Below, in pieces: positions 1-64,000 of a DNA stretch of 64,000 bases. Origin of the DNA: Fibrobacteria bacterium (GTDB lineage: Bacteria; Fibrobacterota; Fibrobacteria; UBA11236); NCBI GenBank assembly GCA_041746255.1, contig JBGTHM010000126.1, forward strand, positions 1-64,000, read 5' to 3'. Numbering within the stretch: the stretch's first letter is position 1; each line of letters opens with the position of its first letter. Below the pieces are notes generated by a model, which was not told the DNA's origin, did no database searches, and worked only from the letters and a program-made list of their open reading frames with translations. Made by a program: the position numbers and the translations under genes.

Positions 1-118
1 CCGGTCACTTTGAACCGGATTTTCACCCTCGGGTCAATCGTCCGAACCGGTCATCTTGAACCGGATCGGCCGGTCACTTTGAATCGGATTAGCCGGTCAC
101 CATGAACCGGATTTTGCA
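1..118. mobile_element. Terminus of an IS21-family insertion sequence (element body lies left of the window)
   Basis: Four copies of a ~20-bp repeat CCGGTCA(ctt/tct/cca)TGAA(c/t)CGGAT at 1, 47, 70 and 93 (23-bp phasing), ending in ...TTTTGCA at 118. Multiple phased terminal repeats with TG...CA ends are typical of IS21. Confidence 0.75.
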
Positions 119-226
119 AATTGAAACCCTGCTGTTCTTCACGAAAGTATTCCACTGTCGCTTCGTTTGACGATCATCGAAAAATACATCCGTCAGCGCG
201 GTGGGCTATGGAATGGGCAATGTCTT

Positions 227-542
227 TCAAACAATCGCCTCCATTTCCAGGTAGGGCCGTATCACTCTTTCAACCCGGCAAATCCTGGCCATTTTTAGGA
301 TTTCCTGGCGGGGTGGTCTTCCGCGATCGGAGGGCTTCCCGTAGGGCCTCCATGGCTATATCCAAGCCTACCTTATTGCGCATTTTGAAAAGATCCGCCA
401 CTGTTTGGGCTACTCCGTAAACTCGCAAAGGAATATCATCCACGGAATGCACCTCGATGCCTGTCGCGAACGCATCGCCGGAAAATCGGACAACATGAAC
501 CGAGGGATGTTCCATCTTCGGAGCGAGGGCCGTTCCCGGCAA
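227..542 (-). pseudogene. AbiEi-family (type IV toxin-antitoxin) antitoxin, 5'-truncated and frameshifted
   Basis: ...VYGVAQTVADLFKMRNKVGLDIAMEAL... is the AbiEi C-terminal signature. After a frameshift near 308 the typical tail QEILKMARICRVEKVIRPYLE continues to TGA at 227-229. Confidence 0.75.
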
Positions 543-706
543 CGCTATCGAGAGTTTGTTGCGGTCGCGTTATTCTTCAAAATGAATAAAGATATGTTTT
601 GAATTATCCCTTTTGAACATGGCAAAAAGTAGGGATTTTGTCCAAATTATTGATCTCAACCCAATTTCCTAATCAGCCACAGCGACTAGGCTTATATCTT
701 ACTTCA

Positions 707-904
707 TTAAACATGCGGTGCAAATTTTTTCGGAAATAATCGGAAAGTCTGGTGGCATTCCGAGGAACAGAACGAATAGATTTCCCCGCTGTAGATGTCT
801 TCATATTGCACTTGCCACGTTTCCAGCTTCATACCACAAACCGGATCCGTGAGGTTTTTTTTCAAATCTTCCGGATTCGACCGGGTGGAAATTCCCTTGA
901 ACAT
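707..904 (-). CDS. YHS-domain small metal-binding protein
   Basis: DPVCGM...YSFCSSEC...F motif; AAAGGA Shine-Dalgarno (SD) upstream. Confidence 0.85.
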   Translation of the reverse strand: MFKGISTRSNPEDLKKNLTDPVCGMKLETWQVQYEDIYSGEIYSFCSSECHQTFRLFPKKFAPHV

Positions 905-949
905 TCTTGTCCTTTCGTTTGAGGTTTCGATACCATCCCTCCGCCTCTA

Positions 950-976
950 AGACGAATGCCGGGAAAAATCCTTACA
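950..976 (-). promoter_or_regulatory. ECF sigma promoter TGTAAG-N16-CGTCT upstream of the YHS gene
   Basis: Minus strand reads TGTAAG gatttttcccggcatt CGTCT; same boxes and spacing at two other sites. Confidence 0.75.
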
Positions 977-1029
977 CTTCCAGGGGGTCGACAGGAGCCG
1001 GATGAGAGGATTCCAATGGCCACCCGAAT

Positions 1030-1686
1030 ATGTTCAGGAACGCGGGCCATTGCTATCTTTTGCCCATGCACACCGGTGATCATCGAGAAACCAAAGCCCC
1101 GCAAGCAAAGGATGCCGGGAACGATGTTGTGGTCAATCTGCTCCTGGCGAACCAGACAGCCTTCAAGGGATTCCTTCGTCGCCATTTACCTTCGAACGAG
1201 GCTGCCGAAGACCTGCTGCAACAAAGCATTCTCAAGGCCGTCCGGAATTCAGGCGAAGTGGCCGACGTGGAAAAATCCACCGCATGGTTCTATCGCATCC
1301 TTCGCAATTCGCTCATCGACTTTTACCGCTCCCGAGCGGCTGAAGGGCGCAAGAACGATGCCTTTCTTCAAAACCTGGAGGTCATCGGTGAAGAAAGCCA
1401 TTCCGCACCCGATTCCGAATTGATGGGGGAAGTGTGCGCCTGCATGGGCCGACTCCTCCCCTCCCTCAAATCCGAGTATGCCGACCTCATCAACCGCATT
1501 GACCTTAATGGAGAAGAGCAGGTCGCAGTGGCCGAATCCATCGGCATCACCCCGAACAACCTCATGGTCCGCCTGCACCGGGCTCGTCAAGCGCTGCGGA
1601 AGAGCTTGGAAAAATCCTGCGGCGCCTGCACCAAGCATGGTTGTCTGGATTGCAATTGCGGACCTGGCCATACCGTAGGCCATTAA
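1030..1686 (+). CDS. ECF RNA polymerase sigma factor, CorE-like metal-responsive type (start may be 1066)
   Basis: Sigma region 2 (AEDLLQ..., WFYRILRN..IDFYR), region 4 (NLMVRLHRARQALR), CxC linker (EVCAC) and C-terminal Cys-rich domain CGACTKHGCLDCNC. Confidence 0.9.
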   Translation: MFRNAGHCYLLPMHTGDHRETKAPQAKDAGNDVVVNLLLANQTAFKGFLRRHLPSNEAAEDLLQQSILKAVRNSGEVADVEKSTAWFYRILRNSLIDFYRSRAAEGRKNDAFLQNLEVIGEESHSAPDSELMGEVCACMGRLLPSLKSEYADLINRIDLNGEEQVAVAESIGITPNNLMVRLHRARQALRKSLEKSCGACTKHGCLDCNCGPGHTVGH

Positions 1687-4097
1687 ATACGGATTCCCTT
1701 TAGTCGCAGGCTGTTCGATACCACGCTTACCGAACTCAGTGCCATGGCCGCACTTGCGATGACCGGGCTCAAAAGCAGCCCGAATGCGGGATAAAGCAGG
1801 CCTGCCGCTATCGGAATTCCCACCGCATTATAAACGAATGCCCAGAATAAATTCTGGCGAATGATATGCAGGGTTTTTCGCGACAAATTGAGAAGCGAAA
1901 CCACGCCGGAAAGGTCACCACGCATCAAGGTGGCATCCCCGGCCTCCATGGCTATATCGGCGCCGGTTCCCATCGCGACTCCCACGTCCGCCTTCGCCAA
2001 TGCGGGGGCGTCATTGATTCCGTCTCCAACCATGGCGACTTTGGATCCTTGCAACTGGAGCCGCTCAATTTCCCTCACCTTCCCTTCCGGCGTGACTTCG
2101 GATACCACTTCTTCAATGCCCACCTTGCGCGCGACCGCTTCCGCAGTGCGCTTTTGATCGCCGGAAAGCAGAATCACGCGGATACCCATACCTTGCAAAT
2201 CGGCTATAGCGGGTGCGGAAGTGAGTCTTACGGGGTCGGCTATGGCGAGAAGGCCCGCCAATTCCCCATCAACAGCCACATATACCGGGGTCATTCCCTG
2301 CTCGGAAAACTGAGCGACTTTTTTCTGCAATGGGGTAACATCAATGGAAAATTCTTGCATCATTAAAGCGTTGCCCAATGCCACCGCCCTTGCTCCGACA
2401 ACAGCCATGGCTCCCATTCCCGGGAGCGCTTGAAAAGATTCAGCGGGTTCAGGGGTTACGCCGGCGAGCTTGGCCCTGGCCATGACGGCGGAACCCAAGG
2501 GGTGCTCAGAGAAAAATTCCACCGAAGCGGCCAGCTTCAACAATTCCTCGCTGTGCCAATTTCCATAGCCAACCATTTCCACAACGGAGGGGCGTCCTTC
2601 GGTAACCGTGCCGGTTTTATCCAAGACCACCGTATCGACGGCAGAGGCGCGCTGCAGCGCATCTCCGCCTTTGATTAAGATGCCTGCGGAGGCGCCACGA
2701 CCCGTGGAAACCAGCACAGCCGTCGGAACGGCCAGTCCCATGGCGCAGGGACAGGCGATGATCAGCACGGAAACGGCGGCGGCCAATGCCCGCACTACCG
2801 CGCCTTCTCCGCCCAATACAAACCATAGGATAAACGTGGCCGCGGAAACGACGACGACAACCGGGACGAAAATTCCGCTGATCTTATCCGCCAGATGCTG
2901 AATAGGAGCGCGGGATCCTTGCGCCTCGCGCATCAAACCCACGATACGGGAAAGCACGCTTTTTTCTCCCAGGTCGGTAGCGCGGTATTTGATCGAACCG
3001 TTACGGTTGATTCCGCCACCAAAAACTTTGTCGCCAGGTCCCTTGCCTACGGGCATGGATTCGCCGGTGAGCATGGACTCGTCAATTTCGCTACGGCCCT
3101 CCAGGATGACTCCGTCCACGGGAAGGCGTTCACCGGGCCGGACCCGCACCTCGTCAGCTTCCATCACCTCCTCGAGAGCGAGTTCCATCTCAATTCCGTT
3201 GCGGACCACACGCGCCGTGCGCGGTTGCAGGCCGGCCAATGCCCGCAAAGCCACCGCGGTTCTCCTGCGGGCCCGGGATTCCAGGGTGTTGCCGAGAAGA
3301 ATCAAAGCGATGATGAATACAACCGCTTCGTAATACACATCCGGCGATACGCCCTGGGACAGGAAAAATCCCGGAAAAAAAGTCGCAACCAACGAGTAAA
3401 GAAAGGCGGCACCGGTTCCAAGAGCGACCAGTGTATTCATATCCGCCCCACCGTTGCGCGCCGCCTTGGCCGCCCGGACATAGAATATCCGCCCGGGACC
3501 CGCCATTACCCACAGCGTCAGACCAAGGAGTGTGAAAGACAACCAGGCCGGGTCCAAGGCATACAGCCAGGGGAACAGTGTCTGCAAAGAGGGAGTAAGC
3601 GATTCCATTGTCCAGCGCATGAACGGGTCCACCGAGAGGCCATGTCCTGCATGAACCACCATCAACGGCATGGATAGTAACATGGCCATTACAGCGGCGC
3701 CCAATGAGAGTAGCGCGCGACTCCTCATCTTCGTGTATTCTCGGGATTGTTCGGCCTCGTGGGCTGATTCTTCCTCCAGCGCCCCGGATTTTTCGGAAGG
3801 GAGGGATGCTCCGTAACCCAACTTTTCCACTGCGGCAATCAAACCCTGGGGATTAACGAAGCCCGGTTCGACGCGGATGGAAGCCTGTCCGGTAACCAGA
3901 TTGACGGAGGCATCCAGAACTCCGGGTTGTTTTCCCAAAGTCTTTTGAATTCGGATCTGGCAAGCCGCGCAGGTCATTCCCGTAACATTCAGGTTAATTC
4001 GATCATTTGTCGATTGCATTTCTGCCTGGTCCGAAGGGAGCGGACGCTGGGGCGACGCGGGAGGTGAGGGTAAATTTGAAGCTGTTTGTGACGTCAT
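1683..4097 (-). CDS. copA: Cu(I)-translocating P1B-1 ATPase
   Basis: N-terminal HMA GMTCAAC, TGES, CPC, DKTGT, HP, GDGIND, YN and MxxSS motifs. Confidence 0.95.
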   Translation of the reverse strand: MTSQTASNLPSPPASPQRPLPSDQAEMQSTNDRINLNVTGMTCAACQIRIQKTLGKQPGVLDASVNLVTGQASIRVEPGFVNPQGLIAAVEKLGYGASLPSEKSGALEEESAHEAEQSREYTKMRSRALLSLGAAVMAMLLSMPLMVVHAGHGLSVDPFMRWTMESLTPSLQTLFPWLYALDPAWLSFTLLGLTLWVMAGPGRIFYVRAAKAARNGGADMNTLVALGTGAAFLYSLVATFFPGFFLSQGVSPDVYYEAVVFIIALILLGNTLESRARRRTAVALRALAGLQPRTARVVRNGIEMELALEEVMEADEVRVRPGERLPVDGVILEGRSEIDESMLTGESMPVGKGPGDKVFGGGINRNGSIKYRATDLGEKSVLSRIVGLMREAQGSRAPIQHLADKISGIFVPVVVVVSAATFILWFVLGGEGAVVRALAAAVSVLIIACPCAMGLAVPTAVLVSTGRGASAGILIKGGDALQRASAVDTVVLDKTGTVTEGRPSVVEMVGYGNWHSEELLKLAASVEFFSEHPLGSAVMARAKLAGVTPEPAESFQALPGMGAMAVVGARAVALGNALMMQEFSIDVTPLQKKVAQFSEQGMTPVYVAVDGELAGLLAIADPVRLTSAPAIADLQGMGIRVILLSGDQKRTAEAVARKVGIEEVVSEVTPEGKVREIERLQLQGSKVAMVGDGINDAPALAKADVGVAMGTGADIAMEAGDATLMRGDLSGVVSLLNLSRKTLHIIRQNLFWAFVYNAVGIPIAAGLLYPAFGLLLSPVIASAAMALSSVSVVSNSLRLKGIRI

Positions 4098-4127
4098 TGA
4101 TTATTCCTCATATAAAATAGGTGGAGG

Positions 4128-4412
4128 TTAAAGGTGGCAGCTTCCGCAGCAGGAACCGCCCCGTGCGGTAACATCGGTGCGGCTGTTTTCTTCAGCATGG
4201 GAAAGAGGGGTTGCCGGATAACCCGCCTCGGTCAATGACGATTCAATGGTGGACGCGAACAATTTCCCTTCATCAAATTCCACCTCGACATTTTGGCTCG
4301 GTATATCCACAGTCACCTGCTTGACACCCGGAAGGCCTTCAAGAGACTTACGAATAACCTTCTCACAGTGTCCACACGAAATATCGGGGGCATGAAAAAT
4401 TTTAGTTTGCAT
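4128..4412 (-). CDS. copZ: Copper chaperone (HMA domain) with Cys-rich tail
   Basis: ISCGHC motif; AAGGAG SD before ATG at 4412; C-terminal SCCGSCHL. Confidence 0.88.
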   Translation of the reverse strand: MQTKIFHAPDISCGHCEKVIRKSLEGLPGVKQVTVDIPSQNVEVEFDEGKLFASTIESSLTEAGYPATPLSHAEENSRTDVTARGGSCCGSCHL

Positions 4413-4466
4413 TTTGGGCTCCTTTAAATGTCCCGCTGCCATGTGGAGCGGGTCGTTCATCCAAGC

Positions 4467-4493
4467 AGACGGGGCAAGCGAAAATTCCTTACA
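4467..4493 (-). promoter_or_regulatory. ECF sigma promoter TGTAAG-N16-CGTCT upstream of copZ-copA
   Basis: Minus strand TGTAAG gaattttcgcttgccc CGTCT. Confidence 0.75.
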
Positions 4494-4534
4494 CTGAATC
4501 GGAAAGGATGAATTCCCGCGCTTGATTTGAGGCC

Positions 4535-4561
4535 TGTAAGTTTACGTGGGCTGCTCCGTCT
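4535..4561 (+). promoter_or_regulatory. ECF sigma promoter TGTAAG-N16-CGTCT upstream of the DUF3347-copB operon
   Basis: TGTAAG tttacgtgggctgctc CGTCT, divergent from the copZ promoter. Confidence 0.75.
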
Positions 4562-4631
4562 GCAATTCCAGTGTTGGGACGGAACGCCGTCCGAACCGGG
4601 CAATTAAGCCCAACGTCAAAAGGAGTCGATT

Positions 4632-5225
4632 ATGCATGTATTATCCGTGTTGATAATAGGAACGGGCCTGACAATTTCCGCCTGTCAATCAGAAACCAAG
4701 TCGCACTCCCAGGCTCAGGCCCGGAAAGTCGAAAACGCTGCCCATCAAAGTACCCCCATGCGACCCTCGTCAACCGCGTCGGTAACTTTCCAGGCGGCCT
4801 TGAGTCAGGTGCTGGAGAAGTACATCCAGATGCAAAGAGCATTATCGGAGGACGAATTGGGGAAGGGAAAAGAAGCGTTTTCGGGACTGCATGCGATAAT
4901 GCACATGATGCCGGTACAGGAATTGGATTCTGCCACCTTATCGCATTGGCATAGCCACGAAGTGCGGATAATGGCGGTTCTCCACGACATGGCTTCTTCG
5001 GAAACCATGGAGGAATTCCGACTCCAATTCGCCGTATTCACCCCGGTGCTTTCCGAGGCGATCGAGACGTTCGGCATTCAGGGTAACATACCCTATTTGT
5101 TCCATTGCCCTATGGCGAATGCAAACAAAGGTGCATATTGGATCCAAACGGACAGGCAGCCGGCAAATCCCTATATGGGGAAGGCTATGCCGGAATGCGG
5201 GCAGCTGGTCGGATCGGACTCGTAA
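4632..5225 (+). CDS. DUF3347-family periplasmic metal-binding lipoprotein
   Basis: Lipobox ISAC; FHCPMA...GAYWIQ....NPYMG..M..CG motif; AAGGAG SD. Confidence 0.85.
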   Translation: MHVLSVLIIGTGLTISACQSETKSHSQAQARKVENAAHQSTPMRPSSTASVTFQAALSQVLEKYIQMQRALSEDELGKGKEAFSGLHAIMHMMPVQELDSATLSHWHSHEVRIMAVLHDMASSETMEEFRLQFAVFTPVLSEAIETFGIQGNIPYLFHCPMANANKGAYWIQTDRQPANPYMGKAMPECGQLVGSDS

Positions 5226-5363
5226 AGGTATCAGGCACCCAACAGGCAGGTTGTTATGAACACGGCAATGACTGCATACCATGATAATTTCGATTTTCGG
5301 ATCATCGTGCTCCAAATTCAGCCATAGGTCGCTGTCTGGCGGCCGCAACCCCGGAAAAATACA

Positions 5364-5524
5364 ATGATACCGATGGAGATCGGCATGATGCAGGGGTGTC
5401 CCATGATGGGAAAGGTAGGGCATGGATTTTTGGCATGACGGGTGGCAAATGACGAGAGCGGTATGCCCATGGCAAAATTGATTCGGAAGAGTACCGGCAG
5501 AGGTTGAAGGATTTGAAAGGATAA
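5364..5524 (+). pseudogene. Degraded SHOCT-domain membrane protein
   Basis: Fragment [22 protein letters not shown] (5453-5524) follows an in-frame TGA and a Met-rich upstream piece; resembles the intact gene at 10314. Confidence 0.6.
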
Positions 5525-5525
5525 C

Positions 5526-7637
5526 ATGGAATCTGATTCGAAAAAAACCAAACCGCAACATGCGCATCATGCGAACCACCAAACGATGCACGCATCTGTG
5601 GACGGCAGCTCGAAACCACCTAACGCACCGCATCAACATGGTGGTAATTCCGAAGGGGATTCTCACAACCGCCATGCTTCGCAACACGATCATTCCCACA
5701 TGGTCGAGGAATTCCGCAATCGCTTCTGGGTCTCGCTGCTTCTGACCCTACCCATTCTGATTCTCTCTCCCATGATCCAGGAATTCCTCGGCATTCGGGA
5801 AGACCTGCGGTTCCCGGGTGATATCTGGATCCTGTTCGCTTCCTCCACAATTGTCTTTTTCTACGGGGGCTGGCCATTTCTGCGAGGTTTTTTCGCAGAA
5901 ATGCAAAAGCGTCAGCCCGGAATGATGACTCTCATCGCTGTCGCGATTGGCACTGCCTACTTGTACAGCGCGGCTGTTGTCCTGGGACTTCCCGGGATGC
6001 TGCTGTTCTGGGAATTGGCAACCCTCATCGATATCATGCTTCTGGGGCACTGGGTGGAAATGAAGTCGGTGATGGGGGCTTCGCGGGCCTTGGAGAAATT
6101 GGCGAAACTGTTGCCGTCTGAAGCCCATAAAATTCTACCAAATGGTGATGTCGAGGATGTTCCTTCGGCGGAGATAAAATCCGGGGACAGGCTGCTCATC
6201 AAACCCGGGGAAAAAATACCAGCCGACGGCGAAGTGGAAGAGGGCTCCTCCTCCGTGAATGAATCCATGCTCACGGGGGAGTCTTTGCCGGTGGAAAAAT
6301 CGGCGGGCGACCCCGTGATCGGCGGCTCGGTAAACGGAGAAGGCTCTCTCACCGTACGAGTCCTGAAAACCGGCGAGGAATCCTATCTGAGCCAGGTGGT
6401 CGAATTGGTACGTCAGGCGCAGGAAAGCAAATCCCGCACGCAGGATCTGGCCAACACCGCGGCGCAATGGCTGACCGGTATCGCCCTTATCGGGGGAGCG
6501 GGGACCCTGCTTGTCTGGTCGCTGTTTACGGAGGCGGATTTCGCCTTCGCCATGGAACGTGCAGTCACGGTAATGGTCATCGCCTGCCCCCACGCCTTGG
6601 GACTCGCTGTACCCCTGGTGGTGGCAATATCAACAGCCCTGGCCGCCCAGAATGGATTGCTCATCCGAGACAGGGGCGCGTTTGAGCGCTCACGGGGCAT
6701 CGATGCAATCCTGTTCGACAAGACGGGTACTTTGACCCAAGGTAAATTCGGGGTAACGGATGTCCTGCAATTCGATGGGAATGTGCCGGAGGAGGAATTG
6801 CTGGCATTGGCGGCATCCGTGGAAGCCAATTCGGAACACCCTATTGCCCGTGGGATAACGGAGTCATCGGAGAGGAAGTATCCCGTGGAGGGATTCAATT
6901 CCATTCCGGGAAAGGGTGCTTACGGAACCGTAAAAGGACGAAATGTCCGAGTAGTGAGTCCCGGTTATCTCCGGGAGCAGAACCTCGAAATTCCCGGCAG
7001 GGAAAGGATGGATACGCTTTCCGCGCAAGGAAAAACCGTGGTATTTGTGCTTTTGGACAATTCTTTGGCCGGAGCCATAGCCCTTGCGGATCTGATAAGG
7101 CCGGAGTCGAAGGAGGCGGTTCAGAGACTGAGACGAGCCGGCATCCGATGCATGATGCTCACCGGCGATAACAATCAGGTTGCGCAATGGGTGGCAAGGG
7201 AAATCGGACTGGACGAAGTCTTCGCCGAAGTGTTGCCGCATCAAAAAGCGGAAAAGGTCAAGGAGGTCCAAGCCCGCGGCCTAGTAGTCGCCATGACGGG
7301 GGACGGGGTGAATGACGCCCCTGCGCTGGCGCAAGCGGACGTAGGCATAGCCGTGGGCGCCGGATCCGACGTGGCGGTTGAAACCGCCGATATCATTCTC
7401 GTTCGCAGCAACCCCCTGGATGTGGCGGCCATTCTGCTACTGGCCAAGGCCACTTACCGCAAGATGATCCAGAATCTGATCTGGGCTACCGGGTACAACG
7501 TCTTCGCCATACCCGCGGCGGCGGGGGTATTCTATGGAATGGGCATCGTTCTCAGCCCCGCGGTGGGAGCGATATTCATGTCTGCCAGCACGGTAATCGT
7601 GGCCGTTAATGCCCGCTTGCTGAGGTTGGGCCGATAA
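5526..7637 (+). CDS. copB: P1B-3 copper-translocating ATPase with His-rich N-terminus
   Basis: His-rich N-terminus, TGES, CPH motif, DKTGT, GDGVND, GYN, MSAST. Confidence 0.93.
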
Positions 7638-7698
7638 TTGTTCGTAATCCATTTTCGGGCTTTCCCGGAAAACCATCCGTATTAGAGGAGAAAAATCC

Positions 7699-7941
7699 AT
7701 ACAACCATCCGAAGCAAAACGGTCGTCCGCGCTATATTGGCTCGGAGTATGCGCGGCGTTGGCGGTAATCGCCTTTTTTTTGTGGACGGAGCATAGGGCC
7801 CATACTTTGGGTGCCTTGCCCTGGCTGATATTACTGGCCTGCCCTTTCATACATCTCTTCATGCACAGGAGGCATAGCCATGGCGAAGGCGGCGACAACC
7901 GCAACACTCATCATCACCATCGGCAGGGAGATGAATCATGA
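7699..7941 (+). CDS. DUF2933-family small membrane protein
   Basis: EHRAH..GALPWLILLACPFIHLFMH plus His-rich tail; frame is open back to an ATA at 7699, 8 nt after GAGGAG. Confidence 0.8.
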   Translation: MQPSEAKRSSALYWLGVCAALAVIAFFLWTEHRAHTLGALPWLILLACPFIHLFMHRRHSHGEGGDNRNTHHHHRQGDES

Positions 7942-8645
7942 GCCACGCGCAAAGCGGCGCCTATGGCCTGTGGACCTTGGTGCTCATCAACTCGGCGATT
8001 TTCATCCTGTTCGCCTTCAGCTTCTTCAAGCCGCGCACCGGGCGAGACTGGCGGACCTTCGGCTCGTTCTCGGCCTTTATTGTCGCCCTTTTCGTGGAAA
8101 TGTACGGATTCCCCTTGACCATTTATCTGCTTTCGGGATGGCTCACAAGCAGGCTTCCTGGGCTGGACATCTTTTCTCATGATGCCGGGCATCTGTGGTA
8201 CGATTTGCTGGGATTCGAAGGGAATCCCCATTTCAATCCCATCCATATTCTGAGCAACGTATTCATCTTCGGAGGCTTTTTTCTGCTCGCTTCGGCATGG
8301 AGGGTGCTGTATGCCGCCCAAAAGTCGGGCGGCCTGGCCCGCACGGGGCCGTATCTCCACGTGCGGCATCCGCAGTACATCGGCTTCATCGTCATCATGT
8401 TCGGGTTCCTGCTGCAATGGCCCACCATCCCCACCTTGGCGATGTTCCCTGTGCTGGTCGTTGTATATGTCCACTTGGCGCGCCGAGAGGAAAAGGAAGT
8501 GGAAAGCGAGCTCGGGGATGTCTGGCGGGAATACGCCGCAGATACGCCGGGATGGATCCCGCGCCCCTTGAAAGGCGGACCCTCGGGCACGAAGGACGGC
8601 GGATCGCCTTTGAATCAATCACATCAATCAGGAGCAACACCTTGA
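7938..8645 (+). CDS. Isoprenylcysteine carboxyl methyltransferase (ICMT/PEMT) family membrane protein
   Basis: GPYLHVRHPQY motif, LARREE; ATGA overlap with the upstream gene. Confidence 0.88.
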   Translation: MSHAQSGAYGLWTLVLINSAIFILFAFSFFKPRTGRDWRTFGSFSAFIVALFVEMYGFPLTIYLLSGWLTSRLPGLDIFSHDAGHLWYDLLGFEGNPHFNPIHILSNVFIFGGFFLLASAWRVLYAAQKSGGLARTGPYLHVRHPQYIGFIVIMFGFLLQWPTIPTLAMFPVLVVVYVHLARREEKEVESELGDVWREYAADTPGWIPRPLKGGPSGTKDGGSPLNQSHQSGATP

Positions 8646-9067
8646 GATTACCGTTTTTACTTTTGACGTGCACAACCGCATTCGTCCTTTCTGTCGCCGG
8701 CGGGCAACACGGGGGTGGAGCCGCTTCCGGGAAATCCTCCGGGAGGTCAGGCATGCCCATGATGGAAATGGCGGAACGTTCCCGTGGCGCCTGCATGTCC
8801 GTCCCGGACACGCTCGACAACCTGCTCAATACGGTCCGGGAAGCCATGAAGTCAGATGACAAAGCCAAAATGAAAGCCGCTTTGAAAATGAGTGAAGCAC
8901 ATGTTGCCGCCATGCAAGCCCATATGGGTCGATGCAAGGACATGATGGGAAAAATGATGCAGGACGGCATGATGGGCAATGATTCGGCCAAGGCCGTCCC
9001 CAAAGCAGACTCCGGGATGCAGTCCGGCGATTCCGATGCCGAGCATGAAAAACATCATCCCGAATAA
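8642..9067 (+). CDS. Secreted Met/His-rich helical protein, putative metal binder
   Basis: TTG start after AGGAG, overlapping the upstream stop; signal peptide; many Met residues, two Cys, tail EHEKHHPE. Confidence 0.7.
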   Translation: MRLPFLLLTCTTAFVLSVAGGQHGGGAASGKSSGRSGMPMMEMAERSRGACMSVPDTLDNLLNTVREAMKSDDKAKMKAALKMSEAHVAAMQAHMGRCKDMMGKMMQDGMMGNDSAKAVPKADSGMQSGDSDAEHEKHHPE

Positions 9068-9195
9068 GGAACCGGGGCATAAACTAAAGGACACAGTCCC
9101 GCCGCCTTCATGGCCGTTATTACAGCAGATTGCGCTTGTGGTCCCGTTGTCCAGAAGTTATTTCCGTTCGCATTAATTCGGACGGAGGAGGAAAT

Positions 9196-10227
9196 ATGGA
9201 AAGGATTAAAGTAGCCGTAAACGGATATGGCGTGATTGGCAAAAGGGTTGCCGACGCCGTGTGTCAGCAGGAAGACATGGAACTTATAGGCGTTTGCGAC
9301 GTGGCCTCCGATTGGAGGATTCAAATCGCCGTTAAAAAGGGCATGGCCCTTTTCGCGGGGCATGAGGAAGCGGCGGGGAATATGCGCCGGGCCGGTCTTG
9401 AATCCGGGGGACTCTTGGAGGACCTGGTGCGGCAATGCGATGTGGTGGTGGATTGCGCTCCCAAGAAGCTGGGAGCGCGAAATTCGGAAACGTATCGCAA
9501 CCTGGGCGTCAAGTTCATTCTCCAGGGTGGGGAAAAGCATGAAACGACGGGGCATTCCTTCGTCGCCGAGGTCAATTACGCTTCCGCCGTGGGCATTCAG
9601 GCCACCCGGGTGGTTTCCTGCAATACCACCTCCATCGTACGCACCCTGAGCGCTTTGAAGCGGGCCAGTTTGCTGCTGTCTGCCCGGGGAACACTGCTGA
9701 GGCGGGCCACCGATCCTTGGGAAAGCCATATGCACGGCATCATGAACACCTTGGTTCCCGAGCCGGAAATTCCCAGCCATCAGGGACCGGACGCCCAATC
9801 CGTGGATCCGTCCCTGGACGTGGTCACCATGGCCGTCAAGGTGCCGGAGAACCAGAGCCACCTTCATTATTGGAATGTCCGCCTTACACGCGCATCTTCC
9901 AAGGAAGAGGTGCTGGAGGCTTTCCGCTCCTCCTCCCGGATCGCTTTTATACGGCATGGCGACGGTATCGAGGCGATCAACTCGGTGCGGGAGCTGATGT
10001 CGGATATGGGAAGGCCCAGGGGAGACATGTATGAAGTGGCCGTGTGGGAGGATATCCTGAAAGTGGAGGACGATGAGCTGTTTTTCACTTATGTCGTGGA
10101 CAACCAGTCCATAGTCATTCCCGAAACCATGGACGCCATCCGGGCTCTTTCCGGAAAGGAGCAGGATGCGAACAAGTCCATTGAAAAAACAGACGGGGCC
10201 TTGGGCATTAAAGGCCGTTTTCCATGA
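9196..10227 (+). CDS. Type II (archaeal-type) glyceraldehyde-3-phosphate dehydrogenase
   Basis: VAVNGYGVIGKRVADAV, QGGEKH, catalytic VVSCNTT, RRATDP, PSHQGPD, NQSIVIPE; GGAGG SD before ATG at 9196. Confidence 0.92.
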   Translation: MERIKVAVNGYGVIGKRVADAVCQQEDMELIGVCDVASDWRIQIAVKKGMALFAGHEEAAGNMRRAGLESGGLLEDLVRQCDVVVDCAPKKLGARNSETYRNLGVKFILQGGEKHETTGHSFVAEVNYASAVGIQATRVVSCNTTSIVRTLSALKRASLLLSARGTLLRRATDPWESHMHGIMNTLVPEPEIPSHQGPDAQSVDPSLDVVTMAVKVPENQSHLHYWNVRLTRASSKEEVLEAFRSSSRIAFIRHGDGIEAINSVRELMSDMGRPRGDMYEVAVWEDILKVEDDELFFTYVVDNQSIVIPETMDAIRALSGKEQDANKSIEKTDGALGIKGRFP

Positions 10228-10313
10228 TGTTCCTGAATGATGCAAAGCGACGGATGCGCATGACTGCGAAACATTTTTTCATCGGTTGGTAAAATGAAAA
10301 AGGAGAAACTTCT

Positions 10314-10550
10314 ATGCCGTATTGGCACCACGATTGGCACATGACAGGTTGGCATTTCATGTGGATGGCGCTTTGGTGGACCTTGATTCTCGCCGGCATC
10401 GCCTGGATCATCTGGTCGGTGAACAATCGCACCCGTCCGGTCGGAGGACCCGATCAGGAAACTCCGGAGATGCTCCTGAAAAAGCGTTACGCCAGGGGCG
10501 AGATTGATACGGATGAGTACCGGCGGAAATTGAATGAACTGCGGGAATAG
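10314..10550 (+). CDS. SHOCT-domain membrane protein
   Basis: TM helix followed by LKKRYARGEIDTDEY; AAGGAG SD. Confidence 0.85.
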   Translation: MPYWHHDWHMTGWHFMWMALWWTLILAGIAWIIWSVNNRTRPVGGPDQETPEMLLKKRYARGEIDTDEYRRKLNELRE

Positions 10551-10551
10551 C

Positions 10552-11011
10552 ATGAAGCCAGCCTTGTATCGCAGTTTCGCTCCATGCGGAACCCTCAGGT
10601 TCTCCTTCGAAAACGGCATACTCCCGCTAGTGCTCGCCTATAAACCGGATGCTTGCGCCCTCGATACTTCCCCGCAGCCGGATGGTGTCGTCATGCTGGG
10701 AAATGTTTCCATGCACGGAGTCTTTGTGAACAACGAACCGGCCCCGCTGGTTCGGAAAGGGAAAATGCATCTTTAAGCTGAGGTTCCAGCAATTCCAGGT
10801 GTTGCCGGTGCGCGCGGTGCATGTGCATATGAAACCCCTCGAAAAGGGGAAGCAGGTTTTCGCGCTGTTGTTCAAAACCGGAGACATCCGTGACGGAGGC
10901 TTTGCCGGACCCATGATCAAAGGAACCCGAAGTGAATCTCGAAATTAACGTCACGCCGTTCATCCGTTTCACACCCGGCGTGAGCTACCGCTGGATGAGG
11001 GGAGACGTCCC
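10552..11011 (+). pseudogene. Degraded gene remnant(s); 3' part resembles an outer-membrane beta-barrel end
   Basis: Broken frames; EPEVNLEINVTPFIRFTPGVSYRW has an alternating beta-strand pattern. Confidence 0.35.
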
Positions 11012-12082
11012 TCAGGATCCGGCCCGGAAAAGCAATCCGTTGGGAAGCCGGCCCACCGCCATGTTTTTGGTCACCTCGCGGGATGCCAGCGCGATGATGC
11101 TTAAGGTTCCGGAAGCCTGATTCGAAACATAGCCCGTGCTGCCGTCTTCGGAAAAGGCAATGGCATGTGCGCCGGGTCCGGTTACCAATTCGCCCAGACG
11201 CGTATCGCCGTCCTGGGAATAAAATACCACCTTGCCATTTTCGGAATCGGTGACCCAAAGTTCGCCGTTAGGGGCCAGGGCCGCCATGCCCGGCATGAAT
11301 CCCAAATCGACTGTACTGATTATTTCCAGGCTCCCCGCGTCGATGATGGTCAGGCTTTTTCCGGCTTCATTATCTACATACATAAGTCCGTTGGACCCCG
11401 GCCACGCGGCCACGGGACCTTTGCCGACAGGGATGGTCTTTACCTTAGCCTTGGAAGAGGCGTCGATGATGGTGACATCATTCGATTCCCCGTTGGCCAC
11501 AAACGCATATTTGCCGTCCCAGGAAAAAGTGATCTCCGCGGGCATATTTCCCACCGGTATGGAATGCTTGACGACCAAGGTGGCGGCGTCCAATACCAAT
11601 GCCTTCCCATCCCCGGTCATTTCGGCCGTCCAGATTTCCTTTCCGTCCGGCGAAAAAACGGCGTTATGATTGGGCTTTTCCAAATGCCTTGCCGCGATTG
11701 TCCGACCGGTTAAAGGATTCAGGACGAAAATGGCGGCGCGCGTTCCGCCGTGGCCGTGACTCCCATGACCTCCGCCATGCCCTTCGCTGAGATCAATGCC
11801 GGGCGCGGCCAGAGCAAGGGACATCCCATCCGGGCTCAGGTAGATATGATGGGGATAAGCCGCTTCTTTCAACTCGATGGTTCCCACCAGTTCCGCCGTG
11901 GAAGCGTCAAGCACGGAAAGGGAAGCGCTTCCGCCGTTCACCACGAACAAGGCATCCCCGGTTAAGGACGGTATGGGCACGGTGGACGGATCCTTCATGG
12001 TCTCATGATTCATCATCGTGCATCCGGCCAGAATGGGAATCAAAGTGAATAGACCTGAAATATTGCCGTTGCGGAACGCCAT
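11012..12082 (-). CDS. YVTN/YncE-family beta-propeller lipoprotein with His/Gly-rich loop
   Basis: Lipobox LAGC; repeats such as FSPDGK, YAFVANGESNDVTIID, IPVG..P; GHGGGHGSHGHGG loop. Confidence 0.85.
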   Translation of the reverse strand: MAFRNGNISGLFTLIPILAGCTMMNHETMKDPSTVPIPSLTGDALFVVNGGSASLSVLDASTAELVGTIELKEAAYPHHIYLSPDGMSLALAAPGIDLSEGHGGGHGSHGHGGTRAAIFVLNPLTGRTIAARHLEKPNHNAVFSPDGKEIWTAEMTGDGKALVLDAATLVVKHSIPVGNMPAEITFSWDGKYAFVANGESNDVTIIDASSKAKVKTIPVGKGPVAAWPGSNGLMYVDNEAGKSLTIIDAGSLEIISTVDLGFMPGMAALAPNGELWVTDSENGKVVFYSQDGDTRLGELVTGPGAHAIAFSEDGSTGYVSNQASGTLSIIALASREVTKNMAVGRLPNGLLFRAGS

Positions 12083-12168
12083 TTCTTCTCCTTATAGCGG
12101 TGTATCTTTTTGATGCGTTTTTCTTTCATGCGGGTGCCGGTTTGGCCCGAGGCAATCGCGGTAGGAAG

Positions 12169-12636
12169 TTATTCTCCTCCCACTCTATGAATATGCGTCA
12201 GCGTCGCCCCTTCATGCCCCGCAGCCAGGACGGCAAAAGCGGCCCCCAAAGCCAAGACGAAGGCGATAACCGCCAAAGGCATGCGGAAGCGAACAGCTCC
12301 CCTCCAGGCCTGTAAAGCCGAAAACAAGGCCGCGGGTCCCGACAAACCCAATACCCACCAGGCCCAGGTCTCATGCGTATGCAGGACGTCCTGGGCCAGG
12401 AGCGTCATGGCTTCGGGATGTGGATGGAAAACCCAGGAAGCCAGCGCCCCGGCCAACCATCCCGTGCCCATACAAGCCGCTGCGGTCCACTCCAGCGCCT
12501 TTTGGCGCAAGGCCCATCCCAACATCAGCAACAGTGTGCCTAGCGGAAGCAAAACCACCGGGAAATGGACGATCAGAGGATGAATGGTGGGAAATTCGTC
12601 CCATAAGGCGAGCAAGGATCCGTTCCCCGCGGGCAT
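12169..12636 (-). CDS. DUF2231-family membrane protein
   Basis: IHPLIVHFPV...HE...GHEGATL motifs, about 4 TM helices. Confidence 0.8.
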   Translation of the reverse strand: MPAGNGSLLALWDEFPTIHPLIVHFPVVLLPLGTLLLMLGWALRQKALEWTAAACMGTGWLAGALASWVFHPHPEAMTLLAQDVLHTHETWAWWVLGLSGPAALFSALQAWRGAVRFRMPLAVIAFVLALGAAFAVLAAGHEGATLTHIHRVGGE

Positions 12637-12639
12637 CGG

Positions 12640-13218
12640 CTAGTGATGCCCCTCATGCGCCGCGTCCGATTTCCCATCCGCTCCTTCGTCCTTGGCGTGA
12701 AGGGTCTTTTTCAAACCGCCGCAGGCGAACATGCTTGCGCCGAAATAGGGGTTTTCCACACCATCGGTGGATTGCAGCCAGTCCGCGCCCTTGTTGCCGT
12801 CGACCATGGGGCAATGGTATATCAATACCGGCGCGTCGCCCGCATTTTCGGCTTCGGACATGAGCATCACCATCCTGCCGCTGAAACCCTGGAAGGCCTT
12901 GCGGTATGCCTTAATGTCCTTGGCCCGATTCAGAATTTTGAAATCCTCCAATATATCTTTGCTTTTGACGCTATGGCTCAATTCGGCCGGGAATTTATGC
13001 GGCTCTTTCAAAAACACCCTTCCAGTCTGCTGCGCCGTTTTCAAATCGTCCTTGGACAAGGCATTTTGAATCTCGAGATAGGTCGAATATAGGGCGTTCA
13101 ATTCCTTCCGGCCTATTTCGCCATGCGCATGATCTCCATGGGCGAATAGGAGGATGGGTGCGGCGAGCAGCAATGAGCCTGCACTTAGGAATGTTTTCCA
13201 AAAAAAAGAAGATCTCAT
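12640..13218 (-). CDS. DUF3347-family periplasmic metal-binding protein
   Basis: Signal peptide; YLEIQNAL..DD; YHCPM...GADWLQ....NPYFG..M..CG; His-rich ends. Confidence 0.85.
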   Translation of the reverse strand: MRSSFFWKTFLSAGSLLLAAPILLFAHGDHAHGEIGRKELNALYSTYLEIQNALSKDDLKTAQQTGRVFLKEPHKFPAELSHSVKSKDILEDFKILNRAKDIKAYRKAFQGFSGRMVMLMSEAENAGDAPVLIYHCPMVDGNKGADWLQSTDGVENPYFGASMFACGGLKKTLHAKDEGADGKSDAAHEGHH

Positions 13219-13462
13219 AGGTTGGGCCTCCGGTTATTAGTTTTGCGTCATCGCGAAATTACAAAATTGGCTGAAAACAAGTAAGTTACACAATGACTGT
13301 TTGCGGTTTTTCGGTCGATTTGTCCCATTCCTTACACTGCAACGTTATCTGACGTTCAACCTCGAAGTGCTACCTTCAGGGAGTTTAGACAGAAGGCAAT
13401 GGATTTTGAGTTTCTAATTTATGGGGTGAAGATAACGAACGAAGAATAAAGAGGAAACCAAA

Positions 13463-14077
13463 ATGGATCGAAAAGAACACTGGGAAAAAGTCTACAACAC
13501 GAAATCTCATAAAGAAGTAAGCTGGTTCACCGAACACGCTACTGTGGCACTGGAACTTATTAGTCAAACTAAGATTGGCAAAGAAAATTCGATCATCGAC
13601 ATCGGAGGCGGAGCTTCCACTTTGGTTGACGACTTGATGAAGCAAGGGTTTGAAGACATCACGGTTATCGATATTTCATCCAAAGCGTTAGAAATCGCAA
13701 AGTCACGTCTTGGGCATGAAGCCAGCAAAGTAATTTGGATTGAAGCCGATATTTTGGAATCTAATTTCAATAATCGGAATTATGATCTATGGCATGACCG
13801 GGCTGTTTTCCATTTTTTAACTTCGGATCTGGAAAGAATTCAATACAAAGGCAAATTGGCAAAGCACTTGGCGAATGGTGGCCACGCCATACTAAGCATT
13901 TTCGCCGACGATGGCCCAGAAAAATGCAGTGGATTGACAATTCGAAGGCATGGAAATTCCGAACTTGAACAGTTTATGGGCCCGGAGTTTGAATTGGTTT
14001 TCCACTCACGGACCATACACCAGACACCATCCAAAACAGATCAGAAATTCATCAACATGATTTTCCAAAGGAAGTGA
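13463..14077 (+). CDS. Class I SAM-dependent methyltransferase
   Basis: HWEKVY, IIDIGGGAS, DLWHDRAVFHFL, GPEKCSGL; visibly AT-richer than its neighbours. Confidence 0.9.
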   Translation: MDRKEHWEKVYNTKSHKEVSWFTEHATVALELISQTKIGKENSIIDIGGGASTLVDDLMKQGFEDITVIDISSKALEIAKSRLGHEASKVIWIEADILESNFNNRNYDLWHDRAVFHFLTSDLERIQYKGKLAKHLANGGHAILSIFADDGPEKCSGLTIRRHGNSELEQFMGPEFELVFHSRTIHQTPSKTDQKFINMIFQRK

Positions 14078-14270
14078 AGACTCATGCTTGTCCCGATGCC
14101 TCGGCGCCTTCCCGGCCAGCGCGGAACCAAGACTGGTGGGGCTTCGGCCGCAAGCCTCCTGGCGGGCGTTCGGCCGGTCTGCCATGGGGCTACCTGGACT
14201 ACACGTCGCGTTCTGGCCCGTATGACGTCGAGGTGGCTAATCCCTAAATTGAAGGAATATAAGCCCGATA

Positions 14271-14771
14271 TTGACTTATTTTTTTACATTGCTTAAAATT
14301 GTGGCTTCTAAAGTTGAGGCTTCATATCAGGCAAAGATCTTGAAAAACAAATCCCGAATTTTTAAAAGTGTCTCCTGCTTAATGCTGGCGGCTCTTTGCT
14401 TCTCCTTTTTTGCAGAGAGCTTGGGTCCGATACTCATCACGACCTTTACCGATCATTCCCATGAAGCCAGTGTCTCGCATCAGGATGGAAAAACTCGTTT
14501 AATACTTGTCCACGATCACGATAGGACAGCATTCAGCGATGGCTCGTCGGAAACCGAACATCCCGACCATGAGCACCGGTTCATGGAACAGGATATACCC
14601 TTCCTGTTGGCGGCAAAGTCAGGAGTATTCTCTTTTCCACCTGCAATTCCGACCCGATCCTCGTTGTCTTGCCTCTTCCTCAGCTCCGCCACCAAGCCGT
14701 TCTTCCCTTCTTACGACCCCGGACCGCAGCCGTTACTGATACGGGTGCGTTCAGTCGTCATCCTCGTTTAA
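14271..14771 (+). CDS. His-rich CzcI-like accessory protein (start uncertain, possibly TTG at 14340)
   Basis: DHSH, HDHD and EHPDHEH motifs; Pro-rich tail ending RSVVILV; lies directly upstream of czcC. Confidence 0.55.
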   Translation: MTYFFTLLKIVASKVEASYQAKILKNKSRIFKSVSCLMLAALCFSFFAESLGPILITTFTDHSHEASVSHQDGKTRLILVHDHDRTAFSDGSSETEHPDHEHRFMEQDIPFLLAAKSGVFSFPPAIPTRSSLSCLFLSSATKPFFPSYDPGPQPLLIRVRSVVILV

Positions 14772-14877
14772 ATCTCCCAAATATTAGCGCTGTGGCTGAG
14801 TCATAACGGCCCGGCCTAATCCTCTCACTCCGTTCCGGAAATTCTTTCCGGACCCACGTCTTTGCTGGAGGTTTCGC

Positions 14878-16164
14878 ATGCTGAAAAAATTTCTCGTTCT
14901 TCTCGGTTCGTGCATGAGCGCGGTCCTGGCGCAGGCCGACACCCACCCGTCACCGGAAAGTCCGTCGGGCGGTTCCGATTCCCTCACTTTTGAACAGGCA
15001 CTGGAAAGGGTTTTCAAAATCCATCCCGCCCTGGAAGCGGGCCGAAGTGCGATTTCGGCGCGCGCGGCGGCCAGGGATGAGGCCGGGCGCGGTCCGAACC
15101 CGGAAGTGGGAATCGAAGTCGAGGATGCTCTGGGCACGGGTTCCTATCGCGGTCTTGACGAGGCCCAAACGACGTTCCAGGTCAGCCAAACCCTGGAATG
15201 GAGTGGAAAACGCAGTAGTCGCAAACAAGTAGCCTCCGCGGAAAAGAGATTGGCGGAAACGGAACTCAGGCGGAAACGCTTGGAACTGCAAGCCTTGACG
15301 CGCACCCACTTCATGGAGGCGCTGGCTGCCCAAAAGCGACTAGCACTGGCGCAAGAGGCGGCCATCCTTGCGCAACGGCTTCTTGATGCCGTCACGCGTC
15401 GTGTTCAAGAAGGCGCGACTTCCTCTGCTGACGCAATCCGAGCCCGCTTGGCCGTCACCGAAGCAATTATGGAAGCGCGGCAAGACACGCTTCGGCTTAC
15501 GGCCTCCAAGAAAAGTTTGGCCATCCTCTTCGGTTATGAGAACTTGGCTCTCCCTGCTCTTCGAGGCGACCTGGATTCCCTGCCTACCCTAGAGTTGCCG
15601 GAAAAATTGGCCCAAATTCTGGAACAAAGCCCGGAAGCTGCTTTGAAGGCCGATAACGTGAAGTTGGCCGAGGCCCGCTTGCTCCAGCAGCAGAGCTTGG
15701 CGGGCCCCGACGTGACCCTGAATGCCGGCCTCCGCCATGCTGCTGCGCCGAATGACTTTGCTTTGGTGGGGGGTGTTTCCATGCCGCTGCCCATCCGTAA
15801 TCGGAACCAAGGTGGAAAGGAGGAAGCGCGGCACGAACTTGGGCGGGCGAAGGCTGAGGAGAAAGCTTTCCTACTGGAACTCAAGTCCGCCGTGGCGGGA
15901 GTCCATCAAGAGTTGGTCCTGGCCCGGGACGAGGCGGTGACCTTGAGAGAAATCCTGATTCCCGATTCTGAAAAAGCCGCCCAAGTGTTGGAGGATGGAT
16001 ACCGGCGCGGACGGTTCGGCGTGCTGGATGTCCTCAGCGCCAAGGGCGACCTGTTCCGCCATCGGGTGCAGTATTTGGACGCCGTGCTCAGATACCAAAA
16101 AGGTTATGCGGAGTTGCAACGATTTATTGGCGCGGAAGATGCGCCGGAGAGGACCCCGAAATGA
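14878..16164 (+). CDS. czcC: CzcC/TolC-family outer membrane factor
   Basis: Signal peptide, PNPE, duplicated OEP helices, VSMPLPIRNRNQG. Confidence 0.88.
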   Translation: MLKKFLVLLGSCMSAVLAQADTHPSPESPSGGSDSLTFEQALERVFKIHPALEAGRSAISARAAARDEAGRGPNPEVGIEVEDALGTGSYRGLDEAQTTFQVSQTLEWSGKRSSRKQVASAEKRLAETELRRKRLELQALTRTHFMEALAAQKRLALAQEAAILAQRLLDAVTRRVQEGATSSADAIRARLAVTEAIMEARQDTLRLTASKKSLAILFGYENLALPALRGDLDSLPTLELPEKLAQILEQSPEAALKADNVKLAEARLLQQQSLAGPDVTLNAGLRHAAAPNDFALVGGVSMPLPIRNRNQGGKEEARHELGRAKAEEKAFLLELKSAVAGVHQELVLARDEAVTLREILIPDSEKAAQVLEDGYRRGRFGVLDVLSAKGDLFRHRVQYLDAVLRYQKGYAELQRFIGAEDAPERTPK

Positions 16165-17441
16165 AAGCCAGGCAATTCATCATCACGGCAGCCGTTTTAC
16201 TGGGCGGCCTGATTCTGGGATTCGTGATCCTGAGGATGGAGAAGTCCCAGCCCAGCGGAGAACATGGTCAAGAGGAACATGGCGATCATGGGGAAGCCCA
16301 TGAAGAAGACTTCGAGCGAGGTCCCCATCGCGGCCGGATGCTCAGGGACGGGGAATTCGCCTTGGAGCTTTCCATTTTCGAAACCGGAGTGCCGCCGCAG
16401 TTCCGGGCCTACCCATTCGATCATGGTAAACCGGTGCCGCCGCAAGACCTGCAATTGTCCGTGGAATTGCATCGCCTCGGTGGCAGTGTAGACACCATCG
16501 GCTTCGCGCCTCAAGGGGAATTTCTACTCGGGGATAAAACCGTGGAGGAACCTCATTCCTTCGACGTGAAGATTCTGGCGGAGCGCGACGGAAAAAACCA
16601 CAGGTGGGAGTATTCGCAGGTGGAGGGCCGGGTGGAAATGGAGCCGGAAGCCATGTTGGCCTCCGGTATCGTGGTGGAGCCGGCGGGACCGGCGGTGATG
16701 CAATCCATCCTTTCCCTCAACGGCAAAATCATCGCGAACGAAGACCGGCTGGCCCACATCTTCGCGCGGTTTCCCGGCATGGTGAAGGAGGTACGCAAGC
16801 ATCTGGGCGAAACCGTGAAGAAGGGCGAAATCCTGGCCATCATCGAAAGCAACGAAAGCCTGGAATCCTATGCAGTGAAGTCTCAGATCGACGGCACCAT
16901 CATCCGCAAACATATTACCGTCGGGGAAACCGTCGGGCCGGATGTCGAATTGTTCGCCATTACCGATCTCAACACGGTATGGGCGGATTTCAGCGTGTAT
17001 CGGCAGGATTTCCCCCGTCTGCGCAAGGGTCAGAATATCGTCGTGGATGCCGGCGACGAGACCGAACCTATCCTCACTAACTTGGCCTATCTCTCACCCA
17101 TCAAAACCGAGCATACCCAGACCATGACGGCCCGCGCCGCGCTTTCCAACCAAAGTGGCCAATGGCCGCCGGGACTATTCGTGAAAGGAAATGTGGTTTT
17201 GGAGGAGTTCCGGGTACCGGTCGCCGTGAAGCTCGAAGCCTTGCAGACCTTCCGGGATTGGGAGGTTGTTTTCATCAATGTTGGCACCACCTTCGAAGCC
17301 CGACCGGTGGATATCGGCCGCCGGGACGGGGAATGGGCGGAAGTACTGTCAGGTCTCGCACCGGGAGAACACTACGTCACAAAAAACAGTTTCACCATCA
17401 AAGCCGATATCGGGAAATCCGGGGCCAGCCATGACCATTAA
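16161..17441 (+). CDS. czcB: CzcB-type RND periplasmic adaptor
   Basis: His-rich linker, GPHRGR, EPHSFDV, lipoyl halves, ends KSGASHDH. Confidence 0.88.
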   Translation: MKARQFIITAAVLLGGLILGFVILRMEKSQPSGEHGQEEHGDHGEAHEEDFERGPHRGRMLRDGEFALELSIFETGVPPQFRAYPFDHGKPVPPQDLQLSVELHRLGGSVDTIGFAPQGEFLLGDKTVEEPHSFDVKILAERDGKNHRWEYSQVEGRVEMEPEAMLASGIVVEPAGPAVMQSILSLNGKIIANEDRLAHIFARFPGMVKEVRKHLGETVKKGEILAIIESNESLESYAVKSQIDGTIIRKHITVGETVGPDVELFAITDLNTVWADFSVYRQDFPRLRKGQNIVVDAGDETEPILTNLAYLSPIKTEHTQTMTARAALSNQSGQWPPGLFVKGNVVLEEFRVPVAVKLEALQTFRDWEVVFINVGTTFEARPVDIGRRDGEWAEVLSGLAPGEHYVTKNSFTIKADIGKSGASHDH

Positions 17442-17461
17442 TACCGTTGCCCAAAGGTTGA

Positions 17462-20614
<3,153 letters not shown>

Positions 20615-21080
20615 AAGTGTCTTTGCACATCAAAAACCGAGATCAATGGAAATACAATTGCACAACGAATGCAGTGCAAAATGCTGGCGCACTTCGCGCA
20701 TGCGGCGAAGAATATAAAAGATGAGAATAAAGAGAGTTCCGCGCCTTTCGGCCCCAAACTAAAGTTATTGAGGGGGCACCTATTCGTTGACTGAAGCTGC
20801 GCATTTTCGTGGTGATTCCAGGGTCCTTTGCGCTTGAAAACTTCAAACAATAGGTGACCGGAGTAATAAAATGATGAAGTCATCCGCGCCACTATAGCGG
20901 CGCATCGAGAACAAAATTAACGGTTAAACTCTAAGGAGAATTCAATACCTCCCAGTCTTATTCCGATGCCTTGGCACTGGGAGAGTTTAAGCAATCGCCA
21001 TGTCAAATTATGCATACCATCGTGACGGGTAAATCCGGGAAAAATCTTTTGGGAATTCACACAATGGGGGCCATGCTTCC

Positions 21081-21887
21081 TCAAAAATGGGCGCCAGAAT
21101 GGGCATTCGGATGCCTCGGAGCATGCATGCGCATTTTTGCGGGTCGCAGAAGTAAAAAGGCCCCCAAGGAAACTGGGAATTGCCCATATTCCCGACGTAA
21201 GGGTTCCCCTGTGGCATGGAAAACGCCTTGGGCCCCGAACAACATTTCCAAACCGGCCGCGCTCCAAATCCTGTAGCCGGCGCCCAAGGTCAGGGCGTTT
21301 ACCCAATGTAGATCATGCGGATCCCCCTCCTCCAGTTCCAACTCTTCAGCTTCACGTTGCAGGGTCTCGAAGCGGAAATAGGGCGTCCAGCGCGCAAGGG
21401 TCGACTGGGCCTCCGCCGTCAGGGAATGTTCCAGGTCGTGTCCGTTCCCCAAACCGAGATTTCCGCCATAAACCAGCGCCGCCGAAAAATCGTTTTCGAT
21501 TCCCAGAGGCAGACTATAATGTAACGAACGGGTGAAGCGGGCGAAATCTTCTTCGGGGCGTAGAACATCCGGCGAATGCAAATGGGCTCCGGATATTTGG
21601 GAACTGACAAAAGCGTTCGGACTGTAGGCCAGCCGCAAGCCATAAGAATCGAAGCGCGGCCTGTCAAAATCCCAGCGTCTTTCGTCGGGTTCCCTCCCCG
21701 TGAATAGGGACGCATCGATTTTAAAATCTCCGAGAATGGCCCCCAGCGTGGCCACGCCGAAGGTGATGTGGGTGGCGTCCTGGTTGTGGTGACCCAGCAC
21801 CGCATCGGACAGGACTTCCGCCGAGGGCCTATGCCTGTAGGTGGTGGGGCCCACGGAGGGCTCTCCGGGATAAGCCAGATTGGACAA
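21081..21887 (-). pseudogene. 5'-truncated outer-membrane beta-barrel protein of metal-resistance clusters
   Basis: Starts mid-protein at YPGEPSVGP...HHNQDATHITFGVATLG...FTGREPDE; no signal peptide; abuts another truncated gene. Confidence 0.65.
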
Positions 21888-22734
21888 GGAGGAGTTACTC
21901 AGGCTGACGGCGTCGGTGGAGGCCCATTCTCAGCATCCCATCGCCAAGGGCATCGTCTCATCAATGGTGGACAGCTACCCGGTCGATGGTTTCCAATCCA
22001 TTCCAGGAAACGGCGCCTTTGGAAAGGTTAAAGGGAAGAAAGTGCGCGTGGTCAGTCCCGGGTATTTGCGGGAACAGGGCCTCTATGTTTCCGACCCGGC
22101 GCGGGTGGACGCCCTTTCCGCCCAGGGTAAAACGGTGATCCACGTTCTCCTCGACGGCCAGCCGGCGGGGGCCATCGCCTTGGCCGATCTTGTCAGCCCC
22201 GAATCCAAGGAAGCCATCTGGCGCCTTCGGGAAAAGGGTATGCGCTGCATGATGCTCACCGGCGATAATCGCCGGTTGGCGGATTGGGTCGCCAAGGAAA
22301 TCGGATTGGACGAGGTGTTCGCCGAGGTACTGCCTCATGAAAAATCCGCCAAGGTGAAGGAAGTGCAGGACCGGGGACTCACAGTGGCCATGACCGGTGA
22401 CGGGGTGAATGACGTCCTCGCCCTGGCCCAGGCGGACGTGGGCATAGCCGTGGGCGCGGGCGCGGACGTGGCGGTGGAAACGGCGGATATCGTGCTGGTC
22501 AGGAGCAACCCTCTGGACGTAGCCGCCATTTTGCTCCTGGCTAAGGCCACCTACCGGAAAATGTTCCAGAACCTGGTCTGGGCCACGGGCTATAACGCCT
22601 TCGCCATCTCCGCCGCCGGCGGGATTTTCTACCAGGCCGGATTGCTGCTGACCCCCACCATGGGCGCGGTATTCATGTCGGACAGCACAGTCATCGTGGC
22701 CATTAATGCGAGACTGCTACGCATCAGGAAATAG
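21880..22734 (+). pseudogene. copB: 5'-truncated copB paralog (C-terminal ~280 aa only)
   Basis: Colinear with 6790-7637 but lacks CPH and DKTGT; has GDGVNDVL instead of GDGVNDAP. Confidence 0.85.
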
Positions 22735-23102
22735 CCGAATTGCCGGAAATTTAGAAGATGGTGCAATGCAACAAAGGCCCATGATAGCCACCTCAACCAT
22801 CGCCATGTACGGGTTGATGTAATTGAACACCTAGAGTCAGCGGGAGGAAATCCGCGAGATTAGGCGGCTGATCGATGAAATTGAAAACAGTCGAAAGCAT
22901 CGATATACCATAGGAATACGGGGACGAAGAATACTTCGAGATATTCCGAGTTTGCGAAGCTGAAAAGCTGTCCACAGGCTTCCTTTTCAGATTTCATATT
23001 TGGGTAAAACATGGACCAGGAGCCAATTGGAAGAATCTCAGCTCTGCTAAGGAGTATGGAACAGGAAGCCCGCCTACGGCACCCGGTTCATTTTTATGGG
23101 AA

Positions 23103-23154
23103 GTGTCCACCTGGGTGTCCACTTTTTCGTAGTAGGTGGTAGTATTTCGTAGTA
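23103..23154 (+). repeat. Phased short direct repeats, putative integrase arm / accessory-factor binding sites
   Basis: GTGTCCAC at 23103 and 23115; GTAGTA at 23129, 23139 and 23149 (10-bp period); about 100 bp inside the att core. Confidence 0.55.
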
Positions 23155-23257
23155 TCTGGCACAGGCCTGCCTCTTTCCTGAGGCAAGAAAAGCGGCCTAA
23201 ATAACTCGTTTTCGCCACTTTTCCGAAACCTGGTCAAAATACATGCCCCCCTTCCCC

Positions 23258-23306
23258 CTCCTTGCCAAGGAGATGGTCGAGCGTTCGAGTCGCTTAACCC
23301 GCTCCA
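23258..23306 (+). tRNA. 3' fragment of tRNA-Gly(GCC), att site of the island (not a full tRNA)
   Basis: CTCC-TTGCCAA-GGAG anticodon arm, T-arm with GTTCGAGT, ...CCCGCTCCA end; D-arm and 5' acceptor strand absent. Confidence 0.88.
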
Positions 23307-23307
23307 T

Positions 23308-23335
23308 AAAGCCTCTCAGAAATGAGGGGCTTTTT
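23308..23335 (+). terminator. Rho-independent terminator following the tRNA 3' end
   Basis: AAAGCCTCTCA-GAAA-TGAGGGGCTTTTT hairpin with T-tract. Confidence 0.8.
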
Positions 23336-23548
23336 GCGTTTTAGACTCCCTATATTTCCGATACAAATGGATTGGTTTTTTTCAGAAATCACAGGGGTGT
23401 GAGATCCCCTTTTTCGCTCTATCCGCAAATTGAGTATGGTGTAAAAAAGCAGGAATCGCCAAAATGGGAAATAAAATGCCGAAACATTGATATTTCAGCT
23501 ATACTCATAATGGAAATTACGATCATTTCGCTTAAGCGCGTACCAATT

Positions 23549-25213
23549 CTAGTACACCCGAAGAAAACTTATTTGGGGTGTATTATTTCGATGTTGGCTC
23601 CGTAAAATCAATAATCCCCGCTGCAACGAAGCTTCGCCCACAAATTGGCGGTCAAATACGCTTTTACGGGACCACACTACCCTGCCCTGCGTATCCATAA
23701 TCTCCATATCCGCGGGATAGGCGTTGGATTCGAAATAAATGCCCCCCGCTCCAGGACGTACAGTCGAGAATAGGGCTCTCGAGGGTTTGATGTGAATGCC
23801 CGTATTCGCCGTAGCACCAGGGCCCACATCGGAGGGCTTCAACGGACGCAAGGTCACCGGGCTGTTACTGAATTGATCGGAGCCGACGTCTTTCTTGTCA
23901 GCCCGAGGTTGACCGTCCTTGTCATTTTTGACAAAGGTGTAATTTCCCACTGCGGCGCCTATCGCCGGGCTACCGGCCTTGAGTTGCGGAATGCCGTCGG
24001 CGCCGATACTTATTAGCGGGTCAACTTCCTTGAACCCTGCATTTGGCAAATCACCCGCAGGTGATTTCCAGATGATATTCCCCTCGAATACGGGTGTCGT
24101 CCAGACGGACCGGCTTTCCCGAGTAACGGCCTGTTTGCAATTGACAAAAAGGTTATTTACCAGCCTTATGTCTTTAGATCCCCCATCGCCGCCATGGACG
24201 AATCCATGAGAGCTTTCGATCATGGTGTTGAACCCGACGAAGGATCGGTCCGGCCTTTGGTGAGAATAACCGTTGTCATGGTCGGGATTATTGTCTTTGC
24301 GACTAAACGCTTTAATCGCTTCCCCGACCTTTACGAAGGTATTGTTATAAATTTTATGGTCCGTGCCGGAGAAGCGTATTCCGGAACCTCCGAAAAAGTA
24401 ATTGCCGTAAACCTCCCCTTCATTGCCGTTGCGTAAATTGACGTCCCTTGAATTGTATATCGTATTATACCGGAAAGTTACGTTATGGCATTTCGCAGAC
24501 AAGACTCCCTCCGCGTCCGCATTCATTCTTTCGAACAAGTTGTGCTCTATAAGCAGATAGGCTTTACTGTGCCTCCTGGCGTGATAGCCCGGTTGGATCG
24601 CCGTATTATCGTTATCGGACCGGTTTGGAAAGTCGATGAAATGATTATGGTGAACCCAATTGCCTTTGGACATGTCCGAGGTGCCTTCGCCTTGAATCGA
24701 CAGGATGGGCCCCTTGAATTTTTTGTTCCGGAATGTGTTATAACTAACCTCGTTGCTGTCACCGAATACTTTTAAATAGGAAGTGCTGGATGAACCGTTT
24801 GGCGTCAACTCATACACATTTCGCGTGATCTTAGAGTGCGACGCGCTGTTGCCCCGCCCGGTTACCGCCTTGTGTTTGAATACGAATCCCTGTAGAGTAA
24901 CGTATTGGGTACCTTGCTCCAGATCGATCCCTGCTTCTCCGGTAATCGTAACCCCGCCAATGGTTTCCGCCCGTATGATTATGGGACTCCCGGGCATTCC
25001 TTTTTTGTTCTCGACTTTGATGACGCCTGTGGAAACATAGGTTCCATTGGCCAGGACTATTTCATCCCCCATTTCAGCGTTTGCGATAGCGGTATTAAGA
25101 GCAGCCAGCGAATTAACGGATATGGTTCGGGAAGCATCCACCACTTGACTTAGGGATACCAGCACCATTATCCAAAATCCGATTCGTGGGTTAACTATTC
25201 GTGGCATTTTCAT
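23549..25213 (-). CDS. Secreted PL6 / chondroitinase-B-like beta-helix polysaccharide lyase
   Basis: GDEIVLANGTY, PIIIRAET.GGV, IEHNLFE, NVTFRYNT, LRNGN..EVYGNYF, DKDGQPR..KKDVG; C-terminal DTQGRVV tail. Confidence 0.8.
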   Translation of the reverse strand: MKMPRIVNPRIGFWIMVLVSLSQVVDASRTISVNSLAALNTAIANAEMGDEIVLANGTYVSTGVIKVENKKGMPGSPIIIRAETIGGVTITGEAGIDLEQGTQYVTLQGFVFKHKAVTGRGNSASHSKITRNVYELTPNGSSSTSYLKVFGDSNEVSYNTFRNKKFKGPILSIQGEGTSDMSKGNWVHHNHFIDFPNRSDNDNTAIQPGYHARRHSKAYLLIEHNLFERMNADAEGVLSAKCHNVTFRYNTIYNSRDVNLRNGNEGEVYGNYFFGGSGIRFSGTDHKIYNNTFVKVGEAIKAFSRKDNNPDHDNGYSHQRPDRSFVGFNTMIESSHGFVHGGDGGSKDIRLVNNLFVNCKQAVTRESRSVWTTPVFEGNIIWKSPAGDLPNAGFKEVDPLISIGADGIPQLKAGSPAIGAAVGNYTFVKNDKDGQPRADKKDVGSDQFSNSPVTLRPLKPSDVGPGATANTGIHIKPSRALFSTVRPGAGGIYFESNAYPADMEIMDTQGRVVWSRKSVFDRQFVGEASLQRGLLILRSQHRNNTPQISFLRVY

Positions 25214-25393
25214 TGGTCAACTCTCTAAGGCATCTTATCTGTAAGGTCACGAGAATCCTTTCTCTTAACCTATCGCCAAAGTTGGGGAATGTTCTACAGA
25301 AAATGCGGTAATTTCATATAAAATCCGGTTATTTGAGCCTTTGGCCGTTATTTGGCTAAAGCGGGAATTTCTGCCAGAGCAGTATCACCCTCA

Positions 25394-27160
25394 TCAATGC
25401 CGATGCACCGGTTGCGTCCCGATATCATTATTTGCCGCTGTGCCAATGGGAGGGATTTTCCTCTCAATATCGCCGCATTGCAGCATCGCAGCGCCATAAT
25501 ACGGATTCTTGATGGCTTCGAATTCGCTTAACCAATAGGCGCCGGTGTCGTTCGCGGCCATGGGACAATGGTTGAGAAACAAACCCTCTCGATTCACCCC
25601 GAAAAATTCCACCGCGGCAATCAAGGAGTTCGAAAGCATTTCAAAATGATTCCTCTTTTCTTTCAAATCCTTGGCTTTGATTAAGTTTTCAACGGAAACT
25701 TGGATTTGTTTTTCCTGTTCCTTCCAAGTGGAGAGCGCATCCCCTTGCAGATGAGACCCCCCTACTCTTTTCACCGTGGATAGCAATCGTTTACCAATAC
25801 CCCCGGCCTTATCCCCATCACTCTCCACCAATGCGTTTTTAACCTCTAAGTATGCCTCAACAACTTCCGTCAATTGTAATGTGAACTGCGCCGGAATATT
25901 GCGAGCCAGGCTCGCGGGCCGATTCATCATGCTGTAATTGCCGCTGAGCTGCGCGGCCGCGTCAATCGCGAATACCCCGTTCACCACCACTTTATCACCT
26001 GGATTGAGCCCGGATGATACGCTATAGAACTCGCCGGTACGCGAACCCAAGGTTATCTCCCGCATTTCAAAGGCGGGAAATTCACTGTCGGTAATCTCCA
26101 CGTAAACCACGGAACGCGTGCCTGTCCACAACAGCGCCGACTTGGGAATCAATAAGGTTTTTTCCTGAAAGCTGATGCCACTTTTAACTTTGGCGTTGAT
26201 GAACATATCCGGCTTCAATACCATTCCCGGATTTGCGATCTCTGCCCTTACCGCAGCCGTTCGGGTTTGCGGGTTGACCAGTGGATCGACGAAGCTGATG
26301 GCGGAAGTGAACTCACGCCCCGGAATCGAGGCAACTGTGAATGTGACTTTCTCCCCCACCCTAATCAAGGGAATATCACTTTCATAGGCATCCAGAAGCA
26401 CCCATACCTTGGATAAATCGGCGATTTCGAAAAGTGCGCTGCCCCGATTCACGAAGTCTCCCGTGGAGAATCCCCGCTTAATCACCACCCCCGCAACATC
26501 CGAATAAATGTCCAACTCGGGTTTCACATCACCGGCAGCTTCGATGGCGGCGATTTGCTTGTCCCCGATTTTCCACAGCCGGAGTTTTTCACGAACGGCA
26601 TTATAAAGTACGGGGTTCGCATCCCTGTTGCGTGCGGCCTCCAATAATTCCTTTTGCGCGGTAATCAATTCAGGAGAATAAATGGTGGCCAGCTTTTGGC
26701 CTTTACTCACCTGCTGACCGGTGAAATCGATGAACAGTCTTTCAATCCTCCCGGAAAAATTGGCGGTGATGACGGCGAGGTTCTGTTCATTGACGGCTAT
26801 CTTACCGGACAGGCTGATTTCATGCCCCGGAGCGAGATAATCGATTTTGACGGTTTGGATATTCGCCAGAGCCACCGCCTCGGGCGACATGGAGTGGACA
26901 TAAGGGTTGGCAGGGCCACTGCCGCTTGATCGCGTCAACGGAATCAGGTCCATTCCGCATAGCGGACACTTTCCGGGACCGTCTTGTCGGATCTGTGGAT
27001 GCATGGAACAGGTATAAATTTTGGCTTCCTCGGAACTACCCGCACTGTCGCCATGGGTGTGCCCCGCGGAACCACTGAAGAACATCCAACCCAAGGCCAA
27101 ACCCACCGCCAGCATCAGGCCCAGTTGTAAAAGCCGGTTATTCACGATTCGATTCCTCAT
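25394..27160 (-). CDS. cusB: CusB-type RND adaptor with N-terminal heavy-metal-binding domain and C-terminal DUF3347
   Basis: YTCSMHPQI...CPLCGMDL; YSPEL; C-terminal HCPMA..GAYWLS...NPYYG..ML.CG. Confidence 0.88.
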   Translation of the reverse strand: MRNRIVNNRLLQLGLMLAVGLALGWMFFSGSAGHTHGDSAGSSEEAKIYTCSMHPQIRQDGPGKCPLCGMDLIPLTRSSGSGPANPYVHSMSPEAVALANIQTVKIDYLAPGHEISLSGKIAVNEQNLAVITANFSGRIERLFIDFTGQQVSKGQKLATIYSPELITAQKELLEAARNRDANPVLYNAVREKLRLWKIGDKQIAAIEAAGDVKPELDIYSDVAGVVIKRGFSTGDFVNRGSALFEIADLSKVWVLLDAYESDIPLIRVGEKVTFTVASIPGREFTSAISFVDPLVNPQTRTAAVRAEIANPGMVLKPDMFINAKVKSGISFQEKTLLIPKSALLWTGTRSVVYVEITDSEFPAFEMREITLGSRTGEFYSVSSGLNPGDKVVVNGVFAIDAAAQLSGNYSMMNRPASLARNIPAQFTLQLTEVVEAYLEVKNALVESDGDKAGGIGKRLLSTVKRVGGSHLQGDALSTWKEQEKQIQVSVENLIKAKDLKEKRNHFEMLSNSLIAAVEFFGVNREGLFLNHCPMAANDTGAYWLSEFEAIKNPYYGAAMLQCGDIERKIPPIGTAANNDIGTQPVHRH

Positions 27161-28653
27161 TTCGTTCCACCCTTCTTAATCGCCTCGCCCATGCGTTTAT
27201 CCAATGTAAACGCCCCCATCAATCTCTCCGCCCGGGCCACGGCCAGATTGTTGTCGGCCAAGGCCTTTTCCCCTTGCAATTCGTATTCCAACAGCTTTTT
27301 TTGCAGACGCAGTAATTCTTCGAATCCCTTTCCTGACCCCGTATATTGGGCCGTCAGAATATTCACCGCCTGCCGGGCCAAATTGGCTTGCGCCTGATAC
27401 AATTCGATTCTGCGGGAAGCGTCCTTGAAATCACGGTTTATCTCCGCAATACTTACCATCAACTGATTATGCACATCTTTCCGTCGCTCCACCGTAGCCT
27501 CTCGTTTAAGCTCGGCTTCTTTCACCGAAGCTCTGTATTTTCCTCTCCACATGGGAATACTTAAGGTTACCATGGGCATCAACATGTCGTGGCCCGCGCC
27601 GCCGTGACCGGCTTCCTCCCGGACTCGAAAAAAATCGTATTGCAGGCCGACACCAACCATGGGAAGCCCCATTCTCCTGTTCATTTTTTCCTGAAAGGAA
27701 AAAGCCTTCTCCTCCGCCTCCAACATGTTCAGCATGGGGTTGTCCTTTTCAATGGTTTGCGTGAGCGCCGAGGGCAGCACACCAGGGTGTAGTTTGGTCG
27801 GTAGGGCAACCGGCTCCACCAATCCACTTCCCAGAATTCCATTGAATCGTGCCGTTAAGGTCGTACGACGATCCACCAAAGCCGACAGGGCGTTTTCCAA
27901 TTCTTTGACTTCCATTTGCACCCACAGCACGTCGACCATTCCGGAACCACTTCCACCGGCATCCATGGTGGCCATGGAACCCTGGCTACCCGCAACGCTT
28001 TCGCCGGCGGCCATGCCCGAGGCTGCACTACCGCCCATACCGCTCATCCCTCCCATGGCATCGGCTGAACCCCCACCGGCGCTGGGAGAGGCTCCTCGAG
28101 TCGCAGCGCTTCCTCCCATGCCGCTCCCAGTCGATGCACCGGCCCCGCCACCACCGCTGAAACGGATGAGAGCGATATTTTCCAGGCTTTTCAGTATTTC
28201 CCTGTTCTTTTCCGTAACCTTGATTTCCTGTTCCAGCATGTACAAGTCAAGCAACCCCGATTTAACGTCAAAGAACACTTGGTCTGCGGCTTCACGGAAT
28301 AGCTGGTATTCGCCCTCGGCCATCATGGCGGCTTCGCTTTTGGCGGCGCTCCGGGTTCCGAACCAGGGAAACATTTGCATGATGGAAACACTTCCCACCT
28401 GATCACCCGCGTAGCGCTCCATAGGCTGAAGGAAAATTCCAAAGGAAGCCTCCGGGTCGGGCAAGGAACCCATTTGCGGAACTTTTTCCAAGGCCGCCAA
28501 ATAATTTTTGAACTTGGCTTTAAGGCCGGGATTGTTCTCAGCGGCCAATATGCCATACTCTTCAACCGTTTGAGCGGATAACCCGGCATACCCAAGGAGC
28601 AAAGCCCCCAAAATAAACAGGGATATTATTTTTCTCGGGAATAAGCGCGTCAT
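27157..28653 (-). CDS. TolC-family outer membrane factor with Gly/Ser/Met-rich insertion
   Basis: ENNPGLKA, LPDP, QMFPWFG; ~70-aa low-complexity insert. Confidence 0.88.
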   Translation of the reverse strand: MTRLFPRKIISLFILGALLLGYAGLSAQTVEEYGILAAENNPGLKAKFKNYLAALEKVPQMGSLPDPEASFGIFLQPMERYAGDQVGSVSIMQMFPWFGTRSAAKSEAAMMAEGEYQLFREAADQVFFDVKSGLLDLYMLEQEIKVTEKNREILKSLENIALIRFSGGGGAGASTGSGMGGSAATRGASPSAGGGSADAMGGMSGMGGSAASGMAAGESVAGSQGSMATMDAGGSGSGMVDVLWVQMEVKELENALSALVDRRTTLTARFNGILGSGLVEPVALPTKLHPGVLPSALTQTIEKDNPMLNMLEAEEKAFSFQEKMNRRMGLPMVGVGLQYDFFRVREEAGHGGAGHDMLMPMVTLSIPMWRGKYRASVKEAELKREATVERRKDVHNQLMVSIAEINRDFKDASRRIELYQAQANLARQAVNILTAQYTGSGKGFEELLRLQKKLLEYELQGEKALADNNLAVARAERLMGAFTLDKRMGEAIKKGGTK

Positions 28654-31600
28654 TCAGACGTCCTCCGTAACTTGTTTTTTCCCGGCAATTGTCTTCACTT
28701 GATATTCCGCCATCGCCGCATAGAGTACCGGAACCACGAACAAGGTGATGAGCACCACCGTCATTCCGCCGAAAACCGGAATGGCCATGGGAATCATGAT
28801 ATCCGACCCCCTGCCCCGCGAAGTCAATACCGGCAGCAAAGCCAACAGGGTGGTGGCCGAGGTCATGAGACAGGGACGTATTCTACGCATGCCGGCTTCC
28901 AGAACGGCTTGGCGTATCTCAACCACAGTGGATGGCCGCCGTTTGGCGAAACTTTGCTTCATATAAGTTGCGATCAGCACTCCGTCGTCGGTGGCGAGAC
29001 CGAACAGGGCGATGAAACCCACCCATACCGCCACGCTCAAATTGAAGGCGCGTATCTGAAACAATTCCCGGAAATCGATTCCGAAATAAGCACCTCCCAA
29101 AAACCAAGTCTGTCCATACAGCCAGAGCATGATAAACCCGCCCGCAAAAGCCATGGCAATGGAGGAGAAAATCATCAACGACACCGCCACCGATTGGAAT
29201 TGGAAGTAAAGAATGAGGAAGATGATGACCAAAACCAGGGGAATCACGATGGCCAAACGCTTTTCCGCCCTGACCTGGTTTTCATAAGTGCCGGAAAATT
29301 GATAGCTGACTCCGGGAGGTACAAGAAGTTCGCCGTCTGCGATTTTTTTGCTGAGAAAACGCTGCGCGTCCTCCACCACAGTGACTTCCGAAAATCCTTC
29401 CTGTTTATCCAAAAGCACGTATCCCACCAGGAAAGTGTCTTCGCCCCGGATCATCATCGGTCCGGCGCGGTAGCGAATTTCGGCGACTTCTTCCAAGGGG
29501 ATTTGCGCTCCCATAGGCGAGGAAATCAAAATGCGTTTAATTGATTCTGGGTCGTCGCGATACTCCCTGGCATAGCGGGCGCGGATGTTGAAACGCTCTC
29601 GCCCTTCCACCGTAGTGGTAAGCGGCATGCCGCCTATGGCTACTTCGATATAATGTTGCACCTCGCCCACGCTCAGGCCATACCGGCCCATGGCCTCCCG
29701 GTTCAAATCGATTTCAAGGTAGGGCTTGCCCAGGCTCCTGTCGGCATATACCGCTTCGGGCTTCACCGAGGGAATCTCTTTGAGTAAACGCTCCAGCTTC
29801 AGACTGAACTCTTCGATGGATTGTAGGTCGGGACCGAATACTTTAATCCCCATGGGGGCCCTCATACCGGTTTGCAACATTACCAGGCGCGTTTCGATGG
29901 GATGTAATTTTGGCGCCGAGGTCAAACCGGGTATATCGTTGGTGGCATTGACGATTTCATTCCAAATGTCGTCGGGGGTGCGAATATGGTCGCGCCATTG
30001 GCGAAAAGGTTTTCCCTTTTTATCGGGAATTAAGTCTCCCCCTTCGTCGCGAAGGAAATCCCCGTCTTTACCGATGCGGTAACGGAGGGAATACCCATTT
30101 TCATCGGTTTTGAACTCGCTTTTATAAGTGATGATGTTCTCGAACATGGATATCGGCGCGGGATCCAGCGCGCTTTCCACCCTACCGGCTTTTCCGACCA
30201 CCAGTTCCACTTCGGGAATGGCCTGCACGCGCATATCCAGCTGTCGGATATAACCGAGGTTGGCTTCCATACCCGAATGCGGCATGGATGTGGGCATCAA
30301 CAGAAAGGAACCTTCGTCCAAAGAAGGCATGAATTCCTTACCCATACCGGGAAAGGCATGGGAAAGCATTGACCAAGGTGCGGTGGCGCGGATATTCACC
30401 CCCACCTTTTCTAAGCTCTGGGGAATGATTCCGAATACCTTGTCGAAACCCAGCCAGATATTGACGCCCAAAACCATGATCAGGGCAGGAGCGGCCAGGA
30501 AGATCGTCTTATGTTCGAGACACGTTTTCAGTATTACCGGATAGTACCGGATGAATATTCGAAAGGAACCGATAACCGAAACGATTACCAGGAGAATGAA
30601 CAGGAAATTAGCCAAGAACGGATTGTTCAATCCCAGCGGCATCCAGGCACCCGCCAATAACCAGGACACCGCGACGGCGATTATCACTGCGGTAACCGCT
30701 TGGTGGTACTCGCCATGCCAGACTACCATAGACCGCAGACGGGGATGGGAAATGCGTTCGGGGCTGATTCTCCGAAACAATCCATTTAATCCCAATAGCA
30801 TCAGCACTACGCCTGCCCACGGCGATATCCAAAGCACCGCTACACCCGACATCATCAGCAAAACCTGCAAGCGTTTGCCCCATTTACGCCCCGGTTCCTT
30901 AATGGAAAAAAGGAAATGGGCGAAAGCGGGCAGCATGGTAAACGTGACTATCAAAGCGGCAACCAGACCAAAAGTTTTGGTATAGGCCAAGGGTCCGAAA
31001 AGTTTGCCTTCGGCGGCTTGCAAGGTGAATACCGGCAGAAAACTAACCACGGTGGTGGATACTGCCGTCAATATGGCGCTGGATACTTCAGCGGAGGCGT
31101 TATATACCGTAGTCAAAATGGGCTGATTGAGCGGGGCCTCTTTCTGGTGACGGAGCACGTTCTCACTCAAAATGATTCCCAAATCCACCATGGTACCGAT
31201 GGCAATGGCGATGCCGGACAAAGCCACGATATTGGCGTCGACATTCAGGTATTTCATCATGATGAAACTCATCAGCACGGCGATGGGAAGCAGGGCGGAA
31301 ATCAGCAGCGAAGCCCGCAAGTGCATAACCATGGCGATCAGGACGATAATGGTGATAAGTATTTGCAGGGAAATGGCTTGGTATAAAGTTCCGATGGTTT
31401 CATATATCAAGCTCGAACGATCATAAAACGGCACCAGGGTGACCTTGGAGACCCGCCCGTCCGCTAGGGTTTTTGCAGGCAGGCCCGGACGGATTTGCTC
31501 AATTTTATCCTTGATATGTTGGATCACCTGTAAAGGGTTGTCCCCATAGCGGGCCACTACCACGCCACCAACCGCTTCCACTCCCCCTTTGTCCAAAAAG

Positions 31601-32478
31601 CCGTTATGTCCACGAGGCGCCGGCCCGATATTTACCTTGGAAATGTCCCGAACACGGATGGGGACGTTTCCGGATAGTTTCACTACCGTCTGTTCGATTT
31701 CCTCGGTGGATTGGATATACCCCAATCCTCTTACCAGGTATTCCGCCATATTGATCTCAACGGTATTGGCGCCGACATCCTGATTGCTGTTGCGCAAAGC
31801 TTCGACTACCTGCATGATACCCACGCCATGGGCTTTCATGGCTATCGGGTCTAGGTCGACTTGGTATTCCTTGACGAACCCGCCTATGGAGGCCACTTCA
31901 GACACGCCTTCCACGGCGGTAAGCGAATTACGCACATAAAAATCCTGGATGGTGCGCAGCTCATGGGGATCCCATCCTCCCGCGGGCTTCCCCTTTTCGT
32001 CGCGCCCTTCGAGGGTATACCAGTAAACCTGCCCCAGGGCGGTGGCGTCCGGGCCTAAAGTAGGCGCGACACCTTGCGGTAGCAGTTGCGGCGGAAGGGA
32101 ATTGAGTTTTTCCAATACCCGGGTTCGACTCCAGTAATACTCCACAGATTCGTCGAAAATGATATAAATGCTGGAAAATCCGAACATGGAGGTGCTGCGC
32201 ACACTTTTCACGCCGGGCATTCCCAATAAGGAGGAGGTGAGGGGATAAGTTATTTGGTCTTCCACGTCCTGAGGACTGCGCCCCATCCATTCGGTAAAAA
32301 CGATTTGCTGGTTCTCCCCGATGTCGGGAATGGCATCCACAGGAACAGGGTCACGGGGAAAAACGCCCAGGTTCCAATTGAAGGGAGCCGTCACCACTCC
32401 CCACCCGACAAACAAAGCAAGCAACAGAATGGTGACCAGCTTGTTTACCAAAAAGTATCGGATGATGGAATTCAACAT
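28654..32478 (-). CDS. cusA: CusA/SilA-type Cu/Ag RND transporter (long Bacteroidota-like form)
   Basis: VDAIPDIGENQQIVFTEWMGRSP, LGPDATALG, NIVALSGIAIAIGTMVD, FMPSLDEG, RIRPCLMT. Confidence 0.92.
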   Translation of the reverse strand: MLNSIIRYFLVNKLVTILLLALFVGWGVVTAPFNWNLGVFPRDPVPVDAIPDIGENQQIVFTEWMGRSPQDVEDQITYPLTSSLLGMPGVKSVRSTSMFGFSSIYIIFDESVEYYWSRTRVLEKLNSLPPQLLPQGVAPTLGPDATALGQVYWYTLEGRDEKGKPAGGWDPHELRTIQDFYVRNSLTAVEGVSEVASIGGFVKEYQVDLDPIAMKAHGVGIMQVVEALRNSNQDVGANTVEINMAEYLVRGLGYIQSTEEIEQTVVKLSGNVPIRVRDISKVNIGPAPRGHNGFLDKGGVEAVGGVVVARYGDNPLQVIQHIKDKIEQIRPGLPAKTLADGRVSKVTLVPFYDRSSLIYETIGTLYQAISLQILITIIVLIAMVMHLRASLLISALLPIAVLMSFIMMKYLNVDANIVALSGIAIAIGTMVDLGIILSENVLRHQKEAPLNQPILTTVYNASAEVSSAILTAVSTTVVSFLPVFTLQAAEGKLFGPLAYTKTFGLVAALIVTFTMLPAFAHFLFSIKEPGRKWGKRLQVLLMMSGVAVLWISPWAGVVLMLLGLNGLFRRISPERISHPRLRSMVVWHGEYHQAVTAVIIAVAVSWLLAGAWMPLGLNNPFLANFLFILLVIVSVIGSFRIFIRYYPVILKTCLEHKTIFLAAPALIMVLGVNIWLGFDKVFGIIPQSLEKVGVNIRATAPWSMLSHAFPGMGKEFMPSLDEGSFLLMPTSMPHSGMEANLGYIRQLDMRVQAIPEVELVVGKAGRVESALDPAPISMFENIITYKSEFKTDENGYSLRYRIGKDGDFLRDEGGDLIPDKKGKPFRQWRDHIRTPDDIWNEIVNATNDIPGLTSAPKLHPIETRLVMLQTGMRAPMGIKVFGPDLQSIEEFSLKLERLLKEIPSVKPEAVYADRSLGKPYLEIDLNREAMGRYGLSVGEVQHYIEVAIGGMPLTTTVEGRERFNIRARYAREYRDDPESIKRILISSPMGAQIPLEEVAEIRYRAGPMMIRGEDTFLVGYVLLDKQEGFSEVTVVEDAQRFLSKKIADGELLVPPGVSYQFSGTYENQVRAEKRLAIVIPLVLVIIFLILYFQFQSVAVSLMIFSSIAMAFAGGFIMLWLYGQTWFLGGAYFGIDFRELFQIRAFNLSVAVWVGFIALFGLATDDGVLIATYMKQSFAKRRPSTVVEIRQAVLEAGMRRIRPCLMTSATTLLALLPVLTSRGRGSDIMIPMAIPVFGGMTVVLITLFVVPVLYAAMAEYQVKTIAGKKQVTEDV

Positions 32479-32603
32479 GAGGCGGTTTCAGCTTTCTGTT
32501 TAAAAGGATACAGGATGTGAATATGGCGACAAATCCATGGGGAAAATCGCAAGGACACAATCATCCCGGGGCGCTTATTAACAGCGTGGGATGGCTATCG
32601 ATT

Positions 32604-33008
32604 TTAAAGCAGGAAAACTTGGACGAAAGGCAGCGAGACTGCGTTCAGGTCGGGAGGAGAGTGGTAACCGGCGGTATTCCAGTCATGGGAGGTTGTAGAC
32701 AGGGTTGCGAAGACGAGTTGGTCATCCCATAATGAAGGTGTTGGAACCGATTCCACCGGTGGGAAATGGTTCTGATAATCATCGACAGAGATTTCCTGGA
32801 AGTCGTCTTGGCAACAGGGAATGGAGCTGATGATGGGCTGACTATTCGCCTTTCCGGCGGCGGCCTCCATTCCGCAACTAGCCTGACCATGACCCAGAAC
32901 CAGTTTGAATTCAGCCAATTCACCGTTGCAAAAATGCGCGGCAATCCCGGCGTTCAGGGAAACGACCGCCATCAGCAGGATAAGGAATAAGGGCATTAGC
33001 TTTTTCAT
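32604..33008 (-). CDS. HYC_CC_PP-family small secreted protein
   Basis: Signal peptide, HFCNG...CGM...CC...SPP...VFLL; lies upstream of cusA. Confidence 0.8.
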   Translation of the reverse strand: MKKLMPLFLILLMAVVSLNAGIAAHFCNGELAEFKLVLGHGQASCGMEAAAGKANSQPIISSIPCCQDDFQEISVDDYQNHFPPVESVPTPSLWDDQLVFATLSTTSHDWNTAGYHSPPDLNAVSLPFVQVFLL

Positions 33009-33260
33009 GTACTCCCTTATGTTAAATATAATCGCCTAAAAAAGCAATAAATTCGCCATTTTTACCCATGGTTTAAGCATCTAGGGGAGCGAAAACCGCA
33101 TGGAACCCCGAAAACGAAATTATCAATCATCGCCAAAAAATAAAGGCTTGGTCCGGACTTTTCCATTTTTCATACATAATGCAATGGACTCCCGCAACGC
33201 CCGCCCATAAAATAAAAGTGATTACGGTTGCGAATCATGCAATACATGATGGAGAAAATA

Positions 33261-33827
33261 ATGAAATGCTCTGCTCAATTGATTTTTATCGTCTTACTGG
33301 TGGGAACTCGCATTTCCAGCCATGCCACCTCCATGTTCGAACTGGAGTTAAAGGAATTGGCAACTGGTTCCCAACAGGTGGTTCAGGCCAAGGTTACGGC
33401 CGTAGTACCGCAATGGGAGAATAATCAAACCGTCATTAACACTTATGTGCGGTTAAACATAATAGACGACCTGATTGGGGACGACGAAGACAATGAAATT
33501 ATCGTCAAAATACCGGGAGGTCGGATAGGGACAACCGAACTCAGGGTGGAAGGAACGGCCACCTACAACGTAGGGGAAGAAAACGTTCTTTTCCTTTTTC
33601 GAGATGTGGAAAACAGGACGATTTACCAGACTTTGGGAATGTATCAGGGAAAATACTCGGTATATGCGGATGGAAAAGGAATCCGTCGTGTCGCCAGGGA
33701 TACTACCGGAACAGGAGCAGCTCTGTTCAAGCGGGCGGGAGCCGCCGATATCGCAGAAACCGGCGATCATTTAAGTTTGGAGGATTTTAAAAAGACCGTA
33801 ATCCAATACATCAAGAGTGAAAAATAA
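33261..33827 (+). CDS. Secreted hypothetical protein resembling the N-terminal module of matrixin-like proteins
   Basis: Signal peptide; L.EL...S..VV..KV, IVKIPGG.IG, GEENVLFL, GMYQGKY. Confidence 0.7.
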   Translation: MKCSAQLIFIVLLVGTRISSHATSMFELELKELATGSQQVVQAKVTAVVPQWENNQTVINTYVRLNIIDDLIGDDEDNEIIVKIPGGRIGTTELRVEGTATYNVGEENVLFLFRDVENRTIYQTLGMYQGKYSVYADGKGIRRVARDTTGTGAALFKRAGAADIAETGDHLSLEDFKKTVIQYIKSEK

Positions 33828-33840
33828 CGGGAGGGTAAGA

Positions 33841-36327
33841 ATGTATACAATCTATCGGATATTCCTTCTCGTTACTTTTGCGATTAACTCCGTATGGTCT
33901 TATAAGTTTATCGGGCCGAAGTGGCCCGGCGCCAATCCGGTTGTCCAGTATTGGATCAACGAACAAGGAAGCCCCGAAGTCCTGGACGAAGTCGACCACA
34001 TTGTTAAAAGCTTCAAGGTATGGGACCAGGTGCCGACCTCCACGCTGGAAACGAAATATCTCGGAATGACCGCGGCAAACTCGTGCGCCAAAGACAATAT
34101 CAATCTATTGAAATGGGCGAAGGGGCGGGATTGGACTCTAGGACAGGGAGTCATTGCCGCAGCCTATATCTGGTACAAAAGTGACGTCATTCAGGAATTC
34201 GATATCCTGTTCAATGACCAGCATTTTTCCTGGTCTACCTCAGGGGAGGCCAATAAGATGGATGTCGGCCATATCGCCACCCATGAAGTGGGACATGTTC
34301 TTGGATTGGACCATTCCTCGGTTTCAGGGGCCGTGATGTGGCCCACCGCCCGCCCCGGAGACCTTTCCAATAGAAAATTACATTCCGATGACAGTGCGGG
34401 ACTTTCCGCCCTATATCCACGAACCGACAACAACAATCGGGCTCCCGTCATCACCAGTAAACCGGTAACCGAAGCCGTAGCGGGCATGAAATACGCATAT
34501 AGCGTCACCGCCAATGACCCGGATGGCGACCCGGTTACCTTCAAACTTGAAAAGTATCCGCTTAATATGCGCATAGATGAAAAATCCGGACAGATTACCT
34601 GGTTTCCGAAATTCCTGGATGTAGGATCACATACCGTTACGGTAGTTGCGTTGGATAATTCGAGTAAAACCTCCAAGCAAACCTTTCAGGTAGCGGTTAC
34701 CAACCTTCGGGTTTATACCGAAAACAGGGAAATCCGCCTCGGAGATACATTATTCCATGAGGTGAAAGTGTCTCCTATGGATGAATTCGGCATCTTCTCC
34801 GGCAACATCGAACTTGATTTCAACAATTCACAGATGTCGGTATTGGGAGTGGATACCAAGGGTTCCGTGGTCGATGGCGCCTCCTTCTTCAAGAATATCA
34901 CAGACCGTCAGGTAAAAATCGCCTTCGCAGGATCTGATAGTTTTATCGGTGAAGGTATTTTATTTCGCGTGAAGCTTCTAGTTCATGAGGGTTCCTGCGG
35001 TGAAGTGATCCGCATGGGAATCGGAAAAGCCCTGTTCAACGACGGTGAGCCTGCCGCTACCGTCCAAAACGGAGACATCTTCATGAGTTGCCAGGGTGGA
35101 GATGGGTGGTCAGGTGGATACACAATGGACGGTCGGGTTACCTACCTCGGTAACGGAGAAGGCGTATCCAAAGTGAAATTGGATTTCCCTAAAATGGGAA
35201 AAACAACCACCACGCAAGATGACGGATTTTTTGCGTTTAAAAATGTTCCCCTTCTAAAGATGGATTTTTCCATAATCGCCTCGAAAGATTCCGGCGACAT
35301 ACGAAACGCCATTTCCGCCTATGACGCCTCATTGGTATTGCGCCATGTTGTCGGACTTCACTCTTTGAAAGATTTTGAAAACCAGAAATATGCAGCCGAT
35401 GTCAATGGAAATGGAGTTGTAACCGCGTATGATGCGGCTCTGATTTTACGCCATTTGGTGAACTTGAAAGACATTACCCACATTGGATGGTGGGTTGTGT
35501 CTCCTGATAAACGCAATTTCAATGGGATTCTCGGAGACATGCACAATATTAATTTTGGCGCCTACCTAGTCGGGGATGTGAGCGGTAATTGGAAACAAGA
35601 CCTACCTGTCCTAGCCAAACGAACAGCTGAAAACGATAACAAAGTCTTCCTAAGCGAATACCGGCAACAGGACGTTTCACTGCCCTTGGGAGCGATTGAC
35701 GGATATCGATCGGTAATTTCACTGGCACAGGAAATGGAGGGTATGTATTCGGGCGAATTCGAGTTAGCCTATGATAGCGATAAATATGAATTCCTCGATG
35801 CCCGGTCGCTTCCGATGACCAAAGGCTATCTCTTGGAAAGCAATGCCGTTGGCGACAATATCCGTGTCGTTTTCGCCGGCACCGAGCCCCTTCCCGGTTC
35901 CGGCGAATTATTCGAAGTTTTGCTGGCTCCGAAGTCAAAATTGGGAACGCCACCGCCGCTCAATTCCGATCTCGCCTATTTCAAGGTGAATGAAGGACTC
36001 TTTCAATCTGTGGGAATTATGCAACACGATTCAAAAAATGCGGCTCGGTTCGCCGGTAAACGCCAATTCCGGGTTCAACCGAGAACCGGAGGCCACCTGG
36101 AAATGGAATATTTCGCGGAAACGCCGAGCGAGGTTAGCTTTTCCTTGCTGGACGTCAAGGGACGCATGGTAAAACGGATGTCCCAAGGGCATAAACACTC
36201 CGGCAGCCATAGGCTGACTTGGGAAATCGATAATCGTGGAAACTCCGCAAGGTCAAATCAAATCTATTTCGTAGCCATTTCCATGGGTTCCCGGTCCGAG
36301 ACCGTTAAAGTGTTACTCGTGGAATAA
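33841..36327 (+). CDS. Multidomain matrixin (M10) metalloprotease: peptidase - Ig - cohesin - beta-sandwich - dockerin - cohesin - C-terminal sorting-like domain
   Basis: HEVGHVLGLDH plus Met-turn AVMWP; NRAPVITS...DPDGD; dockerin pair ISAYDASLVLRH / DVNGNGVVTAYDAALILRH; two cohesin-like segments; GGAGG SD before 33841. Confidence 0.85.
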   Translation: MYTIYRIFLLVTFAINSVWSYKFIGPKWPGANPVVQYWINEQGSPEVLDEVDHIVKSFKVWDQVPTSTLETKYLGMTAANSCAKDNINLLKWAKGRDWTLGQGVIAAAYIWYKSDVIQEFDILFNDQHFSWSTSGEANKMDVGHIATHEVGHVLGLDHSSVSGAVMWPTARPGDLSNRKLHSDDSAGLSALYPRTDNNNRAPVITSKPVTEAVAGMKYAYSVTANDPDGDPVTFKLEKYPLNMRIDEKSGQITWFPKFLDVGSHTVTVVALDNSSKTSKQTFQVAVTNLRVYTENREIRLGDTLFHEVKVSPMDEFGIFSGNIELDFNNSQMSVLGVDTKGSVVDGASFFKNITDRQVKIAFAGSDSFIGEGILFRVKLLVHEGSCGEVIRMGIGKALFNDGEPAATVQNGDIFMSCQGGDGWSGGYTMDGRVTYLGNGEGVSKVKLDFPKMGKTTTTQDDGFFAFKNVPLLKMDFSIIASKDSGDIRNAISAYDASLVLRHVVGLHSLKDFENQKYAADVNGNGVVTAYDAALILRHLVNLKDITHIGWWVVSPDKRNFNGILGDMHNINFGAYLVGDVSGNWKQDLPVLAKRTAENDNKVFLSEYRQQDVSLPLGAIDGYRSVISLAQEMEGMYSGEFELAYDSDKYEFLDARSLPMTKGYLLESNAVGDNIRVVFAGTEPLPGSGELFEVLLAPKSKLGTPPPLNSDLAYFKVNEGLFQSVGIMQHDSKNAARFAGKRQFRVQPRTGGHLEMEYFAETPSEVSFSLLDVKGRMVKRMSQGHKHSGSHRLTWEIDNRGNSARSNQIYFVAISMGSRSETVKVLLVE

Positions 36328-36453
36328 TTGGTCTCTTCCCAGCCGCTGCCCCTCCGGTTTTGTTAACTTATCCCCGCCCAATGGCCCTCGGCGGGTTTGA
36401 TCATGGGCAAACACAATTAAATCGTTCAAATAACGGTCTGTAAAGGGAATCAC

Positions 36454-36966
36454 TTGGCCAAAATGCATCAAAATGAGATAAAGCTCTACCCTTACCGGGA
36501 CCAATGGCATAAGGCCTACGTTAAGGAAACAAAAAACCTGGAAAGGGAACTAGCCGGCTATGTTTTCGGCATGGAACATATCGGCAGCACAGCCGTTCCG
36601 GATATGTCGGCCACGCTCAATATCGATATCCTCATCGGCGTGGACGCATTGGCCGAAATCAAAGAATTCGAATCCATCCTCACCGAAATGGGATATCTCC
36701 TTTCCAATATCTCTCACGGTCCCAAACACAGACTCTATATTTTCGATAGCCAACAGGGTTATCACCTGCATTTTTTCGAGGCCCGTAATCTCAAAGAAAC
36801 TCCCTATGTAAAATTCCGCGACGCCTTGATTAACGATGCGAAATTGGCAAAGGAATTCAAGGAGTATAAAATCCGGCTGGTCGGAAACTACAAGTGTAAA
36901 CCCAGCTGGTATGCCGTGGAAAAATCGAAATGGATTTCCGGAAGGTTGACTGGCAGTGTTGAATGA
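36454..36966 (+). CDS. GrpB-family nucleotidyltransferase-fold protein
   Basis: EHIGSTAVP...IDILIGV, HLH, FRDAL, Y...K. Confidence 0.85.
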   Translation: MAKMHQNEIKLYPYRDQWHKAYVKETKNLERELAGYVFGMEHIGSTAVPDMSATLNIDILIGVDALAEIKEFESILTEMGYLLSNISHGPKHRLYIFDSQQGYHLHFFEARNLKETPYVKFRDALINDAKLAKEFKEYKIRLVGNYKCKPSWYAVEKSKWISGRLTGSVE

Positions 36967-36998
36967 GGATATTTTGCAATGTCGGATAAATTCTCGGT

Positions 36999-39533
36999 TT
37001 ATCCCGTCAATATTTCCCGTATTTTTTCCAACAGGGCTGCTCCCGTGAAGGGTTTCTGAAGGAAGGCGGCATCCTTTTTTAAAATACCCCATTGGAATAT
37101 GGTATTTTCCGTGTACCCCGACATGAACAGAACCTTGGCGTGGGGATGGTTCGTCCGGATTTTTTCCGCCAACTGCACTCCCCCGATTCCGGGCATGACT
37201 ACGTCCGTAAGTAGCAAATCCAGGCGTTCCGCCTCACCGGCCAGAGACTCGGCTTCTGTGCCTGAAGCAGCGTGTATCACCGAATAACCCTGATCCGTGA
37301 GTGCCCGGATTATGAATTTGCGGACGGACGCGTCATCCTCAACCAATAGAATGTGTTCGTTACCCCCCTTGCCAATTGTCTGTTTAGCGGGTGACGGTTC
37401 TTTCTCATCTGGAGGCGCTTCTACTACTGGAAGGTAAACTTTGAAGGTGCTGCCATGACCGACCTCGGAATAAACCATGATATTACCGCCGCTTTGTTTA
37501 ATGCAGCCATAGACACTGGATAGGCCCAGCCCGGTCCCCTTACCTATTTCCTTAGTGGTGAAAAAGGGTTCAAACAGCTGGCCCTTCACTTCTGGTGACA
37601 TACCGGTACCGGTATCACTAACGGTAAGCAAAACATGCGGACCCGGCAGAGTTTCGGGATGCTGTTCTGAGTATTCGTCACTCAGGACCACATTGGAGGT
37701 TTCCAGCATCAGCCTTCCACCTTGCGGCATGGCATCCCTGGCATTCAGCGCCAGATTCAAAATCACATGCTCCATTTGATTCGGGTCCATGCGAATCATA
37801 CGTAGATTCGGATCCCGGAAAGTCACCAATTCAATATCTTCACCAATGAGCCGATGGAGCAAGGTTTCCATATCTGAAACGATATCGTTGAGGTTGAGAA
37901 TCTTTGGTAAAAGCATTTGCTTGCGGCTGAAGGCCAAAAGTTGACTGGTCAAACCGGCGGCACGATTACCGGACCGGTTGATTTCCTCGAGAATCTCGTA
38001 GAGGGGATCTTTCGGGCTGATCATGTTTAAGCCCATACTGCTGTATCCGTTAATGGCGGTCAACAAATTATTGAAGTCGTGTGCCACTCCTCCAGCCAGG
38101 CGACCCACCGCTTCCATCTTTTGGGATTGACGCAACTGATCTTCAGTATCCCGAATTTTATCCGCATCCTCTTTCTGCCGGGTAATATTCGAGCTGGTCC
38201 CAATAAGCCGGTAGGTTTTCCCGGTTTCATCGACAAGTGGCGCGAGCCGCGTTAACCAATGGGTAGGTTTTCCCCGAATTGGCACCGTTTCTTCGTATTC
38301 CATCGGAACTTGCGATTCAGCGCAGGCCCGATACCTCGCTTCCAAACCAGTGACCGCTTCTTCCGGGAAAAACCGGCTCAATTCACGGGTTGATTTTCCC
38401 TTCATCACCGTCGCATCGAACCCGAACCCCTCAGCCAATCTGAGATAGGCAGGATTGTTTCCCACAATGATAAATCGACCCTCTTTATCCACATCGACTA
38501 CGAAAATCGCTTCCTCGGCGCCATTATAAATACTTTCCAGGAAACGTTCATTCTCCAGTAAGGTTCTCTCCGCATTCTTCCGCTCCAGGAATTGCGCCAA
38601 TTGCCGGCCAACCGAAAGCAGTAAATTGACAATCTCACCATTTTCCTTCAATTCTTGAACGGAGAAAAATTCAAAAATTCCCAGAACACGTTTGTCCAGG
38701 AAAATGGGGAAAGCGAAGGCTGTCATCAGCCCCGCCTTTGCAGCAGTATCCAGTCGGGGAAAATTCATATCGGCATCTCTGATTCCAAGCCATAGCGGGG
38801 CCGCGGATTCCCAGACCCGACCGGGAAGGCCCACCCCAGGAGGAAAAGTTATTGTCCGGCTTTGTTCAGCGAATGCCTCGAAGGAATCGGAAAGCAAGGA
38901 GCGCATTTCCACGCAGCGTAAAACATCAATATCCCGATCCAGAACCCAGAGAGCGCCGACGTCCCAAGGCATTCGCTCCAAAATGGCATCAAGCAGCGCT
39001 GGAGCCGCGCCTTGCAAGCTCTGTGATTCGGAAAGCACCCGGGTAGCGGCGATTTGGAGACATATCCGGTCCTCAGCCGCCTTTTGCTCGGTGAGGTCAC
39101 GGATGAAAGCCGTAAAAATCCAGCTGCCCCCGATTTTCGCAGGGGTGATGGTGAGCTCGACGGGGAATTCCATACCCCCCCGTCGAAGCGCTGTGATTCC
39201 AATGCGGCGACCCAGGATGGGACCCTTTCCCGTGGATAGAAACCGCTGCATACCCCGATCATGGGCTTCCCTCAAGTGAGGTGGAACTATGAAATCGGCC
39301 ATTGACTTACCAACGACTTCAGCCTCATTCCAACCGAATAAGTTGTGGGCTTGGCCGTTCCAGTCGATTATTAGACCGGATCGATCGATGGTTATGATGG
39401 CATCTAAAGAGGAATCTAAAATGAGGCGATAACGTTTTTCCGAATCACCAGCACTACTAGGATGCCACTCCTCCGAGGGTGATTTTTGCAAGTGGGGATG
39501 CTCATCAGAAACCATACCTTGATAAGATATCAA
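36999..39533 (-). CDS. Hybrid sensor histidine kinase (PAS-GAF-PAS-HisKA-HATPase-REC)
   Basis: QKMEAVGRLAGGVAHDFNNLL, NARDAM, FEPFFTTK, GTGLGL, LLLTDVVMPG, LQKPF. Confidence 0.95.
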   Translation of the reverse strand: MISYQGMVSDEHPHLQKSPSEEWHPSSAGDSEKRYRLILDSSLDAIITIDRSGLIIDWNGQAHNLFGWNEAEVVGKSMADFIVPPHLREAHDRGMQRFLSTGKGPILGRRIGITALRRGGMEFPVELTITPAKIGGSWIFTAFIRDLTEQKAAEDRICLQIAATRVLSESQSLQGAAPALLDAILERMPWDVGALWVLDRDIDVLRCVEMRSLLSDSFEAFAEQSRTITFPPGVGLPGRVWESAAPLWLGIRDADMNFPRLDTAAKAGLMTAFAFPIFLDKRVLGIFEFFSVQELKENGEIVNLLLSVGRQLAQFLERKNAERTLLENERFLESIYNGAEEAIFVVDVDKEGRFIIVGNNPAYLRLAEGFGFDATVMKGKSTRELSRFFPEEAVTGLEARYRACAESQVPMEYEETVPIRGKPTHWLTRLAPLVDETGKTYRLIGTSSNITRQKEDADKIRDTEDQLRQSQKMEAVGRLAGGVAHDFNNLLTAINGYSSMGLNMISPKDPLYEILEEINRSGNRAAGLTSQLLAFSRKQMLLPKILNLNDIVSDMETLLHRLIGEDIELVTFRDPNLRMIRMDPNQMEHVILNLALNARDAMPQGGRLMLETSNVVLSDEYSEQHPETLPGPHVLLTVSDTGTGMSPEVKGQLFEPFFTTKEIGKGTGLGLSSVYGCIKQSGGNIMVYSEVGHGSTFKVYLPVVEAPPDEKEPSPAKQTIGKGGNEHILLVEDDASVRKFIIRALTDQGYSVIHAASGTEAESLAGEAERLDLLLTDVVMPGIGGVQLAEKIRTNHPHAKVLFMSGYTENTIFQWGILKKDAAFLQKPFTGAALLEKIREILTG

Positions 39534-39801
39534 TTCATCAAAAGAAAAGATAAAAAATGCGAAATTCCACCTTTTTTGATAGTCGCCAGTAAATACTTCT
39601 CATTTACGATACCTGGTGTTATCATGAGAGCATAATTGGGGCGAATGCACCCCAGATTATCTAAAAAGTCAATGAAATTAAGGGTTTGGGGTTTGATGAC
39701 CCCAACCTGTAGAAGAGATTTCCGTGAAAAAAAATAAGGCATGGAATTACTTTTGGAAAAAGCACCCACCAGGGAATATGATGCATTAGAATGATGGAAT
39801 T

Positions 39802-40650
39802 ATGACTCGCCCCAACCGAAAAACATTTTTCCCATACCTGCGAACCATTCCCGGGATTATCCTGTGCATTGCCTTTGTTAACAGTGCGACAAAGCCCACA
39901 TGCGAATATACGAAAGCGATTCGGCAAGCCGAATTGGGGAATCACCAAGCCAGCCTGAAAATATTGGAACGGTGCCCCGCCGACGATTCCGTATCCCATT
40001 TCTGGAAAGGTCTAAACTACCATGCACTCTATCAACCGGATCCCTCTTTACTGCATTTAAAAAAAGCTTATGGCCAAGGCATACGCAATGATACCTTGCT
40101 GATTAAATTGGCCGAGGTATTCCTCTGGAAGAAGAACTTCCGCGAGGCCTCACGTTTGACGGAACAGGTTATCGACAAGCGCCACCCGGAATTTCTCAAG
40201 GTCAAGGCGCGTCATCACGAAATCCTGGGGGAATTCGCGGAGGCGATAAAACTTTATGACTTGGCCATAGCCAAGGAAAAACTTCCTTATGAAACCATGG
40301 CCCGTAAAGCAACCGTCCTTTCCTGGGCCAAGGATTACGACGGAGCCATCGCCCTTTTCACCGAAATCATCTCCGCGAAAAAGGTTCTTCCACCATTAAG
40401 GAAGAACTGCTTGATACGACGAGCGGAGGTGGTATCCTGGAAAAAAGATTTCGTAGCCGCACTGGCCGATTTGGACGCGGTATTGAAAATGGATAAACAA
40501 AACAGCGAAGCCATTTTACTCAAGGGGAAAATCCTCGAGTGGCAAGGAGAATACCTTTCCGCTAAAAAATTGTATGCGGAAATCCTGAGTTTCGACGCCG
40601 AAAATGACCAGGCGAAGATGCGGTTGGAAAAATTGGAATGGGTCAAATAA
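39802..40650 (+). CDS. Secreted TPR protein (PgaA/AlgK-like scaffold)
   Basis: Signal peptide; TPR repeats with LSW/VSW/LEW motifs; paralog of 48357. Confidence 0.75.
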   Translation: MTRPNRKTFFPYLRTIPGIILCIAFVNSATKPTCEYTKAIRQAELGNHQASLKILERCPADDSVSHFWKGLNYHALYQPDPSLLHLKKAYGQGIRNDTLLIKLAEVFLWKKNFREASRLTEQVIDKRHPEFLKVKARHHEILGEFAEAIKLYDLAIAKEKLPYETMARKATVLSWAKDYDGAIALFTEIISAKKVLPPLRKNCLIRRAEVVSWKKDFVAALADLDAVLKMDKQNSEAILLKGKILEWQGEYLSAKKLYAEILSFDAENDQAKMRLEKLEWVK

Positions 40651-40663
40651 AAAGTAGGAGTTT

Positions 40664-41827
40664 ATGAAATTATCTATATGGATTATAGTCGGGGCCATAT
40701 CGGGAATGGGATTCCCTTCCATCACGTATTCACAAGAGACACTTACTGCCGTAACCACCAAGACCTATGCGCTCTTGGACGATAAGAAGGCGGTCTATCT
40801 CGACTACCCATCGTCGAAGGCGACCCTCTATCAAATCACTTTGGCGGACAAGAGCAAAAAAGTTCTCGTTCCCGAAGGTACGGGGCCAAACTCTACCTTG
40901 TATTTCATGTATTTCGGAGTATCGGGAGACCATCTGGCGTATATACCCTTCTCCACGCAGCCGAAGCCGACCTACCCCTTAAACTATGTCAACCTGGCTA
41001 CCGGCGCCAAAAAAAAATTGACCGCAGATGAAGGATGGAAGGAAACCGTGGAGGTGGGTGGCAACATCGCAGTCTGGATAGATTTTCGCCATAAGACGGC
41101 AGGCGACAAGAATAGCGAAATCTACCTGCACAATCTTTCAACCGGTGCGGAAAAGCGAATTACGACAAGTGTCAGTTATCAGACAAAGGCCGTTACCGAT
41201 GGAAAGCATGTCGCCTGGGTCGACTATGCTAACGGAAATAAAGGCATTGTGGTTCTCCATGATATCGCCACCGGTAAGGATTTTCCGTTGGGCGATGGAA
41301 CTTCACATCAAGATAACCCCCGGGTTTCAGGCGATTTTGTCGTATGGGAAGATTACAGGAATGCGACTTCCGATACCACAAATGCGGATATTTACGCCTA
41401 TAATATCAAAACCAAAGAAACCTTGGGAATTTGTGTAAAACCCGGGTTCCAAGGTACGCCCTATATCAGTGGAAATGCTGTGGTCTGGGAAGATCACCGT
41501 AACGCAGGAAATACGCCTGGAAATGCGGATATTTATGCCTATGATTTGGTGGATGGAAAGGAATATCAGGTTACCCAGGGTCTCGGGTTTGAAGGATCGC
41601 CGGTCGTCTATGGCAATAAAGTGGTCTGGCTGGGTATTGAAGGTAGCGTGATGAGCCTATATCTCGGATCGGTCTCATTCGGAAATACTTCGGTAAAACA
41701 GACTCGGCCTGATTTTTTCCAGAGCGGAAAAAATTCCGGGTCTGAGGTTTATCGGTTGGATGGAAGGGCAGTAACAGGTCCCATGCAAAAATTCCATCCA
41801 GCCTATTTCTCGCCCTGGGTAAAATAG
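40664..41827 (+). CDS. Secreted beta-propeller repeat protein
   Basis: Repeats V(V)W(E/I)D(Y/H/F)R....(A/S)(D/E)IY.Y(N/D)(L/I), resembling the methanogen cell-surface propeller repeat; tail VYRLDGR. Confidence 0.75.
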   Translation: MKLSIWIIVGAISGMGFPSITYSQETLTAVTTKTYALLDDKKAVYLDYPSSKATLYQITLADKSKKVLVPEGTGPNSTLYFMYFGVSGDHLAYIPFSTQPKPTYPLNYVNLATGAKKKLTADEGWKETVEVGGNIAVWIDFRHKTAGDKNSEIYLHNLSTGAEKRITTSVSYQTKAVTDGKHVAWVDYANGNKGIVVLHDIATGKDFPLGDGTSHQDNPRVSGDFVVWEDYRNATSDTTNADIYAYNIKTKETLGICVKPGFQGTPYISGNAVVWEDHRNAGNTPGNADIYAYDLVDGKEYQVTQGLGFEGSPVVYGNKVVWLGIEGSVMSLYLGSVSFGNTSVKQTRPDFFQSGKNSGSEVYRLDGRAVTGPMQKFHPAYFSPWVK

Positions 41828-41831
41828 CAGC

Positions 41832-42950
41832 ATGCCATTCAGGCTTTTACCTCCCCTTTTGGGCCTAATCTGCCTGGTAGAAGGGGCGAATATTCGCTTG
41901 GGGGCGGATTCGCAATGGGACAGCGAAGAATTGCTGTGGGTGAACCGTGGCTCCGTCGAGGCGAACCATTTCTCTGCGCCGTTCGGATCCGTTTCCGTCT
42001 CGGGCCGATATACCCATCACGGTATACTTGAAAATGCCTTCGGGCTCACACCCTTCAATGACAAATTTTACGGCCTGCGCTCCCATTATATCTTGGACCT
42101 GGGGACATACCGGCTGAAAACCGGGGTCGGATGGAATGATTTGGATAAACGGGATGACTTTTACACCCATGCCGGGTTAACCGCCCATTGGCCGATTTCG
42201 ATTGGAACCGGCAGTTCCATCCGTTCCAGTCTTTCCTATACGGGTGAGGTAAATCGGGCCAATCCCCTTCTCTCCATACTTTCCATGCAAAGCCGCGCAA
42301 CTGGATTGGAAGTGGTGTTCCAAACGGGCCCTTGGGTAGTGGAAACGGCAGTCAGCCAAACTTCATTTTCGGCCGCAGATTCGCAGGCTCTGAATGAAAT
42401 ACTAGGCACAACCCGTTCCTTCAACCATATTCCCGAGAACCGGATTTGGAGGGGACATATTTACTTCTACCGCCCTGTGTGGGATTTCCTATATGTGGGA
42501 GCCTATGCGAATTTTGCCGATAGCCGCCACGATTTTTATCAGGCTACCCTCACGCCGACCGCAAACACCGGCAGGTATATGTACTTCCCCTACGAAACAC
42601 CGGTGGAATCCTTCGCACTGGGAGGTGTCCTTTCCGTATCCGTGAATTTAGACGACTTTTTCATTCCGCTCGGCACTCTGAATTCCCGGCTAACCATTCC
42701 CTTCTATTCCCGACGTCAACAATTCTGGGAAGTGATCTCCCCTCCCTTCTATAGCGGCAGCGGGTACTACGCTTTCGAGGGCAGCGAACCCATGCTCAGC
42801 GGCGTAGCTTGGAAAAAGGAGTTAATATCACATGTTACTCTCGCAATTGATTACTCCTTTTATCTCAAACCCTATTACGCATACGGTATTTTCCGCCAAG
42901 AAAGTTATCGCCTGCATCAAGTAGAACTGTCCACTACTTATTCCTTTTGA
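41832..42950 (+). CDS. Putative outer-membrane beta-barrel (possible polymer export porin)
   Basis: Signal peptide, amphipathic aromatic-rich strands, C-terminal VELSTTYSF. Confidence 0.6.
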   Translation: MPFRLLPPLLGLICLVEGANIRLGADSQWDSEELLWVNRGSVEANHFSAPFGSVSVSGRYTHHGILENAFGLTPFNDKFYGLRSHYILDLGTYRLKTGVGWNDLDKRDDFYTHAGLTAHWPISIGTGSSIRSSLSYTGEVNRANPLLSILSMQSRATGLEVVFQTGPWVVETAVSQTSFSAADSQALNEILGTTRSFNHIPENRIWRGHIYFYRPVWDFLYVGAYANFADSRHDFYQATLTPTANTGRYMYFPYETPVESFALGGVLSVSVNLDDFFIPLGTLNSRLTIPFYSRRQQFWEVISPPFYSGSGYYAFEGSEPMLSGVAWKKELISHVTLAIDYSFYLKPYYAYGIFRQESYRLHQVELSTTYSF

Positions 42951-42970
42951 GAAAGTATTAGATACGGGTC

Positions 42971-44419
42971 ATGCTTTTCAACTCCCTCGAATTCGCCTAC
43001 TTCTTCCCCTTAGTGGTCCTGTTTTTTTTCGGGATACCCCACCGCTTCCGCTGGATGCTGCTGCTGGCAGCCAGCTATTACTTCTATATGTGCTGGAAGC
43101 CGGAATATGCCTTATTGCTGATGCTATCGACAGGTATTTCCTATGGTACCGGCATCCTGATGGGGCGTACCGAGGTGAAAGCGCGAAGGAAGGCGTACCT
43201 CATTACCAGCCTTGTAGGAAACCTGGGTATTCTTTTTTGGTTCAAATATGCCGACTTCGTAAACGAGTCCTTCCGTGCAACTTTTCAACACTTCAATATT
43301 TTCTACGGGGTTCCGGTATTTCACATCATATTACCCGTAGGTATCTCTTTTTTCGTTTTCCAATCCCTCAGCTATTCTTTCGATGTTTACCGTGGCCAGC
43401 GGGAATCTGAAAAGCACCTGGGGATTTTTGCCCTGTACGTTGCCTTTTTTCCGCAACTCGTGGCTGGGCCCATAGAAAGGTCCACTCGTTTACTTCCACA
43501 ATTCTTCCAAAAACAAAACTTCGACTACCAACGCGTAACCGATGGCCTGAAGCTGATGCTATGGGGGCTTTTCAAAAAGGTCGTAATTGCCGATCGCCTG
43601 GCGGTGGTGGTGGACCATGTTTACAGCAACCCTGCCGGTCAAAGCGGATCGGCTCTCCTGATAGCCACATATTTCTTTGCCTTCCAGATATACTGCGATT
43701 TTTCAGGTTATTCCGATATGGCCATAGGCGGCGCCAAAATAATGGGTTTTGATTTGATGAAAAATTTCAACCGTCCTTATGCCTCCCTGTCGGTTGCGGA
43801 GTTTTGGAGGCGATGGCATATATCGCTGTCGACTTGGTTCAAAGACTACCTGTACTTTCCGCTCGGCGGCAATCGCGTGGCCAAATCACGATGGTATGCG
43901 AATGTATTCGCGGTGTTCCTGGTAAGCGGCCTTTGGCATGGAGCCAATTGGACCTATGTGATTTGGGGCGCGTTGCACGGCTTCTATCTCGTTTTTGCTT
44001 TGGCCAGTGAAAACATCCGGGCAAAGGCCGCTTCCCTACTCAACATGGAGAAATTTCCCACCTTCCACAAAACCATCCGAATTTTCATCACCTTCCACCT
44101 CGTCCTGTTGGCCTGGGTGTTCTTTCGTGCCGATTCCCTATCTGACGCCATCTATATACTCACGCATATATTCGCGGATTTTTCTCAACCATTAGGCTCA
44201 TTGGACCTGGGCATGTCCTCCCAAGGACTAATTCTTTCCCTTATGGTCATCCTTTTCATGGAGGCCGTGCATTTAGTGCAGGGGCGTCAGGGGAGCGTGA
44301 TTTCGGCTTTATCCCGGAAACCGGTGGTGATTCGATGGGCCGTGTACCTATTTCTGACCTTATCCGTTCTGAACCTGAGAGTGGAGTATCAAGCTCCTTT
44401 CATTTATTTCCAGTTTTAA
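42971..44419 (+). CDS. algI: MBOAT O-acetyltransferase (AlgI/PatA family)
   Basis: MLFNS, LPVGISF, FFPQLVAGPIER, QIYCDFSGYSD, FWRRWHISLS, SGLWHGA, FIYFQF. Confidence 0.92.
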   Translation: MLFNSLEFAYFFPLVVLFFFGIPHRFRWMLLLAASYYFYMCWKPEYALLLMLSTGISYGTGILMGRTEVKARRKAYLITSLVGNLGILFWFKYADFVNESFRATFQHFNIFYGVPVFHIILPVGISFFVFQSLSYSFDVYRGQRESEKHLGIFALYVAFFPQLVAGPIERSTRLLPQFFQKQNFDYQRVTDGLKLMLWGLFKKVVIADRLAVVVDHVYSNPAGQSGSALLIATYFFAFQIYCDFSGYSDMAIGGAKIMGFDLMKNFNRPYASLSVAEFWRRWHISLSTWFKDYLYFPLGGNRVAKSRWYANVFAVFLVSGLWHGANWTYVIWGALHGFYLVFALASENIRAKAASLLNMEKFPTFHKTIRIFITFHLVLLAWVFFRADSLSDAIYILTHIFADFSQPLGSLDLGMSSQGLILSLMVILFMEAVHLVQGRQGSVISALSRKPVVIRWAVYLFLTLSVLNLRVEYQAPFIYFQF

Positions 44420-44425
44420 AGAGTT

Positions 44426-45463
44426 ATGAAATATTTTCTGGTAAAAAGCATACTCTTCCTGGGCTTGGTACTGACCGGTCAAATACTTTTATCCTTGGAA
44501 TATGGAGTGAAGCCCTTCCGGGTCGGCATTCCTGACGCACAAGGCTATACTCCGGATTCGCTCATTCTGGCCTTCCAGCAATTTTTCCAGCCCCACCCCA
44601 CTCTCGGATTCACCTGGAAAGAAAACCTGGGTGCTGATCGCAATATCGATTTGCGTTGGGCCGATCAGGAAGAAGGCGCCGTGGTAACGGATAGGCAAGG
44701 GTTCATCAATTCGCCCTACGCCATCGAAGCCCGCGCAGAGGGGAAACCGATCCATATCATCGGGCTCGGATCCTCGTTCATGCAGGGGGCCGCCGCCATA
44801 TTACACGATTTCTTCTGGGCCAAGGGGTCGTTCTATTACAATATGGCCACGCCTCGCCATACCCTGCCCCAATTCAATATCGTGCTCCGCGATTATGCCT
44901 TGGTGGAAAAGCCGGAGTGGATAGTCTACGACTTGAACGAAGCCAGTTTCAGTTTGATTGGTGACTATGAAAGCTGGTCGGAATCCGGTTTGGAATGGTT
45001 CACTTACCATTCGGGAACCTGGAGTGGGCCTCCCATTGAAACGAGCTTCGCTGCCAGGGTTCTGGAGAAACACCCTGCATTAAACGGGTTGGCTCAATCC
45101 ATGCGGAGAAAAGTCGGATTTACCCCGACAATCGAAACCTTGAGCGATAAGGAAGCCGTTGATAAGGCCTATGCCTACATCTCCTCCGCCCATGCCTTGG
45201 CGCAAAAGGAAGGGATTAAATTCTTCGTTCTACTCATCCCCAGTAAAGACGTGGCGATTTACGGTAAATCCGAAAAATCGGCTTTATTGAATGCCACCCT
45301 CCCTCGCTTGCAAAATGCGGGAATTCCCGTGTTGGACTTACGGATTCCCTTTGCCACGGAAAACGATCCGCGCGCCTTGTATTATAAAATCGACGGTCAT
45401 TGGAACTCCTACGGAATCTATAAAGCCGGCATGGCCATGGCCGATTTCATGGCCGAAAAATGA
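44426..45463 (+). CDS. SGNH-like O-acetyltransferase (AlgJ/AlgX-like)
   Basis: N-terminal TM helix; IIGLGSSF (GDS-like Ser) and IDGHWN (DxH) motifs; follows the MBOAT gene. Confidence 0.75.
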   Translation: MKYFLVKSILFLGLVLTGQILLSLEYGVKPFRVGIPDAQGYTPDSLILAFQQFFQPHPTLGFTWKENLGADRNIDLRWADQEEGAVVTDRQGFINSPYAIEARAEGKPIHIIGLGSSFMQGAAAILHDFFWAKGSFYYNMATPRHTLPQFNIVLRDYALVEKPEWIVYDLNEASFSLIGDYESWSESGLEWFTYHSGTWSGPPIETSFAARVLEKHPALNGLAQSMRRKVGFTPTIETLSDKEAVDKAYAYISSAHALAQKEGIKFFVLLIPSKDVAIYGKSEKSALLNATLPRLQNAGIPVLDLRIPFATENDPRALYYKIDGHWNSYGIYKAGMAMADFMAEK

Positions 45464-45528
45464 ACTGTTTCGGACTTCAACGAATATGATATACTTGCAC
45501 CATGTACGAATAATAGAAAGGGACGAAA

Positions 45529-46338
45529 ATGGACGATTTATCCAAATGTCAAGCTGTGATACTTTGCGGGGGACAAGGCACCCGAATCCGCTCTGTAAGC
45601 GAGGATAAACCCAAGCCGCTTATCGATGTGGGTGGTAAGCCCATTCTTTGGCACATTATGAAAATTTATTCCTTTTACGGAGTGCGGAAGTTCATCTTGT
45701 GTCTAGGTCACAAAGGCGATGCCATCATCGATTTTTTCGAGAACTACCATGCCTATAACCATGACTTTTCCATGAGCATCGGCAATAAGGATAAGAAATC
45801 ATTCCATTACCCGGAAAAGTACAAGGACGGCGCCGACGTCAATGAATGGGAAATCACCTTCGCATTAACCGGCGAAGAAACGCAAACCGGTGGTCGAATC
45901 CGGCGCATCGAACCGTATGTCAAGAACGACACGTTTTTCTGTACTTACGGTGATGGCGTGTGTGATTCCGACTTGCGCCAGCTCCATGCATTCCACCTGG
46001 CCAAGGGCAAGATTGCAACTCTGACGGGAGTGCATTTGCCAACCACCTTCGGCATCGTGGAAGCCGATGATAAAGGGGACATATCCTCTTTCCGGGAAAA
46101 ACCGGTGATGTCAGGACTTATCAACGGCGGGTTTTTCGCCTTCAACAAAGGTCTTTTCGATTACCTGGACGGAGACGATACCATTCTCGAAGGCAAGCCC
46201 TTCAAGAAACTGGTACGCGACCAACAAATCGGAATGTTCCGCCATGAAGGCTTTTGGCATTGCATGGATACTTACAAGGATTATCAGAACCTAAACCAGC
46301 TTTGGAAGGAAAATAAGGCCCCATGGAAAATCTGGTAG
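45529..46338 (+). CDS. rfbF: Glucose-1-phosphate cytidylyltransferase
   Basis: VILCGGQGTR, KPKPL, PILWHIMK, TGGRI, TYGDG, FWHCMDT, APWKIW. Confidence 0.93.
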   Translation: MDDLSKCQAVILCGGQGTRIRSVSEDKPKPLIDVGGKPILWHIMKIYSFYGVRKFILCLGHKGDAIIDFFENYHAYNHDFSMSIGNKDKKSFHYPEKYKDGADVNEWEITFALTGEETQTGGRIRRIEPYVKNDTFFCTYGDGVCDSDLRQLHAFHLAKGKIATLTGVHLPTTFGIVEADDKGDISSFREKPVMSGLINGGFFAFNKGLFDYLDGDDTILEGKPFKKLVRDQQIGMFRHEGFWHCMDTYKDYQNLNQLWKENKAPWKIW

Positions 46339-46358
46339 GTCGCAAGCAGGAGTTCAAC

Positions 46359-47462
46359 ATGGAAAAACTATTTTCAGGCGTCTATAAAGGAAAGACCGTG
46401 ATGGTAACCGGCCATACCGGTTTCAAAGGCTCTTGGCTAAGCATGTGGCTTTGTCGCATGGGCGCCAAGGTGGTGGGATTCTCCCTCGGGCCACCCACCG
46501 AACCCAGCCACCTTCCCTTGCTTAAGCTGGACATGGTTTCCTTAAACGGGGATGTGAGGGATTTCTCAGCGGTGCAAAAGGCCATGCAAGCGCATAATCC
46601 CGAAATTGTCTTTCATCTGGCCGCCCAGCCTATTGTGCGCCTCTCCTACCAACAACCCCTGGAAACCTACCATACCAACGTAATGGGAACCGCCAATGTG
46701 CTGGAAGCTTGCCGCGGCCAGGACTCGGTAAAGGCGATTGTATGTATCACCTCCGATAAGGTATACGACAACCAGGAATGGGCTTGGGGGTATCGGGAGA
46801 ATGACCGATTGGGAGGATTCGATCCCTATAGCGCCTCCAAGGCTTGCGCCGAATTGGTCATTGCCAGCTACCGTAATGCCTTCATGAATCTGAAAAATTA
46901 TGGAAAAACCCATAATAAGCTCATCGCCTCGGTCCGTGCCGGCAATGTAATCGGCGGGGGTGATTGGGCTCCCGACAGGCTCATTCCCGATGCCGTACGC
47001 GCTGCCAGCCGTAAGGAAACCGTGGTCATACGCAATCCTTCGGCTACGCGCCCCTGGCAACACGTGCTCGAATGCCTTTCGGGTTATCTCGTCGTCGGCG
47101 AAAAGTTACTGAAGGGAGAATCCGCCATAGCCCGCGAATGGAATTTCGGTCCCTTGGAAGGCGGAATTTACAGCGTTGGTCATGTCGTCAAGGAATTGGG
47201 AGAATGCTGGTCGGATATTAAGCATGTGGTGGAATTGGATCCCAATAATCCCCATGAAGCTTTTTCCCTTACGCTGGATTCGTCATTTGCCACCATCAAG
47301 CTGGGATGGAAACCGGCTTGGCCTAACAGCCTCACTTTCTTGCGCACCATCGATTGGTATCGCGAATATTACACGTCCGGAAAAGTTACCAGCCAAGCCA
47401 ACCTTGAGGATTATGTGGCGTCCGCCCAGGAAGGTAAGATTCCATGGTCCAAAGTATCCTGA
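46359..47462 (+). CDS. rfbG: CDP-glucose 4,6-dehydratase
   Basis: TGHTGFKGSWL, HLAAQP, TSDK, YSASK, RAGNVIGGGDW, RPWQHVLE. Confidence 0.95.
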   Translation: MEKLFSGVYKGKTVMVTGHTGFKGSWLSMWLCRMGAKVVGFSLGPPTEPSHLPLLKLDMVSLNGDVRDFSAVQKAMQAHNPEIVFHLAAQPIVRLSYQQPLETYHTNVMGTANVLEACRGQDSVKAIVCITSDKVYDNQEWAWGYRENDRLGGFDPYSASKACAELVIASYRNAFMNLKNYGKTHNKLIASVRAGNVIGGGDWAPDRLIPDAVRAASRKETVVIRNPSATRPWQHVLECLSGYLVVGEKLLKGESAIAREWNFGPLEGGIYSVGHVVKELGECWSDIKHVVELDPNNPHEAFSLTLDSSFATIKLGWKPAWPNSLTFLRTIDWYREYYTSGKVTSQANLEDYVASAQEGKIPWSKVS

Positions 47463-48367
47463 TCACCGGAGCCAACGGTTTCGTCGGTGGGCATTTGGCC
47501 CGGGCTCTGGCCTCCAGTGGCACCCGATCCCTCCTATTGACGGGAAGGCAGGAAACCTACTCCCACGGAACCTTGCCCCCGGGATGTCAATACCTACAGG
47601 CCGATTTGGAAAACCCTTCCGAGGCGATGACAAGATCACGCTTCGATATCATCATTCATCTGGCGGCGGCGCTCAGTACCCAGGACTCCTCAACCGCGCG
47701 TAGGGCGCTGATGGATGCCAACGTATCGTGCACGCTTTCCATGCTCGAATTGGCCCGGGAGCACGGAGCTTTTTTCGTTTTCCCCTCTTCCGGTTTGCTC
47801 TATGGCGACCAACCCGGTCCGCATCATGAGGATCTGCCTTTACTGCCCTTGAATTTTTACACGTTTTCCAAGTTGATGGCGGAGCAGCTGATCGAACATT
47901 TTCACCGATATCATGCCGTAAAGGCTTTGGTCTTACGCGCTTCGCTCATTTACGGTCCCGGCCAGGGTGGTGCGATGTTCATTCCTTCCATCGTCAAAGC
48001 CCTGGTCGACGGCGAAGAGTTTCCCATGACGGCCGGTCAACAAAAACGGGATTTCATCTATATCGACGATCTCATAGCTGCCCTCGATTCGGCAATCTCC
48101 CAGCAATTGACCGGCACCTTCAACTTGGGGGGAGGAGTCGCTCCCACTTTAGCGGAAGTGGCGGAAATGGCGGGTCAAATCACCGGCAATTCCTCCAAAC
48201 TCCGCATGGGAGCCATACCCTACCGTAAAGTCGAGTCGTGGGAATATTTTCTGCAAATCGGAAAATTACAAAAAGCACTGGGCTGGTCTCCGCGAGTGGA
48301 TTTAAAAACGGGTTTGGAAAAAGTAGTCCAGTACGAAAAGGACAAAAGGCGGCGGCTTGGAAAATAG
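47444..48367 (+). CDS. NAD-dependent nucleotide-sugar epimerase/4-reductase (extended SDR)
   Basis: TGANGFVG, HLAA, YxxxK (YTFSK), IYGPG, RDFIYIDD. Confidence 0.88.
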   Translation: MVQSILITGANGFVGGHLARALASSGTRSLLLTGRQETYSHGTLPPGCQYLQADLENPSEAMTRSRFDIIIHLAAALSTQDSSTARRALMDANVSCTLSMLELAREHGAFFVFPSSGLLYGDQPGPHHEDLPLLPLNFYTFSKLMAEQLIEHFHRYHAVKALVLRASLIYGPGQGGAMFIPSIVKALVDGEEFPMTAGQQKRDFIYIDDLIAALDSAISQQLTGTFNLGGGVAPTLAEVAEMAGQITGNSSKLRMGAIPYRKVESWEYFLQIGKLQKALGWSPRVDLKTGLEKVVQYEKDKRRRLGK

Positions 48368-49208
48368 AGATTCTCTTCGAAAAGCCGTTATCCGGGCGAT
48401 TACCGGCGTCCTAGTTCCTTTAGGAATCGCTTATGCTGGTACTACAGTCCCGTCCCTCGCGTGCGATTCCGTGCACGCGCTGGAGAGAATCAGGGCGGAA
48501 GAATACCCCCAGGCCTTGAAGGAATTGCCCAATTGCCAGACTTCGAATAATTACTCCAAGTGGGTAGGACTTGCTTATCATGGTCTGCAAATCGCCGATT
48601 CCACCGTGCATTATTTGAGTTTGGCCCGGAAAAATAAACCCGTAGACGATACCCTGAAATTATGCCTTGCCGAGGGGCTTTTCTGGCAGAAGAAAATTCG
48701 CGAAGGGTCCCGCCTTCTGGATGAGGTCAAGAATAAGCAAAGCCTCGCCTATTTGAGGGTAGCTGCTACGCAATTGGAAATGCGTAATAAGTTCGGTCAA
48801 GCCATCAAAGTGCATGATCGCATTCTCGCTCAGGAACCAACCGCATCTGCTTCCATCTTCAAAAAAGCCATGCTGCTTTCTTGGATGAAGCGTCTGGACG
48901 AGTCTATACAGATCTATACAGGACTCATCGATTCGGAGGATGTGCCGGCTTCCATGAAAGTGAATAGCCGCATCCATCGGGCGGAAGTCATTGCCTGGAA
49001 AGGTGATTTTGTCCGTGCCCTCGCCGAACTGGATGAAGTGCTTAAGCTGGACGCGAATAATATTCCAGCTCGGCTACAAAAGGGTGTAATTCACGAATGG
49101 CGCGGTGAGTTCAAAGAAGCCAAAAATATTTACCGGGACATCCTCCTGATTGAGCCGGAAAACCCGTCCGGCAAGGCTAAACTGGAAACGCTGTTATGGG
49201 TCAGGTAG
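48357..49208 (+). CDS. Secreted TPR protein, paralog of 39802
   Basis: Shared motifs GLAYH/GLNYH, DDTL..LAE..FW, RAEV..WK.DF, and C-terminal LE.L.WV(R/K). Confidence 0.75.
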   Translation: MENRDSLRKAVIRAITGVLVPLGIAYAGTTVPSLACDSVHALERIRAEEYPQALKELPNCQTSNNYSKWVGLAYHGLQIADSTVHYLSLARKNKPVDDTLKLCLAEGLFWQKKIREGSRLLDEVKNKQSLAYLRVAATQLEMRNKFGQAIKVHDRILAQEPTASASIFKKAMLLSWMKRLDESIQIYTGLIDSEDVPASMKVNSRIHRAEVIAWKGDFVRALAELDEVLKLDANNIPARLQKGVIHEWRGEFKEAKNIYRDILLIEPENPSGKAKLETLLWVR

Positions 49209-50737
49209 GTTTTTTCACCGGTACCAAAACCCTCAAGGTCAGTACCGCCGATAAAATTATTTTTCTAATCCTAATTACCCTGGGAATACAGGCCGCGTTG
49301 TATTTCGCCGATTATTGGTTTCTCGGTGACCACCGGAAAAACCTCATACTCTTCCCCATCCTGAGCTACGCCATTTTCCGTGGTGTTTTCCGCAGCATCG
49401 CAAGTTGGTTCATATTCCTATTCGCCTCCATACCCAGTGAGCGGAAATCCACAAGCAGCCGGACGGTAGATGTTCTCATGACAGCCATGCCGGGGGAGCC
49501 GCTGGAGATGTTCGCCACCACCTTACAAGCCATTTCTGAAATGCGACATCCGCATACCACTTATCTGCTGGACGGCGGAGATAGCCCTGAACTCAAGGAC
49601 TTGTGCCATAAATTCGGAGCGCAACACGTCAATTGTGTCGGTATCGGTGGCGCCAAAGCAGGCAAGGTGAATCACTGTTTACGGAATTTCGCCAAAAGTG
49701 AAATCGTGCTGGTGCTCGATCCGGACCACATTCCCAAACCCGACTTCATTGACAGGGTGCTTCCGCAATTCGAAGATGAAAAAGTGGGTTTCGTCCAAGT
49801 CGTACAGAGCTATTACAACATCCGGGAAAATTTCGTCGCGAGGGGAGCGGCGGAACAAACCTACGGATTCTACGGGCCCTTGATGATGGGTCTCAACGGT
49901 TTGGGCATACCCGTAGCCATAGGCGCCAATTGCACCTTCCGCAGGGCGGCGCTCGACAGCATCGGCGGTCACGCCGAATCGTTGGCCGAGGACGTCAACA
50001 CCTCGCTTCGTCTGCATGCCCAGGGATGGAAAAGCGTCTACCTACCTTTTCGCGCCTCTTACGGATTGGTTCCCGCCGATTTGAAATCCTTCTACAGCCA
50101 ACAATTGAAATGGGCGGCTGGGATGTTCCGGTTGTTCTTCGGCGAATATTTCAAGGTTTTCCCACGCTTGAACCTACAGGCCAAATTGAATTATTTATTT
50201 TCCGGCACCTTCTACCTGCACGGGTTAACATATTTTCTCACCATGGTTTTGCCCATAGTCTTTTTATTCGGACAAATCTACGCGGTGGAAATGAAATTCA
50301 GCGAGTTCCTCTATCACGCCCTGCCCTTTCTCTTGGTTGCGACCTCCATCATTTATTTCGTGCAAAGGTGGTATTCAGACGAAGGGGAAAAAGGCTTTCC
50401 TTGGCGTTCCATGCTATTGGAGCGCGGAACCTGGCACATCTATTTTCTGGCTTTGATTTATACCCTCATAGGGAAAAAGGTATTGTATTTGCCCACTCCC
50501 AAAAAGGCGGGGAAGCAGGGCGGGCTCATTCTGGCCTTGCCCCATCTGGCGGTTATTCTTCTTTCCGGAGCCGCCATTGTATTCGCCCTGAACACTTACC
50601 ACCGCATCGATGATGGCACCCGGCTGATGGTATTCTTCGCAAGCTTGAATATCGTGACGCTCTTGCCCACGGTGTTTATCTGTCTTCAGGATTATCTCCC
50701 CCGAGCCACCAAAAGCGGAAACGGCGGGGTATCATGA
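49196..50737 (+). CDS. Processive GT2 polysaccharide synthase (cellulose-synthase-like, no PilZ domain)
   Basis: LLDGG, AKAG, LDPDH (DxD), FVQ..Q, GAN..FRR.AL, AED, QQLKW (QxxRW variant), PTPK; multiple TM helices. Confidence 0.88.
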   Translation: MGQVGFFTGTKTLKVSTADKIIFLILITLGIQAALYFADYWFLGDHRKNLILFPILSYAIFRGVFRSIASWFIFLFASIPSERKSTSSRTVDVLMTAMPGEPLEMFATTLQAISEMRHPHTTYLLDGGDSPELKDLCHKFGAQHVNCVGIGGAKAGKVNHCLRNFAKSEIVLVLDPDHIPKPDFIDRVLPQFEDEKVGFVQVVQSYYNIRENFVARGAAEQTYGFYGPLMMGLNGLGIPVAIGANCTFRRAALDSIGGHAESLAEDVNTSLRLHAQGWKSVYLPFRASYGLVPADLKSFYSQQLKWAAGMFRLFFGEYFKVFPRLNLQAKLNYLFSGTFYLHGLTYFLTMVLPIVFLFGQIYAVEMKFSEFLYHALPFLLVATSIIYFVQRWYSDEGEKGFPWRSMLLERGTWHIYFLALIYTLIGKKVLYLPTPKKAGKQGGLILALPHLAVILLSGAAIVFALNTYHRIDDGTRLMVFFASLNIVTLLPTVFICLQDYLPRATKSGNGGVS

Positions 50738-51801
50738 AAACTTTCCGTTACCTCCTACTGGGTTTGGCCTATGCCGTCGTATTGGGTCTATTGTATATCC
50801 ATGTCGTTCCCCGCATAGAAGCCCGCGCCAAACATTTGACCTTCAATTATTTGATCAAAAACCTGGCGCATGACAAAAACGCCTTACTGAAGAACCAGTC
50901 CTTCCACTTGGGAATTTATCGTCCGGAACTGCCCTATCATTTCGACAAGGTGTTTGAAGTGGAAGATAGTTTGGGCGTCTCCCTTTCCATCATTTCCTAT
51001 TACCAGGCCTGGGGAGAAGGTCCCGAGCATGAGCTGAACCGGGAGATTTTGGAAAACATCCATCGCGGCGGTTATACGCCGATGATTACCTGGGAGCCCT
51101 GGGTTTCCGCATTCCCACAATACCGTGGAATCGTGCCGGATTCCAGCTTGACATTCATCTCCCAGGGAGAATTCGACGACTACATACGAAGGTGGGCCCG
51201 CGAGGCGACCCGATACGGAAAGCCGATGCTGGTGCGCTACGCCCATGAATTTTCCAATCATTGGTACGGTTGGAGCAGTACCCGCGGAAACGACAGCGCC
51301 GCATTCATCGATGCCTGGAGGCATGTGCATGACATCTTCCAGGAGGAAGGGGCGCGAAACGTGGCTTTCGTCTGGAATCCCTTTTTACCGCAAGATACGG
51401 CGTATTATCCCGGAGCGGAATACGTCGATTGGGTCACCTTGGATATTTTCAACTTTGGACCCATAGTTGAGGATGGTTATTGGCTGGACTTTTTCACCTT
51501 GGCCCGGACTTTGTATAACCCCATGCGTCAATTCGACAAACCCATACTAATCGCCGAAACAGGAAGCGTTCCAGCGGGTGGAAATAAAAATCATTGGTAT
51601 CGGGACATGTTTCACTCACTGGCACAAGGGGACTTTCCCCTGGTAAAAGGCTTGGTGCTTTTTGACACCCCCCTGGCCAAGGCTCCCAACGGAATGGATG
51701 TCGACCTGTCCATGACCTCCGACGATGAGGTCTATGCGGCCATCAAGGAGCATCCTTCCATGGAAAAGTTAGGGCTTAGACCCGTCAAGCGACGAGACTG
51801 A
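50734..51801 (+). CDS. Membrane-anchored glycoside hydrolase family 26
   Basis: PMITWEPW, G.FDDYI..WA, RYAHEF...WY.W, FVWNP, YYPG..YVDW, KPILIAETG. Confidence 0.9.
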   Translation: MKTFRYLLLGLAYAVVLGLLYIHVVPRIEARAKHLTFNYLIKNLAHDKNALLKNQSFHLGIYRPELPYHFDKVFEVEDSLGVSLSIISYYQAWGEGPEHELNREILENIHRGGYTPMITWEPWVSAFPQYRGIVPDSSLTFISQGEFDDYIRRWAREATRYGKPMLVRYAHEFSNHWYGWSSTRGNDSAAFIDAWRHVHDIFQEEGARNVAFVWNPFLPQDTAYYPGAEYVDWVTLDIFNFGPIVEDGYWLDFFTLARTLYNPMRQFDKPILIAETGSVPAGGNKNHWYRDMFHSLAQGDFPLVKGLVLFDTPLAKAPNGMDVDLSMTSDDEVYAAIKEHPSMEKLGLRPVKRRD

Positions 51802-51810
51802 CGTCACCCA

Positions 51811-52860
51811 TCAGCGCGATAAGCGCCAAGCCAATTTGTGTCCTGCCTGCAAGGGGATGATCTCTCCGCCGTTCACAAAAGGTAATGTAGAAGGTACTCT
51901 TGCTTCCTCGCGTTCGAGGCGAATTCGCCCCGGATTTCGCGCAAGTCGATAAAAGTCGGCGCCGAAGTGGGAGGCGAATCCTTCCAAGCGATCGAGTGCG
52001 CCCAGTTGCTCGAAGAGGGTCGCGTAAAGCTCGATTGCCACCGGTGCGCTATAACAGCCGGCACACCCACAAGCCGATTCCTTGACGCTGCGGGCATGCG
52101 GTGCGGAATCCGTACCCAGGAAAAATTTGGGATTGCCACTGATGGCCGCCTTCTGCAAGGCGATTTGATGAGCGCGCGCTTTTAAAATCGGGAGGCAATA
52201 GAGATGCGGCCGAATACCTCCCACCAACATGTCATTACGATTGAACAGCAAATGCTGAGGCGTGATTGTGGCTGCGATATGGGCAGGCGCATTGCGTACG
52301 AAATCTACAGCGTTTTCCGTGGTGATATGTTCGAATACAATTCTTAACTTCGGGAACCGATTCAGGATTGGCTGTAAATGCCGTTCTATGAAAACCGCTT
52401 CCCGGTCGAAGATATCGATTTCAAAGTCGGTCACTTCCCCATGCACCAAAAGCGGAACATCCTGCTCTTCCATTGCTGCCACCACGGGGTAAAGTGCGGT
52501 CAAGTCCTGCACGCCGGCAGCGGAATTGGTGGTCGCTCCCGCCGGGTAGAGCTTGTAGGAATGGATGATGGGGTTAGCTGCCGCCGCCTTGATGTCCGAA
52601 GGACGGGTTTTATCCGTAAGATACAGGCTCATCAAAGGCTTGAATGCTTGGCCTTTCGGGACGTGCGTAAGAATGCGTTCGCGATAGCCTTCCGCTTCCG
52701 CAACCGTTGCCACGGGTGGGGATAGATTGGGCATGACCACGGCGCGCGCGAAACATCGGCTGGTAGCCGGGACGGTATAGGTCAAAGCATCTCCATCCCT
52801 CAAATGAAGATGCCAATCGTCGGGGGTGCCGATTTCAAGAATCTGGGTGGTTTCGCTCAT
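51811..52860 (-). CDS. pyrC: Dihydroorotase (E. coli-type, class II)
   Basis: [41 protein letters not shown]. Confidence 0.97.
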
Positions 52861-52943
52861 GCTTTTAGGGCCTAAATGCCCTACTCCTGCCGGGAAAGGT
52901 AATATTTCCAGGAAGTTCCCGAGAGAGCTACCCCATTACAGTG

Positions 52944-53552
52944 CTAGCGAGAGGTTAAAAATGTCATTCCGAAGGCTAGGCCAAGGACATCCCGCGCCCG
53001 TAAGCGGTCTTCCCGGAAATAGGCGGTTAAATAGGGGTCCAGAACCCCGATTTCCGCGTAAAAACCCGTACTTCCAGGCAGGACTGCCTTAAGGGGAAGC
53101 CGTCCTTCAATTCCCGTGAACAGCGAAAATCTTAATGCGGAGGGCCAATAATAATCCCGGAAGCGATCCTTTAGGAATAGCATGTACTGATCGCCTAACC
53201 CGATATTGGCGGTGAACCCAAGGTAAATGGGAGACGATAGCGAAGGAAAATCTTTTTGCAACCGCAGTGGATACAGCTGTTGCTTAAAGGCCAGTGTGTG
53301 AATGGAAATACCCCCCACAGATTCGGGAACGTAACCATACAGCAATTGTGTGACCACGGAACCCTTGTAATAGGTATAGCCCGCACCCAGCGCGACAAAG
53401 CCGATATTACCTGCGGTTTGCGCTGCAAATGTATTCGGTAACCAGCGAAGTTTTTCCACCTCCTGCCCTTTTGATTCCAAAGGAAAAAAAATTCCGAGTA
53501 GGGCCGAGAGTAGCCAGCCAAACCGGAAAATGAGGTGAAAAAACGGCTTCAG
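52944..53552 (-). CDS. Putative outer-membrane protein (Bacteroidota-like hypothetical)
   Basis: QTAGNIGFVALGAGY...YGYVP...YYWPSA; frame extends from TTG 53480 to CTG 53552, adding a signal peptide. Confidence 0.65.
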   Translation of the reverse strand: MKPFFHLIFRFGWLLSALLGIFFPLESKGQEVEKLRWLPNTFAAQTAGNIGFVALGAGYTYYKGSVVTQLLYGYVPESVGGISIHTLAFKQQLYPLRLQKDFPSLSSPIYLGFTANIGLGDQYMLFLKDRFRDYYWPSALRFSLFTGIEGRLPLKAVLPGSTGFYAEIGVLDPYLTAYFREDRLRARDVLGLAFGMTFLTSR

Positions 53553-54406
53553 AAGAACCGCCTTTCCACGCGCACCGAATCACCTCGAACATGTATCAGC
53601 GCGTAATTCCGGTCTCCGGCATCATCGACCACCAAATATCGAACGCCATCGGAATAAGGTTCTACCAGATAATAGGAATGGGCATGACCATGGATAGACA
53701 GGGAAACCGAATGCGACGCAAGCATGGTACGGAAGCGTAACTCATCCGCATCGGTGAATTGCTCTCCGAACGGAGCAATATGGGAAAAAATTATCCTTGA
53801 AGAAAATTCGTCCGCATCGGCTAATTCCGAATCCAGGAAGGAAAAATCAGGTACGCCGTTACCGAACTCCCAACGATTGGTGTTCATGACAATAATTTTT
53901 GTGCCTCCATAAACAAAACTGTAATCGTACGGGCCAAAAATTGCCCGATAAAGCTGCTTCCCATTGGCTATACCGTCATGATTTCCGACTACGGTGAGAA
54001 AAGGAATAGTTAATTTTTCCAGGCCATCCAGTAACCAGTCAAACTCTCTCCTCAATCCATATTGAGATAAATCCCCGGCCACCAGTACGAAGTGGATTCC
54101 GTCCCGGCTATTGATGTCGCGGACAATATCATGGACACCATTCAATTGCCTTCCCGGATCACCCATAACCGCAAAGGTGAAGCTATCCGAAATTGCGGGA
54201 GCCTGGGTATGTAACCGTTCGAGGTGTTTTTGCGTCAAATCGCGGCGCGATTCGGGACCATCGATTACATAGGGACTGAATTGCAGCCAATCGCAGGATA
54301 AAAACGCGAGAATTCCCAAAATGGAAAAGATACCGGTTACGACGGACGAAACGCAAGGTAAGGACTTCACGAAAAAATTTTCCAACCCAATGCGAAAAAG
54401 GTCCAA
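53549..54406 (-). CDS. Calcineurin-like metallophosphoesterase lipoprotein (start uncertain)
   Basis: Lipobox FLSC; MGD, AGD, GNHD, SH, HGHAH motifs. Confidence 0.85.
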   Translation of the reverse strand: MDLFRIGLENFFVKSLPCVSSVVTGIFSILGILAFLSCDWLQFSPYVIDGPESRRDLTQKHLERLHTQAPAISDSFTFAVMGDPGRQLNGVHDIVRDINSRDGIHFVLVAGDLSQYGLRREFDWLLDGLEKLTIPFLTVVGNHDGIANGKQLYRAIFGPYDYSFVYGGTKIIVMNTNRWEFGNGVPDFSFLDSELADADEFSSRIIFSHIAPFGEQFTDADELRFRTMLASHSVSLSIHGHAHSYYLVEPYSDGVRYLVVDDAGDRNYALIHVRGDSVRVERRFF

Positions 54407-54879
54407 GAGCTTAGCGGCGCGTCTCCCGTATAAAAGGAGGGAATTATTTTCCGACGGATCTCCAGGAAAAATCCGCTTCTCTCCACGCCCAATCCATATC
54501 CCACGACTAGGCCGCGCCAGGACATGTTTAAAGCCTCGTCGTTTCGATCCAGCTGTCGCGAATCAATCCAGGTTAGACCAGGTTCCAAAAAATTAAAAAG
54601 GGAGTAACCCATCGGTAATCCCAGATTGAAGCTGAATTGTGGCGACAGTTCAAAGACATTTTTTATCTTTGTGCTGCCGGCATCGGATTCGGATAAGGTC
54701 GAATAGCCGAAAATACCCGTATAGCTAAGTCCATGGTTATTTTTGGAACCGAAATGACAATACATATGATATCCAGACTCACTTGGGATGGATAGACCAA
54801 GCATAATTTTAACCGTTCCTGGAATCGAAGTAGGAAAGACCACAAGAATAAAAGCGAGTACCATCCTTCCATTTTTCAC
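54367..54879 (-). CDS. Hypothetical small outer-membrane beta-barrel protein
   Basis: Signal-like N-terminus, alternating strands, C-terminal ALGWKIFS. Confidence 0.5.
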   Translation of the reverse strand: MKNGRMVLAFILVVFPTSIPGTVKIMLGLSIPSESGYHMYCHFGSKNNHGLSYTGIFGYSTLSESDAGSTKIKNVFELSPQFSFNLGLPMGYSLFNFLEPGLTWIDSRQLDRNDEALNMSWRGLVVGYGLGVERSGFFLEIRRKIIPSFYTGDAPLSSWTFFALGWKIFS

Positions 54880-54952
54880 AATTCAGTATAAATTTTACGC
54901 ATCTTGAATCCAACTTCGAAAATTTTCCCAAATTGAACAGCGGATTTTCACT

Positions 54953-57124
54953 TTGCAAGTAAAAACTAAAATGCCGGGCGGAACGGAGGTCCTCAGGAAA
55001 ACTCCCATACGGGAAAAAATGCGGATGGTTGCGACCTACCTATTCGCGGTATTCCTTACCCATATCCTTCTCCGCTGCGCATTGTTATTCCGGAATGACG
55101 CCTTCGGACATCCATTCGTTTCCAAACCAGACTGGTATATTTTTCATGCAGTCGCCATAGATTTTCTTTGGATAGTGAATTACAGCCTTCCCTTCGTTGC
55201 CGTAATGCTGTTCCTTTCCCGATTTGAATTTCGGAAAACCTTAGCGATAGTTTTTGGAATCTTAATGTGTGGCCATTCCCTCCTTCTGCTATTGACCGTG
55301 GTGGACCATGAAGTAGCCCGTTATTGGGGTGTACACTTGGATGCCTCGCTTATAAAAACCTATGGCAATATGGCCGCCTTTCGTGAGTTGCAAACCATGA
55401 CCGGTTACGACGAGTCCGTCTCCGCCATTCCCTACCTGCTATTTTTCCTATGCGTTCCCTTTTCAATAATTCTTTTCCTCACCCTTCGGAACCGTTTTAG
55501 CTGGCCTGCCAAGCGGACGCAATTTAAAGTCGTCGCTGTAATTTTGATGGCATGGATTTCCTCATACGTTTTCCTTTACCATATTTGGGGAGGAGGTTTT
55601 CGACTACGAAAATTAAAACCTGTTATCGAAGTCCTCCGCGAATCTGCAAACCATAAATCCGTATTTAACCTCAATGATTCCGATTTGAATAAATTGAGCC
55701 TCGTTCACCAATCCCAATGGTTGCTGGAACAAGGGGATAGCTCCTTTGTTTTTCCATTTAAGGAATTCCCTTACTACCGCGAACCCTTGGCGCAAGCTTG
55801 TGACCGGTTGCGAAATTCGCCCGAATTGAATCCTCATCCCCCGCGGGAGTCGCTGGAACGACTTTGCGCTGATGGGCTATTACCCTCCCCCGAAGCGATT
55901 TCCACCGAGCGTCCAAATTTCGTCCTTATTGTCTTGGAATCTCATCGAGGCCTGTCATCCGGCTTTTTGCAGGCGGAAGGAGCATCGGCGGATGGAACTC
56001 CATTCCTGAATTCAATAGCCGGATCCGCAAAAGTATGGACACGGTATTCCACTTCCAGTTTACCAACCGTTTCCGCCTTGGTATCTATCCATAATTCCGT
56101 TCTGAGCCATCCGACCCGCTACATTTCGCATAATTTTAGAGGATTGCAATATAAGGCTTTCACCACCATACTCGCGGAATACGGGTACCGCACCCACTAT
56201 TTTTCCTCCTCCGACCCCTCCTGGGACAATCAGGTACCCCTACTGCGGAATTGGTATCAAGGCTTTACCTATGATAGACGCCGGGAGAACGACGCCGATA
56301 TGTTCGCTCATCTTGGTAGCTGGATGAAGGATAGTCTAAACACAAAGACACCCTTTATGCTCACGGCCGTAACCAAAACCAACCATTTCCCGTTCAATGA
56401 AGTGGCAGGAATGCCTCCCGGTAAGAATGAATCTTTGCAAACTAAGATGCTGGCGACCATGACGTATACGGAAAGCGCGGTCCGTGAATTTATGCTTTCC
56501 ATTAAAGATGAACCTTGGTATGCCAACACGGTTTTCGTTTTTGTCGGAGATCATGGATTCCCATTGGGTGAGCACGGTTCATCCAATTTGGGCCATGGCC
56601 TATACACCGAATCTACTTGGGTGCCCTTGGTTATTTACGGAAAACACCCAGCGGTTCGGGGCAGCGGAAAATATTCCACCCCCGCAAGCCACTTGGACTT
56701 GGGCCCTACCTTGCTGGATATAGCCGGCATCAAGGCCCCGAACCATTTTCTTGGGCATAGCTTATTGCGCATGCAGGGACTTGAACACAGCCTTAGCTAT
56801 ACCGCTCATGGATTTGAGGGAACTATGGAACTAGGTCGTTACCGTGTGCATGGTTCGGTTGGGCGTGAGCCCCGGGAGCTGGGACGGGAGGTTTTCGATA
56901 TGGTTGCGGATCGCGGCCAATTTAAAAACCTTTACCCCGAACACCCTCGCTTGTATGATTCATTAATGATTATCATGGACTCTAAAATTCGGTTGAACAC
57001 TTATTTGGTTGAAAATAACCGCCTATGGTCCGATACCATTTCACCAGCCCCCCCCAGCCCCGACCCGGCCTTAAGCCCTATAATTTCGATTATGAATCGA
57101 TTGTCGGCACTGTTGCCCAATTAG
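54953..57124 (+). CDS. LTA synthase / sulfatase-family membrane protein
   Basis: About 5 N-terminal TM helices; PNFVLIVLES, TNHFPF, FVGDHG, SHLDLGPTLLD. Confidence 0.85.
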   Translation: MQVKTKMPGGTEVLRKTPIREKMRMVATYLFAVFLTHILLRCALLFRNDAFGHPFVSKPDWYIFHAVAIDFLWIVNYSLPFVAVMLFLSRFEFRKTLAIVFGILMCGHSLLLLLTVVDHEVARYWGVHLDASLIKTYGNMAAFRELQTMTGYDESVSAIPYLLFFLCVPFSIILFLTLRNRFSWPAKRTQFKVVAVILMAWISSYVFLYHIWGGGFRLRKLKPVIEVLRESANHKSVFNLNDSDLNKLSLVHQSQWLLEQGDSSFVFPFKEFPYYREPLAQACDRLRNSPELNPHPPRESLERLCADGLLPSPEAISTERPNFVLIVLESHRGLSSGFLQAEGASADGTPFLNSIAGSAKVWTRYSTSSLPTVSALVSIHNSVLSHPTRYISHNFRGLQYKAFTTILAEYGYRTHYFSSSDPSWDNQVPLLRNWYQGFTYDRRRENDADMFAHLGSWMKDSLNTKTPFMLTAVTKTNHFPFNEVAGMPPGKNESLQTKMLATMTYTESAVREFMLSIKDEPWYANTVFVFVGDHGFPLGEHGSSNLGHGLYTESTWVPLVIYGKHPAVRGSGKYSTPASHLDLGPTLLDIAGIKAPNHFLGHSLLRMQGLEHSLSYTAHGFEGTMELGRYRVHGSVGREPRELGREVFDMVADRGQFKNLYPEHPRLYDSLMIIMDSKIRLNTYLVENNRLWSDTISPAPPSPDPALSPIISIMNRLSALLPN

Positions 57125-57361
57125 TCCCGTCACCGCCATCAGGATGAAATTGCCCAAATTGAGCAATTTAGTTGCCTGGAACAAACTGCGTTTTTGGATT
57201 AAGGGAGCGGGTGTGTTCCCCAAAGTATACAGCTAGTCGCGATTTTTGCGGGCAATACTTCCACTTTGGAGGTAGTTTTCGTGATGGTTCCATGGTTGAA
57301 AACGTTGTGCGAGGGAGTTTTTCCAATCCGTCCACCTTCAGGAGTTACTTAGGAGACGTTT

Positions 57362-59086
57362 ATGCAAATTTTTAAGGTTGGAATTTTGGCTACCCTACTT
57401 CTTTCGGGAGTTGGTTTCGGCCAGGGATTGCAGTTCAAGCAATTTTACAATTTCAATAAAGCCAGCTTCGTGAAGATGAAGGCCAAAACCATTTGGATGG
57501 ACGAAGTGCCGGGAATGCCGCAACATTTCTGGGTATTGGATCAATCAGGTTTCATTTATTCGTTATACCCGGAAAAACCGGTTACCGATCCTACCGTCAT
57601 CAACGACTACACTTCGGTAAAAATAGCAGATTTCAGCGAAAGGTGCTCGCAGGCCATCAGCGCGGAATGGGGCGCTTGGGGAATATCCTTCCATCCTGAT
57701 TTTCTGGTTAATAAAAAGTTTTACATCATATTCATCGATCCGAACGGAGGCCCCTGGAGCAATCGCACCGACAAGGCCTTGACCACCGTAGAGGAATGGG
57801 TCGCCAGCGGCGCGAAAAACGAAATCCTGAAAAAGAGCCGTACCATCTGGACCTACAACCATAAACATGCCTACGGCGTCGCCTCCATGGACTTCGGCTT
57901 GGACGGGTATCTCTATATCGCCAACTCCGACTATGGCGTCGACGGTCACGATATGAAAACCATGGGACGGAAAGTGCTCCGGATAGACGTCGATCGCAAG
58001 GATCCAGGCAAGGAATACGCCGTTCCGTCAGACAATCCCTTCGTGGGCCGAACCGACGGCACCCCCCCCGAAATCTGGTCCTCCGGTTTACGCAACGTCT
58101 GGGGCATCCACGCCCACAAATTAACCGGCGATATCCTGACGGCCGATATCGGCCAGGAGCAATGGGAAGAGCTCAATCTGATCAAAAAGGGCTCAAATGG
58201 TGGTTGGGCCGACGGCGGTAACGGAGAAACCTACCCGGCAGGCGGCCGTAATCACTACGGCGAAGGCTTCAGCGGACCCTGCCATCCCGGCAACACCAAG
58301 AATTGCAACCAGTTCGAGGAGCCGTTCTGGGCTTTTCCCAGATCCGCTCGCATTACGGATCCAAAAGGCGGAGCCCCTGTGGTCCTGAGCGCTCTCAACG
58401 ACAATTCAAATAATATCCGCCTCACTTGCATCATGGGCGGACGGACATTCGTGGGAAGCAAGGATTCGCCACTGTACGGCCAATATATTTTTGGCGACAC
58501 GCGCGAGAACAAACTTTTCGCAATCGCCTCCACGAAAAACCGCGCAACCTATAAATGGAATGGCAACAACCTCACCATCGAAGGAACCGGCCCCAAATAT
58601 CTGGGACAGTCCCAAGCCAAAATCGGCAACGAAGACATGGCGAATAACGATGGTCACGACGGAATCGTAAACCTGGGGATGGATTCCTACGGGTACCTCT
58701 ACGGCGTTTTCGTTTCATGGTACAAAGACACCAAATTCCACGAAATCTACCGCGTCGAGCATCCCGGTATGTTGCCGCGTCGCCCGGGATGCATGGATCC
58801 CGGCTACTCCGACTTCGACGCTAAAGCCGAAAGGCCCGTACCCTGCGTTGGCACCGTCGCGGCCCTTTCCGATGCAAATCGCCTATTGCGGCAAATGCCT
58901 TCGCAAATGCTCTACCCGGGCGCGAAGACCTTTAACGTCCCCGCAGGCGCTCGTTCAGTGGAGCTTTGGAATTTGAACGGCCGCATGGTGTGGAGCACGA
59001 TGGTTGCCAAATTGGACGTACCCCAGGTCATTTCCTTGCCATCCATGAGTGACAGCGAAGCTTTGCGGGCTATTATCCACAAATAG
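57362..59086 (+). CDS. Secreted PQQ-dependent glucose/sorbosone dehydrogenase-family beta-propeller
   Basis: FHPDF, FGLDGYLYI, KVLRIDVD, Y.VPSDNPF, EIWSSGLRN, DIGQ..WEELN..KG.N.GW. Confidence 0.85.
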   Translation: MQIFKVGILATLLLSGVGFGQGLQFKQFYNFNKASFVKMKAKTIWMDEVPGMPQHFWVLDQSGFIYSLYPEKPVTDPTVINDYTSVKIADFSERCSQAISAEWGAWGISFHPDFLVNKKFYIIFIDPNGGPWSNRTDKALTTVEEWVASGAKNEILKKSRTIWTYNHKHAYGVASMDFGLDGYLYIANSDYGVDGHDMKTMGRKVLRIDVDRKDPGKEYAVPSDNPFVGRTDGTPPEIWSSGLRNVWGIHAHKLTGDILTADIGQEQWEELNLIKKGSNGGWADGGNGETYPAGGRNHYGEGFSGPCHPGNTKNCNQFEEPFWAFPRSARITDPKGGAPVVLSALNDNSNNIRLTCIMGGRTFVGSKDSPLYGQYIFGDTRENKLFAIASTKNRATYKWNGNNLTIEGTGPKYLGQSQAKIGNEDMANNDGHDGIVNLGMDSYGYLYGVFVSWYKDTKFHEIYRVEHPGMLPRRPGCMDPGYSDFDAKAERPVPCVGTVAALSDANRLLRQMPSQMLYPGAKTFNVPAGARSVELWNLNGRMVWSTMVAKLDVPQVISLPSMSDSEALRAIIHK

Positions 59087-59155
59087 AGGCTTTGAATTGC
59101 CTTCGTAAATAAACCCCGGCCTACAGGAATCAACCAAATCGGATTCTTGCGGGCC

Positions 59156-61804
59156 TTACCACCCCATCAGCCGTAAAATCGGTATGCCGGCAACTCGGGA
59201 GGCGCCCAGGTTCACTTCGAATTCAAGGGCGAAATCTTCCTCGTTTTCCTGATAATCTCGCAACAATTGCCGCACACTCCAAAAGCCGGGATGAGCCACG
59301 CCTTCCACGGACTCCTTTTCAATCAAAGTATGGCGAAGCGACCGTCCTTCAGGATCCAGTCGGAACATTCCGTGGGTTTCGCGATAACCCTCCAGGCAGT
59401 CACGTAAACGGTCCTCGTTCCAGGCAAGCCCATCGCGGTCCGGTAGGGCGGCTCCCGCCACAGGGGGGCGGGTATCTCCCAACTCCGCCCCCGCCTCCTC
59501 AAGCCCCTCAGTAAGGGCGTCCAGGGCTCCCGAGAATTCACGCCGGGAAAGGGAGGCCAGAAAACCGAAAATCCTCGCCCGCACCGCAGCGGTAAAAGCC
59601 ACGGGATCTTGGGTGATATCCCGAGCGGCGGCACGTGCGGCTTCTTCCGCTCCCGGAGGCAAGAGCTCGAAATTTTCCGGGGGGCGATAATCGGGATCAC
59701 GCAATCTTTCCCATTCGTCGAGCAAAGTCGAATCCACCCGCCGAACCAGGTCTCCAAAGAACCTCTCCGTTTCACGCACGGCATCGGTTTTGGCGTTATC
59801 GGGAACCGTGTTCAATAATATCTTATACACTCCGTTCAGGTGCCGCAGCAAAAGCCCTTCGGACCGCTCCAGTCCATAGGTTTTGACATAGCCGGAAAAG
59901 GTGAAAAATCCTTCCAACATTTCCCGTGCAATGGATTTGGGACGGATGTTTTCATTGCCGACCCAAGGATGTTTATCTGCGAAATCATTGAAAGTTCCAT
60001 ATATGAATTCCCGCAGAGGTTTGGGATATTCCATTTCTTCCAATTGCGCCATACGCTCGTCGTATTCAACGCCCTGGGCCTTCATCTCGGTGACTTTCTC
60101 GGTTTTTAGCTTGTCCAGCTGTTTTCTCAGCACCTGGACAGGATCCTCGAGAATGGATTCCGCCAAAGTCAATACGTTCAAATGATAATCGTCGCTCTCT
60201 TTTTCTAATAACGGCAATGTTTCATGCAAATAGAGGGAGAGCGTTTGATCCATGGAGAAATTAAGCTGCAAGTCGACGTTGACACGCAGCCTTTTTTCCG
60301 CCTCACCCCTATCTTTCAAGGGAACGATTTCCACTATTTTCCGTTCCACCAGCGCCCTGAAAAGCTGGAAACTCCGTTTTTTATGGGCGATTTTCTCCTT
60401 GGTCGTATCATGACAACGGGCTATGAAATTCCGCATGGCGCGGCATCCGTCTCGATCGCGGGCCAGCACGTTCAAGAGCATGCCATGGGTAACCTGAAAG
60501 CGGGATTGCAAACGTTCCGGTTCGGCTTCGATTAGCCTTCGAAAGATCGATTCATCCCAAGGCACATAACCTCTATCGGGAGGCTTGCGTTTGACGAATT
60601 TTTTTCCGCTTTGCCCGCTCTTGGCGGCCAGTTTCAAGTTGTCCACCACATGCGCAGGCGCTTGGGCCAACACATAACCCTGATCGTCGAAGCCTTTTCT
60701 ACCGGCCCTTCCGGCAATCTGGTGAAAATCACGAACCGTGAGAATAGCGGTTTTGTCCCCGCTGTATTTGCATAACTGCGTGAAGAGCACCGTCCGTATC
60801 GGCACGTTCACCCCTACCCCCAGAGTATCGGTGCCGCATATTACTTTCAGCAACCCTTGCTGCGAAAGCTTCTCCACCAGAAACCGGTATTTGGGAAGCA
60901 ATCCGGCATGGTGCAAGCCAATCCCCTGACGCAACCAACGCTTGATATCGGGGCCGAAAGGACTGGAGAAGCGGAACCCATCTAAAGCCTGTCCGATGGC
61001 GATTTTTTCTTCCTTGCTGCAAAGGTCCAGGCTGGTGAAATTCTGCGCGTTCTTGGCGGCTTCAGCCTGCGTAAAATGCACCACGTAAACCGGTGCTTTT
61101 CCGTGGGTCACCAAGTTATGCACGGTTTCGGGTAAAGAAGTAGTCGCATAGGTGAAATCCAGGGGAACCGGTCTATCTTGCGATTTGACGGTGACGGATT
61201 CACGCCCGGTAAGCTCTTCCAATACGGTTTCGAAAAACCGGGTTTCCCCCAGCGTCGCCGACATCAGTAAAAATCGGGTTTGGGAAAGTGCGAGCAGGGG
61301 AATTTGCCAAGCCACGCCTCGATCGCGATCGGAATAATAATGGAATTCGTCCATCACCACGTCGCCGATACCGCAATCGGCGCCTTCGGACAAGGTGATA
61401 TTCATGAGGATTTCGGCCGTACAACAGAGTATGGGGGCGTCGCGATTGACAGTGGCATCGCCGGTGGAAAGACCGACATTCTCAGCGCCGAACTCCTTGC
61501 ACAATGCCATCCATTTTTCATTGACCAGCGCCTTGATGGGACAGGTATATACCGAGCGTCTGCCCTGCGCCAGGGCCTGGAAATGCAGCACCGAGGCCAC
61601 CAGCGACTTGCCCGATCCGGTAGGCGTGTTGAGGATGACGTTCTTCCCCTCGAACAGCTCCAAAATGGCGGCTTCTTGGGCGGGATAGATGGAAAATCCC
61701 CGCTCCAGACTCCATTCCACGAAGGCATCCAGCAAGGCCGCATTATCGAGGGGCATATTTTTGGGGAGTTGGGAAAGGATATCCTGGAAGGTGGTTCCGC
61801 TCAT
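59156..61804 (-). CDS. DExH-box RNA helicase with DUF3516-type C-terminus (Ski2/HelY-like)
   Basis: [45 protein letters not shown]. Confidence 0.92.
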
Positions 61805-61927
61805 TCCCGGAAAGATACCACTTTCCGCTCCTTGTAAACCTTGCCAGTCAGACTTCTGAACCCCAGCCCAAATAGGGATTTTCTACCTTAGTGCCGTCAT
61901 TTTAAGTGAGAGAAAGGCCTGGGAAAC

Positions 61928-62674
61928 ATGACCATACAAAACGAAATCGATTTTCTGGCGTTGCGCAAGGTGGGAAAGGCTGTCGCGGTTACATTGGAAA
62001 CCATGAAAGCCTGCGTGAAACCCGGAATGACTACGGCCGAACTCGACGCAATTGGAAAATCCGTGCTCACAAGCCACGGAGCCCAATCCGCTCCCGTCAA
62101 GGATTACAATTTTCCCGGAACCACTTGCATCAGCATCAATCATGAAGCTGCGCATGGAATTCCCTCTCAACGCGTTATAAAAGCAGGCGATTTGATTAAC
62201 ATAGACGTTTCGGCGGAATTGGACGGCTATTACGCGGATACCGGCTTCACACTATTGGTGCAGGCTTCCAACCCAAAACTCCAACGCCTGCTCGATTGTT
62301 CCCAACGGGCCTTGCATAAGGGAATCTCTCAGGCCATCGACAACGCTAAACTCAATCAAATCGGCAAAGCCATCGAAAATGAAGCGCATCGACAAGGATT
62401 CACCACCATCCGGAATCTTGCCGGGCATGGCACGGGGCGTAAATTGCACGAAGCCCCTTCGGAGATTCTGAATTACTACGATGCCAAGCAAAAGGGTCGG
62501 TTGCGTAAGGGTATGGTAATTGCCATCGAAACCTTTGTCTCCAATGGGGCTACTTTCGTTGAAGCCGGCTATGATGATTGGACCTTATTGGCTCCCGACG
62601 GATGCTATGTCGCGCAATACGAGCATACCCTGGTGGTTACGGATGGAGAGCCGATAATCCTGACCCGTCCTTGA
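61928..62674 (+). CDS. map: Type I methionine aminopeptidase
   Basis: CISIN..AAHGIP, NIDVS, YADTG, GHGTG..LHE, AIETF, AQYEHT. Confidence 0.96.
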   Translation: MTIQNEIDFLALRKVGKAVAVTLETMKACVKPGMTTAELDAIGKSVLTSHGAQSAPVKDYNFPGTTCISINHEAAHGIPSQRVIKAGDLINIDVSAELDGYYADTGFTLLVQASNPKLQRLLDCSQRALHKGISQAIDNAKLNQIGKAIENEAHRQGFTTIRNLAGHGTGRKLHEAPSEILNYYDAKQKGRLRKGMVIAIETFVSNGATFVEAGYDDWTLLAPDGCYVAQYEHTLVVTDGEPIILTRP

Positions 62675-62762
62675 TATTTGGAAAGGATATCCTAGTCTGA
62701 ATTTCAACTCATTCCCGGAAGGATTCCATTTTCCGCTTATCTGACACCCTTCTATGGGCGAA

Positions 62763-64000
62763 TCAGGTATTGGACTTAACGCAAGGCATAAACCATTCCT
62801 TGCCTACGCTGTTGGTCTGAGGAATCTGGGTGGGAGCCTTGAATTTGAAGGTTTCATAAAAGGGCCGACGATACTCGCTGGTCCATTGGCTGAAAGCCTG
62901 ATTGGCGCTTTGTTCAATAATACCGAGACCGTGGAATAAACGGAAGATTCCCAATTCCCGGCACCAATTGCACAGCCGGTCGGAAACCCTCAAATTATTG
63001 CTTCCTCCGAAAATATCCGCGTTGTGATGCGACCCATTCATCAAACACTTGAATTCGGGATGGTATCGCCCATCCACTCCGAAAGCGCCCACCAATTTAT
63101 CGGTGCTCTTATTAAATTCACCCTGGTAAACCAGGTGTTTCCAAGGCAGTTCTTCGCATTTGTTTCCGGGGGTGACATTATTGATGGAACTGAAACTGAC
63201 CCGTCCGTGGCCCCGGTCGTAATATTCATCGGCAACTCTGCCAAATGAATGGAAAAACTCATGGTGCTGGGAAAGTGCATAGGCGACGCTGACACTTTGC
63301 CTGGAATTGGCGGGATTTGCATGGGATCGGGCGAAACCGGAAAATCCGCTGCGTCCTCGGGCCGGATCGAATATTGCGAATTGGACCACCCAATTCCGGG
63401 CCCTTCCATCGAAATGCTTGGGAGAAAATGGATGGCGTTTCAGTAACTCCCAAATCTTGGCCGTTGTATGCGTTTGATTGCCGGTATGTCCGCCGATTTC
63501 GATTTTGAAATAGGTATCTCCACCCATATGTGCAGCCGATGCCACGGGAAGCGTCCAGATGACGAAAGCTTCTTTGAAGGAGTTCAGGGGGTCGAGGCTG
63601 AAAACGTCCGCATACCAACTCTTAACATCAGCCAGATAACGGCCGGCATCAATGTCCTTTTGGGTGTAGCCTTCGGGCAAGTATAAAACATGATACATTT
63701 CCTCCTTGGGAATCTTAACGGTCTTCCCAGTGGCAAAATTGGTTACCAGGCCCGATCCGATAAAAAATTGTTGGAACCCCACCCCCCTTTTCAAAGTTAC
63801 GTCCGGCAGCTTTCCAGCGGACCGATTGGCTACGGCCATCACGGCATCCTCAGAACCGGCTTTGTTGAAATGCAAAGAATCGGCGTCGGCGGCGGTTTTG
63901 AATAGGGGCGCTAATGCCTCTGGTTGCCGCCCATCGCCCTGGGAAGAACCCTGAATGACATAATTCCGTTCGCCTACCACCAGCCGGAGAATTCGATGGG
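62763..64000 (-). CDS. M64 (IgA peptidase-like) zinc metallopeptidase; 5' end lies beyond the window
   Basis: LPEGYT, HEFFHSFGRVADEY, YHP...CLM, C..C motifs. Confidence 0.7.
   Translation of the reverse strand, partial: HRILRLVVGERNYVIQGSSQGDGRQPEALAPLFKTAADADSLHFNKAGSEDAVMAVANRSAGKLPDVTLKRGVGFQQFFIGSGLVTNFATGKTVKIPKEEMYHVLYLPEGYTQKDIDAGRYLADVKSWYADVFSLDPLNSFKEAFVIWTLPVASAAHMGGDTYFKIEIGGHTGNQTHTTAKIWELLKRHPFSPKHFDGRARNWVVQFAIFDPARGRSGFSGFARSHANPANSRQSVSVAYALSQHHEFFHSFGRVADEYYDRGHGRVSFSSINNVTPGNKCEELPWKHLVYQGEFNKSTDKLVGAFGVDGRYHPEFKCLMNGSHHNADIFGGSNNLRVSDRLCNWCRELGIFRLFHGLGIIEQSANQAFSQWTSEYRRPFYETFKFKAPTQIPQTNSVGKEWFMPCVKSNT

Follow-up and report, generated by a model that had tools for sequence, protein, structure and literature searches.

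A predicted polysaccharide secretion operon of Fibrobacterota that pairs a cellulose synthase-like glycosyltransferase with CDP-sugar genes

Which polysaccharide would a cellulose synthase-like enzyme make if the nucleotide-sugar genes beside it are CDP linked, and does such a locus belong to any described pathway? The question is raised by a gene cluster of a Fibrobacteria bacterium (GenBank assembly GCA_041746255.1, contig JBGTHM010000126.1, positions 1 to 64,000; this whole stretch of 64,000 nucleotides is referred to here as the window). An initial annotation, made from the sequence alone, had described 11 co-directional, tightly spaced or overlapping genes, labeled each of them, and interpreted the set as a synthase-dependent exopolysaccharide system unlike those for cellulose, alginate, PNAG, and Pel. 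Layout and labels were borne out by the open reading frames (ORFs), Pfam, NCBIfam, and a structural model of the barrel, and the distinction from the four known systems held as well.

Gene content and boundaries of the locus

The ORF list of the window places 11 genes between positions 39802 and 51801, all on the plus strand, in the following order:

39802..40650, + strand: TPR protein A, 282 aa, N-terminal hydrophobic signal; Pfam TPR_19
40664..41827, + strand: beta-propeller protein, 387 aa, C-terminal tail; TIGR04275
41832..42950, + strand: predicted outer-membrane beta-barrel (porin) of the BcsC/PgaA/PelB type, 372 aa
42971..44419, + strand: AlgI/WssH-like MBOAT acyltransferase, 482 aa; accessory
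44426..45463, + strand: AlgX/AlgJ-like SGNH O-acetyltransferase, 345 aa, N-terminal membrane anchor; accessory
45529..46338, + strand: RfbF-type glucose-1-phosphate cytidylyltransferase, 269 aa; core
46323..47462, + strand: RfbG CDP-glucose 4,6-dehydratase, 379 aa; core
47444..48367, + strand: extended SDR, 307 aa; core
48357..49208, + strand: TPR protein B, 283 aa; Pfam TPR; conserved place before the synthase
49196..50737, + strand: processive GT2 synthase, 513 aa, BcsA fold without PilZ
50734..51801, + strand: lichenase-like GH26 endoglycanase, 355 aa; PF02156; core

The first five junctions are gaps of 13, 4, 20, 6, and 65 bp, and the last five are overlaps of 16, 19, 11, 13, and 4 bp. Pfam confirmed the labels of both TPR proteins and of the MBOAT, AlgX-like SGNH, GT2, and GH26 proteins; the propeller repeat, RfbG, and RfbF were assigned using NCBIfam. 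The 5' neighbor is a divergent hybrid histidine kinase. The 3' neighbor, 10 bp away, is a convergent pyrC, which was excluded from the operon because it lies on the opposite strand. Promoter and terminator scans of the locus were at chance level (12 versus 14.9 expected and 21 versus 18.2, respectively). Judged by their gene content, the eleven genes constitute a predicted operon for synthase-dependent production and export of a polysaccharide.

Conserved core and accessory genes

Synthase orthologs were found in 30 of 296 Fibrobacterota genomes and also in records named Polyangia and Bacteroidota. One genome (G009) holds the same eleven genes in identical order, and a core is common to the 30 genomes; the cluster is therefore not a chance arrangement, and the genes do co-occur in other genomes, contrary to one of the refuting outcomes named initially. 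The conserved core comprises rfbF-rfbG-SDR, a TPR protein, the synthase, GH26, and the porin. The CDP-sugar trio lies on the same stretch as the synthase in 26 of the 30 genomes and on separate short contigs in 3 of the other 4, the porin gene is found in 27 loci, and the beta-propeller gene is found in 24. The initial annotation had recognized the CDP-linked genes but missed their membership in the core. Spearman coefficients for co-variation with the synthase were 0.44 to 0.50 for the CDP genes and 0.71 to 0.81 for the secretion genes.

The MBOAT and SGNH genes, always as a pair, occur in 7 of the 30 loci, and a second TPR copy occurs in 2 of the 30 genomes; acetylation and the second TPR are thus accessory features. 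Both the O-acetylation pair and the two free TPR paralogs are present in this locus, as first described, but neither defines the system, and both were ruled out as defining features on these counts.

The synthase and its nucleotide pocket

The synthase retains the catalytic DxD, ED, and QxxxW motifs, and its motif series reads LLDGG (DDG changed to DG), GAKAGK, DPD, AED, QQLKW, and YLPTPK. Its AF2 model (pLDDT 93.2) has RsBcsA (4p00) as top Foldseek match (E 8.6e-24, TMq 0.78), and the modeled polypeptide stops after the last membrane helix, with no PilZ domain. Against the BcsA equivalog TIGR03030, it scores 145 bits (cut-off 699). No c-di-GMP receptor family was detected among the 11 genes using Pfam and NCBIfam; such receptors are frequent in synthase-dependent systems but not present in all of them.

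Across the compared synthases, the second residue of the DDG motif is Gly in 39/39 rows beside CDP-sugar genes and Asp or Glu in 24/24 sister rows without them, where some rows are near-duplicates and the sister loci are contigs whose genomes may carry CDP genes elsewhere. These counts amount to one contrast because the Asp-to-Gly change falls on a single branch of the tree (59 rows, support 98; this and all other trees were built with FastTree), in which the ApsS-like L088 serves as outgroup on a long branch. The adjoining base-groove residues 97-98 also differ between the clades. That the nucleotide-base motif of the synthase changed together with the CDP genes had escaped the initial annotation.

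In CesA8, Asp294 of DDG lies within hydrogen-bond distance of a ring nitrogen of uracil (PMC9934533). Provided that spacing is conserved, Asp294 would be the second Asp of the motif: 29 residues separate E265 from D294 in CesA8, as they do E151 from D180 in RsBcsA. Two short-fragment PDB searches for the plant CesA numbering gave chance matches only, and a literature text search for D179/D180 found nothing. Coordination of UDP-Glc has been ascribed to the first Asp of DDG, which the cluster synthase keeps; the same source lists DNN in pseudomonad Orphan GT2s (PMC10237404), so variation at the second Asp does not require CDP genes.

The CDP-sugar genes

RfbF scores 283.9 bits against TIGR02623, just below the cut-off of 300.25, and RfbG (379 aa from the annotated start, 367 aa from the second Met) exceeds the cut-off of TIGR02622 with 473.8 bits (both NCBIfam). 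The cluster rfbG gives the one RfbG match in the window's genome. Cluster RfbF and RfbG form their own clades, apart from the second copies in the same genomes; in some loci they are replaced by an unrelated rfbF (L111) or rfbF/rfbG (L116 and L122), with position unchanged.

The SDR gene lies immediately 3' of rfbG in every complete locus, and GxxGxxG, Ser115, and Tyr139xxxLys143 are invariant in its product, which is predicted to be the C4 reductase of CDP-4-keto-6-deoxyglucose. Searches of the PDB, plasmid, and Atlas sets retrieved no close characterized homolog; the best solved relatives are 4-epimerases and dehydratases. In most SDR orthologs, strand 2 is followed by an Asp of the NAD type, in which they differ from the precedent, an NADPH reductase.

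CDP-3,6-dideoxyhexose pathways use RfbF, RfbG, and RfbH. Since RfbH exceeds its cut-off in just 1 of the 30 genomes, 3,6-dideoxy sugars are unlikely; in the window's genome, the best of 5 RfbH candidates reaches 177 bits versus a cut-off of 423. The succession of cytidylyltransferase, 4,6-dehydratase, and reductase-type SDR resembles that of Campylobacter jejuni HS:41, where RfbF, RfbG, and a C4 reductase yield CDP-D-fucose (PMC12369002). Unlike CDP-6-deoxyhexose pathways, the cluster has no 3,5-epimerase, mutase, or RfbH, and the sugar is predicted to go to a processive membrane synthase instead of a transferase that builds lipid-linked repeat units.

Export and modification proteins

ORF 41832 had been called an outer-membrane barrel, and its AF2 model agrees, being a 16-strand barrel (pLDDT 93.4). 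Neither Pfam nor NCBIfam holds a model that matches it. The predicted porins of this kind form a new family, for which 156 representatives were retrieved at E<=0.001. The top Foldseek matches are BcsC (E 2.6e-8), and VIA Z scores are 24.2 for BcsC (rmsd 3.8, 297 aligned), 22.9 for PgaA, and 22.0 for PelBC, versus 16.7 for the next fold and 12.0 for AlgE. The fold points to a role as export porin.

TPR B, with an invariant C-terminal LxW motif, matches the N terminus of TPR-barrel fusions (HH probability 98.7); we predict that it serves as a scaffold in the periplasm and corresponds to the TPR half of a BcsC/PgaA-like exporter, encoded here as a separate protein. TPR A, 38% identical to it, is a lineage-specific duplicate and likely a periplasmic scaffold as well. 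In the sister clade, barrel and TPR scaffold are fused into one protein.

The propeller protein scores 113 bits against TIGR04275, above the cut-off, and is likely an exported or surface-located accessory; its Atlas matches all fall below 0.9 and are leads only. A T9SS-type sorting tail, overlooked initially, is frequent at the propeller end: TIGR04183 matches at E<=0.01 in 7 of 14 orthologs (2 above cut-off), and NCBIfam gave no such match for the window's own propeller.

The MBOAT protein matches PF03062 (E 4e-29) and contains the LWHG His motif, and the SGNH protein matches PF16822 above the cut-off, with the block-I Ser and DxHW conserved. Neither an AlgF/WssG adaptor nor a second SGNH protein was found among the 11 genes. 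In the GH26 protein, the catalytic Glu residues E172 and E275 are invariant, and a hydrophobic segment (7-25) forms an N-terminal membrane helix. One sister clade has GH26 and synthase as a single fused protein.

Comparison with known systems

Of the known systems, the rhizobial arabinose-polysaccharide (aps) operon comes nearest; that it already unites a BcsA-like GT2 with GH26 had been missed by the initial annotation. In both loci, nucleotide-sugar genes of the system's own precede a BcsA-like GT2 and then GH26, and both would supply sugars that lack the C6 hydroxyl. On pSymB of Sinorhizobium meliloti 1021, where the operon was recognized by gene order in an unannotated record, the synthase shows 26% identity over 459 aa (E 3e-34); for GH26, the figure is 30% over 205 aa (E 4e-17). 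The homology to ApsS and ApsE is thus a distant one. Secondary accounts give aps its own UDP-xylose/arabinose genes (uxs1 and uxe), in contrast to rfbF/rfbG/SDR here, and includes ApsH1/ApsH2; the aps synthase also keeps an acidic second residue (LADE). In the aps region of pSymB, there was no match to the cluster's TPR, barrel, propeller, MBOAT, or SGNH profiles, and the two ORFs at the ApsH position were unmatched by any profile of the cluster. APS is described as being induced via the c-di-GMP regulator CuxR.

The Bcs cellulose systems, including acetylated Wss, share with the cluster the synthase fold, a BcsC-type 16-strand porin, a TPR scaffold, a periplasmic endoglycanase, and optional MBOAT-SGNH acetylation. 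Unlike them, the eleven genes include no PilZ and no BcsB, GH26 takes the place of the GH8 enzyme BcsZ, TPR and porin are separate genes, DG replaces the invariant DDG, and CDP-sugar genes belong to the core. The TPR/porin split is as in AlgK-AlgE of alginate (PMC8892547), and the acetylation pair is likewise AlgI-like plus AlgX/J-like, but the cluster porin is far from AlgE. TPR-plus-porin export is common to alginate, PNAG, and Pel, the porin being near PgaA and PelB; in contrast to these systems, the cluster has no lyase, deacetylase, epimerase, AlgF, or c-di-GMP receptor, and its synthase is BcsA-like rather than PgaC-like.

Proposed function and alternatives

We favor, with modest confidence, the reading that the operon polymerizes a CDP-6-deoxyhexose (quinovose or D-fucose) into an extracellular beta-glycan. 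RfbF would form CDP-glucose, RfbG would convert it to CDP-4-keto-6-deoxyglucose, and the SDR would reduce C4 to give CDP-quinovose (more likely) or CDP-D-fucose. The BcsA-like GT2, its putative uracil-reading Asp replaced by Gly, would use that CDP-sugar alone or with CDP-glucose, extending the chain and pushing it through its own inner-membrane channel. Membrane-anchored GH26 may trim or clear periplasmic polymer, the TPR scaffold and 16-strand porin would move polymer over the outer membrane, and in roughly one locus in four, among them the present one, MBOAT and SGNH would O-acetylate it. Taken together, the altered nucleotide pocket and the CDP-6-deoxy-sugar genes point to a likely undescribed 6-deoxy-sugar polymer, not cellulose or mannan. 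The analysis itself establishes gene content, synteny, folds, and motif changes. Several observations weigh against this reading: the Asp-to-Gly change falls on one branch, the second Asp varies in other GT2s, CDP genes persist in two genomes (G135 and G090) where no synthase ortholog was detected, they follow the synthase less tightly than the secretion genes do, and the solved relatives and NAD-type Asp of the SDR depart from the reductase precedent.

Other products were weighed against this one. The backbone could be a plain beta-glucan (cellulose-like or mixed-linkage) made from UDP- or CDP-glucose. The CDP-6-deoxy sugar would then be attached as a side branch or cap by a glycosyltransferase whose gene lies outside the cluster, or would feed another glycan. 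The nearest relatives of GH26 and the synthase (beta-1,3-1,4-glucanase and BcsA) are consistent with such a backbone; RfbF alone could provide CDP-glucose, sister systems work without linked nucleotide-sugar genes, and two genomes without a detected synthase ortholog hold CDP genes (rfbF-rfbG-SDR in G135, cluster-type rfbG in G090). Against it, the synthase is the sole glycosyltransferase of the cluster, with no recurrent second one, flippase, or polymerase in the operon across 30 loci; rfbG and SDR are retained in every fully assembled locus; and the base-reading residue is altered exactly in this clade, a change needless for a user of UDP-glucose. We regard a plain glucan as rather unlikely.

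It is improbable that the polymer is manno-configured (beta-mannan, glucomannan, or D-rhamnan) and that the SDR is a C2 epimerase resembling CDP-tyvelose epimerase. Mannanases are most of the solved GH26 enzymes, and a beta-mannan had been suggested for this locus, but the GH26 family profile matches the lichenase CtLic26A best (E 5.5e-44, versus 2.6e-13 or weaker for mannanases), so a mannan product is disfavored. CDP-tyvelose 2-epimerases do match the SDR (E 5e-38), and one of them reportedly interconverts CDP-glucose and CDP-mannose (PMC7851689), but about 20 other SDRs outrank them, a 2-epimerase would leave the 4-keto product of RfbG without a reductase, and GDP-mannose genes are absent from the operon. 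Finally, we consider it highly improbable that the cluster is part of a known lipid-linked pathway, be it for O-antigen, capsule, or protein glycosylation, in which rfbF/rfbG would play their usual part. O-antigen and capsule loci are where these two genes are most familiar (PMC12369002; other Fibrobacterota loci), but among the eleven genes there is neither Wzx nor Wzy, nor any ABC transporter, ligase, or oligosaccharyltransferase; the porin falls in the class that serves synthase-dependent export; and the scarcity of RfbH and the separate clades of cluster RfbF and RfbG argue the same way. An O-antigen origin had been named as a possible objection; the cluster contains no O-antigen assembly genes.

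Within the preferred CDP-6-deoxyhexose reading, we tentatively entertain a more specific proposal: that a cellulose synthase relative switched from UDP- to CDP-sugars through one remodeling of the base pocket and makes a homopolymer, either a 6-deoxy-glucan ("quinovan") or a D-fucan, with a dedicated split BcsC-type porin for export, in Fibrobacterota, Polyangia, and some Bacteroidota. In the openly available papers searched, neither a processive GT2 synthase that uses a CDP-sugar nor a bacterial quinovan was reported, and this operon was not described. If the proposal is correct, the product would be a new natural polymer, a methyl-bearing, more hydrophobic analogue of cellulose, optionally O-acetylated, and the system would offer a clean test of how cellulose-type synthases choose nucleotide base and C6-deoxy sugar. 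The polymer would be a candidate biofilm or matrix component for the mostly uncultured Fibrobacterota. Closely related sister enzymes, which have Asp/Glu and lack neighboring CDP genes, are suited to residue swaps, and two sister systems also look undescribed.

Operon architecture and core genes

The operon is real and conserved. Its eleven ORFs share the + strand and span positions 39802 to 51801 of the window, separated by gaps of 4 to 65 bp or overlapping by 4 to 19 bp, with a divergent hybrid histidine kinase as the upstream border and a convergent pyrC downstream. Pfam and NCBIfam confirmed the labels of ten ORFs (TPR, propeller repeat, MBOAT, AlgX-like SGNH, RfbF, RfbG, extended SDR, TPR, GT2, and GH26), which upholds the gene cluster proposed in the initial annotation; RfbF scored slightly below its NCBIfam family cutoff, and ORF 41832 had no family match in either database. 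The nearest homologues carry mostly Fibrobacterota names, and a single near record titled Bifidobacteriales is taken as a mislabel.

Synthase orthologs (at least 50% identity) were found in 30 of the 296 Fibrobacterota genomes, and genes were counted in the DNA stretches fetched around them.

Operon genes in the stretches around 30 synthase orthologs
GH26: 29/30
TPR: 28/30 (two TPRs, 2/30)
Barrel: 27/30
SDR: 27/30
rfbF: 26/30
rfbG: 26/30
Propeller: 24/30
MBOAT: 7/30
SGNH: 7/30

The four loci without rfbF and rfbG all stop at contig edges; three carry both genes on separate short contigs, and a genome search found neither for the fourth (genome G137). Gene order varies, yet rfbF-rfbG-SDR is kept as a block upstream of TPR-GT2-GH26. 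In a metagenome scan (best 80 of 489 confirmed loci), the same core appeared in each high-scoring locus with sufficient upstream DNA. By source names, the clade also includes Polyangia, known from the synthase motif alone, and one Bacteroidota record. Based on the counts across the 30 loci, the accessory parts are MBOAT/SGNH acetylation and the second TPR, whereas rfbF, rfbG, and SDR (the CDP genes) belong to the core. O-acetylation and paired TPR paralogs, both offered initially as traits of the cluster, are thus present in the window but do not characterize the system. Elsewhere in the genome searched as the window's own (G000) are two more AlgI-like MBOAT genes (43 to 44% identity; C32:36164-37606 and C81:64005-65534) and two stand-alone GH26 genes (contigs C34 and C65).

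Twenty other rfbG loci of Fibrobacterota were compared, and cluster RfbF and RfbG group apart from 18 of them, among which are the second copies present in G061 and G295. One exception, in G135 (L189:1758-5298), has intact rfbF-rfbG-SDR followed by short MBOAT and SGNH fragments and is a decayed copy of the cluster; the other is a lone rfbG in G090, and neither genome yielded a synthase ortholog. An unrelated rfbF replaces the cluster gene at L111:6284-7201 (78% identity to a non-cluster copy), and unrelated rfbF and rfbG occupy the position of the cluster pair in loci L116 and L122, which suggests that CDP-gene function is retained upon gene swap. Pairwise divergence correlates with that of the synthase at 0.44 to 0.50 for the CDP genes and 0.71 to 0.81 for the secretion genes.

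Secretion machinery and relation to known systems

Modeled together with 27 homologues, the 41832 product forms a 16-strand barrel (pLDDT 93.4) for which BcsC is the top Foldseek rank. In a wide structural search, it matched BcsC (Z 24.2, rmsd 3.8, 297 aligned), PgaA (Z 22.9), and PelBC (Z 22.0), in keeping with the outer membrane barrel claimed for this ORF; below PelBC, scores fell to Z 16.7, with AlgE at only Z 12.0. In one sister clade, TPR and barrel form a single polypeptide matching both window families (HH probability 98.7 and 97.2), a single-chain design that is the BcsC/PgaA architecture (PMC8892547). The GT2 model (pLDDT 93.2) is nearest to Rhodobacter sphaeroides BcsA (TMq 0.78), and its chain ends past the last membrane helix and therefore lacks PilZ. 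GH26 keeps both catalytic glutamates and begins with a hydrophobic helix; in another, Glu-type sister clade, synthase and GH26 are fused (3/3 tested). The cluster is very probably a synthase-dependent system.

The propeller has a T9SS-type C-terminal tail in 7 of 14 orthologs (E ≤ 0.01; 2 above the cutoff), and this frequent tail suggests a surface accessory. A propeller paralog with a lipoprotein-like N terminus and no C-terminal tail occurs in L077, L078, L079, and L082, by itself or, in some loci, next to the tailed form. Eleven loci (L066-L074, L076, and L080; e.g., L074:6070-6405) conserve an ORF of ∼110 amino acids with a single membrane helix between TPR and synthase, which the window lacks.

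Plasmid matches were operons with a UDP-glucuronate decarboxylase, a GalE-like epimerase, GT2, and GH26, in agreement with the rhizobial arabinose-polysaccharide (aps) operon, ordered uxs1-uxe-apsS-apsH1-apsE-apsH2 (PMC7902896, PMC12560781). Sinorhizobium meliloti 1021 pSymB shares 26% identity in the synthase and 30% in GH26 and has no homologue of the cluster TPR, barrel, or acetylation genes. From this homology pattern, export is Bcs/Pga/Pel-like and the logic aps-like, and the cluster is a member of none of Bcs, Pga, Pel, or aps; the initial annotation had likewise inferred that it matches none of the alginate, PNAG, cellulose, and Pel systems. Neither a description of the operon nor a CDP-sugar-using processive synthase was found in the non-subscription literature searched.

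Synthase motif and nucleotide donor

Lower-scoring metagenome synthases (40 to 48% identity) form the two sister clades, one including proteins named Thermoanaerobaculia; the loci of both clades had no rfbF, rfbG, or SDR match. Among 105 aligned synthase rows, the position following the first Asp in the DDG motif (LLDGG in the window) holds Gly in each of the 39 rows where CDP genes are linked (39/39); it is Asp or Glu in 24/24 rows that have at least 4.5 kb of upstream DNA and no CDP genes. Some rows are near-duplicates. Excluded from the count were 39 rows of unknown context (20 Gly and 19 Asp/Glu) and three reference rows, each acidic. In a tree built without the motif columns, the 59 Gly rows all fall into a single clade (FastTree support, 98), making the Asp-to-Gly change one event. 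Base-groove residues 97-98 likewise differ between clades.

In poplar CesA8, the first-strand motif forms the base groove, and Asp294 of DDG is within hydrogen-bond distance of a uracil ring nitrogen (PMC9934533); in PMC10237404, by contrast, coordination of UDP-Glc falls to the first Asp, and DNN is recorded for unrelated Orphan GT2s. CesA8 Glu265 and Asp294 are 29 residues apart, as are Glu151 and Asp180 of R. sphaeroides BcsA, so Asp294 is the second Asp provided that there is no indel. Cytosine carries no proton at N3 that it could donate, and the loss of the carboxylate is therefore consistent with a CDP donor.

Candidate sugar and polymer

RfbF and RfbG would leave a 4-keto sugar, for which the SDR, with invariant catalytic residues, is the sole candidate reductase and would reduce C4. 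The same three steps yield CDP-D-fucose in Campylobacter jejuni HS:41 (PMC12369002). RfbH scored above the cutoff in 1 of 30 genomes and not in G000; no 3,5-epimerase is among the operon genes, and G000 has one RmlC-type gene outside the operon. D-Fucose, a possible product, has the ring configuration of L-arabinopyranose, the sugar of the aps system. From profile comparison we favor quinovose over D-fucose, because the GH26 profile is far nearer to a beta-1,3-1,4-glucanase (E = 5.5e-44) than to either mannanases (at best 2.6e-13) or beta-1,3-xylanases (at best 5.6e-10).

The synthase, the operon's only recurring glycosyltransferase, would polymerize CDP-6-deoxyhexose into a beta-glycan, the reading toward which we lean, if by a small step. 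It is possible, but clearly less probable, that the backbone is a glucan and that the CDP sugar serves elsewhere. The same GH26 profile, weaker to mannanases, makes the manno polymer raised initially improbable, and a lipid-linked pathway is very unlikely.

Sister operons and other features of the window

The sister operon of L123-L167 (e.g., L160:8596-12702 and L162:8551-12693), partly named Thermoanaerobaculia/Acidobacteriota, has a fused TPR-barrel, an Asp-type synthase, and GH26. The next gene often encodes a large secreted protein rich in repeats, and nucleotide-sugar genes are absent from the operon's neighborhood. Synthase ORFs of the Glu-type clade (L140, L149, L153-L155, L157, L159, L165, and L166) span 913 to 1,272 amino acids, often with a 450-amino-acid protein lacking a Pfam match upstream. 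Proteins of ∼1,050 amino acids with a signal-like N-terminal segment and a BcsA-like GT2 from about residue 485 (L028:6111-9284 and L029:6707-9847) occur in several genomes of the same class.

Judging from translations, window positions 1683-32478 appear to form a heavy-metal efflux-like region with two P-type ATPase-like ORFs, a CzcCBA-like trio, and a CusA-like ORF. Positions 33817-36327 encode an 836-amino-acid secreted protein with matrixin-type peptidase, Ig, cohesin-like, dockerin-like, and FlgD-Ig domains.
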